Virus record (IMG/VR): IMGVR_UViG_2529293138_000011
Location: 1-40,429 of that record
Length of the DNA stretch: 40,429 nucleotides
Source of the DNA: a virus
Taxonomy: Duplodnaviria > Heunggongvirae > Uroviricota > Caudoviricetes
Direction: 5' to 3' (one strand)
Shown here: one piece after another, positions 1-40,429 of the stretch
Layout of the letters: every line of letters starts with the position of its first letter
Position numbering within the stretch: position 1 is the stretch's first letter
Notes under the pieces: generated by a model
What the model was told of the DNA's origin: nothing
Database searches by the model: none
The model's input: the letters and a program-made list of their open reading frames with translations, nothing else
Position numbers and translations under genes: made by a program

Positions 1-9888: not shown

Positions 9889-10342
9889 TCGTTAGCTCCT
9901 CGTATTTTGAGCGCGGTAACTGATAAATTGTGATGCCTACAGGCTTTCCATTGCTGGTATAAGCATCATCAAGGTGACCAACACGGGTAGCGCCAAGCAA
10001 ACGGATAATTGCCCGTCCGTATTTGGTGGTGTCAGGAACCATGGTGATGCTGTTAAGGAATGGTGAGTTTTCGAGAAGCCATTTGCAGAATAATCGATGC
10101 CCTTGCAGTGCATATTCTCCACGGAATCCGGGGTCATACACCGCATGGCATTCAACAACGCTATGCCAGAAGTTACGCACTTCATGAACTCCAGCCAGCA
10201 CTAATCCTTCGTAGATGCCGAGATATACCGCATCAGGCTTGATGTAGTATTTGTCTCCACTGTCTACGATATTTCCCGTGTTTGCCGGGTTGTTGAGGAA
10301 TTCTGCAAGCTTCACCGGGTTATCGATGAGCTTTATGTGCAT
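9863..10342 (-). CDS. Virion protein at the P22 gp14 position
   Basis: 159 aa between tail needle and gp7-like genes; assignment by synteny only. Confidence 0.55.
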   Translation of the reverse strand: MHIKLIDNPVKLAEFLNNPANTGNIVDSGDKYYIKPDAVYLGIYEGLVLAGVHEVRNFWHSVVECHAVYDPGFRGEYALQGHRLFCKWLLENSPFLNSITMVPDTTKYGRAIIRLLGATRVGHLDDAYTSNGKPVGITIYQLPRSKYEELTNVNFPDCQ

Positions 10343-11043
10343 TAGTTGATTAATCCATGTGTTCGTAAGGCGTCTTCCAGTGCTTTGATGCGCTGCCGCG
10401 CCTGCTGTAAACCTGTAGCCATAGCGGAAACTTCAGACTGCGTATACGTGGTACTGACCGTGTATGCCTGGTTAGCGTTGAATGCGCCGAGAAGTGCCGT
10501 TCCGGTTGCTGCTGTCCATCCTGTCTGACGAGCACCGATAACCTTGGTGCCGCCGACTGAATAGGATGTTGTTACGTTGAGGGGGGATGTCAGCGATTGT
10601 GTTGCTGTGGCTGTTTTCGATACGTAATCGTCCTGCAATGCAGAAATATTTCCTTCAGCCTCCGTCACTCTACCATCAAGAGCACTGACATCAGCCTGCA
10701 AGGTGACTATTTCACCTTCAGCCGTGGTTAGTCTGACATCCAGCGACGCGATTGCATTGGTATTTGCAGTAATACGGATTTCATGGTCGTCTACGTCGAT
10801 GCGGAGCTGACGAATTCTTTCTTCGTGATCGACCAGAATCACATCCTGCTCATCGTTCCTGACTTGTGCGTCATAAGCGCCCTGTCCGGCCTCGTTGGCC
10901 TTGTTAGCCACATTACCAACATCAGTACCCTGTGCGATAACGTACAGCAGATATGACTGCGAGAAGATATTGCGTGGAAGGACTGATGTATCGAGCCGCG
11001 TAGCCTGGATGATTACCGGCTCATTGAGATTCGAATCCGCCAT
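10342..11043 (-). CDS. Tail needle protein, P22 gp26-like
   Basis: 233 aa. [43 protein letters not shown] and the trimeric coiled-coil heptads match P22 gp26 as I recall it. Confidence 0.85.
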
Positions 11044-12461
11044 TACTCAATCCTTATCTGGCAGCCAGATAGAGTGACTGGTGACTTCGTAATAACGCGC
11101 AATTTGAAGCCGACATTTTTCCTGATGCGCCCAACTCGCTTCCACAAAACGCGTTTGTCGTAAACGAACGGTTCATTCTGCTCAATCATCTGCTCACGCC
11201 CGTAATTGATGCCGTCAGTGGTTGCAGAGAGAAAAAGGCGGTCAGCATACTGCGCAACGCCAGTTGACGACTCAACCTCAAGGTCGAACACTCTGGCGTT
11301 ATCCGCTTTGAACAACGGAGTAAACAGCAGGTGTTCCTGTTGAAGACCATACTGACTGCTGATATCGAACTGCAATTTCCCGGTCACGGACTCCAGCTTA
11401 TCGCCGCACGTTATCTGATTGCCTTCGTAAATGAAGTCGATAGCGCGGTACACATCGTCATACAGGCCTGTTTTCAGTACACACCATTGCGGACCATTGG
11501 CGCTTGAAGATGCGTCGTACACGAGGACGTGACGCGTAAGATGGATAATCAGCAGTTCATGCGCATCAAATCGCAACGATTCCATCACGCCATCAGCCAG
11601 TTCATCAGCAGTGTAGGAGCGGAGAATTTTCTCAATGCTCGCGCTGGCGATTGGTGACACCTGACCGGAGCCGATGATGTATACAGACGGCGCACCCGTT
11701 GCCGGATTGCTGATGAACGCATAGGAATCAGCAAACGGCGTTTTGCAGTAAGTTCCGGCAATGCCTTTCTGCACCATCAGTGATGGCTGTGCGACATACA
11801 AAGCGGCACCAACGGTGGTTGCCCCAGTCAGGGAAAAATATTCAATCGTCGATGAACCAAAGCAGACGATGAAGTCTCGCCATGTTCCGATGCCGAGGAT
11901 ACCGTCCGGCTGCGATTCTGCGCGATATTGTGCGCTGTAGCGGTCAGGATGCGATTCGTCTTCAAGGTCAGTGATAAACCATGAATCAGTGCCGTCTTTT
12001 GACCACGCATAACGCCCGCGTAAGCGCGTAATGTCACGAACAGAACCTAACTCATACTGCGTGAATCCGCTGTCTGTAGGCCAGTTTGAGACTGTTTTAA
12101 CCGTGCCATCATAACGATACTCGACCAGTTGGCCATTAACGCCTACAGCCTGAGATGTTCGACCATGCGCCATTGATACGCGCCCACTTCCGGCAACATC
12201 ACCGACTTCACTTTCGCCTTTGTAAAGCTTCCCACCACACACGCGATAAACAGCACTCTGCGCCATGTTGTACTCGACGCCGCGAGATACACCGTTCACA
12301 TCAGAGCGTTTGGCAATGCCCGGGAATGAGCGAAGATATCCGCTGCTGTTAAGGATTTCTTTGGGGGTTGCCAGCATATTCACTGGCAGATAGTCGATAT
12401 AGTCGGCGTTTCGGAAGTCTTTGCCGACACCTTTCATAAGCGGAAGTTGCTGAATCGGCAT
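11043..12461 (-). CDS. Tail hub protein, P22 gp10-like
   Basis: 472 aa, same length as P22 gp10, syntenic between gp4 and gp26. Confidence 0.8.
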
Positions 12462-12939
12462 TTATTCGCTCCCGTTATCGCAAGGTTCCTTCCGGTGGAA
12501 GTAATTCCAACCGTTCCACTTCGCCAACTGATTACCGCTACCAACAGGCATACGGTTTGGATAACCGGACTTACATTTAGCGGCTTTTGCTCTGTCCATT
12601 GCAGACAGTTTGACGAGTCGCTCTTTCCCGTATCTGGCAGTGGTTATAAGTTTTGCTGACGCTTCCAGCGCATAATCCGGAGCAATGCGGCAGGCAAGGT
12701 TGAAAATGACGGCATTGATAGCGTTATTTGATAAACCGTGCTCATCGCCCGGATCTGGAGCGACATCTGCATCAGCGAAAATGTAGCCAACGTTGATACC
12801 TGGTGACGCATCACCGCCAAGCCATTCCGCCATCATCATTTCAAGGTCGTTGACACCATCTTCCATGGACTGCGGTTCGACATCGGTTAACGTGGCATTT
12901 GATGCCACACCGAGCTTACGTAATGCCGCAAGAACTAAA

Positions 12940-12962
<23 letters not shown>
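12462..12962 (-). CDS. Tail adaptor protein, P22 gp4-like
   Basis: From the internal Met, [32 protein letters not shown] resembles the P22 gp4 N-terminus (166 aa). The track ORF's 31-codon upstream extension is the hexanucleotide repeat read in another frame. Confidence 0.8.
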
Positions 12963-13194
<232 letters not shown>

Positions 13195-13207
13195 GCTTGT
13201 CTCCAGA

Positions 13208-13232
13208 TAAAAAAGGGAGCCGAAGCTCCCTC
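13208..13232 (-). terminator. Rho-independent terminator immediately after the coat gene
   Basis: On the minus strand: GGGAGCTTCGGCTCCC followed by TTTTTTAT. Confidence 0.7.
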
Positions 13233-13238
13233 TGGTTA

Positions 13239-14534
13239 TCACGCGGTCTGGTTAGGCAGACCAACACCAATTGCCTCTGGTCGTACAGCACATGCTGAAT
13301 ACCACACAGCAATACGGCACTTACCAGACAGAGTGTTGATATCACCCTGCGTTGCGAAGATGCCGTTAACACCAATACCTGGAATGCTGAAGGAAGACGT
13401 TTTCATGCCAGCAAACAGCTCATGGGTTACCGGGATCGGCTGAGACAGCAGACGGATTGAGTCATCAGCCCAGAACACGTTAGCGGTGGTTGTTGCCACG
13501 TTCAGAACGTTTACCGGAGTGGTATCAGCAAGAGAGGTGTTTACGTTAGCGTAAGCCTTCTCTTCTTTTGTCAGTGACGCGTCATCCAGTGCAATCGGCT
13601 TCGGCGTGATTTCGATGTGAGTACCATCGATCACACGGGTGATTGAGAAAGTCGCATCATCAGTCAGCACATTCTTCGCCATCTGAGACAGGAATTTCAC
13701 ACCAGTGAAGCTGATTTTGTCGCCGCGCTTAAATCCGGTGGTGGAGGATACGGTCACCGTTGCAACACGGTTGTCGACGTTCTCTTTGTTACCATCGGTA
13801 TCAAGGGTGTATGCCTGCGGCTTAAACTTCTGCGCTCCAGTCACAGTTACACCAGTAGCGGTTGACTTGGTAACTGCCGGAAGTTTCGGTGAGCGAAGAA
13901 TTTCATCAAAGCCGGCAATCTGACGCTGAATAGTACCGTTGCGATACGCTTCTTCAGGAACGCGCCCAAAGATGTCACCATCCACCAGGTTGCGGCCTGC
14001 TTTGCGGTAATCGTCAGGGTTCAGGAAGTAACTGATGCCCATATCGCGGTTTAGCTCACGGGAGAACATCAGGCGTTCTGCATCAGACACAAAATCCCAG
14101 CCAGACAGGCCAGTAGATGGACCAATTGCGCGGGTATCGTGAACAACAAGCGATCCCATTTCAGTTGCCTGTTTGGCAATCGCTGACTCAATGTTATTCG
14201 CCAGTTTTTTGGCGGATGCCTGGATGCGGCGACGGTAAGAACGCTCATCACGCAGGTCATCTGCACGAAGCTCGAAGAAATCGTTATCCGGATCACCCAT
14301 GTTGCATTTCACGGAGAGTTCCAGAATCCCGGTAGCGTTGCCAGTTAAATCCCAGCCAGTCTGAGTTGGCGCTTCCTGCTCAACAGGCATCCACACGGTG
14401 TTGCTTGAACGCTGCATGGATTCTGCCGGAGGGGTGTATTTTGTCACTTTGGACGCCATTGGCGTCAGGTTCTGGACGGTTTCGATGATTTCATCCAGAG
14501 CATACGTGACCAGTTGACCTTCATTTAATGCCAT
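13239..14534 (-). CDS. Major capsid (coat) protein, P22 gp5-like
   Basis: 431 aa. [20 protein letters not shown]...[18 protein letters not shown]...[22 protein letters not shown] is collinear with P22 coat protein. Confidence 0.9.
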
Positions 14535-15445
14535 TATCGAATTCCTTTATTCAGTTGCGCCTTGAGCTTGCGGTACGTCTCTACATCCCCTTTGTTTGCT
14601 GCCGCTTCCATCTGCTTTTCAATCGCAGAGATATTTGCAGCAACAGCGTGCCCCTGAATGGGTTCATCAGGTAACGGGGCTTCTGAAACAGGCTTGGCTC
14701 TAGGCTTGAGAGTTAAACGTTCTGACAGTCGAGTGAGTTCAATCAACGCGGATTGCCCGTCCATCGCCAGCAACTGGCGTGTTTTCTCAGGATTAGCACC
14801 AAGGTGATACATGAGAGCAGCGGATTTCTCCGGGAAGAGGCGCATGATGTCGGCACCGACTGCTGGCGGCACCAGTTGCATGAATGCGTCCTCTTTCTCC
14901 TGATAGTCAGGGATATTGAGCTTTTCCGCTGCGTCGTAGTGCTTACGGGCTGCCTCGACGTATTGCGCTGATTGCTGGGTGAACTCCTGAGTTTTGCGAC
15001 CCTGCTCGGCGACAGCCTGGCTTCGTGCGTCCATAGCCTTGATCTGCCATTCACTGTTTGCCTGCTGGAAGGCAGCCAGTGCGCGGCTCTGGTCATAGTC
15101 GTACTTAGCCAGTGCATCTTCGGAAAGATAATCGTTAGGGTCTGGTTGTTTTGGTAACTCAGGGTTCACCCGCAGGTGCTCCGGCAACTCTCCACGCTTA
15201 ACCGCTTCCATCTGCTGCTCAAGCTCACGCTGGCGTTTGCGTTCGATGCGGCGACGGGCAAATTCAGCATTAGTTGCCGGGTCTTGTTTTGGTTTCTCAT
15301 CGTCTTTCAGGACAATCTCGAAGCCTTCTTCCTGACCTGCGTTGTCGTTGGCATTATCGACAACTAAGCCATCAGCAGATGCCGCTGCATGATTGCCGGG
15401 CAGGGTTAATTCTTCAGAAGCCTGAATGTCGGTGGTTTGGTCCAT
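14534..15445 (-). CDS. Scaffolding protein, P22 gp8-like
   Basis: 303 aa, same length as P22 gp8. The C-terminal [48 protein letters not shown] matches the P22 scaffold. Confidence 0.9.
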
Positions 15446-15458
15446 GATTAACTCTCTC

Positions 15459-17624
15459 TTATTGAGGTGTCTCGGCTACTCCGCCGGAGGGGATTTGAAC
15501 TTGACGCATAAGATTCGCGAAATCCATGCGTTGTGAATGAGTCTGGTCTGCATCTTTAAGAAGCAGCTCAGCGTTAGCGCGAGCATCTTTGCTGCGCTGT
15601 TGCTGGAATTGACCTACGAGCTTGAGGTACTCACGCAGTTCTGCCTGCTTGTCGAGGTCCATATTGTTGAAGATTTCTGCAATCTTCGCGGCGTTGAGTT
15701 GGTTTTGGGCTTCAACCTTGGCAGCTTCAACCTGAATCTGCGCCTGTTGGTTCTCTGCCTTGAGCAATTCAGCCTGACCTTGCAGAAGGATACCCTGCGC
15801 CTGAATTTGCTCTGCTGATGGCTGCTGCGGCTGCTGTTGAGCCTGCTGTACCATCTCCATCTCTTCAGGTGTTTCTGGTTTCTTCAGCCCCATCATCACC
15901 AGTTGCTTGTTCGCGTACTCTCGCATCATCTCGACGCCTTTACCGTCAAGCAGCGTGAAGTATTGCAGCATCAGCATCTGGAACTCTGGAGTACCTTGCG
16001 GAACCTTGGTGAGCAACTCCTGAATCTCTGCGCGGTTCTGTTCCTTCATACTCTGGAAGGATGGTCCAACGTCTGTATAGCACTCATAGCGACCGCGAAT
16101 GTCGTTGAGTGTGACCACATTGCCGGACTGGTAATCGACAACTTGCGCGTAGAGTTGAACGTCTTTCTCGCTACCATCTTCAAGTGTCAGCGTTACATGA
16201 CGAGGAACGTCATAAATATCGTTGACTATTGAGGCATAAATCTCGCCATCACGTCGCATTGCGGTAGCCAGGTTATCCTGAAACACGTATGTCTCAAGGT
16301 CTGCCCGCATGTTCAGTTGATTGACGGTATCAAAAGCGACCTGACCATTTGCCGCCTGCGCATCCACGCCAAGACTAGCCACTTCTTTCACTGCGTTGGT
16401 GGCAGCCTCAAGCATGTAAGCGTTGGCTTGCGGCACTTCAGGGTTTTCCATGTAGGAGATTGGACCAATCGGCAGGTCGCTACCGTTTTCATCGGTCCTG
16501 TTCTGCAGATAGTACGGATAGTCATCATTTCCACCGTACATGTATTCGTAGCCTTCGATTTGCTCAGGGAAGAAGGTCGGTTTCTTCTTCGGTGAACGAG
16601 CAACAATATCGGCGTTGAACGACATGATCATGTTACGAAGGCGCTGACCGTCTTTCGTCAGCCTTACCACTCCTTCGTAGCACTCCTTGTCACCAGCGAA
16701 TGACCATTCGCCATACACTGGAACGATTGGAATATGCTCTCCGGCTATCTTCTCGCGGTCTTTCAGTATCTGCGTGCAGGTGATGATCGACTTATACACA
16801 CGCCGACGCTTCACCTTGCGCTCTGCTACCTTAATGAATCCACGATTAGCCAGGTCGTCGATGACGTCTTTGATATCCTGCTGGTAATAGCTGACTGGCT
16901 CACCTGTCAGCGGGTCGCGGTAGATGAAGACTTTCTCTTTCTTCTCTTCGACCTCGTAATACTCAGCGACGTAGACGACATCATTCGATACCCACGGAAA
17001 CAGCCATGTATCGTTCGGATTCTGGAAAGATGGCAAGGTGTCCGGATCAATACCGTAATCCTCTGCGAACTCTTTCCAGCCATTGCGCGACAAGGCGTTA
17101 ATCACCGTGCAGTGCTTAGCGTCGCTCTTATCCATCTGCTTGCTGTTGGCGTCCCATATGACGTGTGAGCAGGCTTCATGGATTGGAAGGCGTCGGATTA
17201 CCTGATTGTTGCTTGTTGGATCGTTGTCTTCGTACTGCGTGACCAGACGCCATGCACCAACGCCGGACTCTATCTGCTCACGAACGCCAACGTTAACGGC
17301 AATCTTTGCCGTGTTATGGCGCATATCAGTACGATACATCCCCATCAACACATCGGCAGCATCAGGATTAGCTCCGTCTTTTGGTCTGAATAGAACGTCG
17401 ATAGGGTTCCGGCGCATCTCTGCGACCAGCTTCCTGACCACCGGGCGAACAACATCGAATTGTCCGCGATATTGCAGGGTGGTGTAGTTTGATAGCCAGT
17501 CATCCCATTGCGACACTCGGCTAAAATACAGGTCATTTGTCGCCTCGGTTCTGGCTTCATCGCTCGCCATCCAGTCTGCGTCAAACTTACACAGAATGGA
17601 ATTGAGTCTGTTTTCGTCGGCCAT
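15459..17624 (-). CDS. Portal protein, P22 gp1-like
   Basis: 721 aa. [18 protein letters not shown]...[23 protein letters not shown] matches the P22 portal. Confidence 0.9.
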
Positions 17625-19124
17625 TTAAGTTCTCCGTGCGATGGGCCTGATTGGGGCTGGTATCTTTTTCTCTTTTGGTTTTTTGATGTCGCGCATCATT
17701 TTTGCGAAGCGACGCATCATGTATGCATAGCGAACGGCTGAGAGAACGTCGTCGTTAAGCTTGACGATTTTCCCGTTTTCATCACGGTGATAGAGACGGA
17801 ACTCCTCAAAGAATGGCTCACAGGTGTTGAATACTTTGAAGCGACCATCGAGCATCATGTCTCGCAATTCAGTGATGCCAGGCTCAACAGCATTACCGCC
17901 ATCAGGCCATGTCGCATGCTCCTGCAACATCATAAATCCAGCGTCTGCATACTGCCCTTTGAGCTGCTCACCACCGCCCTTCTCATGCTGGTTTCCGTCA
18001 TGAGGCCATGCTGTTGGCACTTTATGCGCCCATGATTTAACGGCTCCCCACGCCTGAACGGCTGTTTTTTCTTTCGCCTTCCACACGCGTGAAACGTAGA
18101 TTGTGTCTGCGTCCTTATCCCACCAAAGCTGAACCTGCGCCTGTGGGTGATCCCATCCGAAATCCATCCCGCCAATTACGTAGAAGTGATCAGGGCACTC
18201 AAACGGCTGACACTTAATCGTCTCTTCCGGTATCTGGAAGATTCGACCGCTACCCATCGTAGGAATACCGCGAGCACGCGCCTCTCTCTCATGCTCAGGA
18301 TAGGATGCGATGATTTGCTCTTTCTGCTCGTCGGTGTAGTGCTCAGCGTCATAGATGGTCATGTTGACCACTTTCTGCGACTTGCTGGGATTCTTCAGGA
18401 ACTTGGTAACAACGTCAGACATCCCCATCAGCGGGGTAAACGTCAGAATTGAGAATTGACCGTATTTGTTGGTACGGGTAAGACCTTCGCCATAAATGCT
18501 GTATGGTGGTTCTTCGTCAAACCACACGCCGTGGATTGTGTCACCCTGCCAGCGAGCGCGGCCTTGCGAGTATGGCTTGAAGTAGCAGATTGAAATGCCA
18601 TCTTCAACGCCATCAGCCGTGTGATGCTTAACCAGAAGATGATCAACAAGGTTCGGAAAGAAAGGAGACTTCTTCCAGCTAATGATGTCCTCTTTCGGTA
18701 TGGAACCGTAGCCTGGCTCGTCATTCTCTTCGATACGACCGCACAGGATGCGTTGAGTCGTTTTAGTTACAGTCTCGTTTGTCTCGCCACCAATCCAGAA
18801 GACAACAGGCTCATAGAAACGCTTACCTTTCCACTCCCCGCCATATTTACCATCTGCCGGATAGCCTTTTGTTCCCGGATAACGCCCGGTAAGGTGAAAC
18901 GCGACTTCAGCAGCACCAGTAAATGACTTACCAAGCTGGTTACCAGCCATAAAACATCGCTCTGGATAGTCATGCCCGGCGTCGATGAACTCACGCTGTT
19001 TGCTGTATGGCGTAAATTCATATAGCAGGTGTGTGTTCCGGTAGTTCTCTTCTTCTTCGAGTAGCTCGAGCAACTCGATTTGCTCTTCGTCGCTCAGGTT
19101 ATCAAGAATCGCGTCCAGTTCCAC
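17625..19124 (-). CDS. Terminase large subunit, P22 gp2-like
   Basis: 499 aa, same length as P22 gp2; ATPase and nuclease arrangement; follows the small subunit. Confidence 0.9.
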
Positions 19125-19590
19125 GGTTGAATAGCTCCTTGATACGAGAGCGTCGCTTATCGCGATCCCCCTTATCAGGTGTCACGTCTTCAACTTGCGA
19201 CTGCTCTTTGAGGCCCAAATCACGGGCGATGATGTTAGCGTTGAGAAGGTCAGCGGCTGCGCCAGAGAATTTCTGGTCGTAGATGATGTCTTCCGCTCGT
19301 GATGTGACGTCAGAAAAACCTTCCATTGACCGGAAGGTTCCCCATGTTTGCCTGGTGATATCAAGGAAGGTACACAATCCTGAAATAGTCATGGCTCGCA
19401 TCTTAGGGACATTAGCCTTAATTATTTCTCCCTGATATGAAAATACCTTACCCTCCCATAGCGGGTTATCATCAGCCCACTCGAAGTATTCACAACAAGC
19501 AGCCCACAGCGCCTCAGGCGATTCGAATTTAGGATTTCGCCCATGACTACTGCGGGCCTCCCAAAATCGGTTGCCCTTTGGTGCTGCCAT
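19102..19590 (-). CDS. Terminase small subunit, P22 gp3-like (the pac site is expected inside this gene)
   Basis: 162 aa [50 protein letters not shown], matches P22 gp3. Confidence 0.9.
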
Positions 19591-19669
19591 ATTGATTATT
19601 TCCCTTCTGCTTGCTTATCCCATTCATCGCGGAATTTGGATGGGTTGTCGAAACCTTGAGTTGCCATGT

Positions 19670-19912
19670 TTATGCTCCGGTGGTGAACAGGTCTAACGCT
19701 TCCTTCGATTTACGCACCGCTTCGATAGTGCGAGATGTGAAGTCTGGATTTGCACCGCCATCGTTGTAGTGCAACTTGAACAATTCCAGTTTCAGCTGGT
19801 CAGCACCAATGAATGCAAAAGCTTCCTCTGCCGCTGAATTGTTCTTAGATAGCAGTCGGTAAATTTCTAACTTGAATTTCTGTTCTTCAGTCATGGGAAT
19901 AATCTCTGCCAT
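19670..19912 (-). CDS. Hypothetical protein upstream of the terminase genes (P22 orf80 position)
   Basis: 80-aa ORF immediately upstream of the small terminase gene; no recognisable domain. Confidence 0.5.
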   Translation of the reverse strand: MAEIIPMTEEQKFKLEIYRLLSKNNSAAEEAFAFIGADQLKLELFKLHYNDGGANPDFTSRTIEAVRKSKEALDLFTTGA

Positions 19913-20239
19913 TGTTGGCTCCGTTTATCCGTTAAAAGGGATATCAGTTAAGTTATCCCGTGTAGGGTATAAGCCATTGTCGAGACCACTCATTGAATGG
20001 CCTCTGCAATAACCGATGTCTTTCCATCAGTCCGCCACCACAAAGAATCTTTTTTTGCCATAAGGCAGGGGGTTCATCTTTCAGTGGCTGCCAGTGTTAT
20101 TTCCCCACTTACTGGCTTGGGTTGTATCGCTGTACTGCCGTAACTGGTTGCCCAGAATAAATTCCGGTTTCATTATCAAGCCCACCCGTAGATGGGCTTT
20201 GTAATGAAGAGCTGTTATGAAAATTGCTCTAAACAAGCA

Positions 20240-20728
20240 TTAATAGCCATCAGAAGTAAGCGCTACAGATTTCAACCCCTCAATGTCATCCTTGGACAGG
20301 GCGAACCATTCACCGTGCTTTCTCTTTGCGGCAAATTTGCGATGAAGCATGTTTTCAGCTTCTCTTCCACCAGGGATCAGGCACTCAAGCTTCAAACAGT
20401 CTGGTCCAGAGTTGCCAAGCGATTTGATGCGTTGTGGAATGTTGGATGAATACCCAATTTTGGTTAGCCCAGTTTTCTTCGATGACAAAACGTATACCTG
20501 AGGAGGTTCTTTTCTCTGGTCTTCCATTACACGTCTCATTGTTGCCATAAGTCCGCCGTGCATCAGCATTTCAACAAAGAACGCTGACCGAACACCTGAC
20601 GACTTAAGCATGCCAGAAAATTCACTTGCCAATTCCATTAACTCTGCGATGTTTTCAGGAACTTTTTGGCAGTTATCTTCCTTGTATAAGGAAATCATTC
20701 TTTGAAGCTTTTCTTCTAATTGGTTCAT
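20240..20728 (-). CDS. GIY-YIG-like (T5orf172/MUG113-type) domain protein, moron
   Basis: From the internal Met MNQLEEKLQRM...; the C-terminal half VYVLSSKKTGLTKIGYSSNIPQRIKSLGNSG...ECLIPGGREAENMLHRKFAAKRKHGEWFALS has the T5orf172-type pattern. The track ORF's upstream extension runs through a terminator hairpin, so the start is placed at 20728. Confidence 0.6.
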   Translation of the reverse strand: MNQLEEKLQRMISLYKEDNCQKVPENIAELMELASEFSGMLKSSGVRSAFFVEMLMHGGLMATMRRVMEDQRKEPPQVYVLSSKKTGLTKIGYSSNIPQRIKSLGNSGPDCLKLECLIPGGREAENMLHRKFAAKRKHGEWFALSKDDIEGLKSVALTSDGY

Positions 20729-20872
20729 AGCGTCTTTACCTTTTAGAAAGTGAGCCTGTCTCACAGAAAAGCCGCCCGAGAGAGGTCGCCACCTATAACG
20801 GCATTTCTCAGGCTCGCTTACTGAAAGGCTCTCGTTAATATGCGCGTGAGATGCGCTGTGAAATTCAGATAT

Positions 20873-20895
20873 AAAAAAGCCCCGCACCGCGAGGC
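20873..20895 (-). terminator. Rho-independent terminator after the lysis cassette
   Basis: On the minus strand: GCCTCGCGGTGCGGGGC followed by TTTTTTAT. Confidence 0.6.
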
Positions 20896-20927
20896 TCATT
20901 AAATGGACTTTGTGATTTGCAAAAAAA

Positions 20928-21365
20928 TTATTTCAGGCACTGAGTCCTGATGTACTCCTGCAGGTAGTTAACCTGCGCGGTTATCCTGTCGATTCCACTT
21001 CGGAGACGGTAATAATTGAGTTCAGCATCTGCTGTAAGTCTTGGGATTTCTCCATTGCCCATGCTGCTGGCTCCGGTCGTTGACTTTGCACAGGTGGCGG
21101 CGACTTGCAGGCGCTTACGCCCAGCAGAAACATCAGCACGGAGGCTTTCGATAGTCGCGTTAGCATCAGCAAGCTCCTTTGTGTATCTGGCGTCGAGTTC
21201 TGCTACATCACGTTGACGCTTCTGCATATCAGCGATGATGGATGTGGCTTTATCGCGCTGCTCTTTGTAGGTCATGGCGTTATCACGGTAATGATTAACA
21301 GCCCATGACAGACAGACGATGATGCAGATAACCAGAGCGGAGATAATCGCGGTTACTCTGCTCAT
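20928..21365 (-). CDS. Rz: Rz i-spanin
   Basis: 145 aa, N-terminal TM then coiled coil, with Rz1 embedded in the +1 frame; follows endolysin R. Confidence 0.85.
20981..21172 (-). CDS. Rz1: Rz1 o-spanin lipoprotein embedded in Rz
   Basis: Embedded ORF with lipobox LLGVSAC followed by the proline-rich segment [16 protein letters not shown]. Exact start uncertain. Confidence 0.7.
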
Positions 21366-21838
21366 ACCTCAATCTCTCTGACCGTTCCGCCTGCTTCTTT
21401 GAATTTTGCAATCAGGTTGTCAGCCTTATGCTCGAACTGACCATAACCAGCGCCCGGCAGTGAAGCCCAGATATTGCTGCAACGGTCGATAGCCTGACGG
21501 ATATCACCGCGATCAATCATCGGTAAAGCGCCACGCTCTTTAATCTGTTGCAGTGCCACAGCGTCCTGGCTTTTCGGAGAGAAGTCTTTCAGGCCAAGCT
21601 GCTTACGATAGGCATCCCACCAACGGGAAAGAAGCTGGTAACGTCCGGCTGCTGTTGATTTGAGTTTGGGGTTTAGCGTGACAAGTTTGCGAGGGTGATC
21701 GGAGTAATCAGTGAATAGCTCCCCGCCTACAATGACGTCATAACCATGATTTCTGGTTTTCTGACGTCCGTTATCAGTTCCCTCTGACCACGCCAGCATA
21801 TCGAGGAACGCCTTACGTTGATTATTGATTTCCACCAT
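21362..21838 (-). CDS. R: Endolysin R (lambda-type lytic transglycosylase)
   Basis: 158 aa [51 protein letters not shown], essentially lambda R. Confidence 0.95.
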
Positions 21839-22145
21839 CTTCTACTCCGGCTTTTTTAGCAGCGAAGCGTTTGATAAGCGAACCAATCGAGTCAGTACCG
21901 ATGTAGCCGATGAACACGCTCGTTATATAAGCGAGATTGCTACTTAGTCCGGCGAAGTCGAGAAGGTCACGAATGAACCAGGCGATAATGGCGCACATCG
22001 TTGCGTCGATTACTGTTTTTGTAAACGCACCGCCATTATATCTGCCGCGAAGGTACGCCATTGCAAACGCAAGGATTGCCCCGATGCCTTGTTCCTTTGC
22101 CGCTAGAATGGCGGCTAACAGGTCATGTTTTTCTGGCATCTTCAT
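21822..22145 (-). CDS. S: Holin S (lambda S107/S105 dual-start motif Met-Lys-Met)
   Basis: 107 aa [64 protein letters not shown], essentially lambda S. Confidence 0.95.
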
Positions 22146-22540
22146 GTCTTACCCCCAATAAGGGGATTTGCTCTATTTAATTAGGAATAAGGTCGATTAC
22201 TGATAGAACAAATCCAGGCTACTGTGTTTAGTAATCAGATTTGTTCGTGACCGATATGCACGGGCAAAACGGCAGGAGGTTGTTAGCGCAACCTCTTGCC
22301 ACCCGCTTTCACGAGGTCATGTGTAGAAGGCCGCAGCATAACTATCACTGATGAATTCAGGATAGCCAGTGGCTACGGCTCAGTTTGGGCTGTGCTGTTT
22401 CTGGGCGGCGATGACGCCTGTACGCATTTGGTGATCCGGTTCTGCTTCCGGTATTCGCTTAATTCAGCACAACGGAAAGAGCACTCGGTGCATTTAAGCC
22501 AAGCCCCATAAGGGAGAATGCTCTTACCTGTTACACAGAT

Positions 22541-22598
22541 ATAAAAAATCCCGAAACCGTTATGCAGGCTCTAATATTACCTGCGAACTGTTTCGGGA
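22541..22598 (-). terminator. Lambda-type tR' terminator (3' end of the 6S-like late leader)
   Basis: The minus strand reads ...CCTGCATAACGGTTTCGGGATTTTTTATATCTG, matching lambda tR' as recalled. Flanking sequence up to S is collinear with lambda. Confidence 0.75.
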
Positions 22599-22730
22599 TT
22601 GCATTTTGCAGACCTCTCAGCCTGCGATGGTTGGAGTTCCAGACGATACGTCGAAGTGACCAACTAGGCGGAATCGGTAGTAAGCGCCGCCTCTTTTTAT
22701 CTCACTACCACAACGAGCGAATTAACCCAT

Positions 22731-23222
22731 CTATCCCATACTGGAGAATTCACCATGATATTTTATCCTGGCATTTTCCATTGCCTTTCTAGCCTCCTCG
22801 ATATCGTCAAAACACCCTACATGAATCCTTTTACCATTAACTCTAATTCTTCCAACCCACTTGTTTGCAGCAGAATTAAAAGTCACCCCCTTCACACCAG
22901 ATGAATTGTTTTTCCTCATCTTGCTGTTCCATGAGTTTTGAGTGTTAGTAACAACACGAAGATTGGCTATCCGGTTATCAGACCTATCACCATTAATATG
23001 GTCAATAACATCGGTTGGCCAATCATTGTAAACCATCAGCCATGCAATTCTATGGACATATAGCCGCATTCCATAAAGTTTTACCTGCAGATATCCATTT
23101 GTTTTATAGCCAACAACAGCACCATAGATAAATCTAGAGGACCGAGGTGGATTCTTCCATGTAAGAATTCCAGTATCTGGATTGTAATTAAAAAGTCTCA
23201 ATGCATCTTCACGTTTTAACAT
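22731..23222 (-). CDS. HNH homing endonuclease with AP2-like DNA-binding domain (moron inside the late leader)
   Basis: 163 aa. HNH motif DHINGDRSDNRIANLRVVTNTQN and an AP2-like segment GVKGVTFNSAANKWVGRIRVNGKRIHVGCFDDIEEARKAMENA. AT-rich. The stop lies immediately 5' of the lambda-homologous ATGGGTTAATTCGCTCG segment. Confidence 0.8.
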   Translation of the reverse strand: MLKREDALRLFNYNPDTGILTWKNPPRSSRFIYGAVVGYKTNGYLQVKLYGMRLYVHRIAWLMVYNDWPTDVIDHINGDRSDNRIANLRVVTNTQNSWNSKMRKNNSSGVKGVTFNSAANKWVGRIRVNGKRIHVGCFDDIEEARKAMENARIKYHGEFSSMG

Positions 23223-23414
23223 AGGCGAACCACATAGATATTAGAGCCTGCTGACATAGAAATATCACCACGAGAGAAGTCGCCAAAAGCGATATTTCTC
23301 AGGCTCTATTCCTATGTGCTCTCGAGTTTATGATGCGCATGTCAGTGCGCTTAGAACTTAAAGATGAGGTGGGTAAAAGCTGAAAGAATGTGAACGGATA
23401 TAAATCTGCCATTC

Positions 23415-23451
23415 TTTGGTCAAATTTACCCAACTTTATTCAAAAAGTCAA
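23415..23451 (-). promoter_or_regulatory. Late promoter pR' with Q-binding element (qut)
   Basis: The minus strand reads TTGACTTTTTGAATAAAGTTGGGTAAATTTGACCAAAGAATGG, near-identical to lambda pR' (-35 TTGACT, 17-bp spacer carrying the Q-binding element, -10 TAAATT), about 45 bp downstream of the Q stop. Confidence 0.75.
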
Positions 23452-23493
23452 TATCATGCCGTTAATATGTTGCCATCCGTGGCAATCATGCTG

Positions 23494-24117
23494 CTAACGT
23501 GTGACCGCATTCAAAATATTGTCTGCGATTGACTCTTCCTTGTGGCATTGCACCACCAGAGCGTCATACAGCGGCTTAACAGTGCGTGACCAGGTGGGTT
23601 GGGTAAGGTTTGGGATTAGCATCGTTACAGCGCGATATGCGGCGCTTGCTGGCATCCTGGAATAGCCGACGCCTTTGCATCTTCCGCACTCTTTCTCGAC
23701 AACTCTCCCCCACTGCTCTGTTTTGGCAATATCAACGGCCCGGCCAGTACCGTGGCAATCTCTGCATCTTGCGCCCGGTGTCGCGGCACTACGGCAATAA
23801 TCCGCATAAGCGAATGTTGCGAGCACTTGCAGCACCTTTGCCTTAGTATTTCCTTCGAGCTTTGCCACACCACGGTATTTCCCCGATACCTTGTGTGCAA
23901 ATTGCATCAGATAGTTGATAGCCTTTTGTTTGTCGTTCTGGCTGAGTTCATGCTTACCGCAGAATGCAGCCATTCCGAATCCGGCTTGTGATTGCGCCAT
24001 CCCCATAGCAGCCATCACATCAGTACCGGAAAGAGAGTCAGAAGCCGTGGCCCGTGGTGAGTCGCTCATCATCGGGCTTTTTGGCGAATGAAATTTAGCT
24101 ACGCTTTCGAGTCTCAT
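23494..24117 (-). CDS. Q: Late antiterminator Q (lambda type)
   Basis: 207 aa MRLESVAKFHSPKSPMMSDSPRATASDSLSGTDVMAAMGMAQSQAGFGMAAFCGKHELSQNDKQKAINYLMQF, essentially lambda Q. Confidence 0.95.
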   Translation of the reverse strand: MRLESVAKFHSPKSPMMSDSPRATASDSLSGTDVMAAMGMAQSQAGFGMAAFCGKHELSQNDKQKAINYLMQFAHKVSGKYRGVAKLEGNTKAKVLQVLATFAYADYCRSAATPGARCRDCHGTGRAVDIAKTEQWGRVVEKECGRCKGVGYSRMPASAAYRAVTMLIPNLTQPTWSRTVKPLYDALVVQCHKEESIADNILNAVTR

Positions 24118-24302
24118 CGTCTTCCCCTCTTGCCCTGTTTGACCATCAGGACGCCGTTAACTATTACGTGACGTTCGCCTTTGCTGTCTCGGTTGTACTT
24201 GAGCACCGTTCCTCTTGCGCAGGAAAGCATCCTCGCCACTTCGGTCTGATTGCCTCGTGTCTGGATAAGAAGCTCTGGTATCGTTTGAATTGTGGCGTTC
24301 AT
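24114..24302 (-). CDS. ninH: NinH-like small DNA-binding protein
   Basis: 62 aa. TIPELLIQTRGNQTEVARMLSCARGTVLKY resembles lambda NinH. Overlaps the Q start. Confidence 0.7.
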   Translation of the reverse strand: MNATIQTIPELLIQTRGNQTEVARMLSCARGTVLKYNRDSKGERHVIVNGVLMVKQGKRGRR

Positions 24303-24661
24303 ACGTTCTCCAGTTCGGTGATTTTTATTCCAAGCCTTCCGCCTGGTACTTTCACACCACGAATTACGCGAATGTCATCGAATTGCTCGTCGTCTTCCGC
24401 AAATCCGGCGTGGATAAGGGAGTCGAGTAAACCCTTCAGGATGTTATCGAGGTCGCGGCGGCGGGAGTCTGGAACGTCTGCGATGACTTTGATGCGGAGT
24501 CGTGATTTGGTGAAAATGTCTAACTTAAGTTGGCGGATGATTTGCTGAACGTCTTTTCGGTATTTCTGGCCTTTATCGCTGATGTAGTATTGGCTTCCCC
24601 GTCTTCGCCAGTAGGTGTTCACCGACGGCGGGTAAGGAAGCACAAACTGATATTCGTTCAT
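24299..24661 (-). CDS. rusA: Holliday junction resolvase RusA
   Basis: 120 aa. LPYPPSVNTYW...DSRRRDLDNILKGLLDSL...GGRLGIKITELE is the RusA pattern with catalytic Asp residues. Confidence 0.85.
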   Translation of the reverse strand: MNEYQFVLPYPPSVNTYWRRRGSQYYISDKGQKYRKDVQQIIRQLKLDIFTKSRLRIKVIADVPDSRRRDLDNILKGLLDSLIHAGFAEDDEQFDDIRVIRGVKVPGGRLGIKITELENV

Positions 24662-24948
24662 GGCTTAATCTTCCCCTCCTTCAGCAGTATCGCCTGCGTC
24701 CTGATCACGCCTTCGAGGTGGTAAAGTCTGGCGTCTTTGTTGTCGAGATTATGGGTGCGTCGGTCGATTTCATCGTGACACGCGCTACAAGCCCATGCGC
24801 CAATCAGGTCGTCAGGTTTCATTCCCGTTCCGCAAATTCCAGCCATCCGGTAATGTGCCAGAACTGTAGTTTCAGGATTGCCATTGCATACGCCGTAAAT
24901 ACGTACCTGGCATTCTCTGCCGCGTGCTTCTTTGCGTAGGTTAGCCAT
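24658..24948 (-). CDS. ybcO: YbcO-like nin-region protein (DUF1364)
   Basis: 96 aa MANLRKEARGRECQVRIYGVCNGNPETTVLAHYRMAGICGTGMKPDDLIGAWACSACHDEIDRRTH, resembles DLP12 YbcO. Confidence 0.75.
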   Translation of the reverse strand: MANLRKEARGRECQVRIYGVCNGNPETTVLAHYRMAGICGTGMKPDDLIGAWACSACHDEIDRRTHNLDNKDARLYHLEGVIRTQAILLKEGKIKP

Positions 24949-25670
24949 TAAGCAGCCTCCCCTGTTACTTTCAGCATTCCGTTATCGAGCAGCTTTCTGG
25001 TCAGCCACTGTTGACCACGCCCGGTGATTTTTGTGGTGAACGATATCTGTATTCCGTGATTTGTGTTGACCGCTGTTTCTTTCACTGTGAAATAGCCGCG
25101 ATCCATATATTCCTGCATTGGCACATTGCTCCGGGAACCTGAAGCAATAAGGATTTTGTGATCGCGCATCCACGCAAACAGTTTGTTTGGACCAATACCA
25201 ACAACCTTTGCATAGTTTCCAATCAAAATTCCGCTGGCCTCGCCAACGCGATCGGCAAACTCAACTTTAGGTGCGGCAATTGCGAGCTGGTTTTCCAGTT
25301 GCATTTTCTGCTCAGCAAGATCAGCAGCAAGGCGCAACGCTTCTGGTAGCGTTTTTGGGATATTAACCGCAGCTTCTTCAAGCTCTCGCCAACGGTCAAC
25401 AAGACGAGCGGTGAATTCCGGCGACAACTGGGCAACGACAATAATGCTGTCGCGCTTACCTTGTTCGCCTTCGAAGACGTAAGCCTCGACACTACGGCGC
25501 AGTCCTAAGTTATTGATTTTTTCGAAAACCTGCAATGCAGGAAGTTGAATAACTCCAGATTTAGCCAGGCGCTCTATTGATATTTTTACGTTATCTGGAC
25601 GACTTCCCACCAACTCAGCGATTTCAATGCTTGTCATTTTGATGGCATTGCCATTTATTAACTCATTCAT
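24948..25670 (-). CDS. Rha/KilAC-domain antirepressor-like regulatory protein (nin region)
   Basis: 240 aa. N-terminal Rha-like region MTSIEIAELVGSRPDNVKISIERL and C-terminal KilAC-like region GNYAKVVGIGPNKLFAWMRDHKIL...YFTVKE. Confidence 0.7.
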   Translation of the reverse strand: MNELINGNAIKMTSIEIAELVGSRPDNVKISIERLAKSGVIQLPALQVFEKINNLGLRRSVEAYVFEGEQGKRDSIIVVAQLSPEFTARLVDRWRELEEAAVNIPKTLPEALRLAADLAEQKMQLENQLAIAAPKVEFADRVGEASGILIGNYAKVVGIGPNKLFAWMRDHKILIASGSRSNVPMQEYMDRGYFTVKETAVNTNHGIQISFTTKITGRGQQWLTRKLLDNGMLKVTGEAA

Positions 25671-25839
25671 CGTCTTCTTCCTCGTACATTGAGCTATTCG
25701 GATCGCTCATCAGTTCTGCATAGCAGTGCTCACACACGTGAACTTCCAGCACATGCAGCGTCTGACCGCAGTTAGCGCACGTTAAAGCCCGCTCGACGCT
25801 TTCTTTCTGGTATTGAATGGATTGGGATGGGCTAAGCAT
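25663..25839 (-). CDS. ninF: NinF-like protein
   Basis: Not in the ORF track (below 60 aa). My translation: [58 protein letters not shown], similar to lambda NinF. Stop overlaps the downstream start (ATGAATGA). Confidence 0.65.
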   Translation of the reverse strand: MLSPSQSIQYQKESVERALTCANCGQTLHVLEVHVCEHCYAELMSDPNSSMYEEEDDE

Positions 25840-26204
25840 TATTGGATTCTCTGCATCATGAGAAAGACAATCATGGCGGCGCGGAGGGGATTTTCATGTA
25901 TAGCTCGCTTAGATTTACAGTAGGCCACACCACGTGCACCCCACTCGTCTTCATCGAGATTGATAATGCTAATCCTGTATTTTTCAATAATCGGCCATGC
26001 GTCTGCTGGGTTTGCGCATGGGTTAAAGGATCCGCGCTCAACCTCTACTTCAACTGCGTCTCCGTTTACAATGTCTCCCTCAAATGAGACAAACACCATA
26101 TCGCCATTCTCACCTTCTTTGTAATCCGGTGATCCGTTATGAATGGCTTCGAATACCGCCACGTTAATTTCAAAATCACTTAACTGTGAATAATCCATTG
26201 TCAT
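25839..26204 (-). CDS. Hypothetical nin-region protein
   Basis: Start ATG overlaps the ninE stop (ATGA coupling): [24 protein letters not shown].... Acidic protein, no recognisable domain. Confidence 0.6.
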
Positions 26205-26377
26205 TTCCTCGCACGATGTCTTAGCCACCGGATATCCCACAGGTGAGCCGTGTAGTTGAAGGTTTTTACGTCAGATTCTTTTGGGATTGGCTTGCGTTTA
26301 TTTCTGGAGCGTTTCGTTGGAAGGTATTTGCAGTTTTCGCAGATTATGTCGGTGATACTTCGTCGCTGTCGTCTCAT
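26201..26377 (-). CDS. ninE: NinE
   Basis: From the internal Met, [58 protein letters not shown] is near-identical to lambda NinE. Confidence 0.85.
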
Positions 26378-26814
26378 GCCGCCCTGTCTCCCCATCGCGC
26401 TTTCCACTCCAGAGCCAGTCGCGCTTCGTCTGACCACTTAACGCCACGCTCTGTACCGAATGCCTGTATAAGCTCTAATAGCTCCGCAAATTCGCTTACA
26501 CGCATCCTGCTGGTTGACTGGCCTATTACCACAAAGCCATTCCCGGCAAGGTTAGGAACAACGTCCTGCTGCTTTAATGCTGCTGTAAAAACGCACTTCC
26601 AGCTTTCTGCATCCAGCCAGCGACCATGCCATTCAACCTGACGAGAGACGTCACCAAGGCAAGCCCAAAGCTTTCGATTCTGGTCTAAGCTGCGGTTGCG
26701 TTCCTGAATGGTTACTACGATTGGTTTGGTTGGGTCTGGAAGGATTTGCTGTACTGCGTGAATAGCGTTTTGCTGATGTGCTGGAGATCGAATTTCAAAG
26801 GTTAGTTTTTTCAT
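26374..26814 (-). CDS. ninB: Recombination protein NinB
   Basis: 146 aa [56 protein letters not shown], essentially lambda NinB. Confidence 0.95.
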
Positions 26815-26890
26815 GACTCCCTCTCCCCCAAATAAAAAGACCTGCGATTACCAGCAGGCCTGTTATTAGCTCAGTGATGTAGATGGTCAT
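26795..26890 (-). CDS. Possible 31-aa hydrophobic micro-protein translationally coupled between the primase-helicase and ninB
   Basis: Hand translation: [31 protein letters not shown]. The ATG directly follows the primase-helicase stop (TAAATG) and the 3' end overlaps the ninB start. Single predicted TM helix. Confidence 0.3.
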   Translation of the reverse strand: MTIYITELITGLLVIAGLFIWGRGSHEKTNL

Positions 26891-28771
26891 TTAATACTCC
26901 GTCACGTTTTCCTGTCGCCACGCCTCGTCATATTCCGATTTCGGCATATTGGCGATGTAGCTATATGGCGATCCTGATTCAAGTTGCAGGAACTGGTGCG
27001 ATTGCTCGTCAAGGAACAACGGGACACCACCTTCCCAACCTTCGCCGTTACGTTGTTTTTCAAGCATCAAAACAGATGCAGGAGACGCCAGTAGCTGTTC
27101 GTCCTTCTCTGACATCTTTTCACCACTCTGAACTCTCTGTAACGCTCTCTCGCGAGCCTTGTTACGCCAGATGATAAAAAGGTTGTCTGTCAGGTCTGTT
27201 ATCGCTCCAGAGCCTTTTACGTCCATTTTCCCGGTTGGTTTTTCTTCGCTGTCTCCTTTTCGCGAGTGAGTAACGAGAATGACGTGGGAGTTTGTTTTGT
27301 TTTTGAAGTCGCAAATCGAGTCAACAAACGCCTTCTGCCCGTTATAGTCATCGTCGCCTATGCCACATTTCATCAGGCTGTCGATGATGAATAACTGGAT
27401 GCCGTATCGGCGGCGAGCGTAGTCGAATATTTCGATCAGCCTGTCGGCTTTCGCCGTTCCGGTCAGGCCAAACACCCAAAGTCTTTCGTCATAGAATTTA
27501 AATGCAGAGTCAATTTCAAGCACTGGCGGCATCTTGCAGCACGTCGCCTGACGGGTAAGGCGCTTAAGGAGAATACCAGGCTTCAGCTCAAGTGACGCGA
27601 TGCACGTCTTCACACCCTGACGCATTGCCTCAAGTGCCATATGCCCGACAACCTCCGTTTTTCCGTGACCGTTCACCCCATTGACCAGCGTCAACTCTGC
27701 CTCACGGAACTGGAATTTATCTGCCAGAGATTCCCACGGTGGATTAAACAGATACTGCTGCTTGCCATAGAAAGCGTTGATAGTGTCCTGGTAAAACTCG
27801 CGCGCGCTGTAGAGTTCTTCAGGATCGAAGTAGGATGCCGTGCCGATGTACTGCCAGATTTCATCCTCGGTAACACCGTTCATCAGGCATTCGTTGATGT
27901 CTTTGTACGGCAGAGTAACAAGACGGCAACGATGTTCACCGAGTCGGCTTGCGATTTCCCTTGCGGCTTCACGACCAACATCGTCAACGTCCATCGAGAT
28001 GAATATTTCCTCAAACCTGTCGAGGTTGTGATACTCAAACTCAATCCACTGTTGCTTAGCGCCTTTCCCGCCACCAAACGGCACGGATAACGCCGAGATG
28101 CCGTATTGCGCATAGCTCATACAATCAATTTCGCCTTCGCAAAGTACAACCGCCCTCACGCCAGCGTCCAGAGCCTGCCATCCGAACAGACAAGGTTCGC
28201 AATCACCTTCTGCCATAATGACTTTCTTCCCGTCCGGGCGCTCAGTGCTGATTCGCTTGACCTGCAACAACTCACCATCGCGTTTATACGGAAGCACCAG
28301 AGCATCCAGTTCTCGTTCTCCATTCCACACCTTGCCGCTGACAACCTCGTAGCGCTTTACGACTTCTGGCGATATGCCCCGCGATTGCAGGTACTCAAGA
28401 TGGGATTCTGTTCTGGTAACGTAGCGGGCGATTTTCTTGCGGTCAGGTCTGGAGAATTTCTTCTCACGTTTGGCATCGAAATGGTGATCGTCATCCTTGA
28501 TTCCGAGAAAGGCTTTCGCTTCCTGCATAGCCTGATGCAGGTTAATTCCACGACATGCCATCCACAAATCAAGCATGTCACCGCCGTCTCCCTCAGCGAA
28601 ATCAGCCCATTTTTTCTTGCCGCTAAGGTTGACCTTAAGGCTGTTTCCCTTGTCACCGTTGACGTTACCGGCAACCCACTCATGCCCCTCTTTCTTGCCG
28701 TTTGGCAACAGGTGCGGAGCCACCCTGTCAACCTGCGCCCAAAGCAGGTCACTGAGTTCACTTGGAGTCAT
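26891..28771 (-). CDS. Bifunctional DNA primase-helicase (Toprim primase N-terminal domain fused to DnaB-like P-loop helicase)
   Basis: 626 aa. Zinc-binding/Toprim-like features (CEGEIDCMSY, acidic DVDD) then Walker A GVNGHGKT and Walker B-like FIIDSL. Replaces a lambda P/DnaB-loader type module. Confidence 0.75.
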   Translation of the reverse strand: MTPSELSDLLWAQVDRVAPHLLPNGKKEGHEWVAGNVNGDKGNSLKVNLSGKKKWADFAEGDGGDMLDLWMACRGINLHQAMQEAKAFLGIKDDDHHFDAKREKKFSRPDRKKIARYVTRTESHLEYLQSRGISPEVVKRYEVVSGKVWNGERELDALVLPYKRDGELLQVKRISTERPDGKKVIMAEGDCEPCLFGWQALDAGVRAVVLCEGEIDCMSYAQYGISALSVPFGGGKGAKQQWIEFEYHNLDRFEEIFISMDVDDVGREAAREIASRLGEHRCRLVTLPYKDINECLMNGVTEDEIWQYIGTASYFDPEELYSAREFYQDTINAFYGKQQYLFNPPWESLADKFQFREAELTLVNGVNGHGKTEVVGHMALEAMRQGVKTCIASLELKPGILLKRLTRQATCCKMPPVLEIDSAFKFYDERLWVFGLTGTAKADRLIEIFDYARRRYGIQLFIIDSLMKCGIGDDDYNGQKAFVDSICDFKNKTNSHVILVTHSRKGDSEEKPTGKMDVKGSGAITDLTDNLFIIWRNKARERALQRVQSGEKMSEKDEQLLASPASVLMLEKQRNGEGWEGGVPLFLDEQSHQFLQLESGSPYSYIANMPKSEYDEAWRQENVTEY

Positions 28772-28875
28772 GATTCCCTCAGATTGAGATTTTTAAACCA
28801 GAAATCGACAAACGAAATACTTAACCAGCCGTGGTTATAACCAGCGACCAGTAGCGATTTGATTTTTGATTTCAT
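28768..28875 (-). CDS. Possible 35-aa ORF coupled between the initiator and primase-helicase genes
   Basis: Hand translation: MKSKIKSLLVAGYNHGWLSISFVDFWFKNLNLRES. RBS AGGTGA; the stop overlaps the primase-helicase start (ATGA). Confidence 0.3.
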   Translation of the reverse strand: MKSKIKSLLVAGYNHGWLSISFVDFWFKNLNLRES

Positions 28876-28878
28876 GGT

Positions 28879-29739
28879 TCACCTGTCGAAAAACACGTAG
28901 CCAGTTTTCGATACGGTGATTGCGGATGATGGTTTGGATTGTGGTTGAATAGTTTCTGGCTTCTCGTCGTTCCAGCGCTGACCGTTCAGGTAGCTCGATG
29001 GTAACAACCTGTCGAATCCGAACTGCTTACCATTCCTGCATGCGATGTCTTCTGCCAGCATCGTGGCAAACTCGCTTGCCGTACCCCTGGTAGTTTTACG
29101 CCATTCCCTGAACTGTGTTCTGAATGCCGAAGCTGCGTTTTTCTTCCCGGCTTTCCGCATGCCTGCACACCAGAATATTTCCTCGAATGCCTTGTCGGTT
29201 TCTTCGTGACGGTCAGGTGATTTTTCACACTCCGTCCGAACACTTTCGGACATAGTGTTTTTATTATTTCTTTTTTCTTTTGTAATAGTTTCTTTTGTGT
29301 GTCCCTGTTTTGGTGACAGCGCTGTCACCGTTTTGGTGACACTTTTTGTCACCAATGCAGTGACATTATCACCAGAGTAGTGACACCCTTCGATTTGCCA
29401 TTCCTCGATGTTCTTGTTAGGCCCGATTTGCTGGCCTTCGCGAAGGATAACCTTCATCGCGATAAGCTCATTCTTGGCCTTGTTTACCTTCTGTCTTGGC
29501 AGCCTGGTAATTTGAGCTAACTGACTATCAGAGATGCGATCCATCTTTTTACCGTAGCCGTATGTTTTACGGCATATGGCGTGGGCAACCTTGCTCTGAT
29601 TTTTCGTTAAATCTGCGCCGATAAGCTCTTCATACAGGGCATTTGCAAGACGGGTATAACCATCTTCAACTTCTGCCACACGACGCTCCACAGGCCGTTG
29701 TGAAGGCCTTAAATGTGTTACGGTTGCAAGATTACTCAT
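28879..29739 (-). CDS. Replication initiator (lambda O-like N-terminal domain) containing the origin iterons
   Basis: 286 aa with an O-like N-terminus ([14 protein letters not shown]...). The internal [19 protein letters not shown] segment is encoded by GTGACA-type iterons. Confidence 0.75.
29250..29390. other. Putative origin of replication: inverted-repeat iterons (GGTGACA...TGTCACC) plus adjacent AT-rich tract inside the initiator gene
   Basis: TTGGTGACAGCGCTGTCACCG, TTTTGGTGACACTTTTTGTCACCAA, GCAGTGACATTATCACCAG, AGTAGTGACACCC; flanked by ttttattatttcttttttcttttgtaatagtttcttttgtg. Confidence 0.65.
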
Positions 29740-29878
29740 GACCTTTCTCCTTCTGCATCAGCTTCACTTTTTCCAACTCAGCCCGGAATCGACCAGGCTG
29801 CTTGAAGCTGGACAGGAAGCGATCACGTAGTATGTGTTTGTGAATTTTGTCCTGGTAAGGACTGAGTTGTTTTGTCAT
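29732..29878 (-). CDS. Small basic protein between cII and the initiator gene (48 aa)
   Basis: Hand translation: [56 protein letters not shown] 6 nt upstream; stop overlaps the initiator start. Confidence 0.45.
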
Positions 29879-29910
29879 AATGACTCCTGTTGATAGATCC
29901 AGTAACGACC

Positions 29911-30204
29911 TCAGAACTCCATCTGGATTTGTTCAGAACGCTCGGTTGCCGCCGGGCGTTTTTTATTGGTGAGAATCGAAGCAACTTGTCGTGCCAATCG
30001 AGCCATATCGTCGTCAACGACGCCCCATTCAAGAACAGCAAGCAGCATTGAGAACTTTGGAATCCAATCCCTCTTCCACCTGCTGATCTGCGACTTATCA
30101 ACTCCCACAGCTTCCGCTGTCTTCTCAGTTCCAAGCATTGCGATTTTGTTAAGCAACGCACTCTCGATTCGTAGAGCCTCGTTGCGTTTGTTTGCACGAA
30201 CCAT
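29911..30204 (-). CDS. cII: Transcriptional activator CII
   Basis: From the internal Met, [75 protein letters not shown] is essentially lambda CII (97 aa). The lambda-like TAAGGAAATACTTACATATG leader is present. Confidence 0.9.
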
Positions 30205-30262
30205 ATGTAAGTATTTCCTTAACAAATAAGAAGTTATGCGCATCAACTTATGCGCGTTGTAT

Positions 30263-30306
30263 TCCCGCATTTCGGCGGGAATGAGGACCATGACTGTTAA
30301 AGAGCG
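30263..30306 (-). promoter_or_regulatory. nutR (boxA and boxB hairpin) downstream of cro
   Basis: On the minus strand: boxA CGCTCTTTAACAG, then boxB hairpin TCCCGC-CGAAAT-GCGGGA. The same boxB sequence occurs at nutL. Confidence 0.65.
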
Positions 30307-30312
30307 GTGTTA

Positions 30313-30507
30313 CTATTTGTTTTTCTTGTTGCTTGGGAAAGGACGAACTTCCTCTCCAATCACACTGCCATCAGGCTTTACCGTAACCATAATGTTACGG
30401 CCTGCCAGAATGGCCTTGCTGATAGCGCACTGGATTACACCAAAGTCACTGGCTGCTTTAGCCTGTCCATGGATTTTGGCGTAATCGGCAAGTGTCATTC
30501 GAATCAT
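30313..30507 (-). CDS. cro: Cro repressor
   Basis: [62 protein letters not shown] is collinear with lambda Cro (C-terminal PFPSNKK). Start chosen at the ATG with a GGAG RBS; the track ORF begins 2 codons upstream at a GTG. Confidence 0.8.
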
Positions 30508-30538
30508 ATGCACTCTCCGTTATTAACCATGAACAAAG

Positions 30539-30578
30539 AATACTACAGGTATTCAAAGCAATCAATACTCAGGGTATT
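30539..30578. promoter_or_regulatory. OR operators and pR/pRM region
   Basis: Two 15-bp palindromes, AATACTACAGGTATT and AATACTCAGGGTATT, between divergent cro and cI. Confidence 0.65.
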
Positions 30579-30613
30579 TTTAGTTTAAGTACCTTAGCTA
30601 TTAGAATTAAGCT

Positions 30614-31330
30614 ATGGAAAATAAAAAATCACTGACGACAGAACAGCTCGAAGACGCTAAGCGGCTTAAGGCTTTGTATGAGTCAAAAAAGAAAGAATTG
30701 GGAATAACCCAATACTCAATCGCTGATGAACTGGGTATCACCCAAGGAGCGGTAGGGCATTATCTTAATGGCAGAAACGCGCTAAACGTTGAGGTCGCAT
30801 CTGGTTTTGCACGTTTGTTGCAAGTCTCAATTGCTGATTTTAGCCAGTCAATTGCTGCCAAGGTTGCAGAACAGGCAGAAAGCCTTAAGAGCGATGCCAA
30901 CGTAAGGTATGCAGGGGAATACAGAGCAGGAAAGAGGTATCCGGTGTTAAGCAGTATCCAGGCTGGCTCGTGGTGTGAAGCATGCGAACCATACACCATT
31001 AAAGACATAGATGTTTGGCTTGAGTCTGACGCGCATATTCAAGGCAATGCGTTCTGGCTTAAAGTGGAAGGTGATTCAATGACGGCACCGGTTGGGTTAA
31101 GCATTCCAGAGGGAACATTCGTTCTTTTCGATACCGGAAGGGAGGCGATCAACGGCAGCCTGGTCATAGCAAAACTTTCTGACTCTAACGAAGCAACATT
31201 CAAGAAGCTGATAATCGACGGCGGAAATAAATACCTCAAGGGACTTAACCCTGCATGGCCTCTCGTGCCAATCAATGGAAACTGCAAGATTATAGGCGTT
31301 GCAATTGAGACAAAACTAAGGCTGGTTTGA
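30614..31330 (+). CDS. cI: CI repressor (HTH plus LexA/S24-type autocleavage domain)
   Basis: 238 aa. N-terminal HTH (ITQYSIADELGITQGAVGHYLNG) and C-terminal domain resembling lambda CI (FWLKVEGDSMTAP...FKKLIIDGGNKYLKGLNPAWP). Divergent from cro. Confidence 0.85.
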   Translation: MENKKSLTTEQLEDAKRLKALYESKKKELGITQYSIADELGITQGAVGHYLNGRNALNVEVASGFARLLQVSIADFSQSIAAKVAEQAESLKSDANVRYAGEYRAGKRYPVLSSIQAGSWCEACEPYTIKDIDVWLESDAHIQGNAFWLKVEGDSMTAPVGLSIPEGTFVLFDTGREAINGSLVIAKLSDSNEATFKKLIIDGGNKYLKGLNPAWPLVPINGNCKIIGVAIETKLRLV

Positions 31331-31349
31331 TCACGCAAGGGGGACGCTT

Positions 31350-39181: not shown

Positions 39182-40429
39182 CTATATTGCTGAAGGTACA
39201 GGCGTTTCCATAACTATTTGCTCGCGTTTTTTACTCAGGAAGAAAATGCCAAATAGCAACATCAGGCAGACAATACCCGAAATTGCGAAGAAAACTGTCT
39301 GGTAGCCTGCGTGGTCAAAGAGTATCCCAGTCGGCGTTGAAAGCAGCACAATCCCAAGCGAACTGGCAATTTGAAAACCAATCAGAAAGATCGTCGACGA
39401 CAGGCGCTTATCAAAGTTTGCCACGCTGTATTTGAAGACGGATATGACACAAAGTGGAACCTCAATGGCATGTAACAGCTTCACTAATGAAATAATCCAG
39501 GGGTTAACGAACAGCGCGCAGGAAAGGATACGCAACGCCATAATCACAACACCGATAAGTAATGCATTTTTTGGCCCTACCCGATTCACAAAGAACGGAA
39601 TAATCGCCATGCACAGCGCTTCGAGTACCACCTGGAATGAGTTGAGATAACCATACAGGCGCGTTCCTACATCGTGTGATTCGAATAAACCTGCATAAAA
39701 GACAGGAAAAAGTTGTTGATCAAAAATGTTATAGAAAGACCACGTCCCAACAATAAATATGACGAAAACCCAGAAGTTTCGATCCTTGAAAACTGCGATA
39801 AAATCCTCTTTTTTTACCCCTCCCGCATCCGCCGCTACGCACTGGTGATCCTTATCTTTAAAACACATGTTGATCATCATAAATACAGCGCCAAATAGCG
39901 AGACCAACCAGAAGTTAATATGGGGACTGATACTAAAAAATATGCCGGCAAAGAACGCGCCAATAGCATAGCCAAAAGATCCCCAGGCGCGCGCTGTTCC
40001 ATATTCGAAATGAAAATTTCGCGCCATTTTTTCGGTGAAGCTGTCAAGCAAACCGCATCCCGCCAGATACCCCAGGCCAAAAAAGAGCGCCCCCAGAATT
40101 AAACCTACAGAAAAATTGCTTTGCAGTAACGGTTCATAAACGTAAATCATAAACGGTCCGGTCAAGACCAGGATAAAACTCATACACCAGATGAGCGGTT
40201 TCTTCAGACCGAGTTTATCCTGAACGATGCCGTAGAACATCATAAATAGAATGCTGGTAAACTGGTTGACCGAATAAAGTGTACCTAATTCCGTCCCTGT
40301 CAACCCTAGATGTCCTTTCAGCCAAATAGCGTATAACGACCACCACAGCGACCAGGAAATAAAAAAGAGAAATGAGTAACTGGATGCAAAACGATAGTAC
40401 GCATTTCTGAATGGGATATTCAGTGCCAT
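39182..40429 (-). CDS. cscB: Sucrose:H+ symporter (oligosaccharide/H+ symporter family, LacY-like MFS permease)
   Basis: 415 aa MALNIPFRNAYYRFASSYSFLFFISWSLWWSLYAIWLKGHLGLTGTELGTLYSVNQF..., which I recognise as E. coli CscB; 12-TM MFS composition. Host gene outside the prophage. Confidence 0.85.
   Translation of the reverse strand: MALNIPFRNAYYRFASSYSFLFFISWSLWWSLYAIWLKGHLGLTGTELGTLYSVNQFTSILFMMFYGIVQDKLGLKKPLIWCMSFILVLTGPFMIYVYEPLLQSNFSVGLILGALFFGLGYLAGCGLLDSFTEKMARNFHFEYGTARAWGSFGYAIGAFFAGIFFSISPHINFWLVSLFGAVFMMINMCFKDKDHQCVAADAGGVKKEDFIAVFKDRNFWVFVIFIVGTWSFYNIFDQQLFPVFYAGLFESHDVGTRLYGYLNSFQVVLEALCMAIIPFFVNRVGPKNALLIGVVIMALRILSCALFVNPWIISLVKLLHAIEVPLCVISVFKYSVANFDKRLSSTIFLIGFQIASSLGIVLLSTPTGILFDHAGYQTVFFAISGIVCLMLLFGIFFLSKKREQIVMETPVPSAI

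What the first reader, a model, noticed from the sequence alone, without database searches (positions are those of the whole stretch)
20240..20728. GIY-YIG/T5orf172-type domain protein in the post-lysis moron slot
A 162-aa protein with a C-terminal T5orf172/GIY-YIG-like domain and an uncharacterised N-terminal half sits between Rz and the terminase genes, after a terminator. Domains of this type occur in homing endonucleases and in some anti-phage defence proteins, so it may be a lysogen-expressed defence or mobility gene.
Basis: partly seen in the sequence, partly recalled or inferred. Interest (0 to 1): 0.45.

Follow-up and report, generated by a model that had tools for sequence, protein, structure and literature searches.

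The report
Phage nuclease gene behind structured leader
A small, apparently active GIY-YIG-type DNA-cutting enzyme gene sits in the late operon of a P22-like phage as one of several swappable 'cargo' genes that all ride behind the same, apparently undescribed, folded RNA leader that hides their ribosome-binding site.

Summary

The 'lysogen-expressed defence moron' reading is not supported. I found no promoter, no DUF4041, and only a weak domain-level PADLOC hit. The gene is co-oriented in the Q-dependent late operon.

Between the terminator and the ATG lies a ~150-nt structured leader RNA whose long hairpin pairs an anti-SD with the Shine-Dalgarno sequence. Its covariation is strong, and Rfam has no match. 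The same leader precedes Rha, KilA-N, ANT, HNH-AP2 and a second T5orf172 family in other phages. A second copy in this window precedes an HNH gene. A homologue with its leader is a clean ~735-bp insertion between tail genes V and G.

Best reading: a selfish, homing-type or recombination-promoting late nuclease under translational throttling. The protein is a new member of a known kind; the leader is the more interesting part.

The parts
20240..20728 (-). CDS, 162 aa: N-terminal three-helix bundle plus C-terminal T5orf172/MUG113 GIY-YIG nuclease domain
   Evidence: AF2 model pLDDT 87.5. 98% identical to HK106 gp64, which is annotated 'GIY-YIG nuclease family protein'.
20513..20728 (-). Codons 1-72: acidic, poorly conserved three-helix bundle (helices 3-20, 23-43, 49-71); no DNA-binding fold detected
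   Evidence: secondary structure. Searches give only generic helical-bundle matches. SATB1 CUT domain at E=0.3, not significant; low conservation.
20264..20503 (-). Codons 76-155: GIY-YIG-fold nuclease domain. Family-invariant residues are Y79, K90-I91-G92, R100, E125, H129, E140-W141-F142.
20729..20876 (-). Conserved structured 5' leader RNA between the terminator and the ATG; shared with Rha, KilA-N, ANT, HNH and other T5orf172 cargo genes
   Evidence: No real Rfam match.
20842..20856 (-). Leader helix P1: small hairpin GCGC-AUCUCAC-GCGC
   Evidence: Present in every single-sequence MFE fold. Compensatory variants are visible. Weakest helix in the counts (52-67% paired).
20738..20829 (-). 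Leader long hairpin (~92 nt). The base helix pairs anti-SD GCCUUU (20824-20829) with SD AAAGGU (20738-20743). A 6-nt 3' internal loop GUGAGA lies at 20759-20764. The apical hairpin AGGU-GGCG-ACCU lies at 20783-20794.
   Evidence: Same fold in 15 of 15 independent MFE predictions. z=-2.7 here, and -3.2 to -4.7 in three divergent copies. 79% of cells paired versus 40-51% in slid controls, and 20 of 37 pairs with double changes, on a structure-blind MAFFT alignment. 90% paired and 24 of 37 on 63 distinct sequences; the base helix covaries at 11 of 11 pairs.
20877..20897 (-). Intrinsic terminator after Rz (GAGCCUCGCGGUGCGGGGCUU followed by a U-run)
   Evidence: Annotated as rho-independent terminator in HK106 and epsilon34.
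20178..20199 (-). Hairpin AAGCCCAUCUACGGGUGGGCUU, 40 nt after the stop codon, with no U-run. It marks the downstream end of the exchangeable cargo segment.
   Evidence: homology with Rha, KilA-N and N7 cargo alleles resumes here. Fold.
19913..20239 (-). Conserved non-coding spacer that is an empty second cargo slot. In Sf6 and other prophages a Gp49-family gene (Sf6 gp66) sits at about 20014. Only its ATGAAC start remnant remains here.
   Evidence: Folds with z=-5.7.
23220..23366 (-). Second, diverged copy of the same leader, ending on the ATG of the HNH-AP2 ORF
   Evidence: CM R1: 40.6 bits, E=5e-8 over the window. Fold z=-4.7.
22731..23222 (-). HNH_3 + AP2 endonuclease ORF (163 aa), inserted with its leader into the lambda-type PR'/6S leader between Q and the holin
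   Evidence: Pfam HNH_3 E=5.7e-17 and AP2 E=5e-8. Sequence context.

Best explanation
The gene encodes a small, catalytically competent T5orf172-class GIY-YIG endonuclease. It is one interchangeable cargo of a cassette in the late operon of a P22-like phage. The cassette is a structured leader plus the ORF, usually followed by a terminator or hairpin.

Shown by sequence and tools:
- The GIY-YIG fold and the conserved active-site residues.
- Purifying selection on the protein.
- No promoter detected by the consensus scan.
- Co-orientation with the late operon, downstream of PR' and a Q-type antiterminator ORF.
- A covarying leader hairpin that base-pairs the Shine-Dalgarno sequence.
- The same leader in front of Rha, KilA-N, ANT, HNH and T5orf172 genes.
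- A clean presence/absence insertion of a homologous cassette between tail genes V and G.
- Occasional decay of copies.

Inferred:
- The gene is transcribed only in lytic growth, by Q-antiterminated read-through of the Rz terminator.
- It is translated at a low or gated level because the SD is sequestered. Opening could occur by RNase III cleavage at the asymmetric internal loop, or by another factor.
- The protein nicks or cuts DNA of co-replicating related phage or prophage genomes at or near the slot. Recombinational repair, using the conserved leader and downstream spacer as homology arms, would then copy the cassette. This is homing-like, selfish inheritance at a mosaic boundary.
- Sequence recognition would have to come from the nuclease domain itself, from oligomerisation, or from a partner bound by the N-terminal helical bundle.
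For: Domain, fold and residues:
-.
- All 41 intact copies keep Y79, K90, G92, R100, E125, H129 and E140.
- dN/dS is 0.14-0.15 against homologues about 86-87% identical in protein (dS about 0.5).

Late-operon setting:
- PR' and a 207-aa ORF homologous to lambda-type antitermination protein Q (annotated so in HK106, epsilon34 and GF4) lie upstream. All genes from Q to the terminase are on one strand.
- No minus-strand promoter-like site in 19500-21500.

Leader:
-.
- Many G-U pairs on this strand (e.g. CG:35/UG:23 at one pair) argue for an RNA-level, sense-strand structure.

Cargo spectrum behind the leader:
- 80 Rha, 17 KilA-N, 13 T5orf172, 3 HNH and 2 ANT among 118 leader hits with a callable downstream ORF.
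- HNH-AP2 is an accepted homing-endonuclease architecture (PMC10448857).

Mobility:
- A cassette 97% identical in DNA is in the HK97-like siphovirus HK106 and in P22-like phages.
- It is present in only 80 of 5426 complete E. coli genomes, while the flanks are in about 2660.
- Homologue P0013 is inserted between V and G/T. The related phage PSTCR8lys has the empty site.
- Other homologues sit among tail genes.

Decay:
- A nonsense codon in 2 of 43 copies, and an internally deleted HNH copy.

Precedents:
- T5orf172 proteins of phage ICP1 are putative HEGs at recombination boundaries, often next to terminase. Odn is a proven E180-dependent nuclease.
- RBS-sequestering hairpins regulate the T4 HEGs I-TevI/II/III and segB, and Aeh1 mobE (PMC2988022).
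Against: - No sequence-specific DNA-binding domain was detected. The N-terminal half is an acidic generic helical bundle. By contrast, 87% of T5orf172 HEGs surveyed by Barth et al. carry zinc-finger DNA-binding domains.
- In the window's own slot there is never an 'empty' allele, only alternative cargo. Ordinary homologous recombination in conserved flanks can therefore explain the mosaicism without any nuclease.
- Most leader cargo (Rha, KilA-N, ANT) are DNA-binding proteins, not nucleases. The shared theme may be regulation rather than homing.
- T5orf172 is a minority allele (about 11% of leaders sampled, 1.5% of E. coli genomes), so it is not sweeping.
- Nuclease activity, target, timing of expression and leader function are all untested.
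- The Glu125 = I-TevI Glu75 equivalence rests on motif spacing and my reading, not on an alignment that reached that far (one search aligned only residues 78-102).
Confidence: 0.45

Rival explanations
1. Lysogen-expressed or infection-triggered defence / inter-phage competition nuclease. The protein would cut DNA of superinfecting phages or satellites, as ICP1 Odn cuts PLE origins or SNIPE cuts injected lambda DNA. The N-terminal bundle would act as sensor or adaptor.
For: - Weak PADLOC hit to candidate PDC-S57, E=5.9e-6.
- Sporadic distribution in prophages.
- A variable N-terminal domain next to a conserved nuclease is typical of arms-race proteins.
Against: - No promoter for prophage expression.
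- The SD is sequestered.
- The terminator upstream insulates the gene in the lysogen.
- No DUF4041 and no transmembrane segment.
- The PADLOC hit covers only the nuclease domain (profile positions 3-83 of 212).
- No partner gene travels with it.
- It shares its expression context with Rha, KilA-N and HNH genes rather than with known defence genes.
Confidence: 0.2
2. A regulator or DNA-binding factor functionally equivalent to the other cargo (Rha-ORF11CD3, KilA-N, ANT). On this view the slot holds alternative late-phase modulators of phage or host gene expression or DNA transactions. The T5orf172 domain would act mainly by binding nucleic acid, as with the domesticated CapR lineage.
For: - An identical leader and slot are used by Rha and KilA-N genes.
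- T5orf172 belongs to the Bro-N/KilA-N/Rha domain-shuffling network. One family member (P0030) appears from its sequence to be a Rha-type N-terminal region fused to T5orf172; I did not run it against Pfam.
- CapR, a relative of the ICP1 T5orf172 proteins' DNA-binding domain, works as a repressor.
Against: - CapR's activity resides in its zinc-finger domain, which is absent here.
- Strict invariance of the catalytic-type residues Y79, R100, E125, H129 and E140 down to 21% identity is what one expects of an enzyme, not a binding module.
- HNH nucleases also use the leader.
Confidence: 0.15
3. An accessory nuclease for the phage's own late DNA metabolism. Candidate roles are helping concatemer processing or packaging (as HK97 gp74 HNH helps terminase), resolving branched DNA (Slx1-like), or degrading host DNA (as the single-domain GIY-YIG T4 EndoII does).
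For: - Late-operon position next to the terminase genes.
- Best structural matches include the structure-specific nuclease Slx1/HIGLE, and T4 EndoII appears in the list.
- The lack of a DNA-binding domain fits a structure-specific or non-specific enzyme.
- In Klebsiella the homologue overlaps a downstream Endonuclease_NS gene.
Against: - The gene is dispensable and replaced by unrelated cargo in close relatives with the same packaging genes.
- Homologues sit among tail genes far from the terminase.
- Nonsense alleles exist in otherwise intact cassettes.
Confidence: 0.1

Closest known systems
Escherichia phage HK106 gp64 (YP_007151734) / PHROG 4284 / NCBI 'GIY-YIG nuclease family protein' WP_016245257
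   Same: 98% identical protein. Same terminator-leader-ORF-spacer cassette directly after Rz.
   Different: HK106 is an HK97-like cos siphovirus, not P22-like. Its cassette ends in a short remnant of the P22-type orf80 start before the gp74-like HNH gene, and its spacer has a 59-nt insertion. No function has been reported for it.
Salmonella phage epsilon34 gp68 / g341c gp64
   Same: Same length (161 aa), same two-domain architecture, same slot, and nearly the same leader (144 bits with model R1).
   Different: Only about 30-33% amino-acid identity. It is a separate subfamily and is also uncharacterised.
Vibrio phage ICP1 T5orf172 homing-endonuclease genes and Odn (Gp88)
   Same: C-terminal T5orf172 GIY-YIG domain with conserved Arg and Glu. 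Phage-borne, enriched beside terminase and structural genes, and placed at boundaries of genetic exchange. Odn is a demonstrated nuclease.
   Different: ICP1 proteins carry N-terminal DNA-binding modules (CapR/DUF723/DUF4397 zinc fingers, RepA_N). This protein has a helical bundle with no detectable DNA-binding fold. ICP1 is a lytic myovirus.
T4-type free-standing and intron GIY-YIG/HNH homing endonucleases (I-TevI, SegB, MobE)
   Different: T4 enzymes have the nuclease at the N-terminus and a long C-terminal DNA-binding region. In T4 the hairpin is bypassed by an internal late promoter, and no such promoter was found here. The leader here is a conserved, portable element shared by unrelated cargo.
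SNIPE (DUF4041 + GIY-YIG membrane nuclease) and PADLOC candidate PDC-S57
   Same: Related nuclease domain.
   Different: No transmembrane segment, no DUF4041, less than half the size, and in a late operon rather than a defence island.

Membership tests
GIY-YIG superfamily, T5orf172 (PF10544) / MUG113 (PF13455) branch | Profile-HMM match above the curated threshold | tested here: met
   MUG113 55.9 bits (cut-off 22.3) and T5orf172 41.7 bits (cut-off 20). A profile search finds 38,361 representative proteins sharing the domain.
GIY-YIG superfamily, T5orf172 (PF10544) / MUG113 (PF13455) branch | GIY-YIG alpha/beta fold (beta-beta-alpha-beta-alpha) | tested here: met
GIY-YIG superfamily, T5orf172 (PF10544) / MUG113 (PF13455) branch | Active-site residues: Tyr of 'GIY', Tyr of 'YIG', Arg in helix 1, catalytic Glu, Asn/Glu near the C-terminus | tested here: inconclusive
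   Y79 (=I-TevI Y6), G92 (=G19) and R100 (=R27) are aligned by hhalign and invariant. The second Tyr position holds an invariant Lys (K90). I-TevI E75 and N90 are equated with E125 and E140 by motif spacing only, not by an alignment. Both are invariant.
GIY-YIG superfamily, T5orf172 (PF10544) / MUG113 (PF13455) branch | Metal-dependent DNA cleavage | not testable with these tools
   Needs biochemistry.
Free-standing homing endonuclease gene (HEG) | Presence/absence polymorphism at a precise intergenic site between conserved genes | tested here: met
   For the 51%-identical homologue P0013: about 735 bp (leader + ORF + terminator) lie between V and G in L016, and the site is empty in Providencia phage PSTCR8lys. 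In the window's own slot the alternative is a different cargo gene, not an empty site.
Free-standing homing endonuclease gene (HEG) | Sequence-specific DNA-recognition module attached to the nuclease | tested here: not met
   The N-terminal 72 aa form a generic three-helix bundle with no Pfam, PDB or fold match to a DNA-binding domain.
Free-standing homing endonuclease gene (HEG) | Cleavage of the HEG-less allele and super-Mendelian inheritance in crosses | not testable with these tools
   Requires nuclease mapping and mixed-infection crosses.
Free-standing homing endonuclease gene (HEG) | Tight expression control (terminators, RBS-sequestering hairpin), as documented for T4/Aeh1 HEGs | tested here: met
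   Terminator. SD/anti-SD helix with covariation at 11 of 11 pairs. Precedent in PMC2988022. This is supportive, not diagnostic.
Moron (independently expressed insert in a late operon, sensu Juhala/Hendrix) | Own promoter upstream of the gene | tested here: not met
   No promoter-like site on the minus strand in 19500-21500. Candidate hexamers are not conserved among leader variants. The consensus scan is crude, so a non-canonical promoter is not excluded.
Moron (independently expressed insert in a late operon, sensu Juhala/Hendrix) | Own terminator downstream; extra DNA relative to related phages | tested here: inconclusive
   Homologues in L016, L006, L010 and L015 have a terminator right after the stop. 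In the window the downstream hairpin lacks a U-run. Extra DNA relative to a relative is shown for L016.
SNIPE / DUF4041-GIY-YIG defence nuclease | N-terminal transmembrane segment plus DUF4041 domain | tested here: not met
   No DUF4041 hit at E<=1. At 162 aa the sequence has no hydrophobic segment. SNIPE architecture.
PADLOC candidate system PDC-S57 | Full-length match to the system's protein model | tested here: not met
   24 bits, covering only profile positions 3-83 of 212, which is the nuclease domain.

The most novel reading that the evidence does not exclude
The ~150-nt leader may be a new, widespread class of portable cis-regulatory RNA of lambdoid phages. It would gate translation of selfish or accessory late-operon cargo (T5orf172 and HNH nucleases; Rha, KilA-N and ANT DNA-binding proteins) by sequestering the SD in a long hairpin. 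Opening might occur by RNase III cleavage at the conserved asymmetric internal loop, or by a trans-acting factor. The leader would also serve, with the downstream spacer, as a homology arm for cassette exchange. The T5orf172 nuclease would drive that exchange through breaks in rival alleles ('cassette-replacement homing') without a classical DNA-binding domain.
Probability: 0.3. Interest if true: 0.65.

Novelty: new member of a known kind. Interest (0 to 1): 0.45.

Why it matters
On its own the protein is one more uncharacterised T5orf172/GIY-YIG nuclease, already named as such by automatic annotation.

What could matter is its setting. The segment after Rz in lambdoid phages (about half of complete E. 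coli genomes carry its flanks) turns out to be a cassette site. Nuclease genes and the Rha/KilA-N/ANT 'regulator' genes are interchangeable there, behind one conserved, covarying RNA leader that occludes the ribosome-binding site.

This gives three things:
- A concrete, testable handle on how these long-enigmatic Bro/KilA/Rha/T5orf172 genes are expressed.
- A candidate new cis-regulatory RNA family for Rfam.
- A tractable E. coli / lambda-P22 system to test whether T5orf172 nucleases create the mosaic boundaries of temperate phages, as proposed for lytic ICP1 phages.

Tried and rejected
- A profile search of PDB sequences found no GIY-YIG entry. The best hit was the SATB1 CUT domain at E=0.3 for aa 22-82. 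I rejected it as not significant, and the model shows long helices rather than a compact HTH.
- NCBIfam gave no hit.
- hhalign to I-TevI aligned only the first 25 residues of the domain.
- The search for related loci with the divergent alignment A4 failed. With A2 it returned mostly near-identical copies.
- Sigma-70 promoter search found none on the gene's strand. A hand-read TTCACA-16-TATTAA in the leader lacks the -7 T and is not conserved.
- I rejected the 219-aa upstream-extended ORF, and the small ORFs in the spacer (30-51 aa). HK106 interrupts the latter, and the spacer is explained as an empty Gp49 slot.
- Rfam: nothing real at gathering score or at E<=1.
- Literature: nothing on HK106 gp64, epsilon34 gp68, or an RNA element upstream of Rha/KilA-N genes. 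I could not retrieve the Henthorn & Friedman 1995 paper on IHF control of rha. That link is only my recollection.
- RNAalifold on the raw MAFFT alignment gave a partial, partly different structure. I preferred the structure common to all 15 single-sequence folds and then tested it.
Full report
**1. The observation**

The ORF listing and translation confirm a 162-aa ORF on the minus strand. ATG is at 20728 and the stop at 20240-20242.

Domain searches:
- Pfam gives MUG113 (PF13455, E=6.6e-15, aa 90-151) and T5orf172 (PF10544, E=1.7e-10, aa 78-150), both well above gathering score. The canonical GIY-YIG model reaches only E=0.2 for aa 77-104.
- The whole protein matches PHROG 4284, function unknown (E=6e-88).
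- NCBIfam has nothing.
- PADLOC gives only a 24-bit hit of the nuclease domain to candidate PDC-S57.
- There is no DUF4041 hit.

Neighbourhood, all on the minus strand:
- holin 21822-22145
- lysozyme 21362-21838
- Rz 20928-21365
- this gene
- orf80/DUF2560 19670-19912
- TerS 19102-19590
- TerL 17625-19124

An intrinsic terminator lies at 20897-20877. The window is a P22-like genome: it carries sar RNA at 4189-4256, and close prophage relatives are annotated with P22-type capsid, scaffold and portal genes.

**2. The protein**

The AlphaFold model (pLDDT 87.5) has two parts:
- an N-terminal three-helix bundle (helices 3-20, 23-43, 49-71)
- a beta-beta-alpha-beta-alpha domain

- also PD-T4-3, AtGRXS16-N, UvrC, T4 EndoII and Eco29kI

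Conservation:
- Across 18 two-domain homologues down to 21% identity, the invariant residues are Y79, K90, I91, G92, R100, E125, L128, H129, E140, W141 and F142.
- The same set (apart from L128) is invariant in a 35-sequence domain alignment.
- hhalign against I-TevI equates Y79 with Y6, K90 with the Y17 position, G92 with G19, and R100 with R27.
- By motif spacing (E..LH..F....R.HGEWF versus I-TevI E75...GYN90), I equate E125 with the catalytic Glu and E140 with the Asn position. This last step is my inference, not an alignment result.

Selection and decay:
- All 41 intact near-identical copies in IMG/VR keep these residues.
- dN/dS against homologues about 86-87% identical in protein is 0.14-0.15 (dS about 0.5).
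- Two copies carry a nonsense codon at position 25.

The N-terminal half is acidic and poorly conserved. It matches no DNA-binding domain; the best hit is the SATB1 CUT domain at E=0.3.

**3. Distribution**

- Among isolated phages, only HK106 (an HK97-like siphovirus; gp64, annotated 'GIY-YIG nuclease family protein') and Chlobot have the same protein.
- epsilon34 gp68 and g341c gp64 are 33%-identical relatives in the same slot.
- 80 of 5426 complete E. coli genomes carry the full cassette.
- Its non-coding flanks (window 19913-20207 and 20724-20927) occur in about 2660 genomes around other genes: Rha, KilA-N and Gp49.
- Alignments show that homology with a Rha allele runs up to and through the ATG, and resumes about 35 nt after the stop at the hairpin AAGCCCAUCUACGGGUGGGCUU (20178-20199).

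More distant two-domain homologues sit at different late-operon sites:
- In the post-lysis slot of prophages with unrelated lysis and terminase genes (P0014, P0009).
- Between the tail tube gene V and the chaperone genes G/T (P0013, 51% identical).
- Among tail or structural genes (P0016, P0019).

For P0013 an empty-site relative exists. In Providencia phage PSTCR8lys the V terminator is followed directly by G. In L016 about 735 bp (leader, ORF and a terminator) are inserted at that point.

**4. The leader**

The ~150 nt between the terminator and the ATG travel with the gene into these different contexts. They are identical or homologous upstream of Rha, KilA-N and epsilon34-gp68-type genes.

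Fifteen divergent leaders folded independently all give the same structure:
- a small hairpin P1
- a ~92-nt hairpin whose basal helix pairs GCCUUU (20824-20829) with the Shine-Dalgarno AAAGGU (20738-20743)
- a 6-7-nt internal loop on the 3' side (GUGAGA, 20759-20764)
- an apical hairpin closing a GGCG loop (20783-20794)

Covariation on a structure-blind MAFFT alignment:
- 79% of cells pair, versus 40-51% when partners are slid by 1-3 columns.
- 20 of 37 pairs show double (compensatory) changes, versus 7-12 in the slid controls.
- No shuffle out of 500 reaches the observed values.

Covariation on 63 distinct sequences realigned with covariance model R1:
- 90% of cells pair, versus 37-53% in slid controls.
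- 24 of 37 pairs are compensatory.
- All 11 pairs of the SD/anti-SD basal helix covary.
- This alignment is fitted to the model and therefore leans towards the structure.

Other points:
- Frequent G-U pairs on this strand argue for an RNA structure in the sense orientation.
- The long hairpin folds better than shuffles, with z=-2.7 here and -3.2 to -4.7 in three divergent copies.
- Rfam 15 has no real match at gathering score or at E<=1.
- My literature searches found no description.

**5. What rides behind the leader**

That gave 118 leader hits with a callable downstream ORF:

| Cargo behind the leader | Count |
|---|---|
| Rha (+ORF11CD3) | 80 |
| KilA-N | 17 |
| This T5orf172 family | 10 |
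| epsilon34-type T5orf172 | 3 |
| HNH_3 (2 with AP2) | 3 |
| ANT/KilAC | 2 |
| Short or unassigned ORFs | 3 |

- 93 of the 120 leader occurrences directly follow an Rz like the window's, and two follow Q.
- Model R1 finds a second, diverged copy in this window at 23220-23366 (-), 40.6 bits, E=5e-8. It ends on the ATG of the HNH_3+AP2 ORF 22731-23222.
- That cassette is inserted into the lambda-type PR'/6S leader. PR' is TTGACT 23451-23446 and TAAATT 23428-23423. The 6S-like sequence 'ATGGGTTAATTCGC' resumes at 22730.
- A copy of this HNH gene in L096 has an internal deletion.

The leader is therefore a portable 5' element for exactly the gene classes that form the Bro/KilA-N/Rha/T5orf172 domain-shuffling network, plus HNH homing-type nucleases.

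**6. Expression**

- No sigma-70-like site is found on the gene's strand from 19500 to 21500.
- Candidate hexamers in the leader are not conserved.
- The gene is co-oriented with the late operon, downstream of PR' and a 207-aa ORF homologous to the lambda-type antiterminator Q.
- From established lambda biology, Q-modified RNA polymerase reads through intrinsic terminators. Transcription is therefore expected in late lytic growth, not in the lysogen.
- Translation is expected to be throttled by the SD-sequestering hairpin.
- The same logic (terminators plus RBS-sequestering hairpins on long polycistronic mRNAs) is documented for the T4 HEGs I-TevI/II/III and segB, and for Aeh1 mobE (PMC2988022).
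- How the hairpin is opened here is unknown. RNase III cleavage at the asymmetric loop is my speculation, by analogy with T7 processing signals.

**7. Interpretation**

Best supported: a catalytically intact T5orf172-class GIY-YIG nuclease that behaves as a selfish, homing-like or recombination-promoting cargo of a late-operon cassette.

In favour:
- Intact and selected active-site residues.
- Sporadic distribution.
- A DNA-level 97%-identical cassette in unrelated backbones.
- A clean insertion polymorphism.
- Decaying copies.
- The same leader is used by HNH-AP2 genes.
- ICP1 T5orf172 HEGs are a precedent: they lie at exchange boundaries and near terminase, and Odn is a proven nuclease.

Against:
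- No recognisable DNA-binding domain.
- Alternative cargo rather than empty sites in this slot.
- Most leader cargo are non-nuclease DNA-binding proteins.
- Nothing is tested biochemically.

Rivals, set out with their evidence in the structured fields:
- defence / competition nuclease (0.2)
- regulator equivalent to Rha/KilA-N (0.15)
- accessory nuclease for phage DNA metabolism (0.1)

**8. Novelty and score**

- The protein is a new, uncharacterised member of a known kind, already auto-annotated as a GIY-YIG nuclease.
- The unexpected result is the conserved, covarying, apparently undescribed leader RNA shared by nuclease and 'regulator' cargo. This raises the interest above what the ORF alone deserves.

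Noticed in passing
window 22731-23420 (-): An HNH_3+AP2 endonuclease gene (163 aa) with its own copy of the leader is inserted into the lambda-type PR' transcript, a few nucleotides after the -10/pause region. The lambda 6S-like sequence resumes immediately after its stop codon (22730). Related prophages have tRNA genes or nothing there. It looks like a free-standing homing endonuclease sitting in the qut/6S region.
   Followed up: partly
window 19913-20239 (-): The 327-bp spacer between the nuclease gene and orf80 is conserved in about 2600 E. coli genomes and folds far better than shuffles (z=-5.7). It corresponds to the upstream and downstream flanks of a Gp49-family gene (Sf6 gp66) that is absent here. 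Only its RBS and ATGAAC start remain, near 20017. So it is a second, empty cargo slot.
   Followed up: partly
window ~19935-19962 (-): The hairpin GGGAUAACUUAACUGAUAUCCC followed by UUUUAA lies just upstream of the orf80/DUF2560 RBS. A 68-bp stretch including it (19924-19991) occurs alone in many E. coli genomes, including O157:H7, with no annotation.
   Followed up: no
window 4189-4256 (+): sar antisense RNA (Rfam RF00262, 92 bits) marks a P22-type immI (ant) region.
   Followed up: no
L015 4880-5003 and 5600-5726: In a GC-rich prophage, a T5orf172 homologue and the adjacent KilA-N-P63C gene are each preceded by terminators and by a different repeated leader (UGCAGGAUAGG...CCUUUCCUGCA). In both, the GGAG-type SD again pairs with an upstream CUCC-type anti-SD. 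This may be an analogous leader family in another lineage.
   Followed up: partly
L011 5489-6187: In Klebsiella variicola the 76%-identical homologue overlaps by 4 nt a downstream Endonuclease_NS (non-specific nuclease) gene, which suggests a two-nuclease operon.
   Followed up: no
Cargo proteins from L177, L153, L083 and L123: The Rha and KilA-N cargo proteins behind the leader share a C-terminal ~50-aa module (ORF11CD3, motif ...M..WG..(K/R)K..L...L). The T5orf172 and HNH cargo lack it.
   Followed up: partly
L001 (HK106) ~760-830: HK106, a cos-type HK97-like phage, retains the first ~60 nt of a P22-type orf80/DUF2560 gene between the cassette and its gp74-like HNH gene. This implies the cassette was acquired from a P22-like genome by recombination ending inside orf80.
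   Followed up: partly

Follow-up and report, generated by a model that had tools for sequence, protein, structure and literature searches.

A conserved, pseudoknotted RNA leader precedes unrelated accessory genes of lambdoid phages and may gate their translation

We found that two unrelated accessory genes in the late region of a lambdoid phage genome are each preceded by a copy of the same structured RNA leader, here called A and B, and that these copies belong to a family of leaders about 115-130 nt long in lambdoid and P22-like phages and prophages of Enterobacterales. Compensatory changes across the family support a conserved sense-strand RNA fold that pairs the Shine-Dalgarno (SD) sequence of the downstream gene. 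We think that the leader is probably a portable cis-acting translational gate for downstream accessory genes: when folded, it would keep the ribosome-binding site (RBS) closed through pairing of the SD in helix P1, so that even in a very strongly transcribed operon the downstream gene would be translated at a low level or only under certain conditions.

The window, by which we mean the whole stretch of 40,429 nt that was analysed, is a lambdoid/P22-like phage genome with its late genes on the minus strand. Searching all of it with Rfam 15 (4,227 models) at gathering thresholds returned only the sar RNA at 4189-4256, which marks a P22-type immI region. The late region that concerns us here contains the following features.

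24117-23494, minus strand: Q, upstream of PR'
23423..23451, minus strand: late promoter PR' (TTGACT-17-TAAATT), from a promoter scan
22732..23418, minus strand: 687-bp segment missing from lambda, consisting of about 70 nt of upstream leader, B and the HNH ORF
23223..23350, minus strand: element B, a diverged leader copy (covariance model, 76.5 bits)
22731..23222, minus strand: HNH_3 + AP2 gene, 163 aa, cargo of B (Pfam PF13392, 5.7e-17; PF00847, 5e-08)
Between the HNH gene and S, minus strand: lambda-like 6S/tR' segment (BLAST against lambda)
Rz end at 20928, minus strand: S, R and Rz, in late order after 6S/tR'
20873..20897, minus strand: intrinsic terminator after Rz (GAGCCTCGCGGTGCGGGGC + T-run), from a terminator scan
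20729..20856, minus strand: element A, the whole leader from P0 to the base before the ATG (covariance model; minimum free energy (MFE) folding gives the same long hairpin)
20240..20728, minus strand: MUG113/T5orf172 gene (GIY-YIG superfamily), 162 aa, cargo of A (Pfam PF13455, 6.6e-15; PF10544, 1.7e-10)

The T5orf172 gene has its ATG at 20726-20728 and is followed in the late order by the small and large terminase genes. An earlier note on this DNA had assigned the two cargo genes to the GIY-YIG and HNH types, and the Pfam domains show both assignments to be correct.

Leaders A and B are homologous over about 125 nt. The earlier note had described sequence blocks shared upstream of both genes, and these are present where it placed them, on the minus strand, which is the coding one. 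Aligned locally, 20729-20930(-) and 23223-23440(-) gave a score of 58 (z=18), far above 1,000 dinucleotide shuffles (17.1 +/- 2.3, maximum 27). The aligned core starts with GCGCA and ends just 5' of each start codon, in a MAFFT alignment as well. A covariance model built from relatives recovered A with 155.6 bits (E=8e-41, match 20723-20867) and B with an E value of 3.5e-19. Neither this model nor a similarity scan found a third copy in the window, the next matches being the reverse strands of A and B at 19 bits or less. The span originally proposed for the element, 20729-20900, does hold the shared block, but it also takes in the Rz terminator, which ends 16 nt upstream of A and lies outside the shared block and fold. 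A common 5' element before two unrelated genes in two late-region slots is confirmed.

Read from 5' to 3', the leader folds into a hairpin P0 (GCGC-N7-GCGC), a linker and a long imperfect hairpin P1-P2-P3. Long forms have an additional small hairpin, P4. The parts are held together by two pseudoknots: PK1 joins the last 6 nt of the linker, directly before P1, to the 3' portion of the apical loop, and PK2 joins the P0 loop to a 6-7-nt bulge between P3 and P2. Element A is built from the following parts.

20842..20856, minus strand: P0 hairpin (GCGC-AUCUCAC-GCGC), 99.7% paired
20846-20851, minus strand: P0 loop UCUCAC, the 5' strand of PK2 (6 of 6 PK2 pairs vary on both sides)
20829..20834, minus strand: CGAGAG, the 5' strand of PK1, pairing with CUCUCG at 20777-20782
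20821-20828, minus strand: 5' strand of P1, CCUUUCAG, the anti-Shine-Dalgarno (covariation and folding)
Within 20809..20828, minus strand: 5' strands of P1b and P2, with P2 GAGCCUG at 20809-20815
20799-20808 with 20765-20774, minus strand: P3, AGAAAUGCCG with CGGCUUUUCU (8 of 9 P3 pairs vary on both sides)
20783-20794, minus strand: P4, a small hairpin enclosed by P3 (variants read from the alignment: AUGGU/ACCAU, AGUC/GACU)
20777-20782, minus strand: CUCUCG, the 3' strand of PK1, enclosed by P3 (covariation)
20759..20764, minus strand: GUGAGA, the 6-nt P3/P2 bulge and 3' strand of PK2, which covaries with the P0 loop
20752-20758, minus strand: 3' strand of P2, CAGGCUC, followed by the 3' strand of P1b (covariation, MFE)
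20739-20746, minus strand: 3' strand of P1, CUAAAAGG, which holds the Shine-Dalgarno AAGG (covariation, MFE)

Element B (MFE -50.4 kcal/mol, z=-4.7) forms the same hairpin as A, with its parts at the following positions.

23335-23350, minus strand: P0, with loop CUGACAU at 23339-23345
23319-23324 with 23271-23276, minus strand: PK1, CGAGAG with CUCUCG
23312-23318 with 23231-23237, minus strand: P1, CACAUAG with CUAUGUG
23300-23306 with 23244-23250, minus strand: P2, GAGCCUG with CAGGCUC
23289-23299 with 23258-23268, minus strand: P3
23251-23257, minus strand: 3' strand of PK2, AUGUCAG

The differences between A and B in P1 (CCUUUCAG/CUAAAAGG in A versus CACAUAG/CUAUGUG in B) and in PK2 are fully compensated, and the same holds for many pairs in the wider family, of which we aligned 83 copies (43 representatives below 85% identity). 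PK1 occurs as CGAGAG/CUCUCG, CCCGAG/CUCGGG, GAAAG/CUUUC, CGAUA/UAUCG, CGAGAC/GUCUCG, CCAGAG/CUCUGG, CCAAGA/UCUUGG, CACAGA/UCUGUG, CCGCAG/CUGCGG and, in P22, ACCGA/UCGGU. PK2 occurs as UCUCAC/GUGAGA (A), CUGACAU/AUGUCAG (B), UCGCAC/GUGCGA, UCGUAC/GUACGA, UUCACC/GGUGAA, UCCACC/GGUGGA, UCACCC/GGGUGA, UCACAC/GUGUGA, CCCCAC/GUGGGA, UUCGCGU/ACGCGAA and ACGCUC/GAGCGU. P3, of about 10 bp, is highly variable in sequence, and P2 (GAGCCUG/CAGGCUC) is nearly invariant across the family. In a sequence-only MAFFT alignment of 67 members, 88.7% of cells in the whole structure were paired, compared to 38-55% with slid partners, and 20 pairs varied on both sides (reached by 0 of 500 shuffles), although such covariation counts partly reflect shared ancestry, much of the family being closely related. 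The nested helices P0-P3, which were also recovered by RNAalifold and by single-sequence MFE folding, were 93.5% paired versus 37-50% when slid, with 23 of 29 pairs varying on both sides (0/500 shuffles). The pseudoknots lie outside the covariance model and were assessed in a model-based alignment of the 83 copies; they were 86.2% paired versus 35-61% when slid, 10 of their 12 pairs varied on both sides (a count reached by 7 of 500 shuffles), and their covariation score was 0.305 compared to 0.128 (reached by none of 500 shuffles). G-U cells outnumbered A-C cells in the family alignment (148 versus 77), an excess that, together with the constant co-orientation of leader and ORF, points to the gene strand as the functional RNA. 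The shared element had first been put down to a common regulatory RNA, a promoter or a mobility-associated sequence, and covariation of this kind favours the first of these. A coding explanation was rejected because indels are not multiples of three and substitutions compensate within pairs, as was a leader peptide, since the mini-ORF AUG-CCG-UUA-UAG of A is missing in B and other types. Leader A lies within a mechanically called ORF (20240-20899), and small ORFs on either strand are annotated over the leader in databases.

The conserved block has sharp edges: upstream, similarity ends at the first base of the GCGC hairpin, and downstream it ends at the Shine-Dalgarno or the ATG, beyond which the ORF can be almost anything. 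These edges suggest that the leader doubles as a recombination handle. Alternatively, conservation could be at the DNA level altogether, the block serving as a recombination handle, operator or promoter of moron cassettes and the RNA pairing being incidental to palindromes. The block edges fall exactly at mosaic junctions, 403 E. coli records share the A type at 99% identity or more although their flanks differ, as would fit frequent homologous exchange, and a weak TTCACA-16-TATTAA match can be read in A. However, the compensatory changes are long-range, non-palindromic and pseudoknotted, which a protein-binding palindrome does not predict, and the excess of G-U over A-C pairs points to RNA. 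A recombination handle can also accompany an RNA role and leaves the covariation unexplained. As for a promoter, the -35 and -10 positions are not conserved, the hexamers varying freely (TATTAA, CATCAA, CCTCAA, TAACAA and others), and a promoter scan yields PR' alone, with no private promoter at A or B, so we rejected a sigma-70 promoter or operator. A promoter inside the leader is further disfavoured because P0, which covaries with the downstream bulge, would sit upstream of the start. We therefore regard a purely DNA-level explanation as very improbable and as largely refuted already by the covariation; the promoter suggestion is unsupported, and a role in mobility survives only in the weak sense that block edges coincide with mosaic junctions.

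Wherever the flanks of a copy could be read, a co-oriented ORF follows the leader and starts 7-11 nt beyond the paired SD, which forms part of P1 on its 3' side. Over 75 distinct copies, and calculated without pseudoknot energies, the SD core is predicted to be unpaired with a median probability of 0.07. The leader thus shares with the class of RBS-occluding leaders a covarying structure and an SD in a conserved helix at 7-11 nt from the AUG, and from this pairing we infer that the RBS would be occluded. P1 is the least regular helix (87.8% paired, with recurrent C-A and U-U mismatches), and given these mismatches the lock may be weak or tuned. An absolute lock is disfavoured, since the cargo would then never be expressed, yet phi80 rha reportedly has a phenotype. 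The joints from PK1 to P1, P2 to P3, P3 to PK2 and PK2 to P2 have zero spare nucleotides, from which we infer that all helices could coexist as two side-by-side stacks, with P1+P2 (about 20 bp) beside P3+PK1 (about 18 layers). In this arrangement the turn would be spanned by PK2, with P0 protruding from it, and the SD would be locked within a single compact fold. P1 and PK1, which share a zero-nucleotide joint, could also be alternatives rather than coexisting.

Two pseudoknots and a near-invariant P2 exceed the needs of a plain attenuator and hint at a ligand, a protein partner or catalysis. The leader might be a genuine switch, whether a riboswitch or an operator recognised by a protein or RNA acting in trans, in which a double-pseudoknot pocket binds a metabolite, ion, second messenger or host or phage factor that decides whether P1 closes on the RBS. 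Its complexity, with two covarying pseudoknots, is on par with known riboswitch aptamers; the near-invariant P2 and its flanks would suit specific recognition, a zero-nucleotide joint such as that of PK1 and P1 is common in switching helices, and the conserved P1 mismatches suggest marginal stability. Henthorn and Friedman reportedly found in 1995 that phage growth suffers from phi80 rha and P22 ORF201 only if the host is deficient in IHF. Each of these genes follows a copy of the leader, and such IHF-linked toxicity would make host-state-dependent control plausible; by eye, we saw no IHF consensus sites in the leader DNA. Against a switch, the cargo genes have no common pathway that points to a ligand, no Rfam aptamer matches, and we saw no other conserved pairing that would release the SD (a candidate, CUUUCAG/CUGAGA, is not conserved in B or in short types). 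With cargoes this diverse, the cargo protein can be excluded as an autoregulator. We consider a switch possible but unlikely. Just as unlikely, in our view, is that the leader represents a sensing RNA of a new class, through which a cellular signal controls the translation of antirepressor-like proteins (Rha, KilA-N, Ant/Bro) and nucleases; were that so, it might supply a missing mechanism for the harm that rha and ORF201 reportedly do in IHF-deficient hosts.

The A type is nearly unchanged in more than 170 phage records, among them HK106, phi80, HK620, HK639, P22-like Salmonella phages, phages of Klebsiella, Enterobacter and Hafnia and many Stx2a-converting phages, and more than 120 IMG/VR contigs also carry it. 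Of 5,426 complete E. coli genomes, 955 have 1-4 copies. The B type is rare (19 of the 5,426 genomes). P22 carries a diverged copy before ORF201 (53 bits), lambda has no copy, and phi80, Stx2a phages and several prophages have two leader-plus-ORF cassettes per genome. These counts and the phage contexts rule out a ubiquitous host repeat of the REP/ERIC type. In a genome-wide pattern scan, the matches outside Enterobacterales were mostly due to chance and failed the downstream SD-motif filter, this filter rather than covariance-model score being what selected family members from the pattern scan. RefSeq has no features over the E. coli leader copies among the matches listed.

Downstream of 186 copies, the ORFs fall into 36 protein clusters. 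The largest is Rha, with 105 ORFs (44 distinct sequences); the others include several KilA-N architectures, P22_AR_N, Bro-N, T5orf172, HNH_3+AP2, HNH_3+zf-His_Me and plain HNH, along with glycosyltransferase-like, TerB and tail-tip-like proteins and proteins without an assignment. Many of the cargo proteins are DNA-binding, antirepressor-like or nucleolytic. The earlier note had tied the shared element to free-standing homing-endonuclease cassettes, a link that does not hold: Rha and KilA-N make up most of the cargo, HNH and T5orf172 are a minority, and the leader is not specific to endonucleases. A portable unit, conserved from P0 to the SD or ATG and with both flanks swapped at its edges, would account for the presence of the same leader before dozens of unrelated accessory genes. 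Searches with Rfam 15 at E values up to 10 over 20650-23500 and the isolated elements gave only sub-threshold chance matches, among them miRNA precursors and a rimP match over the terminator. HEARO/IscB omega-RNA (RF02033, about 300 nt) was rejected because there is no Rfam match, the HNH_3+AP2 cargo lacks RuvC, and most cargoes are not nucleases. A group I intron was rejected as well, there being no Intron_gpI match and a block that is conserved only on the 5' side of the ORF; lambda-homologous 6S sequence directly follows the HNH stop codon, and leader sites are intergenic.

Most leaders lie in the interval from the lysis cassette to the packaging genes, as a rule directly after an intrinsic terminator, and in the annotated phage contexts that we inspected they were always downstream of the lysis genes or at the end of the phage genome. 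An intrinsic terminator (hairpin plus U-run) precedes P0 in 62 of 83 copies, at a distance of 2-20 nt (up to 44 nt in two copies), and in many copies the U-run abuts P0. With a terminator upstream and no private promoter, A-type leaders should need Q-modified polymerase. Element B is placed differently, about 70 nt downstream of PR', which itself lies downstream of Q. BLAST aligned window 23520-23419 with lambda 44483-44584 (97% identity across the PR' region) and window 22731-21117 with lambda 44590-46235, so that the 687-bp segment replaces 5 nt of lambda in the region of the PR' start site, upstream of 6S RNA/tR'; we also compared this insertion with the PR' of P22. PR' is constitutive in lambda, so the message of B and the HNH gene should be transcribed even in a lysogen, and it is there that a translational lock would matter most for B.

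Position within a long transcript also bears on whether the leader is an element of RNA processing or stability, that is, a self-cleaving ribozyme or RNase III-type substrate at which the long late transcript is cut ahead of the cargo gene, the cut freeing or activating the cargo RBS (as in the lambda N leader) or giving the mRNA a protected 5' end. The P1-P2-P3 hairpin is RNase III-like, with about 30 bp and internal loops, and the leader lies inside a polycistronic late transcript, right behind a terminator hairpin. Small ribozymes are often pseudoknotted and phage-associated, as is this leader. However, it matches no known ribozyme family and has no obviously invariant unpaired nucleotides such as active sites have, and RNase III does not need pseudoknots; we judge a processing role improbable. 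The location of B, within the constitutive PR' transcript, and the finding that lambdoid moron sites downstream of PR' encode sRNAs (PMC4104026) would suit a gene for a trans-acting small RNA released from the late or PR' transcript. That the element always adjoins an ORF start and keeps the SD inside P1 argues against this, as do the lack of a terminator of its own at the 3' end and of a promoter for A-type copies, and we find a small RNA gene extremely unlikely.

A translational gate has precedents among pseudoknotted cis leaders at the SD and start region. The leaders of the alpha operon (S4 site), rpsO (S15 site) and T4 gene 32 control access of the 30S subunit, the alpha-operon site being a double pseudoknot. 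Those E. coli and T4 operators are bound by their own product, whereas the cargoes of the present leader are unrelated, so any partner must be generic. The topology also differs, with pairing here between a hairpin loop and an internal bulge and between a 5' linker and an apical loop, and there is no sequence or covariance-model similarity to those operators. The preQ1-II and SAM-II/SAM-V riboswitches share with the leader a compact pseudoknotted fold whose closing helix contains the RBS; in contrast to them, the leader is larger, has two pseudoknots, matches no Rfam model, offers no candidate ligand and precedes genes without a common metabolic theme. Within lambdoid phages, the lambda N leader and cIII likewise have a long imperfect hairpin that occludes the RBS, but these hairpins are on early transcripts, gene-specific, free of pseudoknots and RNase III-dependent, whereas the leader described here occupies late-operon and moron slots and is common to many genes. 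RNA-level restraint on antirepressor-type genes (Ant, KilA and Rha relatives) is also exerted by P22 sar and P1/P7 c4; these are separate antisense transcripts that pair with their target, while the leader folds in cis and matches neither. The put-type RNA of HK022 is promoter-proximal, has two hairpins and makes RNA polymerase terminator-resistant, unlike the pseudoknotted leader with its enclosed SD, and a put-like role would seem unlikely for B because constitutive antitermination between PR' and tR' would make the lysis genes Q-independent.

The leader cassettes resemble lambdoid morons, which are accessory genes between late-operon modules flanked by terminators, such as those that Juhala et al. 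reportedly described in 2000. In concept, a moron is a gene with its own promoter and terminator, whereas the leader cassettes have no private promoter. Element B occupies the classic PR'-proximal moron site of lambdoid phages (PMC4104026); the position of A is the one that separates Rz from the packaging genes. We found no report in the literature of a shared structured leader for morons, and keyword and exact-sequence searches for the element itself returned nothing. The main text of two structured-RNA catalogues (PMC10690425, PMC8040213) contains no Rha, KilA or lambdoid contexts, and their supplements may hold the motif; a preprint on the Pas sRNA and an EHEC Hfq study concern other prophage RNAs.

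The leader is therefore a well-supported RNA family and, as we found no description of it, apparently a new one. It is unannotated in phi80, P22, HK620, Stx2a-converting phages and about one-sixth of complete E. coli genomes, even though lambdoid phages rank among the best-studied genetic systems. For annotation, several database CDS starts that run into the leader should move. For RNA biology, it offers a compact, well-supported new fold in a tractable host, and phi80 rha, for which a growth phenotype reportedly exists already, suits direct tests of the fold. For the phages, the leader appears reusable, in that genes placed behind it inherit a regime of terminator plus locked ribosome site. 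A gate of this kind would make it understandable that a late operon under very strong transcription can harbour genes for potentially toxic nucleases and DNA-binding proteins, and that the cargo of B is tolerated in the constitutive PR' transcript of a lysogen.

In many phages the late region carries two cassettes, each made up of a leader (the folded RNA family) and the open reading frame directly downstream of it, its cargo. Examples, with coordinates where given being those of each sequence record, are as follows:

L001 (phi80), 4157-4286, leader copy
L123 (Stx2a phage), 143-292 and 1509-1659, leader copies
L227, L232, L194 and L091, further two-cassette records

In the Stx2a phages, the first cassette encodes an antirepressor-like protein of the P22_AR_N type and the second a Rha-like one, with a separate leader copy before each. 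Short-type leaders precede a cargo family at L001 4279-5007 and in relatives (L129, L131, L213, L232) that is N15 gp59-like, beginning with MGxKIITLSGAATDVLYALFFRGAL, ending in ...PGG(L/I)xxxxxR and highly variable in the middle. This family had no match in Pfam, and other cargo proteins noted alongside it match Phage_Tail_Tip.

Database CDS starts extend into the leader for phi80 rha (L001 2666) and P22 ORF201 (L256 4313), as does the mechanical 219-aa ORF of the window (20240-20899), and small opposite-strand "hypothetical proteins" are annotated across it in SPN3UB and JEP4 (L125 1470-1628; L134 1502-1669). Both the starts within the leader and the opposite-strand ORFs over it are probably mis-annotations.

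In some prophages the leader persists longer than its gene, with HNH cargo reduced by internal deletion (54 aa) or truncation (46 aa) after intact B-type leaders (L019, B copy 11107-11253; L085). The copy in Stx2a phage Stx2_EH0505 (L124 1509-1648) has lost 11 nt between CGCGCAT repeats, and with them the 5' half and loop of P0, the loop that pairs in pseudoknot PK2; one Stx2a lineage thus has a natural PK2 knock-out, unlike a sister lineage, L123, whose leader is intact.

Compared with lambda, the window contains a 687-bp insertion at 22732-23418 (minus strand) comprising the diverged leader copy B and the HNH_3+AP2 gene. Its position coincides exactly with the PR' start-site region, and the lambda-like 6S RNA/tR' follows downstream. 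With this placement, the constitutive PR' transcript should reach about 0.9 kb and carry the HNH message without requiring Q. A full-length sar antisense RNA (RF00262, 92 bits; 4189-4256, plus strand) marks a P22-type immI/ant region in this phage with its lambda-like Q-S-R-Rz segment.

The terminator before leader A (20873-20897) and the lambda-like tR' (22550-22570) have in common the tail ...TTTTTTATATCTG, and TTTTTTAT directly precedes the leader start in many relatives. The shared terminator-tail sequence may be a preferred junction for inserting cassettes.

What the first reader, a model, noticed from the sequence alone, without database searches (positions are those of the whole stretch)
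22700..23451. HNH endonuclease gene inserted inside the lambda-type late leader, between pR'/qut and tR'
Q, pR' (TTGACT-17 bp-TAAATT) and the sequence from ATGGGTTAATTCGCTCG through tR' to S are near-identical to lambda as I recall it. In lambda these are contiguous; here about 700 bp carrying an HNH-AP2 endonuclease gene is inserted a few nucleotides downstream of the pR' start point. The endonuclease would therefore be transcribed from the constitutive pR' in the lysogen and terminated at tR'. The insertion also alters the initial transcribed sequence that contributes to the Q-engagement pause.
Basis: partly seen in the sequence, partly recalled or inferred. Interest (0 to 1): 0.6.

Follow-up and report, generated by a model that had tools for sequence, protein, structure and literature searches.

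The report
Endonuclease gene with RNA leader in late leader
A lambda-like prophage carries an old, conserved cassette between its always-on late promoter and the terminator: an apparently undescribed folded RNA leader followed by an HNH endonuclease gene. The same RNA leader fronts other accessory genes in many well-known phages.

Summary
On the minus strand, Q (23494-24117), pR' (TTGACT-17-TAAATT, +1 at 23416) and the leader-tR'-S-R stretch are 95-97% identical to lambda. A 687-bp segment replaces 5 bp of lambda between -3 and +5 and carries an HNH_3+AP2 ORF (22731-23222).

It is not a simple recent insertion into lambda. Relatives of the endonuclease at 56-86% identity all lie directly downstream of Q genes of several types, and dN/dS is about 0.07-0.10.

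The 121 nt upstream of the ORF (23230-23350) form a conserved structured RNA: a hairpin, a long hairpin that occludes the ribosome-binding region, and two pseudoknots with 7-8 compensatory variants each. It matches no Rfam 15 family.

A diverged copy lies at 20738-20856, after Rz. That version occurs in 952 of 5426 complete E. coli genomes and in phi80/DH5alpha, HK620, HK639 and Stx2a phages. There it precedes rha, kilA-like, T5orf172, antirepressor or Acb2-like genes.

The -10-like pause element is kept (AAGAAT at +1..+6). No terminator separates pR' from the ORF, so transcription in lysogens as an ~870-nt RNA is plausible but untested. Translation is probably restrained by the leader RNA.

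The parts
23494..24117 (-). Q antiterminator gene, 207 aa, lambda type
   Evidence: Pfam PF03589, E 1e-57. 97% nucleotide identity to lambda Q.
23423..23451 (-). Late promoter pR' with the Q-binding element between the hexamers (TTGACT-17-TAAATT)
   Evidence: Promoter scan. 27 of 29 bases identical to lambda.
23411..23416 (-). Predicted +1 (23416) and -10-like sigma70 pause-inducing element AAGAAT (lambda: AACGAT), followed by GG
   Evidence: Position set by register with lambda. Invariant in all HNH-bearing loci while -6..-1 varies. The role of the -10-like element comes from PMC5001585.
23351..23416 (-). Alternative initial transcribed region of 66 nt with a 5' hairpin (AAGAAUG/CAUUCUU). It replaces lambda +1..+4.
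   Evidence: Alignment with lambda and with L002/L003, fold. A diverged homologue is present in L023.
23230..23350 (-). Structured RNA leader, type A: hairpin H1, a long hairpin P2/P3 whose base covers the ribosome-binding region, and pseudoknots PK1 (CUGACAU/AUGUCAG) and PK2 (CGAGAG/CUCUCG)
   Evidence: Pair counts on A2: 97.8% of cells paired against 33-50% for slid controls; 7 pairs with changes on both sides; 0 of 500 shuffles. RNAalifold predicts the same nested stems. Covariance model R1 scores 121 bits. PK table. No Rfam match.
22731..23222 (-). HNH(HNN)-AP2 endonuclease ORF, 163 aa, stop included
   Evidence: Pfam HNH_3 + AP2, phrog_99. Motif DHINGDRSDNRI.NLR is kept in the homologues; dN/dS 0.07-0.10.
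22601..22730 (-). Remainder of the lambda-type leader (lambda +5 onward)
   Evidence: 95.4% identity to lambda from 22731 downstream.
22541..22600 (-). tR' intrinsic terminator: long hairpin plus U6 at 22548-22543
   Evidence: Inverted repeat I1, fold, identity to lambda tR'.
23300..23308 (-). TAGAGCCTG, the 5' arm of P2 and the upstream copy of a 9-bp direct repeat
   Evidence: Repeat families D1 and I13. Deletion between the two copies reproduces the junction seen in L002/L003.
22565..22573 (-). TAGAGCCTG inside tR', the downstream copy of the 9-bp direct repeat
   Evidence: D1, spacing 735 bp.
20873..20896 (-). Intrinsic terminator after Rz, immediately upstream of the second RNA element
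   Evidence: Sequence GAGCCTCGCGGTGCGGGGCTTTTTT. The same terminator-then-element order is seen in Xenorhabdus and phage loci.
20738..20856 (-). Second, diverged copy of the RNA leader (type B). PK1 is fully swapped (UCUCAC/GUGAGA).
   Evidence: R1 hit, 63.7 bits, E 2e-14. PK table. 100% identical copy upstream of rha in a DH5alpha prophage.
20240..20728 (-). T5orf172/MUG113-domain ORF (162 aa) served by the type-B leader. The mechanical ORF start at 20899 is an over-extension through the RNA element.
   Evidence: Pfam, phrog_4284, sequence.

Best explanation
The 687 bp between pR' and the lambda-type leader are a conserved two-part accessory cassette resident in the late leader: a structured RNA leader followed by an HNH(HNN)-AP2 endonuclease gene.

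Shown:
- The junctions, and retention of pR', the Q-binding element and a -10-like pause element.
- No terminator or second promoter lies before the ORF, and an intact tR' follows it.
- The ORF is under purifying selection, and its clade always lies next to Q.
- The 121-nt leader has a covariation-supported fold (H1, a long hairpin, two pseudoknots). Its basal stem pairs with the bases at -15..-9 before the AUG.
- The same leader fronts other 'Bro-network' and accessory genes in many lambdoid phages.

Inferred:
- RNA polymerase starting at the constitutive pR' transcribes leader, RNA element and HNH. In lysogens it stops at tR', giving an ~870-nt extended '6S-like' RNA.
- After induction, Q loads at the retained pause site, and the cassette becomes the first cistron of the late transcript.
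- The pseudoknot-locked leader keeps translation of the potentially toxic nuclease low or conditional.
- The protein acts as a free-standing homing-type endonuclease that maintains the cassette among lambda-type late regions. Occasional decay and deletion fit the usual life cycle of such genes.
For: - Junctions and identity to lambda.
- Promoter and terminator anatomy.
- Constitutive PR' and abundant short RNA in lysogens: PMC7547250.
- AAGAAT at +1..+6 invariant in all HNH-bearing loci while the flanking bases vary. Function of the -10-like element: PMC5001585.
- HNH_3 + AP2 domains and phrog_99.
- Catalytic motif kept; dN/dS 0.096 (against L023) and 0.067 (against L024). 16 of 23 substitutions among close copies fall at codon position 3.
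- Six lineages of this HNH clade (100-56% identity) all lie just downstream of Q genes of 207, 254, 273 and 276 aa.
- Presence/absence polymorphism (16 of about 1250 E. coli genomes with a lambda-type Q/pR') and several mosaic backgrounds.
- Degenerate copies (frameshift plus H75Y; 320-bp deletion; whole-cassette deletion between 9-bp repeats).
- RNA structure. Model hits.
- Cargo diversity behind the same leader (Rha, P22_AR_N, KilA-like, T5orf172, Acb2/Tad1-like, HNH).
- Precedent for RBS-sequestering RNA structures controlling phage homing endonuclease genes: PMC2988022.
- HNN-AP2 free-standing endonucleases with a gain-and-decay pattern: PMC2248197.
Against: - No transcript, protein or cleavage data exist for this locus.
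- The Shine-Dalgarno sequence is weak here (GUGG), so the gene may be barely translated at all.
- In L027 and L028 a terminator sits between pR' and the cassette. Constitutive transcription is therefore not conserved across the clade.
- The sequence at the lambda pause site (+16/+17) is different here. Only 2 of 3 consensus pause positions can be matched, at +17, so Q loading efficiency is unknown.
- None of 50,697 deposited, propagated phage genomes carries the cassette. Viability of such a phage is inferred only from its recurrence in apparently complete prophages.
- The spread of the module through different mosaics can be explained by ordinary lambdoid recombination without homing.
- The covariation comes from related sequences with a limited number of independent events.
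Confidence: 0.6

Rival explanations
1. A simple, recent selfish insertion. A free-standing HNH homing endonuclease gene landed in a lambda late leader, is read through from pR' by accident, and has no regulatory integration.
For: Relative to lambda the segment looks like a clean 687-bp-for-5-bp replacement. Only 16 of 5426 genomes carry it. The protein's nearest relatives in deposited phages are homing-type HNH genes of virulent siphoviruses at under 47% identity.
Against: Homologues diverged to dS above 0.7 occupy the same Q-proximal position together with the same upstream RNA element. The initial transcribed region keeps a -10-like element in exact register. The upstream 121 nt are a conserved structured RNA shared with unrelated genes.
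Confidence: 0.08
2. A domesticated prophage weapon or regulator. The HNH-AP2 protein is made in lysogens from pR'. It cuts (or, through AP2, binds and silences) incoming or co-resident lambdoid phages that carry the uninterrupted late leader. This would give superinfection interference rather than, or in addition to, homing.
For: Placement inside the one late-region unit that is transcribed in lysogens. Strong purifying selection. None of the 16 HNH-bearing genomes listed has a second lambda-type late leader, against roughly 10% of matching genomes overall (not significant). AP2-domain phage proteins can act as sequence-specific silencers (bioRxiv 10.64898/2026.02.23.707548). There is a weak PADLOC 'homing endonuclease' hit.
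Against: The leader RNA and the weak SD argue against appreciable constitutive translation. In L027 and L028 the gene lies behind a terminator. No target site is known. 0 of 16 against an expected 1.7 is not informative.
Confidence: 0.17
3. The RNA is the payload. The pR'-initiated transcript acts as a regulatory, catalytic or ligand-sensing RNA, as StxS does in Stx phages, and the HNH ORF is interchangeable cargo behind it.
For: The element is better conserved at nucleotide level than the ORF. It carries two covarying pseudoknots. It occurs with at least six unrelated cargo types. Short pR' transcripts can be functional sRNAs.
Against: Wherever the downstream sequence could be read, the element ends 7-20 nt before a start codon and its basal stem overlaps the SD. 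That is the signature of a cis-acting translational element. In most loci it lies behind a terminator inside the late operon, so it would not be made in lysogens.
Confidence: 0.15

Closest known systems
Lambda pR'-qut-tR' late leader (6S RNA) and StxS of Stx phages
   Same: The Q family, the -35/QBE/-10, a -10-like pause element at +1..+6 and tR' itself are the same, with 95-97% identity to lambda. A constitutive short transcript is expected in lysogens.
   Different: Lambda's unit is a 194-nt non-coding RNA and StxS is a processed sRNA. Here the unit is about 870 nt and contains a structured leader plus a protein-coding gene. The sequence at the pause site differs.
Free-standing HNH (HNN)-AP2 homing endonucleases of phages (Xanthomonas phages Xp10/OP1/Xop411; T1-like and chi-like coliphages; phrog_99)
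   Same: Domain order, the boxes HR(I/L)AWL, WP, DNR, NLR and (E/Q)N, and a size of about 160 aa. There is presence/absence polymorphism with decaying copies.
   Different: Those genes sit between coding genes of virulent phages. This clade is tied to the Q-proximal non-coding leader of temperate lambdoid phages and carries a conserved pseudoknotted 5' RNA. No cleavage site is known.
RBS-sequestering hairpins upstream of T4-type homing endonuclease genes (I-TevI, I-TevII, I-TevIII, segB, Aeh1 mobE)
   Same: An RNA structure directly upstream of a nuclease gene pairs with the ribosome-binding region on long read-through transcripts.
   Different: The T4 structures are simple gene-specific hairpins, bypassed by an internal late promoter. 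This one is a 121-nt family with two pseudoknots, shared by unrelated genes across genera. No internal promoter was detected.
Morons of lambdoid late operons
   Same: An extra, dispensable gene inserted between essential late-region elements and variably present among relatives.
   Different: Morons are defined by their own promoter and terminator. This gene has no promoter of its own and borrows pR' and tR'.
Leader or antisense RNAs controlling antirepressor genes (P1/P7 c4-icd-ant, P22 sar-ant, P4 CI)
   Same: A structured RNA upstream of ant/Bro-type genes. Short complementary segments vary in a matched way between elements.
   Different: No similarity to the Rfam C4 or sar models at this position. 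The complementary segments here lie within one ~120-nt fold and look like intramolecular pseudoknots.

Membership tests
Lambda-type Q-dependent late regulatory region | Q protein of the lambda family (PF03589) | tested here: met
   E 1e-57, 207 aa. 97% nucleotide identity to lambda Q.
Lambda-type Q-dependent late regulatory region | pR' -35/-10 with the Q-binding element between them | tested here: met
   TTGACT-17-TAAATT. 27 of 29 bases identical to lambda.
Lambda-type Q-dependent late regulatory region | -10-like sigma70 pause-inducing element at +1..+6 | tested here: met
   AAGAAT in lambda's register, with A2 and T6 kept; invariant in all HNH-bearing loci examined. This is a sequence criterion only; pausing was not measured.
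Lambda-type Q-dependent late regulatory region | Discriminator-like GGG at +7..+9 and an elemental pause sequence positioning the pause at +16/+17 | tested here: inconclusive
   GGC instead of GGG. Lambda's G7...C16 G17 is replaced, and the best match is G8...U17 A18 (2 of 3), read against the rules in PMC5001585.
Lambda-type Q-dependent late regulatory region | Intrinsic terminator tR' shortly downstream of pR' | tested here: met
   tR' is intact, but it lies about 870 nt from +1 instead of 194 nt.
HNH (His-Me finger) homing endonuclease, HNN-AP2 subgroup | HNH_3 nuclease domain with the catalytic His and the Asn residues | tested here: met
   PF13392, E 6e-17. D74-H75...N87...N96 are conserved in homologues. 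H75Y occurs in the frameshifted copies L015 and L016.
HNH (His-Me finger) homing endonuclease, HNN-AP2 subgroup | C-terminal AP2 DNA-binding domain | tested here: met
   PF00847, 33.6 bits against a cut-off of 33.3. The only PDB sequence hit is the AP2 domain of plant WRI1, E 0.003.
HNH (His-Me finger) homing endonuclease, HNN-AP2 subgroup | Sporadic presence at one genomic site among otherwise similar genomes, with decaying copies | tested here: met
   16 of about 1250 E. coli genomes with a lambda-type Q/pR' carry it. There are frameshifted, internally deleted and fully deleted alleles.
HNH (His-Me finger) homing endonuclease, HNN-AP2 subgroup | Site-specific cleavage of the empty allele and biased inheritance (homing) | not testable with these tools
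   Needs enzyme assays and phage crosses.
Moron | Own promoter upstream and own terminator downstream of the extra gene | tested here: not met
   No consensus promoter lies between pR' and the ORF. The only terminator is tR'.
Any described RNA family (Rfam 15), including C4, sar, self-cleaving ribozymes and riboswitches | Covariance-model match to the 121-nt element | tested here: not met
   No hit at E<=1 (type A) or E<=5 (type B) apart from chance microRNA and leader matches far below threshold. Only sar at 4189-4256 passes gathering in the whole window.
RBS-sequestering translational hairpins of phage homing endonuclease genes | A stable structure pairing with the Shine-Dalgarno region | tested here: met
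   The basal stem of P2 (columns 33-39 with 119-125) covers -15..-9 before the AUG. In Xenorhabdus copies it covers AGG of AGGA. It is 97.7% paired, with compensatory changes at 34-124 and 35-123.
RBS-sequestering translational hairpins of phage homing endonuclease genes | An internal (late) promoter that yields transcripts lacking the 5' arm | tested here: not met
   No promoter-like site inside the element. Non-sigma70 promoters are not covered by the scan.

The most novel reading that the evidence does not exclude
The 121-nt element is a new class of structured cis-regulatory RNA, conceivably ligand-, protein- or RNase-responsive or even catalytic. It gates a hypervariable accessory-gene slot in lambdoid phages.

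Its architecture is conserved from E. coli to Xenorhabdus, Morganella, Klebsiella, Salmonella and Edwardsiella phages. Its two pseudoknot helices are swapped as matched pairs: 7 variants of PK1 and about 8 of PK2.

It fronts nucleases, antirepressors, Rha, KilA-like and an Acb2/Tad1-like gene. It is present but unannotated in 952 of 5426 E. coli genomes, in what appears to be phi80 in DH5alpha, in HK620 and in Stx2a phages. In this window one copy has been placed under the constitutive late promoter.
Probability: 0.45. Interest if true: 0.8.

Novelty: new variant of a known kind. Interest (0 to 1): 0.6.

Why it matters
The pR'-tR' unit is the one part of a lambdoid late region that is transcribed in lysogens, and it is the textbook substrate for Q antitermination. 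A natural, recurrent variant stretches this unit from 194 to about 870 nt and places a nuclease gene in it while preserving the pause element. That makes it a ready-made test of what Q loading needs downstream of +6. It also tests whether prophages use this 'always on' RNA to express, or deliberately silence, selfish or competitive functions.

Independently, the upstream element is a widespread, strongly covarying, unannotated RNA. It sits in front of rha, kilA, ant-like, nuclease and anti-defence genes in model phages and Shiga-toxin phages. If it controls their translation, it would explain how lambdoid phages tolerate and exchange potentially toxic accessory genes. It can be tested directly in DH5alpha.

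Tried and rejected
- Rfam 15 gave no family for either copy of the element at permissive thresholds.
- Deposited phages and plasmids hold no record with the cassette or its type-A leader.
- The protein-pattern scan of GTDB genomes for the HNH found nothing. The DNA-pattern scan for the RNA element was what worked.
- The metagenome scan added only four E. coli-type copies plus five chance hits.
- I first read the 117 nt after +1 as an 'alternative leader' seen without HNH in RMDEC465 and FDAARGOS_943. I rejected these as an ancestral empty site. They stop exactly at TAGAGCCTG, lack the 5' arm of tR', keep only the first ~55 nt of the RNA element (33.8-bit partial hit), and are explained by deletion between the 9-bp direct repeats.
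- HK97 gp74-type terminase-associated HNH was rejected: wrong domain architecture and position.
- Group I intron or ribozyme housing the ORF was rejected. There is no conserved sequence downstream of the stop codon and no Rfam hit.
- Integron attC-like DNA hairpin was rejected. The element lies upstream of, and on the strand of, the ORF, and its two pseudoknots covary, which points to RNA.
- A nut-like boxA/boxB resemblance (GCGCACUGACAUGCGC against P22 boxB, recalled from memory) was rejected. The boxA-like stretch is not conserved, and the hairpin loop covaries with the 3' bulge instead.
- A promoter inside the element was not found.
- The MAFFT alignment of both subtypes (A4) was too poor in the variable helices for column-wise pair counting. 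I tabulated complementarity per sequence instead.
- The Henthorn & Friedman 1995 work on phi80/P22 rha and IHF could not be retrieved. It is cited only from memory as a lead.
Full report
**Orientation and check of the observation**

The lambda-like late region lies on the minus strand of the window.
- Q is 23494..24117 (Pfam Antiterm, E 1e-57).
- The holin S is 21822..22145 and R is 21362..21838.
- The only strong sigma-70 consensus match in 22100-23600 is TTGACT(23451-23446)-17 nt-TAAATT(23428-23423) on the minus strand.
- In register with lambda this puts +1 at 23416.

BLAST against lambda (NC_001416, locus L001) gives 97.0% identity from window 24127 to 23419. It gives 95.4% from 22731 to 21300. 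Lambda positions 1602 and 1608 of L001 are adjacent to the two junctions. So 687 bp replace 5 bp of lambda, between -3 and +5 of the late transcript.

The ORF 22731..23222(-) has HNH_3 (E 6e-17) and AP2 (33.6 bits, cut-off 33.3) domains and falls in phrog_99. Its TAG stop abuts the resumed lambda sequence ATGGGTTAATTCGCTCG. tR' is intact: 15-nt arms at 22600-22586 and 22561-22547, an inner stem, and T6 at 22548-22543.

**How common it is**

- No record among 50,697 deposited phage genomes holds the segment. Lambda-type phages match only the two flanks.
- The best tblastn identity for the protein in those phages is under 47%, in T1-like, chi-like and Xanthomonas phages.
- The upstream 194 nt have no blastn match there at all. 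Plasmids have none.
- Among 5426 complete E. coli genomes, 1253 match the Q/pR'/tR' flanks. Only 16 carry the whole arrangement, at 98-99.9% identity.
- IMG/VR holds 14 intact and 4 degenerate copies. Metagenomes add four more.

In all of them the cassette is in the same place, but the DNA beyond Q and beyond tR' differs. There are several nin regions, at least five different continuations after tR', and lambda-type or class II holin lysis cassettes. The Q-cassette-tR' block thus travels as a module through the usual lambdoid mosaics.

The window itself appears to be a P22-like prophage, judging from the sizes of its structural ORFs (the structural genes were not compared with P22) and from a sar RNA at 4189-4256.

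**The qut site is preserved, not destroyed**

In lambda the sigma70-dependent pause needed for Q loading is induced by a -10-like sequence that ends at +6 (insertions 'after +6' separate it from the discriminator; PMC5001585). From memory it is AACGAT at +1..+6. The paused RNA ends at +16/+17, positioned by a G-rich discriminator and an elemental pause sequence (PMC5001585).

Here +1..+6 reads AAGAAT. It keeps the critical A2 and T6 and is closer to TATAAT than lambda's AACGAT. It is followed by GG.

AAGAAT-GG is invariant in all 17 HNH-bearing loci examined and in the 2 deletion derivatives. Meanwhile -6..-1 varies: TGACTC, TGACCC, TAACCC, TGACCA. That pattern suggests selection on the pause element.

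Downstream, lambda's G7...C16 G17 is not kept. The best match to the pause consensus is G8...U17 A18. Whether Q loads as efficiently cannot be decided from sequence.

**The cassette is old and tied to Q**

A search of 5.8 billion proteins found a graded series of homologues. Every one whose context could be read lies directly downstream of a Q gene and, where the contig continues, upstream of lysis genes:
- P0002, 86% identity: lambda-like Q/pR' (L023).
- P0003, 74%: Q of 254 aa (L024).
- P0004, 66%: Q of 273 aa (L025 and L026).
- P0006, 62%: Xenorhabdus bovienii, Q of 276 aa (L027).
- P0007, 56%: L028.

dN/dS is 0.096 (window against L023, dS 0.74) and 0.067 (against L024). The motif DHINGDRSDNRI.NLR is invariant. 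Among the near-identical E. coli copies, 16 of 23 substitutions fall at third codon positions.

Decay also occurs:
- L015 and L016 have a frameshift plus H75Y at the catalytic histidine.
- L020 and L021 have lost about 320 bp of the ORF.
- RMDEC465, FDAARGOS_943 and FDAARGOS_944 have lost everything between two 9-bp direct repeats TAGAGCCTG (23300-23308 and 22565-22573). This leaves a truncated leader fused to the 3' half of tR'.

A functional protein, sporadic presence and decaying copies are what is expected of a free-standing homing endonuclease gene of the HNN-AP2 type, as described for Xanthomonas phages (PMC2248197). Ordinary modular recombination could also account for the distribution.

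**Position relative to the terminator**

In the window, L023, L024 and L025, no terminator lies between the Q-proximal promoter and the ORF, and one follows it. In L027 and L028 the order is promoter (TTGACA-17-CATCAT), short leader, intrinsic terminator, cassette. Being inside the constitutive unit is thus a feature of some lineages, including this one, and not of the clade as a whole.

For this window the expected product in a lysogen is an RNA of about 873 nt, from 23416 to about 22544. This follows because PR' of lambdoid phages is constitutively active and gives an abundant short RNA in lysogens (PMC7547250). It remains an inference; I had no expression data.

**The unexpected part: a conserved structured RNA in front of the gene**

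The sequence upstream of the start codon is better conserved than the ORF across the diverged homologues.

Pattern scans for its most conserved stretch found it in 19 contigs from 13 Xenorhabdus species and one Morganella species, several times per genome, and in IMG/VR. There it follows an endolysin gene and an intrinsic terminator.

In those loci it precedes different genes:
- Rha (PF09669).
- P22_AR_N antirepressor.
- An Acb2/Tad1 hairpin-domain protein.
- HNH proteins only 44% identical to ours.

The alignment of 21 distinct sequences (A2) supports the following fold:
- Hairpin H1.
- A long hairpin (P2/P3) whose basal 3' strand is the Shine-Dalgarno region.
- Pseudoknot PK1, between the H1 loop and a 7-nt bulge.
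- Pseudoknot PK2, between the linker and the apical loop.

On this alignment 97.8% of cells pair, against 33-50% when partners are slid. Seven pairs show changes on both sides, and 0 of 500 shuffles reach the observed values. RNAalifold independently returns the same nested stems. The single-sequence fold has z = -3.8.

**A second copy in the window, and its spread**

A covariance model built without the pseudoknots (R1) found a second, diverged copy in the window at 20738-20856(-), at 63.7 bits and E 2e-14. It lies right after Rz and a terminator. It lies in front of a T5orf172/MUG113 ORF whose real start is the ATG at 20728.

This 'type B' version has blastn matches (to a 231-nt query that also spans the end of Rz and the terminator) in 234 deposited phage records and in 952 of 5426 E. 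coli genomes. Examples:
- HK639, before rha.
- HK620, before kilA-like hkbK.
- Klebsiella phages, before rha.
- Salmonella g341c.
- Edwardsiella EPP-1.
- 74 Stx2a phages.
- A prophage in DH5alpha, between the lysis genes and rha, at 100% identity. From memory this is phi80.

It is unannotated everywhere I looked.

Across both types the pseudoknots covary as blocks:
- PK1 has seven perfectly complementary variants: CUGACAU, CUGACGU, UCUCAC, UCGCA, UCGUACA, UGCCC and UCACAC. Cognate runs average 6.4 bp (minimum 5) against 3.2 for non-cognate pairs.
- PK2 has about eight variants: CGAGAG, CAUGAG, CACGAG, CUGAGAG, CCCGAG, CACAGAG, CACAGAA and UCAUGA.

No Rfam 15 family matches either copy. Full-text searches found no description of it.

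**Most likely mechanism**

The element starts just after a terminator, or here 66 nt after +1. It ends 7-20 nt before a start codon. It buries the ribosome-binding bases in a stem locked by two tertiary helices. The most economical reading is a cis-acting translational gate for potentially harmful accessory genes on read-through late transcripts.

This is the same logic as the RBS-sequestering hairpins of T4 homing endonuclease genes (PMC2988022), but as a shared and far more elaborate RNA family. In this window the gate sits under a constitutive promoter. That would allow the HNH message to be made in lysogens without making much nuclease; the local SD is also degenerate (GUGG).

What opens the gate is unknown. 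Candidates include processing, a protein, a ligand or ribosome coupling.

Only this HNH clade is found in the Q-proximal slot (6 of 6 lineages). The post-lysis slot holds many cargo types. This suggests that the clade's target or function is linked to the late regulatory region. Cleavage of uninterrupted late leaders of relatives, leading to homing or interference, is the obvious but untested idea.

**Verdict**

It is wrong about a recent insertion into lambda and about disruption of the pause element. It is incomplete because it misses the RNA leader.
- The HNH-in-late-leader arrangement is a new variant of known kinds: a free-standing HNH gene and the lambdoid late leader.
- The RNA element may be a new RNA class and is the more valuable lead.

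Noticed in passing
window 20738-20856 (-), with terminator 20873-20896 and ORF 20240-20728: A second, diverged copy of the structured RNA leader lies after Rz, in front of a T5orf172/MUG113-domain gene. The mechanical ORF call (20240-20899) runs through the RNA element. The likely start is the ATG at 20728.
   Followed up: yes
L086 (E. coli DH5alpha, NZ_CM151409.1 2639474-2639592); also HK620 L079, HK639 L078, Stx2a phages L077 and L084: The type-B RNA element is 100% identical in a DH5alpha prophage (phi80, from memory), between the lysis genes and rha. It is unannotated in 952 of 5426 E. coli genomes and has blastn matches in 234 phage records. From memory (Henthorn & Friedman 1995), rha of phi80 and P22 is the gene whose expression blocks growth in IHF mutants. 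A link between that regulation and this RNA was not checked.
   Followed up: partly
L058 (Xenorhabdus beddingii) 1147-1268 and downstream ORF from 1275: Behind the same RNA leader sits an 80-aa protein with an Acb2/Tad1 hairpin domain (PF24729, E 4e-14), a family of anti-CBASS/anti-Thoeris sponges. The slot therefore also carries anti-defence cargo.
   Followed up: no
L017 (IMGVR_UViG_2579779034_000011) 3623-3677, against window 22547-22600: The interior of the tR' hairpin is inverted relative to lambda and the window, as if flipped by recombination between the hairpin arms. A 14-nt inverted copy of the tR' interior (GCAGGCTCTAATAT, window 23251-23238) also forms the 3' arm of the RNA element's P2 stem.
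   Followed up: partly
L002 (RMDEC465) 2965-3300 and L003 (FDAARGOS_943): These deletion derivatives of the cassette end in a tR' that lacks its 5' arm, followed by tRNA-Asn and tRNA-Thr genes and a class II holin. Whether late transcription is still Q-dependent there is unclear. FDAARGOS_943 has an extra ~46-bp insertion in the leader.
   Followed up: partly
L022 (E. coli LH85-a) 27128-39709 and 23962-24111: In the closest complete genome the prophage's portal gene is split by an integrase-bearing element with capsid, terminase small subunit and primase genes. This is the helper-embedded PICI configuration of PMC10111431. A truncated second HNH gene fragment lies upstream of nohD.
   Followed up: no
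window 4189-4256 (+): A sar antisense RNA (Rfam RF00262, 92 bits) marks a P22-type immI (ant) region. Together with the ORF sizes, this suggests the window is a P22-like prophage with a lambda-type Q and lysis module.
   Followed up: no
L059, L066, L067 (X. bakwenae), L058, L062, L063 (X. beddingii), L053, L061, L065 (X. santafensis): Xenorhabdus genomes carry two or three copies of the RNA element each, with different PK2 sequences and different cargo. This suggests several resident prophages whose elements are kept distinct.
   Followed up: partly
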